NCBI GenBank assembly: GCA_038496445.1
Contig: JALMLS010000502.1
Coordinates: 1-64,000 of the forward strand
Length of the DNA stretch: 64,000 bases
Direction of reading: 5' to 3'
From: Trichosphaerium sp. ATCC 40318
Lineage: Eukaryota > Protista > Tubulinea
The translations under genes were made by a program, and so were the position numbers. The notes beneath the pieces were generated by a model. It saw nothing but the letters and a program-made list of their open reading frames with translations. It did not search any database and was not told the origin of the DNA. Below, piece by piece: positions 1-64,000 of the stretch; within the stretch, counting starts at the first letter, position 1, and every line of letters begins with the position of its first letter.

Positions 1-1081
1 AATACAAACCAGGTTTTTATCTCTATCAATTCTGCTATCATTTCTTTCAAATCCTTTTCTTGACCATCAGGATCAAATCTGCTGCTTATTTGCTTTTGAT
101 ACACACACTCTAGCTTCAAGAATCCCATATCTCTTATAGCACCCTCTGCAACACCAACCAAAGCAGCTAGTATTCATTATAAAACGTTAAATAAGTGGAT
201 TGTAACTCGCAACGTACGTTCCCAATAAACTGCAATTCTTTTTGTTCCTTGGATTGTCAGGATATTAAGTGCTTCACGCATAAAAGAAATCGTAGGTATG
301 ATGAGCTCTATGGTATATGGAAGTCGTCTACCAAATGCATTATCACATGGATACGCTAGATTTTCATCACAGATAAGTAAAGCAGGTACTCCCGATGCAG
401 CTACAACAAAAAAGTAAATACCACAAGCCAGTTTTGACTATTTCTTTGTTGCTGAAAAAACCACGTGTACAACATGATTACGCACGTTCAATACTGTTAA
501 CTTTATGCTCATGACCAACAATAGCAGCAGGTAGACCATAGTTAATCGTACGAGGCTAAATAATGAAAGTTACAAAAGTTCTGTAATTGTTTCGAACCCA
601 ATTGGAGGAAGTGACTCGTGAATTCAAGAGACGTACCAAAATTAAAAAGTTCACATCATGATCATTCACCAGTTGTAGTGCAGCAGTAGTAGAAGCATTT
701 ACCGTAGTTTCTAATACGAAATATTATGAAAAAAAAAAAACTACACGTGCAGCAACAGCCTCCAACCTCTAACTCCGAACAAAAAGTCAAAAACGTACCT
801 ATAAACTTGAAAATAATTTCGACTCTATAAGTCTCGTTGTTTATTAGAAACCCTCCGCGTTTATTTACCTAGTTACACGTTATTTAAAGCCGAAAACAAA
901 CTTTGATTATTAACGTTTTTCGGAGTACCTCCTCCAGCCACAATTCTTGCCCACGACGAGAGTCAATTGAATCTTGTGTAAACGGTGAGTCTAGGTAAAT
1001 GCTCCCAATCCTGAAGACTCGATCGGTTGAACCCTTTATAGCTGATAGAGCTAATATAAAACATATAACAGAGAGGTTCAT
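1..1081 (-). CDS. Receptor or secreted protein with a type-1 periplasmic-binding (ANF-receptor-like) ectodomain; multi-exon, 3' part lies beyond the window edge
   Basis: Signal peptide MNLSVICFILALSAIKG. Spliced exons give FRIGSIY...SRRGQELWLEEVNKRGGFLIN, ALQLVNDHDVNFL, GTKRIAVYWE and EMIAELIEIKP, resembling the PBP1/LivJ-like fold. Confidence 0.65.
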
Positions 1082-1557
1082 AGGCGCAGTATGTGAAGCC
1101 TATAAAGGAAATTTCAGGTCTTTGGATATTTAAGTTACTTTCTAAAAAATCACAATTAAGCCTGACTGGGAGATAAACTACGATTCTCATGTAAGGATGG
1201 ATAGTTGAGCAGGAGGTAACATTATTTATATTTTGGGATATTGAGAGCAAGCAATGATAAATTAGGCTTCTTGTTAGGGTACTATGGAAACAACAAAAGG
1301 ATCAATGATCAACATTGCAGTGAATGGTTACAAATTTGAGAGTACGTTAGTTCCAACTTTCCTGACGTTCTAGACCTTTTAGAATTGTGAATATCCAGCT
1401 CCTCTAATAAGGTAAAAAAGTTGCTTAGTGTAGTACAAAAAGGATATGATTAACAACAAAAAAAGTATGTGGTGATCGCGTCTCGTTGCCTTTAAATAGA
1501 AGTTACACTCAAGTTTTATTTTAAACCATGGAGTGCAACAATACTAAACGAAGAAAA

Positions 1558-1633
1558 CACGCTGCAGGTGGGTGCTCTACCACTGAGCTACGGAGAGAAA
1601 ACTCTGCCGGGAGGATTTGAACCTCCGACCTCC
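1558..1633 (-). tRNA. Putative circularly permuted tRNA-Cys(GCA) gene (3' piece precedes 5' piece), or a tRNA pseudogene remnant
   Basis: Minus strand reads GG AGGTC GGAGG TTCAAAT CCTCC CGGCAGAG TTTT CTCTCCG TA GCTC AGTGGTA GAGC A CCCAC CT GCA GC GTG. It has a perfect T-arm and a perfect D-arm, and a 7-bp acceptor stem with one bulged C closed by TTTT. Confidence 0.6.
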
Positions 1634-2246
1634 AAATCATAAAGACCCGATGACATTCTTGCACCACGTCAAAGTAAGTCTTTGACTCAATAGTTATACA
1701 TCTCATTCATCAAAACAAATTTATTGTGGCTTGGACAGTAGTTTCGCTTGTTGTTACAATACTATGTGAGAATTTTCTGTAGTTTATGTGCACGATAATT
1801 CGCGAAGTAAAACAGTGAGTGTTTGCCTAGTGAGAGCAACCAAGCATGATTGCATATATTGCTAACCAAAAGGTTTTCTGACATTTTTCTTTACATTTCT
1901 TATTGCCACGTGTTATGTGAAGCTCATGAGAAGAAAGGCGGATATCTTGGCAACTATGCAAATAGAAGTTAGTGATCGTACCTTAAAGCAGGACATATTT
2001 CTAAGATATCCTGTACTAGTTCAAACGCAACATGTTCCTTCTTTCGAGAGCTAACCCAACCGCATTTACAAAGGTTCTCCATGTGGATATGAGGCGACAT
2101 CAGAATTTTGACGACTTTGCCGAAGGCTGAAAAGAATTAAAGTCCACAACTTTGTACAGTACAGCGTTTTTTATTTTTGACAAAGGTTGAAATCTGAGTT
2201 TTTTTTGTTTTTCCATGACGAGTCTCTAGCGTTTTGAGTCGCGACT

Positions 2247-4859
2247 TTACAAATCATCAGGATCTAGGTAACCCATTGTTGGATCATCTTCTTCTTCTTT
2301 GTGTGTGAAAATAGCTTGATACTTTGATCCAGGACAAGGTACTTTCAAACCAAGATCCTTTGAGAAATTCTTTATAACACTCTGAAGTGAACTGCATTTT
2401 GCTTTTCCGATTTGGTACTTTCCTCCTGGCGAGTGCTGTACACGGAAGTGGTTAACTTTCACCTCTTTTTTCTTACCACTCTTTGCTTTTGCAGATATTG
2501 CATAAGAACCTGGGTCACGTGAACTAAACCTGACCAAATACGTTCCTGAAAAAAAACTTGTGAATATTCAAGAATAAAATAAGAAAACTGTTGGTTACCT
2601 GTTCTAGAAGCTCCTTTTAAAAGTTTTTCTGTTTGACCAGATGAAATATCTCCGTGAAACCACTCTTCTGATAAAACACTACGAACCTAAAAGCACACTA
2701 TGGTCAATAAACATTCTTCGAATGAAACTTTGATTTTTTTTAAGGTTTTTTTAACCTTGCTCCTGCACGTACAGTGTCTAGTGTTTCTTTACCATTAAGA
2801 GGTCCAAACCATTGTAGGAATCTATAAAAACTATCCATGGTAACTTCATCATCCTTGGCTACCAGGAATTAATGTTACAAGCATCAAAAAAAAAAAAAGC
2901 ATTTCTTTGCTTCAATAAAAAACAGTACCTAACAACATCTCCAAGCAAGCCGTCATCTCCTCATTCACCAACTCTTTACCCAGAAATTTTGTAAATTTTG
3001 CAATAAATTCATCCCACGTGACCTCTGTCTAAACGAAACGACGCATAAGTAAAACTCAAGAAAACTTTTTGGATTTGTTTTTAAAAACTGTTCTTGCTTT
3101 ACCTCTTCTTTGAAGTATTTCTTCCAAAACCTGATACCACGTTTATCTTTTAATGTCCCTTCAATCACAATACTCTCAAAATCATCCAGAATCTAATTAA
3201 AATCATTTTAGCACGTAGGACCAATTAAATTCGAAGAAATTAATTGTAAATAAAAAAAATTTCGTAACGTACGTCTTGGAATGATGGCCTGTTCTCTGGG
3301 TTAGCATCCCAGCCTATTACAATTCAGTTAGTACATGAACCTGCACAAAAAGCCAAAAGGGTTTTCAAGCTTTTTTTTAACGTACAAGCTTCCAATATCT
3401 TTTTGAGTGTTGGTGGGCAGTTAGCAGGTATAACAGGGCGCTTATGCTCTTGACATACAGCCTGTACCATAGAAGAGTATGTTTCGATTTCAGGGAACGG
3501 ATCAGAACCAGTTAAAATCTCCCATAAGACCATACCGTAACTGTATAAATCGCACTTTTCATTATACCTAAAAACAAAAAATGTTAATTACCAATACTTT
3601 ACTCACAGCAATCAAAACGTACGATTCATTCTGTAAGACCTCAGGTGCGATCCATAGTGGTGTACCAACGGTTCCATACGCTGCAGGATCATCTCCTTGA
3701 GCTTTAACATGACTTAGACCGAAATCAGCCTAAAATTCTATTACAACTGTTCACTGCCAATCACAAGCAAAAAAAAAAAGAAAAACACAATTGTTCGGCT
3801 TTATCATAAATAATTTATCTTCAACGTACAACTTTAACGCGACCATCTTCATCCACCAATAAATTAGGTGTCTTCAAATCCCTAGAAGAAAACACGTGAA
3901 CAACGGCAAACGTTTGACAGCAAAAAAAAACAATTTGTTTTTTTATGTTAATTATTCAGATAAATCCTTCTGCGCAGCACAAACAAAGCGGTTTTTGATG
4001 ATCGTGAGCTCAAAAAAAAATTAGGTGAATTGTGATCAACCTACCTGTGAATGGTGACAGGGTCTGTGTTATGTAAGCAGTTCATTCCTTGTGCTGCCTG
4101 TCTAGCCATGTCCATACGTTGAGCAAACGTTAACTTTTTTTTTTCCCTTTTAAGTACTTTGCGAACAGAGCCCTGATAGTTTTAAACGCGTCAGGAATAA
4201 TATTTTACCAGATAGCCGTAAAGTGAAAGAAAAAAAAAACTGCAAAAACGTTTATCGGTCAGAAACGACGCTAAATTTTAGTTGAAGTTGGTAAAAACGC
4301 CATGAGATGGTTTATATCTACCTTACGCATGAGTTCTGTGACTATCATTAAATCCCCTACTTCAGTACAAGCCCCCATAAATAATAATACGTTGGGTGTT
4401 TTAGATTACTACGTAATATCGTTAGTCCCGTTTAGAGCATTTTTAATAATGACATGCCTGAAAAGCGCTATTTCTTTTCTGAATGCATCTAATGTGTTCT
4501 GATTTGGATCCTGTATTATTAGGCGCTTAACAGCGACGTCCTTGCCGTGAAGTGTACCCTCAAACACCTCACCAAATGTACCAACACCTAGTTTTTTACC
4601 CATTGTGATGTCACTCTTGCCTATTTCGAATCTTGAAGCCATTAGAAGCAATTAGCGGTGATCGTGTACTTTTGTAGTTGTTTCTCGAATTCAGCCCTCT
4701 CCTCTGACGTAGCTTCTCTCTCTTGCACCCCGCCTTTTGCTATACTAGAAACACTCGCTGAACCGCGAATATTAACCTACAATTGAATTAGACATACAAA
4801 TACGCTTAGGAGTATCATCGTGCCTTTTTTTTTCTAGAATGAGGGCCGGAAGCTGCCAT
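2247..4859 (-). CDS. SHK-family protein kinase (TKL kinase domain + C-terminal SH2 domain), about 13 exons
   Basis: Kinase motifs LGVGTFGEV, VAVK, IHRDLKTPNLL, DFG, GTPLWIAPE, DLYSYGMVLWE. SH2 motifs WFHG and TYLVRFSSRDPGSYAIS. This is the Dictyostelium Shk architecture. Two GC-AG introns and one apparent 1-nt deletion near 4395. Confidence 0.9.
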
Positions 4860-5129
4860 TTGAAGTTATGTATGTTCACAACTTTAATAAACGTAGATAC
4901 AGAGGTGGTTCAAACAAGGTAGATTAATGACACGCAAAAAGAGAGATGCTGTGACAATAAATTTAACGCCTGAAAAAAGTGGAATGGACAGTTTTTTGTT
5001 TTGTACTGCCGCGTTTTTTCTTCAAAAAAAACCTGAGAATTCGCGTGACCGGCGGTTATTTATTACGCTGATTGAAGATATTCTTTGAGAGCGTAGACCC
5101 CTATGGATAGTTATATGTACTATATCTTG

Positions 5130-8100
5130 CTCTAGAAACATAAGGTTTTTACTTGTTACACTTTGTACAGCCCATTAAAAAAAAAAGAGTTTTGATGAAA
5201 TTTTTTTTTCTTTTTTTTTTTCTTTTTAGGTAGTTTGGTATTGTTTGTTGGTGTGTGGTACATGAATCTATATCCTTGTCCTTATTACCAATAGTAAACG
5301 TAACAGACCTATCAGGTCTGCTTGTTACTTGTCCTGGAGCACTCCATAATGACCCAGACGTTGGTCTAGAAACTCTTGGAGAAACGTCAAAAATGCCTAT
5401 CCGTCTGTCGCTCAACTCGCCCGGTTTTGCCGCCTATACATGTCATTAGAGTCTCCAATTGTATAATCAACAGTACCTGTACGGATATGCTAACAGCAGG
5501 AGCATTAAAGTCCCTATTGTCGCATTTAAGCATCGTCTGTTTAAGTCGTCTTCTGGGTGTTCTCCAGCTGAAAGTGATTGCTCCGTTGTGTGTAAAATCA
5601 GCGTCTTGGAGATGCTCATCTGATCGAAGAAGGTAGGCTACTTGTGTACATATTACAGCACTAGGTTTCCCGTTTGTGTTATTAGTACGGTTTCGAGAAG
5701 CAGGAAGTGTTGTTGCTATTAATTGCTTTGTTCCTGGTGCGATTTTAGTTGGTGGCGCTTGTGTCCACGTCTCGCCTTCGCTTCCAGTTGTAAGCTTTAA
5801 TCTGTGTAGGTAACACTTTGTAGTATTATTAATCTCAATGACAGCAGTGCGTCGCTTCGCCTAAGAACATTAAGAGACCGTCAAAATACATATTACTTGA
5901 AAAGGCAAAAAAAAAACGTACCAACAGACGTTGTTTAGTCTCTTCGTACGTCTCCTCTACTTCTTCTGGTTCTTCCATGGATATATTGTTAATCAAATCA
6001 GCCTCTAGATCGCCCATAATTTTGATTAAGTGCTTCAAGCCGTGAATGTACTCTGTATCTATACAAGGAGGATCCACTCGCCAAGTGTGAGCTAAATATC
6101 GAGAAAAAAAAATTAGTCCGCTTCGCTTTGTGTCGTTTTACGGTCACGTGACCACGTGGTAAGCGTAAATTAAGTATGATTTAATGTAAAAAAATTACTT
6201 ACCAAAATCTACAATCTTGACTAAAACATTCCCAGGTACATCAACACCACTAGACGCATCATAGATAAATAGAATAGAGCTTCCAATAAAAGAAAAATCA
6301 GTTTGTTTTTGAAACCACTTTAAAATCTGCTTTACTGGTCCAATCATTGCTTGCAGTGTCTTTATCCTTGCTTTACCACCAGGCGTATTTGTGACATACT
6401 GTAAAAATGCTGGTTTGATCTGTACAGGTTTGAGAGAAACACCCCAAGGCTTATCTCTCTTTATATAGTCTTTTATATCCGTTTGCCAAACTTTCATACC
6501 ACAAATACGGAATCCAAGGCTAGACGATGTACTGTATGAATCAACAGCATTCAAATACCCCTTCTTTATAAACCCAGCTGTATGATCAGCTGATCTCCTT
6601 CCCACTAAAAAAAAAATTAAAAATGTCACGTGAGGGCAGAACAATAGTTTTCTTTAGATTTCCTTCTTTTTTTTTCGACAATAAAAAAAACTTTGCCTCC
6701 TGGAATGAATTCGTTACTTACTCTTTATATCCATTATACATGGCTTGTCGTAACCATAAGTAAGATCTTCCATTATAATATACTGTAAGGAACCGGCTTG
6801 AGGGTCATTTATAACAGTACGACCATCAAACTTTGGAAAAAAACTTGGCGTATCATTAGGCATATTTCTTAAACCTTCATAGAACGTCCACTCCCTACAA
6901 GCTGTTAAAATCCGCTGCCGATAGGCACAAAAAGAAACAGAAACACACTACAAAAAAACACAAACGAATCATTACTACACAACCAGAAGCGAAATAACTA
7001 CACCTCAAGCATGGAAATAGAAAAGAAAAGCTTCTATTGTGAAGAAAAAATTGGTTTCAGGTTTTTTGGCGCCCTTCGGATCGTTTCGGGTCACGTGCCT
7101 TTTTGACCATGGTTTAAGAATCTTATCACCCATTTTAAGTATCCCTCCTATTTTTCCATTACCTTTATGCCCTGCAACCTGGTTTTGAAACTGTTGAATA
7201 TTATCTTGAACAAGAACAGGCATAGGATCTGCGCAACGCATAAGTGCACGGAGTATTCCCATTTCAAACACCCGTTGCATCCTTGGATCAGAAAGACCCG
7301 CTTTAATAAATTCCTAAAGTAGTTTTAGATGTAAAAGAACAGAGTAAACAATAACAAGTATGAAAAGGGATCAAGTTTTTTGCTCATGTTTTTTTTGATT
7401 TTTCTTCTTTTTTTTTTCGGTATTAATTTACCTCTAAACCAACTTTATCGAGTTCCTTATTATGCCCAACTTTATCTACAATACCATCTCCAGCAGAAGA
7501 AAAATTAACAGCTATAGAACGTGATCTTTGGTTTGGTTTGTTTCCTTGAGGTTCGATACTTGGAGGGTTGTGATTAAGTCTGTATATCAGTTCAAAAACC
7601 TCGTGACGGTGTAAAAAACCCTTATCAGAGCGATCCATCATTTTGAAGGTAAATGTCAATTTTTCCTCAGGTGTCCCTTTTGAAAAGGTAGCATAGCCTT
7701 TAATATAATCCTTATACGTAAGCATATCATCCTGGGTATGTAAAAATGCAAAAAACCTAAATGACAAAACATAAGAACACCAACAAGACAACAAACACAA
7801 AAAAAAAAAAAAGAAAAAAAATCAAAAAAAAAAGACTTGAAAGGAAAAAACGCACATGTTCTCCCAAAAACGCTTAGATGCACCATTTAGTCTCAAATTC
7901 TCTTCTACAAACTCAGCACCACTTATCGTCCCTTAAAAAAACCGGTTAAACAAAGAAAGACTAGCAGTCTAGTCATTTTGTGATACACTAAATAGTGAGC
8001 ACGTGCGGTAAAGTTTATGTCTTTTGTGACTTTTTTACTTTATGAGTGTTTATGGGAACGCAAAAAATGACTTGTTTTATTCAAACAATAGGCAGTTTTA

Positions 8101-8481
8101 ACAGCTAAAAGAAGTTTTAATTTTTTTACAGTACCTGTAGGGTATTTTGCCATAAAAGTAGCATGATGCCTACTGAGCTGTTCTGTTGTAACTAATAATA
8201 TGTTTTAGAGCACTATTTGATGGTCATATTTAAAATTAAACAGATTTTGCGTTAATTGTTTAACACATTAATATAAAACCTTAATTATAACAGCATAACC
8301 GCGTATAATACATATCGGACGTACAATGTCCATAAGTTAGTTCTCTTAGCTCTTCTAATTCGCTAGATGATAAATGTGAGCTTGTATTAGAGCTAGCCTG
8401 CCCCATCTGCCATTTACGTCTAATTAGATGTCGTAATTGACCCATGGAGAATTTTCGCTTCAGTTTGGGTTGATTGCTCAT
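5130..8481 (-). CDS. Fusion protein: neuronal-calcium-sensor-like EF-hand domain + inositol polyphosphate kinase (IPK family) + aegerolysin-like C-terminal domain
   Basis: NCS part: MGQASS...LSSSELEELRELTYGHFTTEQL, KGTPEEKLTFTFKMMDRSDKGFLHRHE. IPK part: QVAGH, PCIMDIKMG, SSILFIYD, IVDFAH. Phase-compatible introns join all parts. The 3' end is approximate. Confidence 0.8.
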
Positions 8482-8779
8482 TTATTACCTTACAAGCTGC
8501 ACTAAACTAACCCAACACAAAAAATGTGAACACGTTGTACGCCTGTCAGCGCGGGGTTTTTTTTTGGTTGCTTAACGTGGCTTTGACCACATTTTTTACT
8601 GCTGTCGAACTGAGACGCACCAAGTGCTAACATTCTAAGCTTCAGAATATCATAAGGGTTTTCATGAAATATTTCTTCTTTTACATGTTACTGCGCAGTT
8701 TCATGGGCGTTTACGCTAAATAAACGTTGGTGTCTACCCTTCTAAACGGTTTATTTACAATTAACTTTTTTTTTTTGTT

Positions 8780-10114
8780 TTACGCAAAGAGATCAATGAT
8801 CTTTGTCTTCTTCCTTTTCTGAGGAGCAAACATTTCACGTTTTATAGGCTTAAACTCTCCAACATCCTCCTCTCTTACAAGAAGGCCTTCACCAAAGTAT
8901 CCTCCATCAAACCAACCGATCATAGACCTAGAAAAAACCACATCAGTACCAGACAATAATAGTAAAAAAAAAAGAAAAAAAAAAAGAAAAAAAAATTGAT
9001 GAAAAGACAAGCTTACACAGTATCAAATGGTCCATGAAGATCATCCTTTCCTTCCCATTTATACTCCCACCTACGTTTATCCTCTTCTAAAGGTATCTCA
9101 TCATCTCTTTTAACCTTTGAAGCGAGCTTCTCCTTTACATCAGCGTAGATATCTTACACCCAGTCAAGGAGAAAAAAAAAGAATAATCGCTGCTGCGATA
9201 AAATGCCTTGAAGGATACCAGGAAAACCCGACTGAATCAAGAGGTCTGCAGCCTCTATGAGCGTATCAAAACTACTAGTTCCTTTATCTGAAGAAGAAGT
9301 ATCCTTTAATCTTCTTATAGCCATGAGAACATTCTCTCTAGGCTGTAAGATATCCAACACTGTAATCATTGCTTTATCAATCTCATTCTTTGTTTTTCTT
9401 CTTTCTTGCAACTCCTTTAAAAATGTATCTTCCTCCATCTCATCATTGTCTCCATCGTCTTCCTACGATTTATAACAGTTAGACGGCTGTACCCTTGTCT
9501 TCAAGAGTTTTTATTTTTGTACCTCCTCGTCATCACTATCGCCGCGTTGTTCCTTTGTCAGAGAGGCTAGCCATGGATCTTCGTCTTCTTTTTTGTTCCT
9601 GCCAAATACAAAAAATCCGTTATCATCAAAATTACCTGCAAATGGGCGTCAGACACTGCTGACTTGATAATTTTGATAACAGACGCGTGAATTACAGTTG
9701 CTTGTGCTGAATAAAAAAATAACGTACCTTCCTTCAAATCTCCATCGTCAATCTCTAGGTTGGGTTAGAGATAATGTTTTACGGCTTATGTGACGTACTG
9801 AAGCTTTCAACTTTTTCTTGTTTATCATCAAACCTACAAATTACTGTTACTTGCGCTCACTTGATGGATATAGAGCGCAAAACATACCTTTTGGGAGCAG
9901 GAGCGTCTGATACTACCAATTTAGAGTTTTTACGCCGTTTTAGCGCTGGTAAGTCGAAATCATCAAGAGCCGCTTCTCTTCGTCGTTTTTTTTTTTCGCG
10001 AATGAGTTCTGGTACACCCTTCGCCTTTACTTTATCGTAAACGTCTCCTAATGCTTCACTAGGGTCATAATCCTTTTCTTCATCATCTAAATCAAATGTC
10101 ACTTGCTTTGCCAT
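8780..10114 (-). CDS. CD2BP2: CD2BP2/Lin1 (U5 snRNP 52K) GYF-domain protein
   Basis: KEGNFDDNGFFVF...EDPWL, LQPRENVLMAIRRL, and a C-terminal GYF domain WEYKWE...HGPF...MIGWFDGGYF. Confidence 0.9.
9153..9218 (-). other. U12-type (minor spliceosome) GT-AG intron in CD2BP2
   Basis: Donor GTATCCTTC and branch site TTCTCCTTGAC about 10 nt upstream of the acceptor AG, with no polypyrimidine tract after the branch site. Removal keeps the reading frame (FP D IYA). Confidence 0.8.
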
Positions 10115-11111
10115 CTCTGGGGCCTGTGGACTTAAGACTTAAGTGCACATTAAGTTGCATTTGTCTCTAAAACACTGTTTAGAATATTTGTCTAGCGCTA
10201 CTTGTAAATAGTACCGTATTCGAAGTCTCGCGTTTGACTGGCTTGCTTACGTTTTTGTCAAAGTAGGACTTGTAAGAGAAGGTTCCGTCATTTCTTTGAG
10301 TCTCACAAGTAATATTATTGTCCGTGGACATTGTCTAGAGCTCGTTTTAATTGTTGATCTACCACACTGCTGATATCTGATTCAGCATGGTAATAGGTTA
10401 TTAGTATAGGTTCTGCATCTTCTACATGTTGACTATCGAAAACACTCTGTAACTCTTATTAAACCAAGACTTTCAAGAGAAAACGTGATTGCCAACCTAC
10501 ATTCGTTTGGAATATCGTTAAGCAGACTCTAGTTTGTACACTATACAATGTGTAGCAATATTAAGATGTGTGGAGGTATCAATTTGAACTACTTGGTAGC
10601 CATAGTTTTTAACATGATGACTGCACAAGTCGTTAAAAACACGTTAGTCTTTTAATTAAGCCAAAAGCGGATTCCGTAAAAGGTTTGATGTCTACAAAGC
10701 TTTCGGCTTACCGCCAAACACGGTACGAATGCCTTAAACACTGTTTGCCGTTTGTTTTGCTTTTCTAAAAATCAACGCACCTGTATAACTTACTAGCGCT
10801 GGCACTAGCGCCTACCCCACGCTAACGTAAGCGCTCTATCATCATTCAAACAGCACAGCAGGTATATTAAGTGAAAACCTCCCACAACACTACCCAACGT
10901 TGCTGTGCTTTGTAACGCCGCCGGGTGTCAAATATACAAATAAAAATTGTTGGTGGGTTTGTTAAATCACGTGGGTTTGAAACGGTTGGATTAGCAAGAA
11001 ATTTTACACTAGACAATGCAATTACTAACACTTCATACGTATCGCTTGTAAAGTTGTTTATTGCTTGAGGTGGTTACTACACTTTACTACTAACGCAGCA
11101 TGGCTTTACTG

Positions 11112-11606
11112 TTAGCTATGATGATATCTAGGAGCTCTTCTACTTCGGTGAGTTTGATTTGTCGTTCTCCAGTAAGTCCCTGCAGGGGCAGTTTGTTTTT
11201 TTCGATAGCTACAGTCGCAGGTGAAAAATATTGCATCGTTCCTGGCTACATACATGGTTGATGCTCGTTTATTGTTGCAGCTGTGGCAAGCATTAACTAG
11301 AGCAAAGTGGCCGTGTTCGTCGTGCATATGGGCTCGAAGTCTCGCCGTGTTAGGGCAGCGTTCCAGGTCTTTACTACGATTTCTGCACCAACAACAACAG
11401 GTTCCTTGGATTTTAATCTTTTTCTTGTGATGATGACATTTGCTGGTGTCCTCAGTGTGTTTCATTTTTATTAGGTCGTTATTATCCGGAGCATATTCTT
11501 GCAAGTAGGCTTCCAGTTGACGTCCTCTTAAATTGCCGCCGAAGTTTAACATTTGTGTTTGTAGTTTTGTAAGCTTCGTCAAGCCTGACTTAATACGAAA
11601 CGCCAA
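11112..11606 (-). CDS. Cys/His-rich protein with an HNH/His-Me-finger-like motif, apparently intronless
   Basis: CCCWC...CPNTARLRAHM...LVNACHSCNN. The first ATG is at 11552 and the true start is uncertain. Confidence 0.5.
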   Translation of the reverse strand: MAFRIKSGLTKLTKLQTQMLNFGGNLRGRQLEAYLQEYAPDNNDLIKMKHTEDTSKCHHHKKKIKIQGTCCCWCRNRSKDLERCPNTARLRAHMHDEHGHFALVNACHSCNNKRASTMYVARNDAIFFTCDCSYRKKQTAPAGTYWRTTNQTHRSRRAPRYHHS

Positions 11607-12018
11607 TTAACTCGGAGACGCATTCGCTGGAGTTTGTCGACATTAGAGAAGGCTCGAATTCTTCCAGTTTTTTTCGGCTCGTGCTTCCTGAAATGCACAC
11701 AAATAGTGACACTTGAACTTCCTACGCATGTTAAAGCCTTACAAAGGAGGAAACGCTTGTAAGTTAAAGTCACAATTGTGAAAATTTTAGAGTCCATACT
11801 AGGACTACTCTCAGACGATATAGGCGACAGACAACTATGTTCTTTGGTGCCGCTACATCAGTACACGTTAGGAACTAAGCACTATTTATTTTAAACTCCG
11901 ATTTATGTAACGTTGACGCTAGAGATATTAGTGTGCGGATTCATTTAGTACGCTAGATAAAAGACGAAGTTCTCTTCGAGAAAAATTTTTCCTTTGGGAT
12001 TTTTTTTATTTTACAATA

Positions 12019-15000
12019 TTACGACATATTAAGTCTGCTAATCTTACGTTTCTTGGTGTTGTACCATTGTTTCATATTAGCATTAGACTGTGCAATAAAC
12101 TCGCTTCCACGTTTCCTTGATTGCTTTTGTTTCTCTACATACTGAGCATGTTCTGTGTGTGTAAGTCTTCCCAATATCTTGGACTCTCCAACTAGCGCTC
12201 TCGCTGTACTCTAAGTACAAAAGTTAGTCCTCACATAATATCCACAAATAATACTCAATTATAATTATTCGGTTTGGTAACAATTCACGGTAAGGGTTGC
12301 AGTAAAAAAAACAACCAACAAACAAAAGTTCGCAAACAAAGAGAAAAAAGAGAAAAAAAAATTGTTGTTTTGCTATTTACCCTCTTGTAGTTTCTAAGGC
12401 GTTTATCTAACTTCTTTGTCATCCTTTGTGGACCAACTTCAAATGGGTTCTTTTTACCAAGCATATTCCTTTGTGTACATGGTTAGACAGTTGCAAACAA
12501 ACAAAAAAAAAATGTAAATAAGAACAAATATTTGTTGTTTCAAAGCCGGCTAAGTTCAGTTGTAAACAACGTGTACCTTGGAGCAAGGCGAGGATTAAGT
12601 AGGCCAGCAATACGTGTCTCGTCTCTATGTACTTTTTTATGGAGTTGAAGAGGCTTGAGTTGTTTCTGTAATGCACCAACAACTCGAGACAAGTCTGCTT
12701 TTATGTTTTCAACACTTTCCTAAAAAAGAAGTAGGTAAGCTTCTTTCACGTGCAATTTTTTCTGGTTTTTTAGTAACAATTATTTACAAAAACTATTACT
12801 ATCATGTAACAACGTGATAGGTAACAAGTTATCGCAGCAAGGAAGGACCAAGCGATAAAACATGCAAAACAAAAAAATAAAATGGAAAAAAAAACGGAAG
12901 GCAGCCCCCGTACCTGTGCTATAAGTGGTAGACCAGCACAATTGATATTTTGTACAAGGTTATGAGTAAGTGACAATAACGTATAACTTCCTGTTTTTCC
13001 ATTGTAAAGAGCAATATATTTGGATAATGACGATAAAGCTGTCGTTAATATTTGTACACTAACAAAAAATATCAGAAAAACAAACATCTTTGTATCGTCT
13101 TTGCTTTAGCTCCGTACCGTAAAGTATCATCCATATTTACTGCCTTGGATGTGTTAAGCAGTAGTGCTGATATAGGCGGTATTGTTCTGAGCTTCTTGGC
13201 GCACTTCTTCTTGCTCTTGAACTTAAAGAATTTATCTGGTATTTTCATTGGTAGCATATCGCTTAGCATCTTTTGACGTTTTTCAACAGGCACGAAACAT
13301 TGAAGAATAGATAATAGGAATATCCATGGTTCTGTTGCAAACCGTACAGCAGGTTGAAGATACTAGGATAATAATTAGAAAGATGTTTGATTCAAAAAAA
13401 TCCAAAAGATTGGTACCAAATAAAAGATTGAACATAAGAACATCTTCATAAGAATATCTTGTGCTGTACGGACAGGATAGAAATAAATAGCTTGAGAAAG
13501 AAGTATCATTGCAGGTGTCATTATAGGATGCTTCCTACAGGTGTGTTAAAAACACACATCGTCTTGTTCATTCAAAAAAAAAAGAAGCAAAAAAAAAAGT
13601 TTAGGCTACTACATCAAAGTCAAGAAGAATAAAACGTGTCAAAGTATTTTAAGGTATTTTAACACATATGAAACCATAGTGTGAGAAAATATCAATTTGA
13701 CACGTGATCCATTAACTGAGATTTTCACATATCTCGACAAAAAAGATTCAAAAAAAAAAAGACTTACTTGTCTGAAGCAGGGAATATAGTAATGTAAGCT
13801 CTAAACATTGAAATATGCTTGAAAGTCCAATGGACGTTAGGTGATTCTAACTCTTTTCTCATATCAAGCAATTGCTTCTTAATTACATAAGCAGCTGTAG
13901 TGACATTTGAAGTGCTCATTTCATAAAGAGGATCAAGTAACATTGATAATCCAGGCAAATAAATCTCTTCTTCATTTGCAGCAACTGCACCAAAGTGCTC
14001 CCATAAGTACCCCAAAAAGTTCTTTGGAAAGGTATTAGGTATCATACACGATAGTATCAAATAAAATGTCTAACGTACTGTCATTTCTGCGGCGTGTTCT
14101 ACAGCTAAAGAACGATGGTTGCAAACTCTAATTCTTCTAATTGTTTCAATCTGTTGTTTCAAGCTCTGTCCTTCCAAAAGCTCTGCAAGGTCTTCATAGG
14201 ACTTTGGAACATCTAATGTATATGCTACACTACCATCTTTTTGTTTTGGCTTACGCTTAGCAGCAAGGCGTAGCTTGTTAAGTTCCTACAAGAAAAAATC
14301 AGAATTTTCTTTGCTTATGTTTGAAAATCTCTTTGCCTCTTCGAGTTCCTCGTCATCCAATTGTGCATCATCGTCACTTGGTACATCGCTAGATGCTTCA
14401 TCCGCACTGTAAACTAAATCATCACCACCTGGCAAGTTGTAATCGTCCTTGTCTTGTTCTTCTTTGGGTTTGTCGGATAACTGACGTGCAAGCCTTTTTC
14501 GTTCTAATGCTTCAAGTTTCTTCAATTCACGCTGAGCAATTTTCTCGTCACTCAGCATAGGATGATCTGAACCAACACGCTTCTCGAACAATAGTTTACT
14601 ATAAGTCTCGGCATAGTCTAACTGCACAAGGCGTTAATTAAAATCATTGTAAGTTTTTTTTTTTCGGTTACCTCTTTTTCATTCAGTTCGCTCTTGGATG
14701 TGTCTCTAGGTTCTAATAATCCGCGTACAGCTTGCATTTGTAAGTTTACGTCATCTTTAATCTCTTCCAAGTGTTGTTTGACAAGTCCTTTCATCATCTT
14801 GTATCACGTGTTAAAGAAAAAAAAAACCTTTTTGATGTTGTACCTTTGTTTCGCGATCTCTTCGCACAATCGATCGTATCCTCTCTCCTGAGCTCATATC
14901 CTTCCATGCTTTTTCTTTAGGCATCTCCCTTATATATTCGCTCTTTTCTCTATTTTCTTTCAAAAAGGCTTGGACATCTTCTTCCTGAACATCTAGTGCA

Positions 15001-15703
15001 AAAACCGTAAATTAAAAAAATTACTCAGACAACAAACAGTACCTTCACCGCTGTCATAGTCATCAGCCATATCATCAAAATCACCACCAGTATGAGCAGC
15101 TTTAAGCTTTTCTTCAATATAACGAGCGTCGTCATCATCCAAGTTGAATACCTTAAAGAAAGAGTGAGAAAGGAAAGACAAATACAGTTGAAAAAAAAAA
15201 AAAAGAACTCTTGTTTTTGGATTTTTTGTGCGCTTGTAGTAGTTACCTTTTTGTTGTACTTTAGTTTTCTGAGTGCTACATCTTGTACTGATAGTGTTGA
15301 TTCGTCTGGACGCATATTTTCAGTTTCATCTCTCAGATCGCGATATTCTGTTTGTCTGTTACGGTCACCATGGTATTTGGCGATTGTTTCATTTGTCTAA
15401 GGGTTGGAATGTCAAATTAAGAATACAAGGTGAAAACGTTATAAATAACGCTTTTTATGCGTCTGAAGACAGATTTGTGGCGTTACGTACATTGCCAAGG
15501 GCTGTGTCAGAAGCATTCACTTTATGCACATAACCACCCATGTACTGTTTGTGGGATGCGACAATACGTTGTTGGAACGGGTTTGAGCGTTTTTTATGTT
15601 TATTTCTCCTGTTTTTCTTTTCAATCGTTCGTAGTTGTTTCGTAACCTTCCTAGACTTTACTCCTTCAAAGGCATTTAAATCTCTAGGCACACGATCGCT
15701 CAT
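12019..15703 (-). CDS. NOP14: Nucleolar protein 14 (SSU processome)
   Basis: N-terminal RSNPF, LSDEKIAQRELKKLEALERKRLARQ, GGDDL, TIRRIRVCNHRSLA, HPIMTPAMILLSQ, and a basic C-terminus, all in Nop14 order. Confidence 0.85.
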
Positions 15704-15840
15704 ATTGAATTATTGAATTGCCAATATTATTGTACTCCTAATAGCCACCAAATAGAACGTTGTAAAGAATGTGAGAACGACCACCGGTTTAAGTGATGGT
15801 ACTTTAAGTTGGCTCCATTTTGTATTGCAATGTGACAGCA
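15704..15840. promoter_or_regulatory. Probable compact bidirectional promoter shared by NOP14 and INTS2
   Basis: Only 137 bp separate the two divergent start codons. Confidence 0.55.
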
Positions 15841-18800
15841 ATGGACGTGGAGCACCAAGACCTATCCAAAGCGACTATATATGGTAAATGCGTTGTGTTG
15901 GGACCAATTAAGAAAATTTAACGTCGTTTAGAGGCTATCCTTTCAAGAAGCTTCGAAGAGTTGGCCAAACTAAAGCAAGAGCGCCATAGAAAACAAGAAA
16001 ATGATCCTTTTGCAGCTTTTTTACCGTACTTTCTACTACAAGCCAATGAATACCCAATACTTAATACAATCACATACAGGTACGGTTTTTTAGTGTATGG
16101 GGTTATTCCCGCATTTTATAGTTGAGAGAAAGCTAACAAACGCAATAGATACCCAGAGGTTAGTCTAGTTCTGATTATAAGGCGTCAAACAAAAGTTTAT
16201 ATCAAACACTAACAAAGTGACATCTAGGCGAACGAAATAAGTGAATATACTGTACTACAACGCGCATCAGTAATACCTCACCTGGGAAGAAACATGGTGG
16301 CCCTAGAGAAGGTAGAACCGGCAACACACTTAAATCATTATGAGCTTGACTGTGCCACTTTTGAAGCAAGCGATGCTCTTCAAAGACTTGGGTGCGTATT
16401 GACTGTCAGAAGCTCTGGTATTCAATCGCTCACCCCTTGACAATTAGGTTAATCACACAGGAGTTGTGGATGCTAAGACACACCATTGGGTCTCCTAGAC
16501 ATTTCATTTCATGTCAACCACTATACATGTCATGTGTCAGTGCTGTCATTTCTGTTTTGTTTCATAGATTTCCAGAGTTACTTGATAGATTCAAGCTTGT
16601 AGACGCATTGCTTTCTATACCATCAATAGAACCTCTTCTAAGCCTTTTATTGAATGCACCACATCATCTTGCTGAGGTACTGTAAACGACTTTATCTCTA
16701 AGTCGGAGATTTTGTTCTTAAGCAATTTTTGGTGTTAACTTTTTTTTAGATTGTTACTCACATAGACGCTGCAATTCGCCTACGGCCGTTTCTAGAGACA
16801 CAGGCGAATAAAGCTTTGATGAGCTTTCTAAACGAGATGAATCAGGGTAATGTCGTACGAGGCATACTTGCAAATGCAATCTCAAAAGTATCCAGTGTAC
16901 ATAACAACGAAAGCCTCAATAATATCTTGGTGTTCAACGCATTGACATATGAAAAGCCCAAAGTACGCAATAATTTTGTATCGTCTCTCTTTTTATTTAT
17001 AGTCAGCAATACAAGAGACAGCGCACAAGAGCGGTTTTTAGTTATAGGTTTTTAACTATTTTTTTGTTAGATTTCTTGGGTTGCTTCTTGGTGTGATACA
17101 CCTCATATGGCAGAAAGAATGAGAGGTATAGAACGAAGTGTATTATCAAGGAAGCTCATGGAAGCTATACGTGATACTACCTACATCACGTGCGTAACAG
17201 TGTTGTCTCCACAATTTTTGTAAGTCACTTGCTGTTTTATTATACTTGTTGTAGTAGTAGCCTTCAGTACGCTCTTGATGTGGCAAAGGTATACTTGATG
17301 CTTATATTAACTACATGGACTGAATTGGATGAAACTGATATCAAAGCGTTAAGCCAAATAGCAAGCGCATTATCAAAATGTGATAAGAACACACTCAATC
17401 ATGGATGTAAATTACTGTTACTTTTGGTACTTGGACAGTATCGGCCTAATGATGGATCAGTACAAAAGAAAGAAGTGATGAAGTGGTGTTGGGAACATGG
17501 AGTACAAGGTGTTATACTTGCGCTTCATTACAAGGTTGATACAAAGCGTTGTATTAATAGACTAGTATCAGAGCTTCTACAATGCCCTCCTAAACTAAGT
17601 CCAAAGGTTTACGAGAATGTACAGACAAACATGACACTTCTTTTCCCGAGACCTGATAATGTTATTGATATCGCTCTTGGATTGGATCAAACGAAGCATG
17701 ATTGCGTTGCTGTTATTCATCACTTGATGGTCAAGGTACGGAGGTTTTTTTGTTGTAATTTTTTTTTAATCGTGTTTAAAGGGCATGCTCGCAAAGAAAG
17801 GAACGAAGACAACGTTGGTGGTGGCAGTAATAAATCGTCTTTATATGGCGAACAAGTTGAATCGTTTATTTTCAATGCTATTGTCAACACAGACCCAAAC
17901 GAGATGGCTTTCCTTTTACCACAACTTATTCATGAATATGCACAAAGAATTATTGATAAGACATTTCCTAAAATAAAACAAGATAAGGTCCTTCAAGTAT
18001 TCAAACAAGGATCAGATTGTGCTAAAATACTTATGTTATATCTTATACTACAAGCAACACATCCTTCAACAGACGAACATGCATACACTGAGCACTTTGT
18101 TTATGGTACGTTCCAAACAAATTCTTCTTTTTTTCTTCTTTTTATTGTGACGCCAACACCGTTACAACAAAAAAAAAGGTTGTTGTAGTGAACTTATATT
18201 TTGTTATAGAGGCATCTGGTCACTTGATTTATCCTTTGGTTAACGAGGCAAGACATATGGTAAAAGTGTTATATCCACCTCTTTTATCATTGGTTCTTGA
18301 TAGATACCCTCAAATTTTTACAGTGTCAACTTGGCTTGAACCACACTCTGTTAAGCCATTACAGATGACTGTTGTTAATGTTGATACATTACAGTCAAGC
18401 CTAGAAGATATACTATCAGAGAAAAATGAAATAGCTCCGATGGATGTTATTTCATTGCTTGACAAACTAGATGCTTTCAGCACAAAAAAAGTGGATGAAA
18501 TGTTCCGTATTTTCCCTCTTGTGTTGACGTTATATGTTTATCTTGTCGAAACTGCAAATCCTTTGGCAACTATAGCACGTCCTAAAATTCATACACAATG
18601 GCAGAGAATACGAGCAGAGTATAAAGAAGGTAGACACCATTTTAGTTCAATTTTATGTTTTGACTTTTTTTTTATCATTAAAAATTGGTTAACCAATTTT
18701 TTCAGGTGTATCTACGCTTGTCGCCAAGCAAGTCCTTGATATAGATAAAGTAGATGACCTTACACACTACCACTTGACACAGGATCCGTTAATAGCATTA

Positions 18801-19846
18801 CGTTGGAAACCACTAGTATGCAGAGACAAGCTACTCCTTGAGATGGCCTTGGACGTATGTATCCCTTTTTCTAGCTCTTTGTTTGAGTCAAGTACTGATA
18901 CTGATCAATTATAGTTACTTCGTGTGTTCTTGCCTGCCTCTAGAGCTAGCTTGATAAGATCTAAGACGTTGGAAGGTAATTGGAACACAATGCAGAGAGA
19001 ACTTGATACAATACTTCTTGCACAAGATTCTGCTGTTCTTCAGATTCTCCTTGAAGCTATGATATCAACTGCTGTTATGACGCTTGAGCCTGGAAGTAGA
19101 GAACAAGTCAGGTCAATGATATGTCAGTTGATACATAACATTATCGTTGACAACCCAGAGTATAGCAGGAAGCTTGTTCATTTAGTTCATTATCAGACTT
19201 ATCCATCTCAATTACTTCCTATTGTTGTAAAAGGCATACCTTCATTACGTACGTCAAAAAGAAGCTCAATTTTAGTAATACACTTGAGACTAGTCCTATC
19301 ACGTGCTTGTTTTTCAAGGAAAATAATTTGCTTCCAAAACTTTTGGTTTGTTTTTGTGGATATTTTTCGTTTTAACTTTGTTTTCTTATAGATATTTGTA
19401 TGGCATTCCTACCAGAGTTACTTCATGATATGCACCAAGAAAAACAAGTATTCGCTATAAAACTGGCAAGCTATATTATCCAAGAATATCCTGTTGATGG
19501 ATGGTACAAAACTACTTTCTTTTGTTGTGAAAGGAACAGAAAGGAAATGTCTAACTTTTTTTTTTGTTTAGCTTAAACCTTGGACGTAGTACAGTTGATG
19601 TTGTTTGCACAAGACCAAACTTACTTAATGATACCTTAGATGATATTAAACGTATCATCTCTGTTTTCCCTGAACTATTGGCACCAGCACTTAAAATACT
19701 ATGGAATCAAGGTACTTTTGTTTTACAATCATGAGTACAATTATCTGTCTGTTATTTGCGTGCATGTACAACGATCTAAATAATCTGCCCTAGATGAATC
19801 ACTTACTACTGATTTGGTTGGTTCTAGTGCATTTATTGATAGATAG
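15841..19846 (+). CDS. INTS2: Integrator complex subunit 2
   Basis: FEASDALQRL, LLAQDSAVLQILLE, ICQLIHNIIVDNP...LVHYQTYPSQLLPIVVKGIPSLHICMAFLPELL...EKQVFAIKL match the INTS2 conserved blocks. Confidence 0.9.
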
Positions 19847-20206
19847 ATTATGTGCTCAGGGTGAGAATATGATATTGCAGATGGGAAAAGAAGTGTACAA
19901 TAAAACTATAACAAAAAAAAAAGAACAAGTTGATTTATTTATTGAGACCACAATGTACGAAAGATGCATCCGTTTATAGCGATCAGCGATAACATGTACA
20001 TGCAACACAAGGTAAACTGCTCTGCGTTCGCGACGTTAAAAGCCAAAGTGTACATAATAGCAGCTCAGACTTTCCGTTTGACAAACCATGGTTTTGAGCA
20101 TTAAATCCGTTCGCTGAAACTTAAGTCAGGAATGTCAATTTCGGTTTCCATTTTTCAAATTTCTCAGTCAGTTCAAACAGCTATCCCGAAAAAACACTCT
20201 CTAAAT

Positions 20207-20890
20207 ATGGCAGCAACATCAACTTATACTCTCATGCTTGGTTCAGGCGATAAAGTGGACGTTGTACCAAACGAGGAGAATACGTTTATTTTAGACGCAA
20301 CAACCAAAGAAACTGGTATATGGCTACAAGACCTAATGCTTGTGCCTGGTTCCGTTGTGACAGTTAACATGGAATTTATAACGTACCCTCATAACGATGT
20401 CGGCCGCCACGGTGGCGTAGTACTAGGAGAACACGACGTACGCGTTACTTTAAACCACATTAGGCCAATTTTGCTATTATTATCGCCAAAACAGCGCCAA
20501 AACGCCTCACTGTACGCTTAACTAATAAAATAAATAGACTGGCAACAAAAACCGTTGGCCAAACTCAACGAACGAAGGAGTAAACATAGATTGGATCGAT
20601 AGGTCCAGCGATCACGGTTATAGAATGCCTGGAGGCGAAAGGTACTATTCTTAATACCCAAACACGACTTAGACCTTTGTTTTAACTTTTTTTTTTTTTT
20701 CAGTTTGTTTTCAAGTGCGAAGCATCCAGGAAAGTTATGGACATTTGTTGTACCAAAAGTAGGGTGTATGAGGTTTTACTCTGACTGGGAAGATGTTGGA
20801 CAAGTTACTATGAAGAGTAAGTGGGGTAAGATAGGCTTGTGGGCATACACTGGATGTGTATTGAAAGCTACTGTAAAAATATTAAAATAA
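20207..20890 (+). CDS. Hypothetical beta-rich protein, 3 exons
   Basis: Two GT-AG introns join the ORFs into MAATSTY...DVGRHGGVVLG...DWIDRSSDHGYR...GKIGLWAY. No family recognised. Confidence 0.55.
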
Positions 20891-21600
20891 GCCTACAAAC
20901 AACATTATTTAGCTTTGTCCTTATCACACATAATCTCTACACTGAGTGGGTGTTAGTGGTAGACAAGCTTGATCATCAATAGTAAAATAAAACATCTCAA
21001 ATCAGTTATTATTTCGTGGTTACAAAGCACAAAATATTTTCTCACTTTTTTCTGTTTATCAATTTACTTCATAAAATGTTACAAATCCTCTCTTGAGGCG
21101 TTAAATGTTGTACTCGGTTGAAAGTAGACACAGAACCAAGATTTGGAATACGCTACTGCAAGAAAAAAAAAGAAAACTATGAAAGTTTTATTAATTCTGT
21201 ACGACTCCCTTATTGTTAGCCAGCAAAACCCTATGTTTATATAATATACCTTTACCATTCTGCAAGCTACATCCCTTATTACCCAAGCCAATCTGTGAAA
21301 CCTACCTAATGATTACATCTACTGCACGTACCCATGGAGCAAATTTCAAAGGCCGTTCAGAACGCAAAAAAAGAGCTGATTGTGGTCGACTTTTTTTCTA
21401 CGAAAATGTTCAAGTTTTCTTTACGCTAAAGAATGTCGATGGTCGACAATAATTATATTTTTTGTATTTACATTTACTTCTCCGTTATATGTTGTACCTT
21501 ATTAAACAGACAATGTTCGAAACTAAGCATTCGGAACAAATTCATTGAACAGAAGTGTTAAGGCCATCTGCACATTTGTTAACACCCAACACCAACAACA

Positions 21601-22457
21601 ATGGAGCGCAACAGCAAAGCAAAGAAGTCAACAATATTTGTAACATTTTTACAAATGGCACAGAAATATATACGCCACGCGTCCAAATGCCAAGTAAGTA
21701 CATAGTTTTTCTTTATTTTTCTACTAGAATTTACGAATCTACTAGGTTCAATTCAACAGTGGAAGAAGACAAAAAGGTTGGTTTGTATACATTGACCAAA
21801 TAGATTTCGAACGACTATGGACTTGTGGTAAAAATACAGAGTCAATAAGTAAGAACCTTCTAAAGTTCTGTATTAGATCAACAATTCCAGTACGTATATC
21901 AAAAACAGTGAACCACGTGAAAATCAACTCATCTTTTTTTTTTAAGGGACATCGGCTTAAATTCAACACAATACTCATAGAGGGTACATTGCTCTATGAG
22001 TTCACAATATTTCATTTGAGAGCACCTGAAATGAGTTGTCACTTTGTCCCTCATTGTTACAACCGAATAAAACAAGACCCTGAACGTAGTACTGGTACAC
22101 TTAATTTCAATGTGTTGTATTTTTAGAGCAAAAAAAATTATTGTATACTTACTACGCACTGCAGGCTTTGAAAAAGTCTGTGCAGACAATGAAAACCCAT
22201 TACCAGAAATGGTTATTCCTGACAGCCCGTCATCCTTTGATTCTTTTATACCCACAAGTCACGACAACGCAATGGATATAGACTTTGTAGACCCACATTC
22301 GCCTGCCACAGAAGAGTTTCAATTTGACGAAAATCCAGTCACTCGACAACAAGGAATGTGTAAGTACTGTGGCATGTGCTTGGATATGGTTGAGCGTCTC
22401 AATGCAGTTCTAGCAGAAAACCAAAGGTTGAGAGGAATTATTGCCGGATGTCTTTAG
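21601..22457 (+). CDS. Hypothetical protein with C-terminal CxxC and a short coiled coil; exon structure unresolved
   Basis: Last exon VYLLRTAGFEK...CKYCGMCLDMVERLNAVLAENQRLRGII. Upstream GTACG/GTAAG donors are present. Confidence 0.35.
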
Positions 22458-23910
22458 ACTGTAAAGTGTATAATAAAACTCAACAATAGTTTACTTGTTA
22501 ATGTAAAATGAGTTGCATACGTAGCCGCGCTGTTTCTTGCTTCATGCCAAAGAAGCGAAAAACTCAAACAAAGTTGTTTCTTTCCTATTTTTCTGGCATA
22601 TCGAGTATAGCTAATCTCTGTGCCGTATCCAAGTATAGTGCTGTATTAAACAGCATCTGTTAAATCGGTATAGCCATCTAAAGTACAAACAAGTAAAAAA
22701 ACAATGAACGCCGAACCTTCAAGGTTCGTTGAATGAACCAAAAAAATAAATAGTACCCTCTGAATCCTTTCCCTATGTACCTAACATATTGTGAGCTACA
22801 CCTACTGCCCTGTAATCTGCTTCTCATCATCTCAACACATATCAATCACTCGGTTAACCAGTGAAAACTGCCCAAGTTGGCATGTGCTAAGATGATGAAT
22901 AACAGACCACAATCGTATAATGGGTAGTGTAATAATCCATAATTGCCCATCCATCCTGACATTTCCACACTTAGGACTGTATGATTTGTGTATAAACTAA
23001 CATCTCGATTAGTATTTCTACGCCTCCTTGTTGGAAGCGTTAAAATGCTAGAAGAGATATTATACCGTCATACACATGTGGCTAGAGAACTTTTTGCTAA
23101 GTAGTTGATAAGTATAGCCTGCATGTATAATACGTTTAGAACACATTGAGCAAACTTAGAGTGTACAAAATTGCATAACTGCGAAATTAATTCAAGAACT
23201 TGTTGATTTTTGCGTTAAAAGTGTAAAACGTACTTTTCGTGAACTACCACTTTTTACCTTAGACTATAGTAAAATAGGTTGTAGTTTAATATACATATTT
23301 GAGTGCTGTGGATACGACTAATTGGAATAAACGAGGTAAGTTCTTTTATTTTCTTTGTACGCATAGAATCTGTCCTAAAGTTTGGTGTAATCTTACCAAA
23401 AACGTTTTTAAAAGCCAGCAAGGCCTCTTTGGTAGCACCCTTTCTAGATATAGGGAAATGTATTTCCGTTGCCTTAGAAACAGGCGGTTGCGGTCTGCCA
23501 TATTTTTTGAAATCTGTAGTTGAACCCAGAGTTTCGTGACCAATGTAAGATACTGTGTGTATAGTAAGACACCATCAAAGTGACGGCTTTCAGAAAACCA
23601 TTCGAAAAAATTCCAAAACACGTTTTGGTTTTTTACGATTTACAGCCATGTGATAGTTTTTGGTTACTAGTACATTTGTAGTACGTTTAACAGCACTTTC
23701 TACTTGTAGCCGTCTAGGAACATTTGTGAACCACAACGAATAGTTTTCAAGCAAAAGTTCTCTAGTTGTTGCCCACATCATTTCCGAATATTAGGAAACC
23801 TCTATTGGATATAAAATTCTAGATTGCCTCATAAACAACAAGTGTAAGGCTTTCAGAAAAGGCATAATGAGTACATGTAAGTCAATAAGTTGTAGATTTT
23901 TGTTTATTAG

Positions 23911-25396
23911 TTAAGAAGCTTGTCCCTTTGTTGTTACAAAAGAGTACAAAGTTTTACCGTTATTATCAAGAAAATATGTTGTAAGCGTTTTAAAATCATC
24001 ACTGAATGTATGTAGGTTGAATCCTGCTGTTTTTGAGTACCAGACCTCCTTGTAGGAGTGGGACGCGGATGATAATTTTAGTTTTGGTTGTGATGATAAA
24101 GACGAGTTGGTCCTGACCATACATGCTGCTCCTGATGTAACATAATCTCCTTTCTTACCATCCAAGGTATAATAAGCCAAAGCGTGAGTGTGTCCATTAA
24201 GGTAGAGCTCAAAACCAGCGTCTTGGAGTAGTGACGTCATATCATCTTTTGGACAAAAAAATTAAACTAAGTTTAAAAGATTGTTTTGTTTTCTTACCAA
24301 CGTCAATTTCGTCTCCTGGGTGATGACCAACCGCTATTTTCCAATCATCGTTTGGTATGGTAGCAAGAGTTTTCTTGAGCCAATTGTATTGATCAGTGCA
24401 ACTACAAGAACCATCAAAGACGACAAACAAAAACAAAAAAAAAATTCCAAGACAGTTTTGGTCTTTCATCGATTGTACTCTCATTGTATGCTTTTTCTCT
24501 GGTCGTACCTTTCTGCGAGAATGTTCTCATGAAATTTACAATCAGGAGGAGATGGGAAGGAAGAACCACAAGGATCCCAGTTGCTTGGATCATCATTACG
24601 GTAATCTTGAACACAAGGGTTGGTATCAAGGAAAACAAAAGAAATATACTCTCCAGAAGATATCTCAACCCTCTTGGTGTAATACCTGTACAAACAAGTA
24701 TGGTAAGTGAAACATTAAAAAGGAAGTTACCGCTAGTTCAGCAGTGGGAAGTTCAAAAATGAAAAAAGAAAAACAAAAAGCTTCACTTTGAGGCTCAATA
24801 AACTCTCTTGAAGTTCGTGCTGTTGGTTTAGTTCAAAATTAATTACCTGGACGGTAATACCCATCTATCATTATTAGGGCTCTTGTAAAGTGTCTGCGCA
24901 GTTACATTATATCCATAATCATGATTACCTGGCAAATAAAATCACGTGAGAAAAAATGACAAAAAGGGAAAAAAAGTTTGTTTTTAGAACTGCTAGGAAT
25001 GGCTTCGTCCTTTTTCTTTTTTGACGCTATTTCTATTATTTCTAGTGTCTTACCTAGTACGCCATACCACTTAACCATTGTTGAGGGTTCTGTGTAAATT
25101 GATTCAAAGTCCTCATTCCACTGTTTGTCTGTAACGTTTTTAACGCCGTAGTAGTAAAAGTTATCTCCTGTATTAATCACAAATTGAGCCTTGGCTTGTT
25201 CCGCTGTAATTGCAAATTGCTTGGCTACAGCGATCTGATCCGCTTCGTGGTAACCTCCTAGAGCAGCGCCGCCTATTTTACGGTTAATTTTGATGACACT
25301 TGAGTGTAATGACGTACCCCAGTCTCCAATCGTTACAAAATTAACAGCAGCATACGCCACAGCGATAAGTAAAACGAAAAGTCCTTTGGTCTTCAT
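23911..25396 (-). CDS. Secreted tartrate-resistant (purple) acid phosphatase, ACP5-like
   Basis: Signal peptide and all five metallophosphoesterase motifs: GDWG, GDNFY, GNHDY, GHHP, GHTH. Confidence 0.92.
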
Positions 25397-25507
25397 TTCT
25401 GTGTACTTTTTCTGTTTTGCCTTAACTTAACTTGCCTCCGATAAGCGAGAGGCTTTCACAATTTAGCTCTATCCATTGAGGAGTGGCATTTTTTGGCGTA
25501 CCACATA

Positions 25508-28035
25508 ATGCCTGTAGTAGTCCTAGCAGGTGGAAGTGGGTTTGTTGGTATGACAGCTTTAAATCAGTAACGCCAATGAAAACAACTGTGTAGGCTCTCG
25601 TTTGGCGTTACTACTACTAAGCAGGGGCGTAGACGTAATTGTAATATCTAGAGGCGTAAAACCGTTACATCCAAGCATTGTACTGCCACAAAGTAACCAC
25701 ATAACTCATTAACCTCAACAGACGCAATCTGTACAGTGCAATCTCGCCAATTCTGATTTTTCGCTTGAACCGCTTCTCAACACCCATGATCTCGCGAACA
25801 TCGATGTACTAGCTGTTATAAACGCTGTAGGCATAAAACAAGAGACCAGTACGTTTATTTAACAAAGTGTCAACGTTGAAATTGTTGACAGCCTTTTGAC
25901 TCACTTTTAAGATACACAGTCATTCAGGGACGTACATGTAGGTGTAACGCAACACCTACTCTTACTCTCAGAAGCTTTAAATGTGAAGACATTCCTTCAG
26001 CTGTCAGTACGTCACGTCATGTGGCGTTATTTTCTATCTGCTTGTTAATAAGTTTCATCTTAATCACTTACACTCCATTTAGGTTTGTTGCAGCAGGTAC
26101 AACTCTAGTAACCACTTTGTCTATAAATTAGTTAATATGATGATAGACAGAGTCCATACTCTTATCATGATAGTAAGTGGCAGGCTGAAAACCTAGTAAA
26201 GGTTAGTGGTTTTTTTAGTTTTAGTCATCTTTCTTGGTTGGCTCAACTTCTTCTTTCCTGAAAGGCTAGCGCTGTACCTCATAAATATATAATGAGGCCC
26301 GGTATTATATACGGAGATGGTGATGATATGTTGCGGAATATCGGTAAGTAGACAAATTGTCTACTCCTTAAAAAGGAACTTTTGTTGTTGACACAAAATT
26401 AGCACGTGGTATCTTACTAGCTCCTATCTGGCCTCAAATATGGACAGGTAGACAAGAACATCGTCCCGTGAATGTATGCGATGTATGCATGGCTATTACA
26501 AAAGTGATTTTACAGGACCAACCATCACAGGACAAGTTTTGTGAAAGTTACACACTTGTCGGTCCAAAGCAAAGTAAGTAAACTTAGCAAACGAAAAACA
26601 CTTCCATATTTTGAAGTCCTTACACGTTGTCTTAGTGACTACAGCTGATTTAATATCAATGACAGCATCTGTGCGCATCGTTAGCTGTCAATTATAGCAT
26701 CTTAATTACGTGGTTAGTCGCTAGGGGTGCCAATATTCCAGATTCCTGTGCCTGTATTCGTTCACAAACTCTTGGCAAAGTCAATGGAGACTATGTTTAC
26801 TGACCCGCTGATTACGTCAGCTCAAATGCAAATGCTATCAGAAGGTACTATTGTGGAACGAACAAAATCATAGTAGTGCGTATGGGTAATATCTATAGGT
26901 ATGAGTGGCGATGATAGTGAAAAGGGTTTTAAGGAGTTGGGTATAGAACCAACAGATCTCACTGTTGATGTTATTCGACAATGCTTACCATCTCCCAAAC
27001 CTTTCTTGAATACAAGTTTACGTATTGTAACTGATAAAGATCATATGGAATGGATGAACAATCATAGGAACCTAACAATAAGAGCATGGCTTATCGCACG
27101 TGCTATTCTTTTTTTTTGGTTGATTGTCAAATACCGCTTATTCTTCGTTGACGCTAATCATCCTTCAGATTATGTTAACACTTTTACTTTCACTTTCATT
27201 ACATGAAGCGATATCAAGTATATGGTGGGCGAATGTAGCACTCCAAATGGTCCTAATACCAATTCATTTAGTGGTACACAAGAGAGTATTTTTATTTATC
27301 TCCTGACCAATCCAAAGGTTTTTCCTTTTCAATGGCGCTCACTGCTGAAACCGGAGTTAAAACATTTTGGGTACCGTTTATTTTTTTTTGACACGTGATT
27401 AAATCTATTAATAGTATCGGTGCTTGTTGTTCGATTGCTTTGTGGGCCGTTGCTCATATCGGTAACTACCTTGTATTATCAAAATCTGATAAGCTTGGTA
27501 CAGAGATAGAAGGTACATAACGAAGGATACTAACAAAGAAGCTCTTTATACATACTGACATTTTGGTTTTTCTACAAAAGGTATTTACTCTTTAAAACAA
27601 GAAGTATCACCACTTGTTGGATTGGCGTTGATTTGTTTTGTCGGACTGGGCGAAGAAATCCAGAGAAGTGCTATCACTCTGAGCTTCGGAGCATCTTACG
27701 GTCACTATATTGGTAACTACGCATACTAGCTTCACTAAAAAAAAGCGAATTTTCTTCGTAAGAAAAGACTTTAAACTTTTTCTCATAGGTATGATTCTAT
27801 CTGCTTTCTTATTTGCCGTGGAAGTGTCAATAATTGTAAAATATAACGTGGCAATTCTAGCTGCATTTATCTTTGGTTTGGCTTGGTACGTATCCACAAT
27901 ACATAGTAATATGTTTAACTTTGTTCATTTTTTGATAGGAGTGCTTTATTCCTTAGAACTAAAAGTGTCTTTGCGTCATTCACGTGTCACGTTGTATGGG
28001 ATTTATTGCTTTTATATGTATTTGCTCTAACATAA
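25508..28035 (+). CDS. NAD(P)-binding SDR/epimerase (NDUFA9-like atypical SDR) fused to a C-terminal CPBP/CAAX-protease-like multi-pass membrane domain
   Basis: SDR part: VVLAGGSGFVG, INAVGI, YHDSKWQAE, IMRPGIIYGDGD. Membrane part: several TM segments with GEEIQRS, AAFIFGLAW, LRTKSVFASFTCHVVWD. Confidence 0.7.
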
Positions 28036-28412
28036 TACAATTAAAAATAAGAAGAGACTCCGCAGTAGTTGTTTTGTTTAACTAGTTTTTTGATACTGAC
28101 AGATAGTCACGGCATTCTGAAAGAAACTCCGTGCCCTAGGTTCATGTGCTACAGAGTGTTGTCACCAATTTACCATGCTCTTTGATGAAAGGAAAAAAAG
28201 ACCTGGAATACTATGCAGTAGCTACGGTATTCTGACTTAAAACATACATTACAACATCAACATAAATCGGCAACTCTTTATCATTATGGCTCAAACACAC
28301 CATTGTACGTCATTACGAAACACCTGTAGAACAAACTCTTTATACTCCTATTTTAAAAGAAATTCAAGCAATGTTCTATTTTTGCGTTTTTAGGCACGTG
28401 ATATAAACCATT

Positions 28413-29387
28413 TTGTATCAAGGTGTTTTGGAAGTTTTGAAGTGCTACAATGTGGTACAGCTGCCATACGATGTTCAAAGAGTTATATGCAGCTACTCCG
28501 CTGAGGTGTTTTCTAAATATCCTTGTCTATCAAAGAAAGCAGCTTTAGCAACACATTATGATGCCGAACTGAAGAAAAACGGAGAATGGTTGACTTGGCA
28601 TGAAAATGGCCGTTTGAAAAAAAAATGTTGGATGAAAAAAGGACTAATTATTGGTTCATACACAGAGTGGTATCCAAGCGGAAAGGTACTGAAACAAGGC
28701 CGCATAAAAGGGAATAATAAGGAAGAATGGAAGACATGGTTCGAGAACGGAGCTATCAACGCACACGTCACAATAAATGACGGCCTAAAAGTAACTCAAA
28801 AATGGCATGAAAATGGAAATAAACACATGCTTTATAGTCAGTTGAATACACAACTTCATGGAGATTTTAAACAATGGCATTCTAATGGATCATTGTTTCT
28901 TTATTGTCAAATGGAACAAGGCATTGAAGTAGGCGACTGGCAAATGTGGCACGACAATGGAAAACCAAATGTTGTTTGTTCAAAAAAAGATGGTATGGAG
29001 TGTGGAGAGTATAGACAATGGTATAGGAATGGACAAATACATGTAAAGTGTAGAATGAATAATGATAGAGTTGAAGGAGAGTACACTGAATGGTACAAGA
29101 ACGGACAACAGAAACTGATCTATTTCATTCAGAACAGTCAAAGGGAGAGGGAATTTAGAAGGTGGCATATCGACCGTCAAAGTGCAAATCCTGAAGAAGG
29201 AACATCTAAGGAGTATGACTACGATGACATACACTTACGCATGTACAGATACACTGAGGATGGTGAATTCAAAGGAGAGTTCAAGGAATGGTATAGAAAC
29301 GGACAGTTGTACAAGCATGGCCATATCGTGGATGGTAAATTCAAGGTGGAAGTGTGGAATGAGTTAGGAAACCTAATTCTCGGATAA
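28413..29387 (+). CDS. MORN-variant (MORN_2/YwqK-like) repeat protein with an N-terminal F-box-like motif; 5' end unresolved
   Basis: About 9-10 repeats of G.(Y/W)..W(Y/H).NGQ in one long exon. LPYDVQRVICSY lies near the N-terminus. Confidence 0.8.
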   Translation: MYQGVLEVLKCYNVVQLPYDVQRVICSYSAEVFSKYPCLSKKAALATHYDAELKKNGEWLTWHENGRLKKKCWMKKGLIIGSYTEWYPSGKVLKQGRIKGNNKEEWKTWFENGAINAHVTINDGLKVTQKWHENGNKHMLYSQLNTQLHGDFKQWHSNGSLFLYCQMEQGIEVGDWQMWHDNGKPNVVCSKKDGMECGEYRQWYRNGQIHVKCRMNNDRVEGEYTEWYKNGQQKLIYFIQNSQREREFRRWHIDRQSANPEEGTSKEYDYDDIHLRMYRYTEDGEFKGEFKEWYRNGQLYKHGHIVDGKFKVEVWNELGNLILG

Positions 29388-29678
29388 CAAGAAACATAGA
29401 CCAAAAAAGGCAACAAACTAAAAAAAAATTCTCAAAAATAAAATTCCGTTCACGTTCAATGTCTGTTATCATCATTCTGACAAGCTGGCGAGCGAGATTG
29501 CCCTCCACTACACCACAGTAGACATGGAGTGATAGAGTAGGATGTGAGAGAAGCGAAAGATCGTCGTGCATGATGAACAAAACCAAGTTCTGTTGTTTGA
29601 GAAAAAACCCATGTCATTTTTTAAATGTGGCACAAGCGCGTATTTAATTAAGGAGATTGTACAATTTTGTTTGATCAT

Positions 29679-30605
29679 TTATTTTAGTGGAGCACCACGG
29701 TTGAGTTTACCGCCGAATTGGAACAATACTCTCTTGTCGAGTGGCTTCAATGTTTGCTTACGTGGTAATGGGAATCTGAGGTCTTGTGTACCCTGCAAAC
29801 AAAGTGTCAAACAAACAACGTCAAAACGCTCAAAAACGAAAAAAAAACAATTTGCGCCAAAAGCGCTGAGAAGCGATTTCAAGCCAGTAAGTTTTACGTA
29901 CAGCAAATTGTATGGTGTTTTCACGACGGCAGTCGGCGAGTTCTAGCTCGCGTACATCGAGAATGTGAATACCTCTAGAGCGTGCTTGATGGTTTGAGGC
30001 CATTTCGGAGTACATCTATAAGCTCTTGTAAGGGTATATTCTCTTCGAGATGCATGTATTTGCGATTTGTGATGGAATTACAATAAAACGTACTTTATCG
30101 ACGGCTTCGCAGCGTGAAAGTGCGCGGTATTCTTTCCACATGTTGTGAGCACCAGTTCTGGACTGGAATCTGATCCATACACCAAAATTTTTGACTTTAC
30201 CAGGTGTTTGTTCAAAAACCTTATGAGAACAAATGAATAACGATCCATGACGCATTGAGCATAGTATTTACGCTTTTATAGTTTTATTACGCACCTCTTC
30301 TTCACTGAGCATCTCTCCGTTCACTTTCTTTACTTTTTTCAGCTTTCTCATGAAGTACCAGAAGCGACTGCGTCCAACAACTATGTTAGGGGCGAAAATG
30401 CGCATCCTGTAGATTTTTGGTTGTGGACTGGTAACAGAAGGTACGAGTCTACCAATAAACTCATACTCGCAGACCTATTTATCCAGTGAGCGTACAGCGC
30501 CAAATGAAGTGAGAAAAATTGCAGAGACTGATCTTTGTTTACAGCTTGTTATCGCGAATTTATCAAAATACGCACACAGTTGGAGAGACCAGTCAATTTA
30601 TCCAT
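29679..30605 (-). CDS. RPL18A: 60S ribosomal protein L18a (eL20)
   Basis: [65 protein letters not shown]. The first exon is approximate. Confidence 0.95.
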
Positions 30606-31516
30606 TGTTAGTGTTCCTAAGGATGATAAAAAACGAAAATGACTGGAAGCGACCAAACTACGAAAATTTTTGGCGGAAAAGCATAACTGGTTTTGACAAG
30701 CTTTGTGCTGCCACAGCGTACCCGTCCGTGTTAGTAAACAATAGATGATGTAGTGACTGTTTCTAACGGCCGTTGAAGTGGATGGTGCGCCTAAAGGAGC
30801 GTAATGTTAGACGAGAAAGTAAAACTTGTAAAAGAATGCCTCAGAATACTATACTTCACCAATATGCGACATGAAGAGTACAAAAAATAATTGGCGTTAC
30901 AGACAGTTTTATTGCTTTCCACTAGCGACGTAGAGTAGCTGGAGCGATGTCGCGTATGTTCTACGTCATTAGTTGCGGTAGTTTGTATTTGCTTGACAGA
31001 GCAGCTTTTAGGCTTTTGGTACGCTCGCCTTACGCTAGTTTGTGCAATTGGGCAAAACAATTTCTTTTCTATTGAACAAAATGCCGTTGCGTTTGTGGCA
31101 CGTAGGTTTGTAACTCTTTGAAGAATGACGCGCCGCAGAAAGCATGGCAAAGCGGCGCAGCACTTTTATTGCCACAATTTTCTGTCATGATGTTTGTCTT
31201 TTATTGTTTCCACGTGATGCTTTGAGAAGATGATATCTGTCACACGCTTCGCTACGATTTGTTCTGCCCATTGGCCACCACGTCACTGTCATCAACACTC
31301 AGTTTAAACTGCTTCGACTCAAACAATTAAATGTGAAAAAAAATGTCAACCTACGAACTCTACGCATTGTCGTTGTACATTTGAGTGTCACGCTAACGGT
31401 TTACAACGACTTGACCCAGCATGACCTTGGTACAAAAATATGTTGGCACAAATTCGCTTATTCTGTACAGCGCTTCCAGTATAGTCATACGCGTTGGTAA
31501 ACACCACAAGTAATTG

Positions 31517-32714
31517 ATGACCGATTTTAAAGGACATTGGGCACCTGACAGCGCGTCTAACTATTGTACAAAGTATGTATGAGTTTTTTCAAAAAAACAA
31601 TCGAATTAACGATCATTATAGGTGTAAGTTAGAGTTCACGAACGTGCGACGAAGGGTACGAAAATGTTTCGTAACTTTACACTAAAAAGCTCATTTTCTC
31701 TGATACATCCAAAACTAATGCCCTCATTAGCATCACTGCAGGTACATTGTATTATTAAGAGCTCATGTCACTCACTGACGTTTTGTACAGATTGTGTGGC
31801 TTGCTGTTTTGTGATGACTGCAGTAATCGCCGAATTGATATAAGAGTATGTAATATCAGAGGAGGTAGAGGCTGTGCGCGGTGTCACATCTTTTTGGTAA
31901 CATGACTTTTTTTGTTGACACTTCCTCTTGCTTATTACCCTCTCAAAGACACGGCATATACCACTTCTAAAGAGGGAATCATCTTTTTCTCGATATGAGG
32001 ATGCTGGGAGAGCGTCATCTGTTAAGGTTTGTATTGTTAATGATCTAACGGAGCTCTCGTATCGTTATCAGAATGATAGCTACCCAAGCAAGTTACCAAT
32101 GTCGTCTTTTATGAGATATGTTGATGGATGTGATAAGAAATGTGGTAATTGGAAAGCAGGATCTCTTTTCTCTTGCTGTGGTGGTGGAGGTGAGTCAAAA
32201 GACTACTTGTTTATTAGCTTTGAATAGTTTTTTTTGAAAAGAGTTGTTTTGGTGGGTCTCCCACGTGACTGGATTTAGATAATGTCGATTATATGCTTTG
32301 CTTTAATTTGTTCTTCTCATCTGAAACACTATCATTGGCATCAACGACACTCGGTGCGAAGGTACTCAAAAAAAATGGGAACAGCAATCCTCTGATTTTG
32401 TGGATTTTTTTTATGTTCGTTCTTTGTTGACGAAGTGTGTTTACAGAGTGATTGGTGCGAAGCTTTTAATGAATTTTTGGAACAGCGTAAAACACCTGGT
32501 GGAAGGGCTTTAATGTACATTGCCGCAAAAGCCAACTTGGCTCTATTTTTTTGCCTTTTTAGTCTTTCTATTAATAATTAACTACAGAGCTTTGTTGGAG
32601 GCTAAGTTCCAAAAGGAGAAAGCTGCAGAGAAAAGGCAGACACAGCAAAAGCGACAAAGGGTGTTGAATAAATATAGTAAGTTACGAAATGATATGAGGA
32701 ACAAATACTCTTGA
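31517..32714 (+). CDS. FYVE zinc-finger protein with a C-terminal TM segment and coiled coil
   Basis: WAPDSASNYCTKCKLEFTNVRRRHHCRLCGLLFCDDC...CARC assembled over very short exons, then LYFFAFLVFLLIINY. Confidence 0.85.
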
Positions 32715-32929
32715 AAGAATAAAAAAAAAGGAGAAATCATGAATTAACAACGAGGTAAAAAACGCCATCAGCAAACAAAATCAAGACGGAAAAATGTACA
32801 TTAAAAAGAAAATAAAATACAATAGTAACACAACCAACTTTCAGACGTTTATTCATCTGAGTCCCCACGTGTCGCTTTGAAAACTGATTTATTTCTTTTT
32901 TTTCTTCTTCTTTTTTTTTTGTTTTATTA

Positions 32930-34781
32930 CTTACATTACATCATCATCTATTATTGCATCTGTACCCGCACTTACAAAAGGTTCAGATACCGTACACTCA
33001 TTTGTCGTTGAATGTGTACGTAGCATTCTGTCTGATTGATCATTTTGCTCTAAAGAACAGCATTAGCAGCCGAAAACAATTACATATCAAAGACATAAAA
33101 AAAAAAAAACAACAACCCATTTGTCATCACGTGTTGCTGACTATCATGGATTCGTACCTTCTTTAAAATTTTGCTCTAAGTATTGTTTTACAAGTTTACA
33201 TGTTGGCCTTCCATTTCTTTGATACTGCCAACAAAGATGAAGCAACTTCATCCACTCCAAAGCAAAAGTAGCACCACTGATATCAGGTGTCTTTCCGCCA
33301 GTTTTAATGTCTTCTTTCAACTGCATCATATCTTCTCCTTCATGAGGTAATGTACAGTAGAGTAATTCCCAAAGCATCACACCAAGAGACCACACCTAAA
33401 CACGAGAAGAAAAAAATCAGAGAAGCAAAAAAAAAACTCTTTGTTCATCAAAATCGCACATCGCTAGCTCTGTTATAATCACCCACAATTGCTTCTGGTG
33501 CCATCCAACTAATCCTCTAGGATTAGTTTATAGTATCTAAGATCTAATTTGACATACGGGATTTCTTGAATTGGACATGTTCCATCAAAAGATCGAACGC
33601 CGTAATCTGTTAATTTTGGTTTATTATCATTACCAACCTACAATCAAAAAAAACGTGTCATTTGAAGACTCATTTTTAAAACTCGTTAATGTGTCTTACC
33701 AGTATATTATTACACTTCAATCGACCATGTATGATGCCATTTGAATGTAAATATTGTAAACCCTCTGTAACAGCTGATAGTAAACCAGTCAACTCTGCAT
33801 TTGAAAACTTTCGTTTCAAAGATGTATAGACAGCACGGAATGATCCTCGGCGATAAAACTTCCACATAAGAGCAGGTTTATACCCTTTAAAACAGAACCC
33901 AATCATCTCAGCAACGTTTATATGTGTTTCCACAGCGAGCAAATGTTGACACTAGACATCAAATTATAACTCTACCATAAGTTGTGTAAAGTACCTCAAC
34001 TTTAAAGGTGTCACGTTGAGCTTGTTTCTTCATTGAAAAGCTGAATTTAATCACAATTTGTTCATGTTTGTATGTTGCCTTGTGGGTTGTTGTAACGTCA
34101 TTGCTTCCTTGATTGAATGAGCATGACATATTCACTTACAAACATATTATACTTGCCTATCTCTTTGTGTATTTCAACGTCTTTTATATCAATCAATGGT
34201 AACTCTGAAGTACTCTCTTCACCGGAATTCTCAATGTTAGCAACACTGAGCGATCCAGGACGCCTGTCAGTATCCATAAGCACTATTCCAGACTTTGACT
34301 TTCGGTTTGTTGTCCGGCAACATGATATACACATAAACGTCGTCAAGCTTGATGCCATAATCATGAAGACAATAGTCATAGGAGCAATGAATGCTAAACG
34401 TTAATTTTGAGTACACGTGACTATAAAAAGCAGAATATATAGTACTTTTTATTGTTTCATCGCTCTCAGACACCTTAATGATATGTGTCGCACCACCAAC
34501 GTTATTGTGACCTAAACAGATTAAATTCTATTTCCTTTATATTTTTCAAGTTGATCTTATTCTAACAAGCTCGGAGCACGTGATGGTAAGGTATTTCCAT
34601 TAAAAAATACGTTTCTGTTGTGTAATAACTTACTCGCTTCATTGTAGATACTCTCCGTGCTGCTTGTGACCATAGTACCTACTATTGTTTATTTACTTCT
34701 AAAAGTACTCAGTGCGTTACCAAATGCTCCATTCGATATCAGTATACACGCGTAGATACATAACAGAAGCCTTGAGTTCAT
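32930..34781 (-). CDS. Single-pass receptor-like TKL pseudokinase
   Basis: Signal peptide MNSRLLLCIYACILIS, TM segment ...TIVFMIMASSLTTFMCISCC, kinase fold with IHGRLKCNNIL, LTDYG, WMAPE, DVWSLGVMLWE. The 3' end is approximate. Confidence 0.8.
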
Positions 34782-35407
34782 TTTAGAAATCACGTGTCTT
34801 ATTAGTGATAGTTATTAAAACAAAGGTCCAAATACACAAAAACAGATCGACTTAAACGTGAGTGCAAAAAAAAAAGGCTCCACTGAGTTGATATAGGGCC
34901 ATAAAGTGTACTACATGCAATCTAGTAACTATTGTGAATCGAACCGTAACTTGTGGGCAACGCGCCAAGTTAGGTTTTTCCAATTGTTATAAAAACCAAC
35001 TGTTACCATGGTATTTAGGTGGATTCTTTGCGTTGGGTACGATCTCTTTGTAAGATAAGGGTTGTGCCGGGTAATACATTTAAAAGTAATCACTTGGTGG
35101 TTTTAGAGCGTTGAATTGCGCTGTACGTAACATGGCGTCGTATTGCGCGTACTAACGACAGAAAATAATAAAATATGTACAGTTTTGGCTACATTTTCGA
35201 ACTTTGCGGTGGAAACCAACGCGCATTACAACAGTGTGCTATTGAGAGTCAAACAGCTGTTCAATGTACTAAACGAATCATTGTTGATCAGCATGCTAAA
35301 ATATGTACTAAACTAGTACTGTACGCGTATATGTGGTGTCTGTACTAATTATAGCCCTTTTACGACTTAAGTGAAGGAACAACTCAGTCCCAACAGTTTG
35401 TGAAAGC

Positions 35408-38400
35408 ATGGCCACAAGTGGGCCGGAACGAAGTGGAGAACAAGAACCTGAGTTGGTTACGGATGTGGCTATACGCAGTCTTGTTGATGTCGAGGCTGAA
35501 TGGACGTACCGGAAAATCTCTTTTATGGGCGTAGTGACCAGTTTCGTTGGAAAACTGAGCGCAGGCGAAGACCTAACGAAAGTTTCGCTTCCAGCGATTC
35601 TAATTCACCCCTTCACCATGTTGGAGGCCGCTGCATACAGGGAGCTTTGTGTTATTCAACTGCTTCTAGACGCTAACAAACATAAAAAATCTACACACGA
35701 CAGATTCTTGAGCGTCCTCAGATGGCTATTGGCGACAACGCGCCAAGAAAAGTACCACAAGAAGCCAACAAACCCAGTATTAGCTGAAACTCACTTTGCG
35801 TGGGTTGACATGCCTGGCTATGGGCGCACCGAATTCATTGGTGAACAGGTCAGTCATCACCCGCCTATCACGGCGCTTATTGCTCGTAACGCCGAGCAAA
35901 ACATCGACATCTGTGGTAATCTGTCTTTTGGCGTTAAATTCGGCCGTAACTCAGTGGGGATCACTACAAATGGACCTGTGGACATTAAGCTGAAAAATTT
36001 TGATGAGGTTTACCATCTAGACAAGTGTCTACCAGATATGATTGTCCGTAAAGTCATCATTGGTACTAAACGTATCGCATGGGAAGGAGAAATAGAGATT
36101 GCGTGTCCTGAGACAGGGTACGGATGGATTTTTTTCAACTTCACAAAAAAAGTGTAAAAAATTGACAACTGTTGTTTTATAGGTACTCAGCGCAAATTAA
36201 ATATCACGAGAAGGGTGCGTAGACGTAGTGTACTTTTTTTTTTTTCCCGAACAACTGGCCTTTTTTTTGACTTTTTTGACGTTGCTGGACGTTGTTTGTC
36301 TCATTTTGAATAGGAAAGACGAATTTTATAACAGGTGTTATTCAGTTACATGGTGATAATAAATATGCTTTTAACGGCCAAGCTGGTAACGCTATCAATT
36401 ACTGGCCTGCATCTGAAGGATTAGATGAGAAAAAAGCAAAGACTATCAAATTGTTGGTTGATGCTTCTAAAGAAAAATTACAATACTTAAAATACGTACC
36501 GGTAAGTGTTTGCAAGTTTACCTGAAGGAAGTTTTTTTTGTTGTCTTTTTTTTGTTTACGTGGCGACTTATTTTCCTTTTTTCTAGCTTGACAAACTTGA
36601 TGATCTCTCATCTATGTTACTATGGCGTTACTTTAATCAACTACTTGTTGATAATGAGATGGCGAAAGCTGATGTTGTACGTGATTAGTCTCAATGTTAG
36701 GACCAAGTTAATGTGGTTTTAATTTTTGTTTTTTTTGTAATAGGAGAAGAAACGGATAGAGTTCGAACAAAGAGAACGTCGCCGAATATTAGACGAAAAA
36801 GGAGGAGAACATGATTTTCAATATTTTGCAAAAGATAACGAAAGTGGTCTCTTTGAATTTAAAGATAATATTACTATTGATAAGGTATGAGAGAAATGAT
36901 CAGAAAATTCTTTTCAGGTTTATGTAGCACAAGAAATTCTCCTTTTTTTTTCTCGCTTGTTTTGCTTCATCAGTAGCTTACTGTGTACCCTTTAGATCTT
37001 ATCACGCGAGAGCAACCCTGTACTCGTCAAACCAGTGTCTCACACTGAATTCCCAGAACATACCGCCAAGCGTCAACCAAAAAAGAAGAAATCAAAGGTA
37101 TCAAAAAAAAAGAACAAAAAGTCGAAGAAGTAATAAGTACTTTATTGCAAATACTCTTAATACACCCATTTTTGTGTCTTTTGAACAAACAATATCCAAC
37201 AATAACTACCATCCTCTACTCCACCCCTTTGTAAAAACAGTAAACAAAAATATTCCTTACCTTAAAACAATTATTTCAAAAAAAAAAAAAAAAAAACATT
37301 GCAGTAAATTTTTTGTGTGCAGCCGGTGGAGTCAATAGATGATGAGCCAGAGAAAGATGCACCAAGGAAAAAAAAGAAGCATACAAATCTAGATGATGAG
37401 GATGCAGGATCAAGTGATGCTGGTCCACCGGAAGGCGGTATGAGCAGTTTTTTTTAAATCATTTTTGATAACTCTTTACAAAAAAATCATTTCAATTTCT
37501 TGCTTTTTTTTTTCTCCCTACCCAGCATAGTATATACTTTATAAGTGAAATAAACTACGTGTTTCTGTGGCGTGGGAGAAAATGCAGGGAACTGTCGGGA
37601 AGGTGTAAAGTCTTCATGTCTTTTTTTTTCTTGATTTGTAGATTTAAAATTGATTTATTTTGGTGTTGAATTTAAGCGCTATTTATTTGTTTTAGTCAAA
37701 ACGTAGCGTAAAAAAAGCTTTTTTTTTTTTTTTTTGGCAAAACGCGTAGCTGACATGTTATTGTAGATGATAAAGAAGATGAAGTGCCTTCACCTAGAAT
37801 TGTTGAGATGTAAATACGCGTATTTTACTCCTATGTGTTTTTTGTTTACTTGTTAAAGTTACTTGTGTAATTTACTTACTTGTTACGTGTAGTGGTGAAG
37901 AGTCTGACGAGGAAATTGACTCAAAAGGCAAAGGAAGTAAAAAAACAGCCAAAAAACAAATGAAACTACAAAAAATCAAATTTCGTCAAAATCAGAAGGA
38001 TCTCCAATCAGCAGCTGCTGATAAACTCAAAGCAGTCCGTAATCAAATAACAGTTGAAGGAGGTGTTGCAAAATCAGGATGGATGAAGTTGAGAGGCACC
38101 ATGAAGCGATGGATTTCAAGATACTTTATTTTGCGTAAAGGTCAGTTAGTTTACTTCAAAGATGAGGCTGCAGCCGCCAGAGGACATTGCCAAGGCATCG
38201 TTTTGCTTCAGTGCGTAGACAAGTTTTTTCTTCCAAGTAGACAAAGGTTTCCTTACGTTTTTCAAACAAGGGGTTGCGTGGTTAGACCAAGACCTTCTAA
38301 GAAAGGTGGTTTCTGCTTTAAAGTATTCAACATGTTCAAGTTTAATGTATACAGTAAGCAAGGTTTAAAAGGAGAAACACTTATTAGAAGTACTCTATTA

Positions 38401-39380
38401 CCTGGTGCGCCATTGTTTTGTGTTTTGTGTTTTCGGTTACGTGTTGTGCGCGTACAAATGTTAGAAATATTCAAAAAAACTGATTTAGCTTTTTTTGCGT
38501 TGTAAACTAACTATTTCATTAAAGTATCTCTTGATCATTGCATATTACGTGTAACAGAAGAAAGCGAAGGTCATTCATGGATTCAAGCTATTTTATCATG
38601 CATCCCCAATTACGAGCAGATGCGCCAGGCTAATCCTAAAGAGTATCAGAACGCGTTAGCAGGCGCAGACTCTGATGAAGATGACGAAGAGGTATGTATA
38701 GGGCCACAAAAGGCTCCATTAGCGTAGATATCTCTGTTCCTCTAATATGTGTACTAGACGTCTCTTGCTGTACCAGACAAGTCCGGTAGACCAACAAGCG
38801 TGCGTCTTAAAACAAATGAAGCCTTAGCGGTGTGATTGTTGGTTGTATCTTGTTTTTTAAGTTTTTTTGTTTAGGATGAGGATGGTTTCTCACCAGGTAC
38901 GCTTACTCCTAGCGGATCACTTTACTCTGTGCTTGGTGCAAACCGCTCAAATGAAACAACAGCATCATCTTCTCTTACTACAAAACATGTTGCGAGGGTT
39001 ATAAAGAAGGAGTGTGGTAACATAGCAAAGGTAAGGATCGTCGCGTAGTTGTTTTAGAGGACTTTTTTGACCTTTTTTTTCTTTCATTTTTTGTGGCCTT
39101 GTTACTCATCAGTTTTGTGTAGACTACTGCGGCTGATACGTTGGCAGAGTTTAATGATGAACTGAAGAAGCGTTTGGAGAGGAGTGAAAATAGACTTATG
39201 AATGTTATGCGTAAAATGAGGGAGGATATTAAAAAGTCTGTGAAGGCTGATATTGCTGGTAGCAAAAGTAAAAGTTGGCTTGACTTTTTGGCCCACCCAG
39301 CTGTATTTTTACTTGCTGCTATGATTCTCTGGTATGTCATGAGTATCAACAGTCGCCTCAATACTGTATTGGATAAATGA
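35408..39380 (+). CDS. Oxysterol-binding-protein-related protein with ORD - acidic linker - PH - coiled coil - C-terminal TM
   Basis: ORD: DLTKVSLPA, KKPTNPVLAE, EQVSHHPP. PH: GWMKLRGTMKRW...RPSKKGGFCFKVF...QGLKGE (ORP5/8-like). Tail anchor AVFLLAAMILWYVM. Confidence 0.85.
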
Positions 39381-39610
39381 TTATTCTACAAGAGCAGGAT
39401 GGCACTACTTGCAAAAAAAAAAAAACAGTAAAAACCTAAAAAATGTACATACATTGTTTTGACAACACTGTGACGTCATTGTTTTTTTGTTATTTTGTAT
39501 TGAATTTATATGATTTTTAAAGGGCGTTGTTTGTTAGTGTTTTTAATGTGGACTTAACTTCACGATTTTTTTGTTAAGTTGTTCTTTTTTTTGCTTTTGT
39601 AAACCGTTAC

Positions 39611-41182
39611 ATGTACGATCCAGATAATAATCCAGGTTAGATGAGTTTGTTTGAATGATATATAGCGTTAATATATTTTATTCAAAGCGATTGTTATTGA
39701 CAGTGGTGCAAGCGTGACAAAGGTCGGTTTTGCGTCCACTGATGGGCCTAAAGCAGAATTTCCTTCTGTAGTGGGACAACCTGAACAAATAAACACGCAT
39801 GGCGCCAAAGGTAAGCGTGGTAATGCCAACACACTATATTTTATCCGTTTTGAGTTCGCTCAAAGTATTTTTGCTTACAAATGTGCTTACAGTGCGCTCT
39901 TATGTTGGTTCGGATGCACTGGCACTACTACCAGACATTGGAGTGAACTATCCTATGGAACACAACTCAGTAACGGATTGGGATGCCTTTGAAAAAATCT
40001 ATCATCACGCTTTCTACAAATCCCTTTGCGTTTCTCCTGAAGAACGCCCAGTGTTCGTGTTAGATACACCTGGTATGCCTCTCTCGTACAGGTACTCATG
40101 AAGTCTCATAACAACCTCAAACAGCTGTTTTATGCATGTTTTGTAAACAAGTGTTTTGTTTTTTGGTGTTTGCAAACATAGCTCCAATGCAAGTCAGTAC
40201 TTCGATTGAATTGGTTCAACAGTTGTTAAATTTCAATTTTTATATTTTATCTTGGATGTTTAATCACGTGTACTCTTGTAGAGAAAAGATAACAGAGATA
40301 TTAATGGAAACTTTTGGTGTACAAGCAATGTATATTGCTTTTAAAGGTCGTACAGCATTTAGTGGGTATGGTGGTGGAGATGGTTTAGTATTACATTGTG
40401 GTGCTGGAGGAACACATACGTTCCCAAGCAATTCAGGATACTTGGTTGAGAGTGCTATAAAGAGATTGAATGTCGGAGGAAATGACTTGACAATGTATTT
40501 GATGAAGATGTTAAGTCAGAGTGGTAAGTGTACCTCTATCGATAGAAAGAGTTTAGAGGATATAAAGCACAAGTTTTGTACTGTTGCTCCTTCGAGTTGC
40601 GAGTCTAAAATAGATGCTAAACCGAAGGAATATGAGTTACCTAATGGTGAAAAAATAATGATAAAAAATGAACAGTTTCTTTGTGCTGAAGCACTTTTTG
40701 ATCCTAGTTTGGTCGGATCAGATTCTAAAGGTATTCATCATCTTATATTTGATGCAATTGATTCTTGTCCTCTTGATTTACAGAAGGTACCAATCAGCAT
40801 TGAACAAATCTCGAAAAAACCAAGAAAAGTAAGTGTGGACTCATCAGTTTATGTAGGATTTGTACAACAGCATTATCCTTTCTGGTGGTGTTTCTCTAGT
40901 TCCTGGTATTGCAAAAAGGATCGTTTCAGAGGTGTCTAAGCTTGCACCTTCTAAAGCAAATGTGAGCGTGGTAGCTTTGGAACAAAGACAATTATTACCT
41001 TGGCGTGGTGGTTCAGTTGATGCTTCTTTGTCAACATTTCAACAAAGCTGGTAAGATGACATATATTTTTTTTCCTTATACTGTGCTTACATTGAATGAA
41101 TGGTTGTAGGTTTGAAAAAAAGGATTATCTTGAATATGGCGCATCATATGTTCACACAGTTTGTGGATTTAAGATGGTGTAG
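39611..41182 (+). CDS. Divergent actin-family protein
   Basis: IVIDSGASVTKVGFA...FPSVVG, REKITEILMETFGV, YELPNGE, CAEALFDPS, LYNSIILSGG, WRGGS. Confidence 0.92.
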
Positions 41183-41296
41183 TGCTGGTTCATCAACTGG
41201 CATACATAACTGGAGAGAGTGTAAATAGTTATTTCGAGTCAAACATAAAAAAAATTATAAAAGACTTATGAGGCTGTTTACCTCATTCTATTTTAT

Positions 41297-43471
41297 TTAG
41301 ACTGGTACAAATTTCCACATTGAACTGTAGCCAGAATGTCCACTGTACTGTGCACGGGTTTGTGCATCAGGTTGTTCAATATGAATACGAGCAGAAGACT
41401 TGAAGCGATTGTAAATGTAAAAATGATATGGACTGTTTGTGCCTATAAGTTGCCATAAAGCGCTATTAGGAGCATGACCAGTTTGTACAAAACCTGTGTT
41501 ATCGTGAACATGAAGAATCCTTCCTGTATCCAAATTTATCATCTGAAAAAAACGAGGATTATCAGCGATTGGCTTAAACTCCCAAGTAGCACTTAAGTCC
41601 CGGATATTCGCAACTGATGCAGTTGAAGTCCTTGCATCGTATAAGTAGTTTGGTCCTGGCTGTTGACTCTCACATTGGTAGGTATTAGCTGGTGTTTGAT
41701 TCACAAGAAACCAATGAAACAGAGTTCCAAAATTCGAAGTTGTGTATTGTACACGACCTTGAGAATCAAGACTATTCCTGTGCATTCTTCCTGGTCTTTT
41801 CCTGTTTTTGATTATATGCCAGCCTGTACTCCAAGCATGTGGTATTTTCTCCCATTGTGCCATAGTTGGTACTTGATCCATTTGAACAAATCCAGTAGCT
41901 TCCTGTAAGTGTACCATACGTCCAGTGAAAACGTTTGTAATAATATGCCATTGAGAAGATCCGATTCTTTCAATTGTGAACATTGATGCACTGTTACGTG
42001 TTGTACTATATCCTAGACCTTTACCTAACCCGTTATCACGGAGGTATGTGTTCTCCTTCCATCGTGATTGGATGTAGTATCTTCTACCATTTATGACAGG
42101 GTGAGCTGGGATTGATTTTATCAAAAAAGTTTCTTGAGTTCTGAGGCCTGTTATAGTTTGAGTTGTTTGTCCGTTTGAGATGACACGTTTACTAAATCCG
42201 TCCCAATAATATACGTTTAATTGAGCAGTATTACCAGGTATGTTCCTTACTGTAAAGGAGGAGCTTACAGTATCGCACAAGTTGTTGATGTTTTGTTTTG
42301 CCCACATCCTTTCACGTCCGTTTGTGAAGGTATGACCTCCTCTGCCATGAGAATTGACTGTTTCTACGTGCATGTTTGACAGTAATTCGTTTGTCATCTT
42401 ATAAACTTGACCTTTAAGATTAGGTGTCCATGGGGAGAGCCTCGAACAGGAACCATATGTCGGATCGTCAGAGTCAGTGTTAAAAATGTTCCACATTAGA
42501 GCAAACCCAAGAGCGGGTGTTCTTCCATCGTTCTTTGAAACACAAAGTCCAGCGACGTAGGCTGTTAGTTGAAGCTTTGCTGCTAGTTGAGGCGTAAGCC
42601 CTTGATCCAAAGCAGTCTTCATATTCCACTCAGAACAGAAATAAGGAACATCACGTGTTATACCAGAAGCACTTTTCACGTCTTCGAAATCACTTTGAGC
42701 ATTCTTCTCATAAATAGACAACGGAGTATATCTCAAATCATTGTACACGTGCAAATCAAACCCTGCAAGTTTACCATTGTTTATAAGTCCAGCGACAGCT
42801 GGTAAAAAACCTCGTAACCTGTGGTCACTAGCTGAGTTCTCAGTAGCGTATCCGCCCGGCATTACCATGGCTTGAGGGTACTCTGAATGTAATCCATCTG
42901 CGAGTCTTTCAAGAGCCGTAGCGTAGTCAGCAAGTGGAATAGTTTGATCCAAGTCAGGTTCATTTATTGCTTGCCAATATGTTATACCCCAGTTACGTAT
43001 TCCTTTGCTTATGAGGAATGCGCTGTTCGGCTTGAAACGCTTTGCAAAGTTCTGACCAATAGCATACCTTAAAACAGTTGTTAAGTCATAGTGTCAACAG
43101 ACTTCGTGTTCAAGGGCACGTGCCCCTCTTATATAAGCGTGGACGTACCAATTATACGTGAGGATAGGTTGGTACGCTGGATAATGACCGTAGTACTCGA
43201 ATGTGAATAGAATGTTTTTTACACCTGAAGCATGGGCTTGTACTACCAAATCATCGTGCGCTGAGGGTACAGGTGCATTGTTTCTCCAATACCAATAAGG
43301 ATAAGCGTTCATTCTAATCATACTAGCGCGAGCTGCTTTAAGAGCGTTAAACTTGTCAGGAGCCACCAAGCCATTTGGGAAGTTGCCACCGCCCGTCAAG
43401 TACGTCGCTTGTTGTAGTGCCATAGCTCCTGAAATGATAAACAAGATGGCAATTATACTTTGTAGAGCCAT
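41297..43471 (-). CDS. Secreted clan GH-A-like glycoside hydrolase with two C-terminal ricin-B-like lectin modules; one intron
   Basis: Signal peptide, WQAINEPD (acid/base), FDLHVY, FCSEWN (nucleophile), and a duplicated Trp-rich C-terminal module (YYIQSRW...AQW...HWFL / YQCESQ...ALW...MWKF). Confidence 0.75.
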
Positions 43472-44036
43472 TGCTTGCTTAGGGAGATACTGTAACAATT
43501 TGATTTATTCATGTGACACGTGATTCGAACTGGCGCTAGTAACGACAGTCGATAATTTTCCATACAGCATGCTGTTAATTCTTTCTATAAAACCCGAAAA
43601 TGCCAGAACGCTAGTTGGGAAATTCGTATTTTATTTAAAATGTTGGCGGGTGAATAGTTCCGCCCATTCGATTCTGAGTTGCAGGTTCTTCATCTAAACC
43701 GATACAACACGCATGATTCTATTTACCTTCCAATTTCGAACAAAGACAGTTGTGTAGGTTGATGTTATGTCATAAATTTTTGTTTATGGTACATCACCTT
43801 TTCTTTCACTTAAGCCCTTTTGTTGTACTGTACACGTGGGCTGTTGCTCGTAAATCACTATCAAACTGTTTTGCTACCCCGTGGGTAGTTACCAACTGTG
43901 TAATAAAATAGGAGCTAGCGCTCTGCATCTTGTTCAACAAAACAGTTTAAAGAGCCTTTGCAAAAAAAGTGAAAACTAGCAAAAATACAAGTTGTTTGTT
44001 TATTTATCTTGCCATGTCCAAGGCAATATTTATAAC

Positions 44037-45456
44037 TCATCGAAGCGCCTTTGCTTCTATAACTCTCTTCAAAGTAGCTACTAACTCTGGTTTATTCCCA
44101 GCACTATCATATTTGAAGGCAAGAAGAAATTCCTTTAAATGACGTATTGTAATATCTCCATATGTATCCCATTTTCTCTTACTTCTTATCCTAGCTTTCT
44201 GCATTGTCCCTGCAGCAATACAAAGTGGTTTTTTACGCATATGAGGTAAACTTAATCCAAAAACAACCAGTGGACGTCCAAGAAGCTAATAACAACATGA
44301 GCAACATCAAAAAAAAAAGCAACCAAAAAAAACAACAACAAATGGCTTTTGACGCACTTCAGCTTCTCCTGGATGTTGACCAATACCTAATCGTTGGTAT
44401 CAATACATCATATAAAATATCACGTGTTTGAATTGAATATGTAAGGAAGACAAAAGAACATACCAAAGTGATTGTAAGATGCATTAATGTTTGCCTTTAA
44501 TGGCGCGAATTCTACTCTCCATTCGAATAAACCATTGGCTGAAGGTAAAGTCTCCTTTGGCTGGAAGTAATGTACTATTGTATATGCAGGGTATCTACCG
44601 ACAATAGGCCCTAGTAATATAAGCAACAGTACTGAAGAAAAGAGTAGTGAACTCCAAAAACCCCAACTATAAAGATAGGCGCTGCCTTCTTACCTACTGA
44701 CCATGGTAAGTACTTAATGATTGCATCTGGTCTCTGGTAAGTCTCAACAACAAACCAATGATCGCTTATATGAGCCTTAACCCATCCTACAAGCTTCAAG
44801 TCAATCCTAAAAACAAGTCATTAAAGAAAATAAAAAAAACCCACAAGTGTTTGTCAACTCACTCTTTTGTAGGTTCAGGGTCATCAGCAAGCTTGCGTCT
44901 TCTACGTTTAACGCCTGTTCTACTTCCTGCAGATTTTGGAAGATCACCTAAAGTCCGAATAGAGCCTGAAGAAGGTGCCTTTTTTCTCTTTTTGGAAACC
45001 TTTGGTTTTGGTTTTTTGTTTCCAATCCCACTTAAACAAAAAACGAGTCAATCACAGATTGATAAGCACGTGTTTTGTTTTAAAGGCTCAAGCAGTGGTG
45101 TACTAACGTACGTATAGCTCGTGATGGGCTTCAAAGCAGCAGAGACGTCATGAAGTACGAGAGTGTCCTGGTTCTTTATGACACTGTTTATTTGATCGGT
45201 TGGAGCCAATTGAACCACTTTTGGTGGGAATCCAGCCATAACTAAGTGAACATCAGATTGTACAACCTTGTGTAACGCTACTTTTTTGATTTTTGTTTTC
45301 GACGCTTGTTTCTGCTTTTATAGCATCTTGTAGTTCATTATAAGTGGCTGACGCGTTTATTGTAATTTTTTTAGTTCCAGAACTGAAATTACGTTACTTT
45401 ACTTCTGATTACTGTAATTCATACCTATTTCGGACACGTAGAGACCACGTCTCCAT
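44037..45456 (-). CDS. Protein with an N-terminal OTU1/YOD1-type ubiquitin-like domain and a C-terminal SAP domain
   Basis: METWSLRVR...ELQDAIKAET...IMAGFPPK...IKNQDTLVL, a basic NLS-like linker, and ITIRHLKEFLLAFKYDSAGNKPELVATL. Confidence 0.65.
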
Positions 45457-45630
45457 CTTTTGCCGTTAATTAGTCTGGTATTTCTTTGATACGCTCTAAA
45501 ATAGCTTATATGATCTTATTTACTTATTCACGCAATGCAAAGCTCCGATAAACCATAAAAACTAAAATAAAACGGAGAATATCGTTGACCGCCGTAAGTT
45601 ACTTGTGAACAATCGTAACGAATTGATATC

Positions 45631-47082
45631 ATGGGCTGTACCTTCCCTAAAAGTACTCCTCCAGATACTGTAGGTCTACTTACAGCTGAGGGAACAGCAA
45701 CGGCTATTGAGTCTGTAACTCTCCAAAAAGGTAAATCAGCTAACACCTATCACGTGGGTTCGTTAAATAATACATAAATAGGAGATTCTTTTGAAGTATC
45801 ACGTGATGAATTTTCAAAAGTTCATATAACATGCTTTTATGACGAACTGACGCCTCCAATTGATCCTAATATTGCGTGTCATATTTACACGTACGACAAG
45901 GTTATAGATAGAATAGATAGCGATAGTCATCGCTCTAAGGATGGAGCTGTAGTGGCCGCTGATCAGTTGGGCATATCAGGTGATTAATTTATTTTTTTAT
46001 GACCAACATCGTTTTGGTGTTTCTTCAGTTCCCTGGTAGCGATACGAGGTCTAAGCGGTACTTTAGAGCCTACTGATAGAGAGGCATTCTCTATAGCGTT
46101 TGATAAAGTAAATACAGATATAACGACGTTTATCTTTATCATGACAATTGGTTCAAGTGCGTTTTTTGTTCTTTCTTTTTTTCCACAAGCTCACTTGCAA
46201 AAAAGATGAAGTAACAACAGACGACATGCTCAGAAACATTGGAATGAGGATAACAGACTCAAAGACAGGATCGACTATCGCTATTCATAGGCTTGATGCA
46301 ACGCCAGCGAAGGAAGGATTCGTCTTTGGTAAGCCAACTTTTTTTTTATTTCCTTAACTTCAATAATCGCACTGCCAGGTAGTGTACGAGATGTGATCGT
46401 GTTCCTTAATGTGATAATAAGTATAGATAAATCGTAGCGGGAAAAATTGGGATTTGAAGATAATCAGTGATACGACAGATCCAAGGTGTCCGGATTTAGA
46501 TTCGTTTCTGGCACCAAAACCCAAATGGAAAAAAATGACGCTTACAGGTTTTTATTGCCTTTCACTTTTGCTCTTTTTAATGATACTGCTTTAGTTCATA
46601 ACGGTAAAAATCTTGCACCAAAAGATGGTTCAGGTACTAGTGATCCTTATTTTGAGGTTGAATGGGCAGGAAACAAAAAGAAAACAAAACACTTGGCAAG
46701 AACTTTAAACCCAGAGTGGGATTGGACTGAATCCATGTGCGTAAGCCTCAATCCATTATCCATCACTTAATCCGCTTCAAAGGCACTCTAATCAATATGC
46801 AAACCAAGACTTGATAATACGTGTATGGGATTATGACGTACTGACGTAAGAAGCAATTTTTCTTTCGAAAAAAGAAACTGCAGTTTCTTCTTTGCTTTTT
46901 TTCTTTAACCTCACTTCTTTGTTTACAGTGAAAATGACTACATGGGTGAAATAATGATTGAAGGCAGCAACTTAGTTGAAGGATTCAAAGTAAACCATGC
47001 TTTCTATCCATTAGAATGTAGCTCAAAACACAAAGGTGAAAAAGTATCCGGAGGGATAACACTGAGTGTCTCTGTTGCATAA
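45631..47082 (+). CDS. TerD-like domain + C2 domain protein with an N-terminal MGC acylation motif
   Basis: DREAFSIAFDKVNTDITTFIFIMTI (TerD-like). C2: GKNLAPKDGSGTSDPYF...TLNPEW...VWDYD...NDYMGE. Confidence 0.75.
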
Positions 47083-47356
47083 AACAAGCACAAAAAAAAA
47101 CCACGTGGTAAAATAAAACACTCACTTGTTTAGCACGTGCCCTATTTACATCTACATCTTCGTAACACAAACACTAGCTGCTTAACCTGTACATGTCAGC
47201 ACGAAGTTGGTGACTCTCAATGAAAATTTGTCGTAAAAACGAATCCTGGTTTTAGTCGTAAACCGTCAATATGCGTGTCGTTACTTTCGCCATTTCTGGC
47301 AACTACCTACAATTTTGCCTAACGTCGAACATCTTGATTGTGGAAGCTATTAGCGC

Positions 47357-49475
47357 ATGATGAAACAAGCCACACAGCAACGCCAAACTATTGTTTGGTT
47401 TTGTGCGATAGTTGCATTGTATGCTCAACTAGCATTCGCAGACGTTACTATCCAGTCTGTTAATGGTAGTACCGTGGTTTACGCAGTATCAGAAAAGTTA
47501 GGCTCAAATCGTAACGATTTTGCGCCGTTCGAAGCAACCTTAGTTCTATCTAACTACAATAACATAACAGGTACAAAAATCGATAAAACAGAAAGCGCGT
47601 TTTTAATTTCGCGTCGCGTTTTAACGTTTAGCGCATTCTTTTCCTTAATTGCGTTTAGGTAAAGCAGTTCTAGCTAGATTCCCTGTCGACCGTCAATTCT
47701 ACGGAGATTGGAGCGATAAAGGTGTTATTGCCATCATAGAGTATTTTAATGGTATAACGGATGAGCATTTGGGTAGTGCTGAGTACAGTTCCTTTTTCGG
47801 TACGTTTTGTTCAAAGCCGTTACCGGAAAAGTTTTCGCTTTTTGTTTTCTCTCGTAATAGCGTCTATGTACGGCGAGTATTATTGGAACTTGTATTCCGG
47901 GCGAATAGACGAAGTTTTGTGGACACACGGGCTGATTTATTCATTTTTTATTAAAATAGATCTATCGCGTGTTTCTGTACCTGTTCTCGTTCAACGAGAG
48001 CTCGACCCTGGATCATTCAATCACGAATATCTAAATATTACAGTTGAACCCAGAGAGAACGTTTGGAGAACATTGTATGATCGCAAATCATTCATAGGTA
48101 CGAAACACAGTTGTGCTGCAATTAGTGCAATCACATGCCACAGATAGAGTTCCATTCATCCAAATTCTTACCTTGCTTTTCCCCCCTACCCTATAAAAAC
48201 ACTAAGCGTGTTTTAAGTAGGTAGGATTTGAACGAATAGAACTATCTTATTTTTTCGTATACTAAGCTGCTTTTTCCATCTATGAGTTTACAACAGTATT
48301 AGTTTATCACGTGTTACTTGCATTGATCACATTTGTAACTCTTGGATATACAGTTGGAAGGTACCTAGCTGACTTTTGAACAACGATAAACTACTCGTAG
48401 TTGTAGACATTAACAAGACTCACCTGTGAGCTGTCGTGATTAATCGCTTTTCAACCAATAGGTTTATACAATATCAGATTGTAGTTGGATTTCAAGTATC
48501 CATAGCCCAAATTGCACTCATACTAGAAATATGCGGACTATTATTCAGAGTACTGTTTGTACTTGATCCAATGGGTTACCTTAATTTATTTCCTCAATGG
48601 CTCGTAGAGTCAATGTTTCTATTCTTTCTACCATGGGCTATATCAACAACACTACTAATTATCTTATACTGGTAAGTAAGAACACGAACGCAGTGACAAC
48701 AAAATTCCAACAGAGTGTTGTCAACATCTTTGGTTTTTTTCTTAATTTTTTCTTGTAGGCATGAGTCTCTTTCACGAGCAAGTATTGCAGTTACTCCTTT
48801 TTTATCTAAATTTAAGATACCTTTTTATATCTTAAGTGGTGTACTGCTTGTTGTTGAAGTAACATTAACAGTATCACGTACAGCGTTGGTATACAAGAAG
48901 AATGAAAGCCCTTTTTTCTTCGCTTCTCAAGTAATAACTGCAGTGTTATATCTTCTTATACATATTGTTGTTCTCGTATACTGCTTGTATGTATGCTTCA
49001 AGATATTCAAACTACTGAGAACATTAAAATCAGTCAGACTGAAGAGGATGGTTAAAACTGTACGTTCACACATGCTGTAGCAACAACTGCTTGTTTGTTT
49101 AATTCTTTCATAGTTGGTTGTCAGAGTCAGCTTGTACAGTGTTTTGCTTGCCTTTATTGTAATTGAGAGTGCTGCTTTTGTGGTCTGTACGTTTGAGTAA
49201 CATACATTTTATTACTGTGAGTTAATAGTCACGATACAGGGCATGGATTTCAGACAAATCCAGTTGGGAAAGCTGGTTTTTGGTTTTTTCTGTACACCAA
49301 TGCAAATGCATTGACAGCTGTTCAAGTCTATAGTTTCAATCCTAGAGACAAAACTAAAAAGAAAACAACTCAGTCTTCTGATACAAACACAATTGATACA
49401 GAAGAAGGTCACGAACTTAGTGGAATATCTACTGTTGATATAGGAGATCATAGAGTTTGTGATTCAACAACTTAG
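47357..49475 (+). CDS. Multi-pass (about 7 TM) membrane protein with signal peptide and ectodomain, GPCR-like
   Basis: Signal peptide, ectodomain, about 7 hydrophobic segments (IALILEICGLLFRVLFVLDPMG, PWAISTTLLIILYWHE), and a Ser/Thr-rich tail. Confidence 0.7.
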
Positions 49476-49857
49476 ATTACATGGTGAAGATCCTGTAATC
49501 AAATGGTAAAATCACTCGACTGCACAAATTTCGGTCTATAAAATGACTAAATAAAAAAAACTTATATCAACAGAATTTGCTTTGTAAAATAAAGGTTATC
49601 ACGTGTTTACAATTTTTTGAGCAACAAACCAATCCACGTCATTGCCATGATTAAGCTTGCGAGGTGGTAGTACCACTCAGCTATTACTACAAGGCGGAAA
49701 CTTAATGCTCTGCTAAGAAATGGTTTTCGTTCTTGGTAAAATGCCTCAGCAGCAGGGGTATAGTAGGTATACTTCTAAGCAATCTGAACTGATTTGTGAT
49801 TTAGGATGACTGGACAACACCTGTGAGACATATACAGTTCTTGATCATCTTAGAGGT

Positions 49858-50628
49858 TTATATACTTCTTATAAGAGGATCTAAGCCAGTGCGTGTATAA
49901 TATATCGGTGGCATTTCAAGTAATTTTGAATGAAAATACGCCTCTGAAGGATTCTTACAAGTTGCCTTTCCCTCTCGGATATAAGTAACATAAAAAGTTC
50001 TCCTTGATGCTTTTAATGACTTGTTTGCTTCACTGTAGTGAGGCACGTGCATACCCATAAATAGAACATCACCAGGTTCAGCACAAATAGCTTTCCAAAG
50101 TGATTCACGAGAAAACTTTGTTAACTCGTCTTCTGGGATTAAAACACTATCAACGTCCCAACCATAACCGCTAATGACGTTGAGGCAACCATTAGATCTA
50201 TCAGCTTTGTCTATAGCCACTTGTACAGTAATATCAGGTGTAGACTTGTATGCGACGTACCCTGCGCCGTCCTGGTGAGCATTGAAGCCAGGAGAGCCTG
50301 GTAGTTTGTATATTAGCTTATCTTTGTAGATTAACGCTTTTTCTTCAAGTATTTGGCCACAAGCGCTAGAAATTGGACCATTATTAGCAAATATACTGCG
50401 TAAGCCAGTATGCGTTGGTAAAAAGTTTTCTGTTCTTGTTAAGAGTCTACCACGCTTTGAAGTGCAAGAATAATGTAAATGGGTATTGTTTTTAACCTCT
50501 GGAAGGTTTTGAATCTCATTTGCGTATTTTACGAGTTTATCTATTTCTTCAGTTGAGAATACACCCTTTTTAACCAAATAACCTTGATCAAAATACGTGT
50601 CTATATCCTTAGGTGTAAGAACAGCCAT
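49858..50628 (-). CDS. Phytanoyl-CoA dioxygenase (PhyH) family Fe(II)/2-oxoglutarate oxygenase, intronless
   Basis: YFDQGYLV, KDKLIYKLPG, HQD, NGCL, PGDVLF...PHYSEAN...RR. Confidence 0.9.
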   Translation of the reverse strand: MAVLTPKDIDTYFDQGYLVKKGVFSTEEIDKLVKYANEIQNLPEVKNNTHLHYSCTSKRGRLLTRTENFLPTHTGLRSIFANNGPISSACGQILEEKALIYKDKLIYKLPGSPGFNAHQDGAGYVAYKSTPDITVQVAIDKADRSNGCLNVISGYGWDVDSVLIPEDELTKFSRESLWKAICAEPGDVLFMGMHVPHYSEANKSLKASRRTFYVTYIREGKATCKNPSEAYFHSKLLEMPPIYYTRTGLDPLIRSI

Positions 50629-50730
50629 CTCTGAATAAAGTGCTGCTTATTAACTGAACACGACTGATTTCAGTTGAAAAAACTGGTTTAAGACAGCTGC
50701 AACTTAACATAGTCGTATATTAGTTACAGG

Positions 50731-51126
50731 TTAATCAAAATGTCTGTACATCTTACTTTTGTCTCCGTAATGCCTTGAAATCCAGTACTCACAATATGCT
50801 CTATCGTGTTTCCCCAACGCAGCTTTGGCTTCCTCACGAGAACAAATGAAGAAACATTGTCCTTTTTCTTCAAAAAGAAATGCCTTTACATCTGTTAACA
50901 TTACACAAATATGCTCCCAATTCAACGACATAGGTGCCATACGAATAATACTTGATATCAGCTTGCCATTGTTTTTCAAAGATGGCTCAGAGCTGACCAT
51001 TTCGAGGAAATAATCTGAAACCACTAGTGCTCGAAGAACTGGATCGCAAGTCTTAAAATGCTTTTTAGTTAGATATCTAATTGTTTGCTTTTTAATCAAT
51101 CTGGTATTTACTGTTTGTTGTGTCAT
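50731..51126 (-). CDS. Hypothetical protein, 131 aa, intronless
   Basis: ATG-initiated ORF with ordinary globular composition that fills the gap between neighbouring genes. Confidence 0.45.
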   Translation of the reverse strand: MTQQTVNTRLIKKQTIRYLTKKHFKTCDPVLRALVVSDYFLEMVSSEPSLKNNGKLISSIIRMAPMSLNWEHICVMLTDVKAFLFEEKGQCFFICSREEAKAALGKHDRAYCEYWISRHYGDKSKMYRHFD

Positions 51127-51297
51127 TAACTGCTATGCTGCTGCTTTTGTTGATGTGGAAGTAAATGAAAAAAAGGTGAAATTTCTTTAACTTTTCAATC
51201 ATGTATTCAACGAATTGAGTATGCCAAATGGGGCCGATAGTCTCTGTGCGTACTCTGTACTTTATAATTATGATATTCCAATAGTACTTTGTAGGTA

Positions 51298-52160
51298 TTA
51301 CATACTTATCAGTACTATTAACACAGAAAGGTTATGCACTAATTGAACAGCGCCTGAGTTTACAGTTGAGCTTGATGGACTGATTGGACCAGCAGTGCTA
51401 TTAAACGCAGTTGTAGGAGGAACAGTGGTGCTAGTGAGAGTTATAGGCGCTTCTGTGGTTGTAATTGGATGTAGTCGTTGGCTTTGTAGGCGCTTCTGTC
51501 GTTGGTGGTGCTGTAGTCGGCGGCAGGGTCGGCGGACCTGTTGTTGTTGGTGGAGGGCACTCAACAAAGTCGAAACTTTCAGCAAACAAATATGAAATCG
51601 TGGTGCTACAATTAGGTGCGGTTCTAGCCCTTCCATGACAACCTATAAAAGAGTGAATACAGAATAACAAAAAGGACTCTATTATTTTGGGAGGTCAATC
51701 ATACCATAGCTACACCACAGCTGGGTGGTACCGCTTGTTCAAAACTCAAGTCCAGCCACGTGATTTTTATTCCCAATCGGGTCGTGAAATCACTTTCAGG
51801 GAGAAGGCTTGATGCGACAGCATTCGATACTGACACTGAACCAATAGCAATGCGATCGTTTATGGATCATGCTACGAGGAAGGAATTAAATGGAGATGGT
51901 GTAGCAACAACATCAATAAATGATGAAGTTGTTGTGTTATGGTCTATTGTTCTGATGATATTCAGCGTTGCATTTTGTTCACATGATAGTTTAAACAGAA
52001 TTGTTTTGGCTACCAGTCCATTTAGGGAGTCTGTATAAGACACTGCAAATAGATCTGATACTTCGTTGTATGCAATAGAAAAGCCTTCAATGGCATTGGT
52101 AACGTGGTACGTTGACGCCACAAAAGCCAATCGGTAACTAAACCCAAGATCGTAACTAAC
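51298..52160 (-). pseudogene. 5'-truncated, disabled paralog of the mucin-like surface protein at 53794-55996
   Basis: Shares SIAYN, LF.LSCE, DHN.T, WLDLS, CGVA, a PT-rich stalk and a GPI-like tail with the paralog. It has a TGA at 51867-51869 where the paralog has Trp, and two frameshifts (~51625, ~51470). Confidence 0.75.
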
Positions 52161-52210
52161 TAAAAGCGAATAATGTTAAGTGATGATAAGTACTGTTCGA
52201 TAGCGACTCA

Positions 52211-53525
52211 ATGGTAGCGCTGGCTCTCTTTATCACTAGTCTATTCGTAAGCGCATTAGGATTCCCACCTGATTGTTCTAGGCTTGAACGTAAGTGTTAT
52301 TTTCCAGAAAAGATCCTGGATTTGATTTAAAATAAATTAGTTGGTGGCAAGCAGTATGATCTTTCTCCCCTCACTGTACGTCCGTTACTTTAAATATTTT
52401 TTACTAAAACAGGGTTTCTGACTCGTATAAATACGTAAAATAGTAGAACTTACGCCAGATACAATCATTTGATGTTTCTAGAGTGTGTTCTAGTTAAACA
52501 AAAAAAAAAAATCCCAAAAAATGACGAACATCATTTCGTACTATTTTATTAAAGGCACGTGATAGGCTTTGGGTATTCAAGAAAATAAAGGTAACTCTGG
52601 CACTGAATGGTATTTTAAATGGTCTGTCTGTGGTCACGGCCAAAGCTGTGGTAACGTAGGTGCGTTTGTGGCACAAAATGCTCCAGAGTTTTTCTATTGA
52701 CTTTTTGCAAAGGTAACAACGAATGTGCAGTGTGTTCATCCTGGTTCAGTTCCTCGTACTGTGAAGGAAAGTATACACAAGGAACGACAACTATTGGTCA
52801 CTACAAAGATACCAAAGGAGACGAAGGAGTTGAGTTTGAGTTTACCTGTACACTTCTTTGCTTTTTTCTTTCTTCCTTCGTTGCTGAATTTTATACAATA
52901 GCGGGTGACCTTGGCGCACAAGCTACAGTCACTCTGATTTGTGACCCAAATTACAACGGTATGTATACAGAGTTGACTCAGAATTGAGTCGGACAATTGT
53001 TAAAAAAAACCTCAAACACGTGATTAAAAACAAAAATAGGGTTTGAGAACACTGTTGTTGATAACGTAAATTCATTACATCCTAAAGTATGAAAAAAATG
53101 GTTTTGTTTGATGTTCATTGACTTTATTTACTAGATAACACTAAGATCAAAGAATGCTTGTCCAGTGGTAAAAGATAGCAGCGGCGGAAAAGGTGGTGTT
53201 AGTGTCGGAACAATCCTTCTCATTTTGTTCATTCTGGGTGTTGTCTTGTACGTTGTTTCTGGTGTCATGTGGAACAGATTTAAGAGGTACCTTCCATGCT
53301 ATGAGCCTATGCGGTTTACTTAAGAGCTGTTTCAGACAACAACCATGGAGCGACAAGCACCATTTACTTCCGAATTATTACTTTTGGATGAATCTCCCAG
53401 GATTCGTCAAAGATGGAGTTATGTTCATTGTTAATACTGCCACCAGAAGTCAAGGTGAATACGGATCTACTACTGAGTATGAACCTCCAGCCAGAGAATT
53501 ACCGGGTGTAGCAGAAAACACGTAA
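52211..53525 (+). CDS. Mannose-6-phosphate-receptor-homology (CD-M6PR/ATG27-like) type I membrane protein
   Basis: Signal peptide, QYDLSPLT, WSVCG, VTLICDP, SKNACP, TM segment SVGTILLILFILGVVLYVVSG, and LPNYYFWMNLPGFVKDG. Confidence 0.85.
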
Positions 53526-53793
53526 ATTTTAAAGCGATAAAAAAATACTGTTCAAAATAGCAAAGTTGTAATAACAGCACGACATAATAATACAAGACTT
53601 AAATACAATTTCAGTTGGGAGTTTTTGATACCTTAACTCTCATGATAACATACAAAAAGGCACTCACGTGTTTGTTTAAACATGTGTCTATTGTTTACCC
53701 ATATTAACCATGCTCTTTATGAATTGTGATCAGTCCAAAATGAGAAAAATTAGTTGATTGAATCTGCAGTTCGATTTATTCCAAGTTGTGTGT

Positions 53794-55996
53794 TTACAAG
53801 GAGAAGATTACAATCAAGCATACAAACACAGCAAAGTTATAAACTGATTGAATTCCTGAGCTTGTTGGAGCAGAAGGCATAGTAGGTGCACTTGTAGTTG
53901 GTGCAGTTGGTGCACTTGTAGTTGGTACGGTTGGTGCACTTGTAGTAGGCATCACTGGAGCAGTAGGCATAGTTGGTGCACTTGTGGTTGGTACAGCTGG
54001 TGCACTTGTAGTTGGCGGTGCAGTAGGTGAAGCTGTAGTTGGTGCACTTGTGGTAGGTGGGAGTGTTGTTGGTGCTTGTTGACACATAACAAACGTGGTA
54101 TCATCAGTTGCTACAGTAAAAGCAACCGTTGAGTTCGAACCTGTAGGAAGTGATCTGTCACTTTCTACTGCAATCTATAAAAAGAATAAATTCTCTCTTG
54201 TTTTTAAAGATGTTAATCGTACAATAGCAACACCACATGTTGGGTCTTGTTGTGATTTTACATCTGATAAGTCCAACCACGAGATTTGTGGTCCAGTGCT
54301 GTCTATAAAGTCATTTGCAGGAAGCGTAGTTGTTGTAGTGAATGCACTCGAGTTTGACAATGAAGCAACGTAAAAAGTGTCAACTAATCGCCATACTATG
54401 AGAAAAGAACTTTCTGCAGATGGTGTGGCTGTAATTGAAGCACCTCTCGAAGTATCATTATGGTCAACAGCTGAGATGACATTTGGTGTTGAACCCGCTT
54501 CACAAGATAGAGTAAATAGCACTGATCTTATACGGTCGGGATCGCCTTCTTCTCTAAAGACAACTCCGAATTGATCTAACCTCTTGTTGTATGCAATAGA
54601 AATTTCATCAAGTACGGCGGAGGTTATGTTAACAATAGTTTGTTCGAAAGCATGCTAGAGAGATTGTTAGTAGATGACCTTGGAAGGACAAAAAAGAATG
54701 TATCTTACTCTTAACCCATTTTGTATAGCTGTAACCTGAATAACACCTGCATTACTATTTGATCTAAATGCTGACACATAACACTCTCCTTTACCCACAG
54801 TCACATCAGAAAAAGGAGGATCATCGGTAACTAAAGACAAATTGTATTAGCACAGAAAAAAAAGAAAAAAGAAAACTCATACAGTTGCCAGGTTTTAGCG
54901 TAACGTTTTTTGTGCCTGCATCGACTGCCAAAGAAACCAATTTGTCGTTGCTATCAATATAATTGACGATGTAACTATCAATAGCTATACAACAAAGAAA
55001 CCGTTAGTTTTATGTTATAACACATGTTCAGACATTGCGAGAATATCAAAAAAAAAATCCAAAGAAAGAAACAGAAAATATCGACTTTACATACATCGAT
55101 CATAAGAGATACCATCAACAAAATAAAACTCAGGGACTTGAGGGAATGCTAATTCTGCTGACATTACAAAACCCTAAAACAACAAAATTGGTTAGCTCAT
55201 TGAGAAGGAGAAGAAAATGGGAAAAACGTACAGTTGAATTTGCGGTAAAAAAACGCATTGCGCATCGCGCAAAAATTGATCCTCTTTTCATTGGACCAAA
55301 ATCCGGGTCACATGCTAGTAGTGCAAACTCGTTGGTACCATAAACAAGACCAACAGGCTCAATACGATTATTATTAGAATCTAGAAATCTGAACCTGTAG
55401 GTAACATTTTGCATACCTTCAACAACAAAAAGAGTTAGTAAAAAAACACGATAAATCAAAGGGAGGTAAAAATAGAAAAAAACACTGCAAAAAAAAAACA
55501 CCGCAAAAAAATTGTACGAGTTGGGTTACCTCACTACCAAAAAAGGTAAGGCAAATAAATGAAATTCATAAGTTGGGCGAATACCAAAAAATAAGTTAAA
55601 ACAAGCGGAGTTTTGAGGTACAGTCTTTTTTTTCTCTTTGTTGCGTACTAGGTGCTAGTATTACAGACATCTCCACAGGCTGGGTTTGCCCATTCGAGCG
55701 CTTGCCTGCGTTCTCCATTCTTATCTCGCTAGCGAAGCACACGGTGGGCCCATGAGGACTAACAACACCTGAGGCAACAAGCGGAATAAAAAAGCCTTCT
55801 TCGGCGGCAGGGTTTAGCGATGCTTCAACGCCATCCAGAGTACGTAAGTCTTGCCATTCGATTGGTTCTTGACCTAATAAGGGTATTAACGGTACCGTGG
55901 AGGTATTAATGAGAAATTACTAAGGTACGTACTGATGACTACTACGGCAAGTACTTGTAGTATTGCTAGTATAATTATCCCGCGAAAAGGGCTCAT
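53794..55996 (-). CDS. Cell-surface protein with a Pro/Thr mucin-like stalk and probable GPI-anchor signal
   Basis: Signal peptide [20 protein letters not shown], beta-rich ectodomain over several exons, PTTSAPT repeats, terminal [22 protein letters not shown]. Confidence 0.75.
53866..54075 (-). repeat. Coding tandem repeat, about 24-nt unit encoding PTTSAPTx
   Basis: Repeated ggtgcacttgt(a/g)gt(t/a)gg on the + strand, about 6 clear copies. Confidence 0.9.
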
Positions 55997-56269
55997 TGTT
56001 GCAAACAAAGTTGTATAATTTTGGAATGTTTGTTGAGTTAGCTTAATTGTATCTGCGTTTAAGTGCCTATGTAATTTCACCTGAAAAAGAATTTTGTTAA
56101 AATACGTCGCTGTGCTACAAAAACTTAACTTTCACTACATTGTAGAAAACTTGCTTGGACTGTAACATTAAAAATTTCCGTGAAATTGGTGTTTTCGCTA
56201 ATCAATTTTAGCACTTTTTAGACAAAATAATGAAAAGACTGACAACCTTATTCGTGAAAGGTTATGAAC

Positions 56270-57210
56270 TCCTATATAGGTGTCCATACAACGTTATCAA
56301 CTCAATATAAGTGTCCATACAATGTTGCCAGTATTCTCCTTATTTGAAGCATGATTAGCTAATTGGGAGAAATCACATCATTTATTTTTCATATAGAGCC
56401 TGTGGTTCACATAGAATTTTGGCCCAGACATTATTCTCCTGTGTCGGTTGAAGTAAATCATTGTGATGTCAACCTTTCATCACCGCAAGCCTCAGTTTCC
56501 GACTCTTTGACAGTTTTAGGCTTACATTCAACAATCACAGTTCAGAATGGCACTCAACCACGTTTCTTATGAAAGCTGCAATATAATAAAGCCATGACAA
56601 CATAAAAAAGTGTCGTACATATTAGTGGTTTGAACGAAGACTCCGATCAAGGTATTCACACAGTGCAGCACATTATTTTATCAAAAATATCATTCCAAAA
56701 AAAACAGAAAACGCATTTAGTTTCTCAATGCTACAGTTCTATTCAGCTCAAACTTACTATGCAAATTTGCACTATGTATAAATAGTTCTAGCGCAATACC
56801 TTATTCAACCACTTAGCGAAATTCTCTATTTCAACACACTTTTCACAATAGCAATATGATTTTTTTTTTTGTCGACTTGTACTTCATTGCCAGCAATTGT
56901 CATTCAATTGGCCATTCTGTACCGTCAAGATGATTCCCCTTAACTTACAAGTGGTTATTTCTATCTCGTGTGTATTCTCCTAGCTTCACATCATTAATGC
57001 ATTGTTCGTGTAATGGTCGTTATCACGCAAAAACTTGCACAATAATACTATTGCGTTGTAAAAGCAATTGGCCATACCAGTACATGTATTCTCCTTGTAC
57101 CACATTGTCAACATAATGACATTGTATGTACAGTTGGCCATGGCAATGCCAACAGTTCCATGACGTGCATCATTCACTTTGCTCTTCCAAATGGCCATTG
57201 CCACAAAATT
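56270..57210 (-). pseudogene. Decayed MORN-variant repeat gene
   Basis: Fragments FCGNGHL, WHCHGQLYIQCHYVDNVVQGEYMYWYGQL, NGQL and GEYWQH, broken by stops and indels. They resemble the 28413-29387 repeats. Confidence 0.55.
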
Positions 57211-57396
57211 TACTTCTGATTTTCAAGAAAGTCATTAGTCTAGGATTTTAGGCGTTGTCAATCGTATTGGCTAGTTTAGTTCTGGTAACGCTCACGAAGT
57301 GTACAAGTGGCTTTATAATGACAATAATTTGAAGTGATTGAAAATCAGTTTACATTCTCTGATTGATGTTTTATTTGTACCAATAGCCCTATAACC

Positions 57397-58920
57397 ATGA
57401 CAGCACATGCACACTGTACTGAAGAAACTATACCAGATGGTTATGCATACTATAGAGAAGATGACTCTGAACCGCTTTATAATATATCTAATTTCTGTTT
57501 TACAAACGACAGTGATGACCTAGTTGATATTGAAAGCGATATAGATGATGGAAATACAATTTGTTGTGGGTTTCTGACAGTAAAAGAAAAAACAAACAGT
57601 TCCTTATCTCCTGATTGTACGTTCGCAAGTGAAATTTTCATATAATAACGCTGTTTTGCTTAAACAGTTTTTTAACGTTTTTGTGGTTAGCAAGGTCTCC
57701 AATTAAAATATATGTTGACCATTGGGACGTTGAGTATGGTGAGAGTATAGAAGATTCAGCATTATGGATAAAGGGCACGATAGGATGGCACGTGTCACGT
57801 GAACTTTTTTTTTTTTTTTTTTTTCGGCTAAATTCTTTTTTTAAAGGTTTCGACTTGTTGATCCTTCTCCTCGTTTTAGAGGGCTATACCAACTATTATG
57901 GAATAAAGCATTTATTCTTTTTCATATTCATTTCACGTGTGAGGCCGAAACATCAATAGAGGGTCTATTACGTAATGTAAGAGAAGAGGCTGTTCATTTT
58001 GGTTTTTTTTTAATCGTGTTTTTTGTAGCTCGAATGGCGTGAGACACCTATTTCTAGAGCTGACGTATTTCGATACTGGAACTTTATTATGGAACATAAA
58101 CTAGATGATACATTTAATGAAGGCGTTTGTGAGAACCTAGTACGTAACCGTTGGTACTTTGCAACGAGGCTTATTATTAAAAAAGGAAAAAGAATCAAAA
58201 AAATGGAAAACCAAGCACAGATGTACGCTTATATTGTTGAACTAAAAACTCATAATCTATTACAGATGACAAGTCTCCATTAAGTAATTATCCTCTATAT
58301 TTGAGTCTGGAACAAAGTGAGAGAGTAGAGCCAAAGATAGAGAAAAAAGTAGCCAAGACATCGAGGGAGAAAAGAAAAACACAACGAGAAAGGAAAAAAA
58401 GAAAGGTGAATTCATCTGAATCGTCACGCTCAAGAAAAAGACCTAAGGTTATGACTAATATCACAAATTGGAATGCACATAGAACCACAAGAAGTAACGC
58501 AAAGAAAAACGGTATGCAAAACTTGTTAGAAGCACGTGAAGCTAAAAAACATTAGTCGAAATTGCACTTTCTCAAGTTCCTTCAAGACTTTGGCATCTAG
58601 GCGCATTGCAATGCCCTTTTTGTTTGAAATGTTTTGATGCTAACATTGGATCATTACAATTACACTTAAGAAAACATACATTAAATGTCTTGAGGAGTAT
58701 TAAAGATGAGGATAAGACTAACATTCTGAGCACTTCGTTCCTTAATCAAATGAGAATTCGAAATGCTATAGAAACTCAGATATGTACACTTGATGACGGT
58801 AACATAATTGCGAACTTCTATGGTAAAGCCCTTAATAATGATGCATCGAGTATATCAGAAAAGAAACCATTCAGACTTGGTCCGATGCCTTCAAGACTAA
58901 AGCAAAAAAAAGTGAACTAG
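57397..58920 (+). CDS. DNMT1-RFD (RFTS)-like domain + basic NLS region + C2H2 zinc finger protein
   Basis: PLYNISNFCF...LVDI...ICCGFL...VDHWDVEYG...LWIKGTIGWFRLVDPSPRFRGLYQLLWNKA, then CPFCLKCF...LQLHLRKH in the phase-compatible last exon. Confidence 0.65.
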
Positions 58921-59436
58921 ATTGTAAAAAGAGGCTTAGTCAAAGTAAAATTTGTTCTGCAATATGTCTTCGTTGTTAACAATGAATTGCATGCTAGTGA
59001 TTTATGTACGATACCATATACTCGTTTTCACCTTAGAAGCACAAAACAGTGTTCAGTAAGACATAAACGTGGCTGTGTTGGAAATTCTTTTCGAGGCGAA
59101 ATTTTTTGGTGTTTCAGTTAATCTTTGCATGTGACACGTGAAAAATATTACGCTATATTGGTTATTGTAATAGATATTATTGTACACTGCATGTATTTGA
59201 TGGACCACGTGAGTTCAGAAATAGAAAAGCAAAACGATCTTCATTTTCGGGAGATGCATTCACCTATTCAATTAATTACTTCGTACTGACATTTCACAGT
59301 TACTATTTTTAAATATTATTTGTACCTCATGATAAAGTATATTTGGATCGAAGAATATAGCAGTTCCAGGTTCATTGGCAAACTGTACAAAGTGAACAAA
59401 AGTTAAAAAGTCATGACTTAAAAAAAAAGACTGTTT

Positions 59437-60090
59437 TCATTCTCGTACTTTAATATTAAGGTTTGTCAACTTGACATTCCCACCACTTGACCAATTACCA
59501 GCGTACATAATAGTAGGCAAGAAGTAGAAGCATTCATTATCATAATGAGCACGTTGGTCATCACAATTTTCTCCAAAAATGACATCTGTATACATTCCAA
59601 AAATGTACTTAGGATCTTTACCACCATGATACCTTTCAAACAAAAACTCAACATCAACAGCCATAAACACAAGCTTTATCACTTACTTGCGAGCAACACT
59701 AGATTTATGTTTTGCTATACGTTCATGTACAGACGTCATCCAAGGAAACACAGAAGTCCACGTGTTTTCAACAATTTTATAAACGTCATCTTGCACATTA
59801 GAATCATAAGCAGTGTCTTCTACAAGGTCGTATACATCATCAGGCATATCTAAGATATGACCAATGGTCTCTGCACCATCTAACGATTGGGAAACACGCT
59901 TTAGAGTGGTGAAGGGGCCGTCGCTGTGTCAGATGTCAATTTGGTAGAAAACAATTACTAGGGGTATTTTACGCACGGAGACAGTGTATAGGGTAGCTTG
60001 TCGCTAATGTTGGCCCATTTTGAGTCGTTTTTATCGTTAATTGTTATGTACAGAGTTTTATTGAGCTCTGAACGCGTTATGATATCGTCT
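59437..60090 (-). CDS. Hypothetical multi-exon protein; 5' end unresolved
   Basis: Three phase-compatible exons (YITINDKNDSKWANI..., DGPFTTLKRV...FPWMTS, IKLVFMAVDVEFLFERYHGG...). Confidence 0.45.
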
Positions 60091-60550
60091 TAGTACGAAA
60101 GGCAGTATTACCTGATGGAATTAGCTTTGTGGTTCCTTGTTGTCTCTTTAGCTCTGAAACGATCCTCTGCTCCTCTAATTCGCATGTACTGCATCGTTTG
60201 TGTGAGTGTCTCGTTTTAATTCGCTTGCTTAGGGCTCTGTTGGCAATAGTTCTTGAAAACAGCATGCTCGGGTGAAATACATGTACCTTGCATACGTTTC
60301 GGTTGAACTGAACTTACTTTGCGGTTTACATTGAAAATTGCGAGTTTTTCAGTTTTTTTGAGCTGGTGCCACAACAGCACGAAACTCACCCCTTCTGGGT
60401 CTTCAAATACCTCGATGCATAGGATCACGGCCACTGGCAACCCTTTGTACGCAATATCAAGCATTTTTGCTTTTAGGCGACTGTGAGGATCTTGAAATGC
60501 CACAAAAGGAACCGATTGCTTCAATAAGCAACGCAACAGTGAAAAGATAG

Positions 60551-62930
60551 CTTATTCAGTTTAGTAAAAAAGCCTTGGAAGTTCAGAAGGAACTCAAAGA
60601 GTGGGTGTTGCGTAAAAAAGGCCATGCAGTCATTAAAGCAGGAGCTGGAGCAGGAAAAACAACAACACTCCTTAACAGTACGCTATACCGTCATTTACGC
60701 TTACAACACTCCTAAATCGCTCGTTTCTACGCTAAAACTAAAATGTCAATGAACTAAAGCATTATTTCCTCAAACCGCTTTTAATTACCCTTAAACATAC
60801 TACAGTCGCAAAAGAATGGAATAGCGATGGATTATGGCTTGTATACAACAGAGACAGAGCTAATAGAACGAAATTCTCTTTAAAAAACGATAAAATCGCT
60901 GTAAAGACATTTCACGAGGCTGGTAAATCAGTTCTTATCAAAAACAAGATTCTTACAGAAAATCAAAAAATTAATGACAAGAAAAGACAACAGATTTTAT
61001 ATGATATATTGGACCTTAATAACCAAGAGGTTGATGGATTTGTTGAACCTATACAATATTTGACAGCAGATAGACATTATCAGTACCTTCAGAACAATGC
61101 TATTCGAGGAGAGATGGACAAAGACGAGACAATAAATCAACTTGAATTGCACGTGGATTTTTTTTTCTTTGTTTTTCTTCTTTGAATGAGTATTTTTATT
61201 TGTTTTCTTCTCTGTTCTCTGATAGGTTACCTGTATTTATTTAATTCTTATGGTCGCTTAGGATTGGTGCTGATCTTAATGAAATTAATGTTGATGATCA
61301 TGTTGATATAATGCAAGAGCTCATGCAACGTGCAACAGACTTTGATACATATGGTTATGATTTCGGTGATATGATTTGGTTACCTTCTATTCTTGATGTA
61401 GAGTTTCCAAAGCCTGCGCTTGTTATTGTTGATGAGTTACAAGATGCCAACTTCTCACAGATGTTCCTCGTTAAGAAGGTAATAGATTCACTGCTCTAGT
61501 GCAACCCTTTTTGTTGTGAAACAATTAAAAAATGTTTCGTTTAGACTGTTGGCGATAGTGGTATTTGTGTTGCCGCTGGTGACCCTTATCAAGATATTAA
61601 CGGTCATCAAGACTCTGATTTGTGTAATGGGTTTAAAGAATTGCAAGGGTTGACTACATCAAGCGGTTTAGAAGTCAAGGTATGGTCATTGTATAAATTT
61701 TGGTTTTGTTAATGTTGTGCTTCGCTTGCTTTAGGAGTTTAAATACAATCAGTCTTTCAGATGCGGTAAGGGTATGCTTACGGCTAAAGGGATAAACTCT
61801 GAACTCATTGCGAATCCAGAGCGTACTTGTAAGAATTTATTGGTTAAACTTTTTTTAATTTTGCGTATAGTCAAGGAGAAGATATGGCCAGAAGTTGGAC
61901 TTTTCTTGGAGGAGGTTAAACCAGGTGACTTGTTATTATCAGGAAAAAATCATACACTGCTTAAGCATGCAGCATTACTGGTAGCAGAGCATGGTATAAA
62001 TGTACGGTGGTCGTAAACAGCAAAGATTTCGAGAAACAAACAAAAAAACCCCCAAACAATCTTTTTCTTATGTCATAAAATAGGTCGTACTGAACGGATA
62101 CTCTGATCAACTATCTAAATTCGTACCATATTATCTAAGTACATTATATGAGAACGAAGGTGAAATCAAGGAAGCACAGCGTATGGTATGGTAGTTAAAG
62201 CGTCTTACCACGTGATAATCACGTGCTAATAATTTTTTTGTAAACAGATCGTCGAAGAAGCTGCTGTTAATAATGACGAAGTTAAACATAAAACTGGTAA
62301 CGTTCAGTTATGCGCTCTAGCTATTATTCTTCATTGGACAAAACAAAGATTAATGTTTGATCAAATGAAGGATAAGTGGGCCATTATTTCTGAAAAGAAA
62401 CCTGTAGTGTGCGTTTCCATACAAGACTTTGTTTGTCTTATTTATTTTCTTACTTTTTTTTCCAGATTGTCAACAATACATTCCTGTAAAGGTATGGAGA
62501 GTGATCGGGTTTATATTATCCCAGAAAAGTGCGACGAACACAAACAGTTTTATATACCAAGGTAACAAACTAAGCCAATTTCTTTACCTATGTTGGGCTA
62601 ATTTTTTTTGTTAAAGAATGCCTGGCTTTCGTTTCTGGCAAAAGACCCGAGAAGTGTACCAACTAGAAAAACAGTGTCTAGCCTATGTTGCAGCAACTAG
62701 AGCAAAGGAGCGCCTCATTTGGGTTGGCAACGCATACACCGAAACTGTAATAGGTACACGACGTTTTGTTTGTTTTTTTTTGGGTTGGTTTTTATGTTTT
62801 TCTTGAGAACTACTTCTGAATAATTTCGTAATTAATACCAATTGTCTCTTCACATCATTTATTAAAAATTGTTTTAGACGTACCAGATGGATTTTGTCCC
62901 GAAGAAGAAGATTACGCTGAAGACCAATAA
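60551..62930 (+). CDS. UvrD/Rep-like superfamily 1 DNA helicase; 5' end unresolved
   Basis: AGAGAGKTT, LVYNR, KTFH, IVDELQD, AGDPYQDI, NQSFRC, STIHSCKGMESDRV, AYVAATRAKERL. Confidence 0.9.
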
Positions 62931-64000
62931 AAAAAAAAAACAGAAAAAAATAAAAATTCAACAAGAAAAATTAATACGAGCTCGAGTATTGTCAGCTTCC
63001 TTTTTAAAGAATAACTTCTCCTTTTTGATGATTGTAATATTAACATACTTGGTATTTTCCCTTATTGTGCCAGTACTAATTGGGAACGAGCACTATACCA
63101 GTAACATGCACTCTCTTTTGTATCAGAAAATGTGGTAAATCAAACACAGTTTATAGGTGTTCAGAAGCCACGTTATTAATAATACTCTCCACACAAGTAC
63201 AGCTGATTTAGTTATCAAGGGTATTCTATCATCTTTGTTCGTGAAATTAATAAAATAACGTAAGAAATCACTAATTTTGTTGAGAAAAAAGTAGGTACTT
63301 TGCCCAAAGGTTTTTTTTTGAAAAGGGTAAAAAGGCTTGGTCCAATAGGCGTTGGATAAAGAAAAAACATCCTAAAGGGGACTTTAAGTTACAATTAACT
63401 CTACATCACTTTCTGGTTTATGGATAATTAGCTTTAAAAACCACACTGAAAGCGTCCTTATTATTCTCACTCGCATTCATGTTATTTTGAAAAAAGTGTG
63501 CCTTCTTAAGCACAGTTTATCGAACCTGAACCACCATAATACGAATAGAGCGATACTAAAACGTGACTTTAAAACCTATTATTAAAGCTCCATGCTTAAT
63601 GGTGGAGCTTAGGTGGCTTTAAAACGCAGCTATTACACGGAGAATTTAATACCGCTTATTTTGTATTGATTTGAACGAGGTAACACGGGTATCAAAACAA
63701 CAAACTCGCTCGTCACGTGACAACAGAAATTCGTCATGACTGTATTATGTAGCTACAAAACTATCTTGTGGTACGTATAAACAAAGTATATATAACCCCG
63801 GAATGTTACAGGAGGGGTTAAATATCGAAAAAGCCTCCAATCATTATTTATTATTTTTTCTTATTTTCAGACCACTCTACGATAACCAGTAAATCATTCT
63901 GGTTGTTTTAGTATTTTATGGAAACGATGTGTGTTCTCGGAGTCCCAAAACACCTATTGCTTTTGTATTCGTTTTTTTTTTTTCGACGAGCATTACGACC

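Follow-up and report, generated by a model that had tools for sequence, protein, structure and literature searches.

On the minus strand of a 64-kb stretch of Trichosphaerium DNA, the whole of which is called the window here, a complete tRNA is encoded in genuinely circularly permuted order, with the break between positions 41 and 42. The permuted tRNA is part of a unit of ~210 nt that is larger than first described and comprises a TATA-like box, a terminal rod, a trailer hairpin and a T7 run. This unit is probably transcribed as one RNA. We lean slightly towards regarding it as a lasting YrlA-like tRNA mimic rather than as the precursor of a working tRNA. The window consists of intron-rich eukaryotic DNA with a GC content of 37.3%; 37.69% were reported for the Trichosphaerium genome (PMC10521059).

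The 3' piece of the tRNA (positions 42-73) occupies 1633-1601, as delimited by sequence, ARAGORN and a constrained fold. It starts at 1633 with G42 and G43 and continues with the variable loop AGGTC, the T arm (1626-1610), the acceptor 3' strand (1609-1602) and the discriminator U73 (1601). A linker of 3 nt (1600-1598), which together with U73 makes up a T4 run, closes the acceptor stem and leads into the 5' piece (positions 1-41; 1597-1558). The latter contains the acceptor 5' strand beginning with C1, the D arm and the anticodon stem-loop with the anticodon GCA at 1565-1563, and ends with G41. All tRNA elements named in the first-pass annotation were located on the minus strand as described there. 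After reordering of the halves, which had been proposed as a check, ARAGORN recognizes a tRNA-Cys(gca) at its default threshold. It does so only via a slipped acceptor/T register; no clean fit of 7 + 5 bp exists without a bulge. The bulged C previously suspected in the acceptor stem is C1606, one extra base in the 3' strand, with which a regular 7-bp acceptor stem stacked on a 5-bp T stem is not formed.

When all junctions from 33 to 45 were scanned, 41/42 was the only one with 5/5 anticodon-stem pairs, in agreement with the junction and the perfect 5-bp stem originally proposed. The two pieces abut there with overlap 0 and gap 0. The canonical 37/38 junction yields 3/5 pairs and was rejected. 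A T loop followed by a D arm occurs once in the 64-kb window and in 0 of 300 window shuffles. ARAGORN detects no colinear tRNA in the 64-kb window, and its tRNA-Stop call on the raw window (1601-1674) was rejected, because it fits poorly and makes use of the real T arm. In the precursor fold, pairing probabilities reach 0.89-0.98 in the T stem and the bulged acceptor stem; the D stem (0.13) and the anticodon stem (~0) pair weakly in the unmodified RNA, which is a limit of fold prediction and also a caution.

A TATA-like box (TATAAC, 1698-1693) lies ~30 nt upstream of the predicted start at ~1667 and may serve as promoter. The 5' leader (1667-1640) is the 5' strand of the terminal rod and pairs with the 3' strand at 1494-1469, extendable to ~20 bp. 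The outer helix of the rod (1667-1662/1474-1469), located just before the T7 run, has pairing probabilities of 0.97-1.0. The duplex between leader and 3' end amounts to -22.1 kcal/mol, a value equalled by 9 of 3000 shuffled tails and by 30 of 10,662 36-mers from the window. Between rod and position 42, a U-rich single strand (1639-1634) is evident from sequence and constrained fold, and a second U-rich single strand, the trailer at 1557-1540, follows position 41. The trailer is succeeded by a hairpin (1539-1502; -14.8 kcal/mol) composed of a 9-bp outer stem (1539-1531/1510-1502) and an inner stem. The T7 run at 1464-1458 is the sole T run longer than four within the unit and the likely Pol III terminator, and a Pol III origin of the entire unit can be inferred. 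The region 1456-1672 folds with z = -3.3. A helix considered at first as the terminal one (1665-1653/1544-1532) has zero probability once the transcript reaches T7 and was replaced by the rod. Spliceosomal back-splicing was rejected from the sequence: A GT is present at the end of the 5' piece, and no AG precedes G42.

Contigs from sequencing runs were compared with positions 900-2500 of the window, whereby run X6 was taken to be RNA by guess. No run covered most of the stretch. Run X6 yielded two contigs on the unit, 1475-1658 and 1475-1656, and no coverage on 900-1474 and 1659-2319; apart from these two, it contained one contig, on the neighbouring gene. Since coverage is confined twice to the predicted transcript, the pattern is that expected from RNA, and an RNA origin of these contigs is probable. 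The contig 1475-1658 spans both TTTT runs. The first-pass annotation had viewed the TTTT directly after position 41 (1557-1554) as a terminator and feared that the TTTT in the linker might stop Pol III. Both runs are read through, and the TTTT behind position 41 is not a terminator, because the contigs run on past it in the direction of the T7 run. Both contigs stop 30 bases beyond the last listed difference, a pattern of merging assembly paths; therefore, the RNA probably continues towards T7. Joints between 41 and 42 were absent from the contigs of four runs, which is weak evidence against splicing, because contigs lose short modified RNAs.

Run X1 yielded a contig (1971-2500) whose start at 1971 bears a template-switch-type adaptor in plus-strand orientation, although the nearest exons are apparently on the minus strand. 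It represents either an antisense RNA or a library artefact, and an 11-base insertion behind 2105 distinguishes it from the window. Elsewhere in the window, a single-exon ORF at 28413-29387 contains MORN-variant repeats (PF07661). MORN-variant repeat proteins are common in giant viruses. A divergent actin-like ORF (PF00022, E 3e-31) is located at 40136-40939. On the minus strand, 41297-42952 and 43094-43498 comprise an ORF of 551 aa without Pfam match and a preceding ORF with a signal-peptide-like start, which together give the impression of a secreted glycoside-hydrolase-like protein with a repeat-rich tail.

One of the two X6 contigs has a single difference from the window. Because it matches 1475-1658 with this one difference, mis-assembly, named at the outset as a circumstance that would overturn the permuted layout, is excluded. 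The other contig departs from it by 16 substitutions, 14 of them listed, and by 7 gap letters, and represents a sister copy, which may be either a paralogue in the same genome or the copy of a related strain. Its sequence was rebuilt from the contig difference table, in which two of the 16 substitutions, close to the contig ends, are not listed. Rejoined, the sister is a tRNA-Tyr(gta) according to ARAGORN. Its anticodon is GUA, its discriminator A73, and its 7-bp acceptor stem with C1-G72 is perfectly paired. In a structural alignment of window copy and sister, the acceptor pairs 2-71 and 4-69 are doubly changed in a compensatory manner, and the unpaired positions 26, 35, 38, 57, 59 and 73 differ. 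No pair in the tRNA body is broken by the substitutions, an outcome reached in 0.26% of trials with nine random substitutions (P ~0.003; slightly conservative, as the real count is 10); no broken pair combined with two double changes is reached in 0.02% (P 0.0002). Substitutions are clustered in the tRNA part (12/69 vs. at most 4/113 in the flanks; Fisher P = 0.002). The sister retains the trailer hairpin: A G-U pair is replaced by G-C there, and the indels spare both stems. In the 3' strand of the acceptor/T helix, each copy contains a single additional base: C1606 in the window and an A in the T stem of the sister, the latter known from one contig of depth 4. Thus, the unit is under structural selection and its identity positions change fast; since compensatory pairs are found and no pair is broken, neither copy appears to decay.

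The anticodon GCA and U73 are the major cysteine determinants (PMC9976931), as had been argued for this locus, although U73 requires the register with the bulge; without it, position 73 is a G and the acceptor stem has three mismatches. GUA, C1-G72 and A73 form the eukaryotic tyrosine determinant set (PMC9976931). Despite GCA and U73, the body of the window copy is tyrosine-type (C1-G72), which suggests that the identity switch proceeded from Tyr to Cys. Window copy and tyrosine-type sister presumably share a recent common ancestor. Such a course resembles anticodon shift or alloacceptor remolding, where a duplicate swaps its anticodon and keeps the body and the flanks of the other isotype (PMC3923123, PMC4783518). 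It differs from these cases in that the unit is permuted, the discriminator is changed, too, and charging is putative.

In the permuted tRNA genes known so far, a bulge-helix-bulge (BHB) motif is the site of cutting, after which ligation produces a circle (PMC3978253). The unit shares several features with those of Cyanidioschyzon merolae, Ostreococcus, Micromonas, the Bigelowiella nucleomorph and Thermofilum pendens: the 3' part precedes the 5' part, a TATA-like box is located upstream and a T run downstream, and the anticodon loop is complete (PMC3978253). Known permuted genes are driven by upstream TATA boxes (PMC3978253), and here, too, TATA-like box and downstream T run enclose a probable single transcript. 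The linker closing the acceptor comprises 1-74 nt in the known genes and 3 nt here, and tRNA-Cys(GCA) is also among the permuted tRNAs of prasinophytes (PMC3978253). By contrast, the break at 41/42, the lack of a BHB motif, the bulged acceptor helix and the non-algal host set the unit apart. The same holds for its leader and trailer, which pair far from the junction in a rod of ~20 bp and are accompanied by an extra hairpin. Junctions known so far are 15/16, 20/21, 37/38, 50/51 and 59/60; none of the 34 permuted tRNA genes compiled there is broken at 41/42, rightly called unfamiliar before (PMC3978253).

The BHB-like helix with 3 of 4 central pairs, initially cited in support of processing, is at chance level (P = 0.16 for random 4-mers of the window). 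At 41/42, three of four central pairs and one of three outer pairs can form, and at every other junction between 33 and 45 at most two of four, so that none of these junctions has a BHB motif above chance. In the sister, 2/4 central pairs would be left, if its leader matches that of the window. Hence, the assignment to the permuted-gene class stands for the order of the pieces and the complete rejoined tRNA, but is not supported for BHB processing and a circular intermediate, since the pairing at 41/42 is at chance level and weaker in the sister and the contigs contain no joint. Known permuted genes yield a circular or joined product, whereas the unit described here is known from sequence and contigs of the unprocessed unit.

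Over the element, the sole match in Rfam is YrlA (RF02553; 29.3 bits, E 0.0028, model positions 24-84 only), at a score below the gathering score of 69 bits. In YrlA RNAs, the acceptor is closed and varies in length, the ends form a long stem, and a fourth hairpin, named 'V', is often present (PMC4201824; 10.1101/312249). In M. smegmatis, YrlA undergoes a cut by RNase P and CCA addition without re-ligation (PMC4201824). The unit shares with YrlA the order of T arm, closed acceptor stem and D arm (PMC4201824; 10.1101/312249), the pairing of 5' and 3' ends in a long stem, an irregular acceptor and a fourth hairpin beside the tRNA core. In contrast to YrlA, the anticodon hairpin follows the D arm (break at 41/42) instead of preceding the variable loop, the signals are of the eukaryotic Pol III type, no adjacent Ro60 gene was seen, and the size is ~210 nt compared to the 114 positions of the YrlA model. 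The Ro60-binding motif GNCGAAN0-1G is absent, and not even GNCGA is found on the minus strand of 1456-1700; for this reason, the unit is YrlA-like in layout and is not filed as a YrlA member.

Viral contigs were scanned for a T loop followed by a D arm. Most matches proved to be tandem tRNAs, and ~20 were lone permuted units. In about 14 of these 20 phage or viral units, a break between 28/29 and 30/31 leaves a stem of 5 bp and an anticodon-like loop of 7 nt, pair counts being inflated, as the best of many junctions was taken. Seven units tested on the YrlA model scored 30-45 bits, and none of 11 viral loci reached its gathering score. The acceptor stems of the seven tested units are irregular. 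A complete 5-bp stem with a 7-nt anticodon-like loop, as in the window, is present in L025 (2975-3025), L032 (5848-5898), L044 (1366-1412), L045 (5026-5076), L055 (331-382), L058 (5257-5303), L073 (2677-2727), L084 (2431-2480), L087 (3368-3417), L102 (near 2775), L107 (near 4317) and L096 (near 4064), all of them below the gathering score, and in L037. Their break lies at or next to the same helical step as here (between pairs 28-42 and 29-41), but on the 5' strand (28/29 or 29/30), so that the break on the 3' strand in the window (41/42) is its mirror image. Leader and trailer are paired as here, and the anticodons are many and different (UCU, UGU, UGG, CAU, GUU, GCC, UUC, UUU and CCC in units broken at 28/29 or 29/30). 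Apart from the D and T consensus used in the search, viral units and window are not alike in sequence. What is called the 'V hairpin' in YrlA-like RNAs may represent an anticodon arm that was retained, a statement not found in PMC4201824 or 10.1101/312249.

Some further observations concern these viral loci. The unit L037:7315-7360 (UUU) is situated in a tRNA cluster beside a colinear tRNA-Lys(UUU), on a contig that is by name a giant-virus MAG, and giant viruses are reported as gene donors to Trichosphaerium. Among the leaders of L025, L032, L045, L090, L096 and L098, several have an ACAGC motif just inside the leader-trailer helix; others end in TACTT, resembling the YUAY motif of YrlA. L102 additionally encodes phage tRNAs with inserts of 60-120 nt near a GOLLD RNA (5134-5329, 4498-4631, 3273-3424, 5548-5707; 9181-9694), and three of these inserts seem to hold a second T-arm-like hairpin. 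A scan of metagenomes for the anticodon arm gave 15 chance matches; as all of them are without T arm, no outside homologue was found.

As a YrlA-like mimic, the unit would be a self-contained, TATA-driven Pol III gene for an RNA of ~210 nt that extends from ~1667 to the T7 run. The ends of this RNA pair as the ~20-bp rod, which would serve as a handle. As folding and conservation in the sister indicate, the rod bears a complete cloverleaf, with the acceptor closed by the short loop and the anticodon stem interrupted at 41/42, together with the trailer hairpin. The tRNA-shaped domain may persist on this handle without cut and re-ligation. Its putative job would be that of a decoy or tether for proteins that recognize tRNAs, i.e. 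synthetases, modification enzymes or anticodon-directed nucleases, and anticodon and acceptor end would set its specificity.

Several observations argue for such a mimic. The contigs are colinear and unprocessed (1475-1658), contain no joints and leave the flanks uncovered. No BHB motif exceeds chance, and the best one weakens in the sister. Both copies have a one-base bulge at different places, which means that pairing is kept and exact tRNA geometry is not. To these, the terminal rod with T7, the only Rfam match and the viral units with their kept anticodon loop can be added. Against the mimic stand the exact fit at 41/42 with its perfect anticodon stem and the concerted difference between GUA/A73 and GCA/U73, which would be expected if the RNAs were charged and perhaps decoding. 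Moreover, the Ro60 motif is missing and any partner protein is putative, and among the supporting points the sister bulge comes from one contig of depth 4 and the absence of joints carries little weight. A TROVE-domain protein of 922 aa, by its length a poor fit to Ro60, is listed in the gene tables of Trichosphaerium along with an RtcB-family and a Thg1-like protein (PMC10521059), and all three are leads only.

Possible, although doubtful, is the broader idea that the amoeba makes working tRNAs by a BHB-independent cut-and-join, or with the nick left, at 41/42, guided by the rod, and that the locus reflects a recent Tyr-to-Cys switch. Its first version, a working permuted tRNA-Cys(GCA), is on the unlikely side and still the most credible of the individual alternatives. 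According to it, a cut at 41/42 without BHB would be followed by ligation (RtcB-type or other), RNase P and tRNase Z would open the acceptor loop, CCA would be added, and the gene would be remolded from a permuted tRNA-Tyr gene. The exact, non-overlapping fit at 41/42, the Cys and Tyr calls of ARAGORN for the two rejoined copies, the concerted change of positions 35 and 73 and the two compensatory acceptor pairs without any broken pair all agree with this proposal. So do the U-rich single strands flanking both cut points, the TATA box and T run, which permuted tRNA genes of algae possess as well, and the RtcB-family and Thg1-like proteins listed for Trichosphaerium. However, a BHB motif is absent, and we know of no nuclease that cuts at such a BHB-free site. 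The acceptor stem is bulged, which is rare among working nuclear tRNAs, and the joint is missing from the contigs. Furthermore, phage YrlA-like RNAs are equally complete and have irregular acceptor stems; therefore, a working tRNA cannot be deduced from the retention of an anticodon loop.

It is improbable that a permuted tRNA-Tyr unit was duplicated and that the transcribed copy is now decaying as a pseudogene or SINE-like element, with GCA and U73 as chance mutations. The flanks nearly identical to those of the Tyr sister (at most 4 substitutions per 113 nt) and the tyrosine determinant C1-G72 would suit a duplicate, the bulge would be a defect and U73 merely the first base of a T run. Yet none of the nine substitutions in the tRNA body breaks a pair, four of them make up the two compensatory pairs, and substitutions are concentrated in the tRNA part instead of being spread evenly over the unit. 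In addition, the contig depth is near that of the sister (5.6 vs. 4.2), which is a weak argument.

Even less probable is a working tRNA in two pieces, comparable to two-piece tmRNA, whose acceptor would be opened and supplied with CCA, whose ends would be trimmed by exonucleases up to the helix and whose nick at 41/42 would stay unsealed. It would require neither BHB nor ligase, and the unpaired U-rich flanks at both break points would be in place for it. On the other hand, only 2 bp (27-43 and 28-42) would hold the pieces together at that end, the pairs of the anticodon stem are predicted with a probability near zero when the unmodified precursor is folded, the acceptor is bulged and the contigs represent the untrimmed unit. 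Chance resemblance or an assembly artefact can be practically dismissed in view of the shuffles, of which none produced the layout, of the independent contig with one difference from it and of the sister copy with the same layout.

In the literature searched, no report was found on permuted tRNA genes in Amoebozoa or on Y-like RNAs in amoebae, and tRNA look-alikes of the YrlA kind were found described only for bacteria and phages; for such a host, both leading readings are thus without report. If the unit matures, there would be a tRNA splicing route without BHB, and permuted tRNA genes would no longer be confined to algae and one archaeon. The Cys/Tyr sister pair provides a natural experiment, in which anticodon and discriminator differ on a common scaffold. 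If the unit is a mimic, it would represent a eukaryotic nuclear family of YrlA-like look-alikes that lack the Ro60 motif and carry real anticodons changing fast between copies. In that case, the purpose of tRNA mimicry in Y-like RNAs would become testable in a eukaryote.
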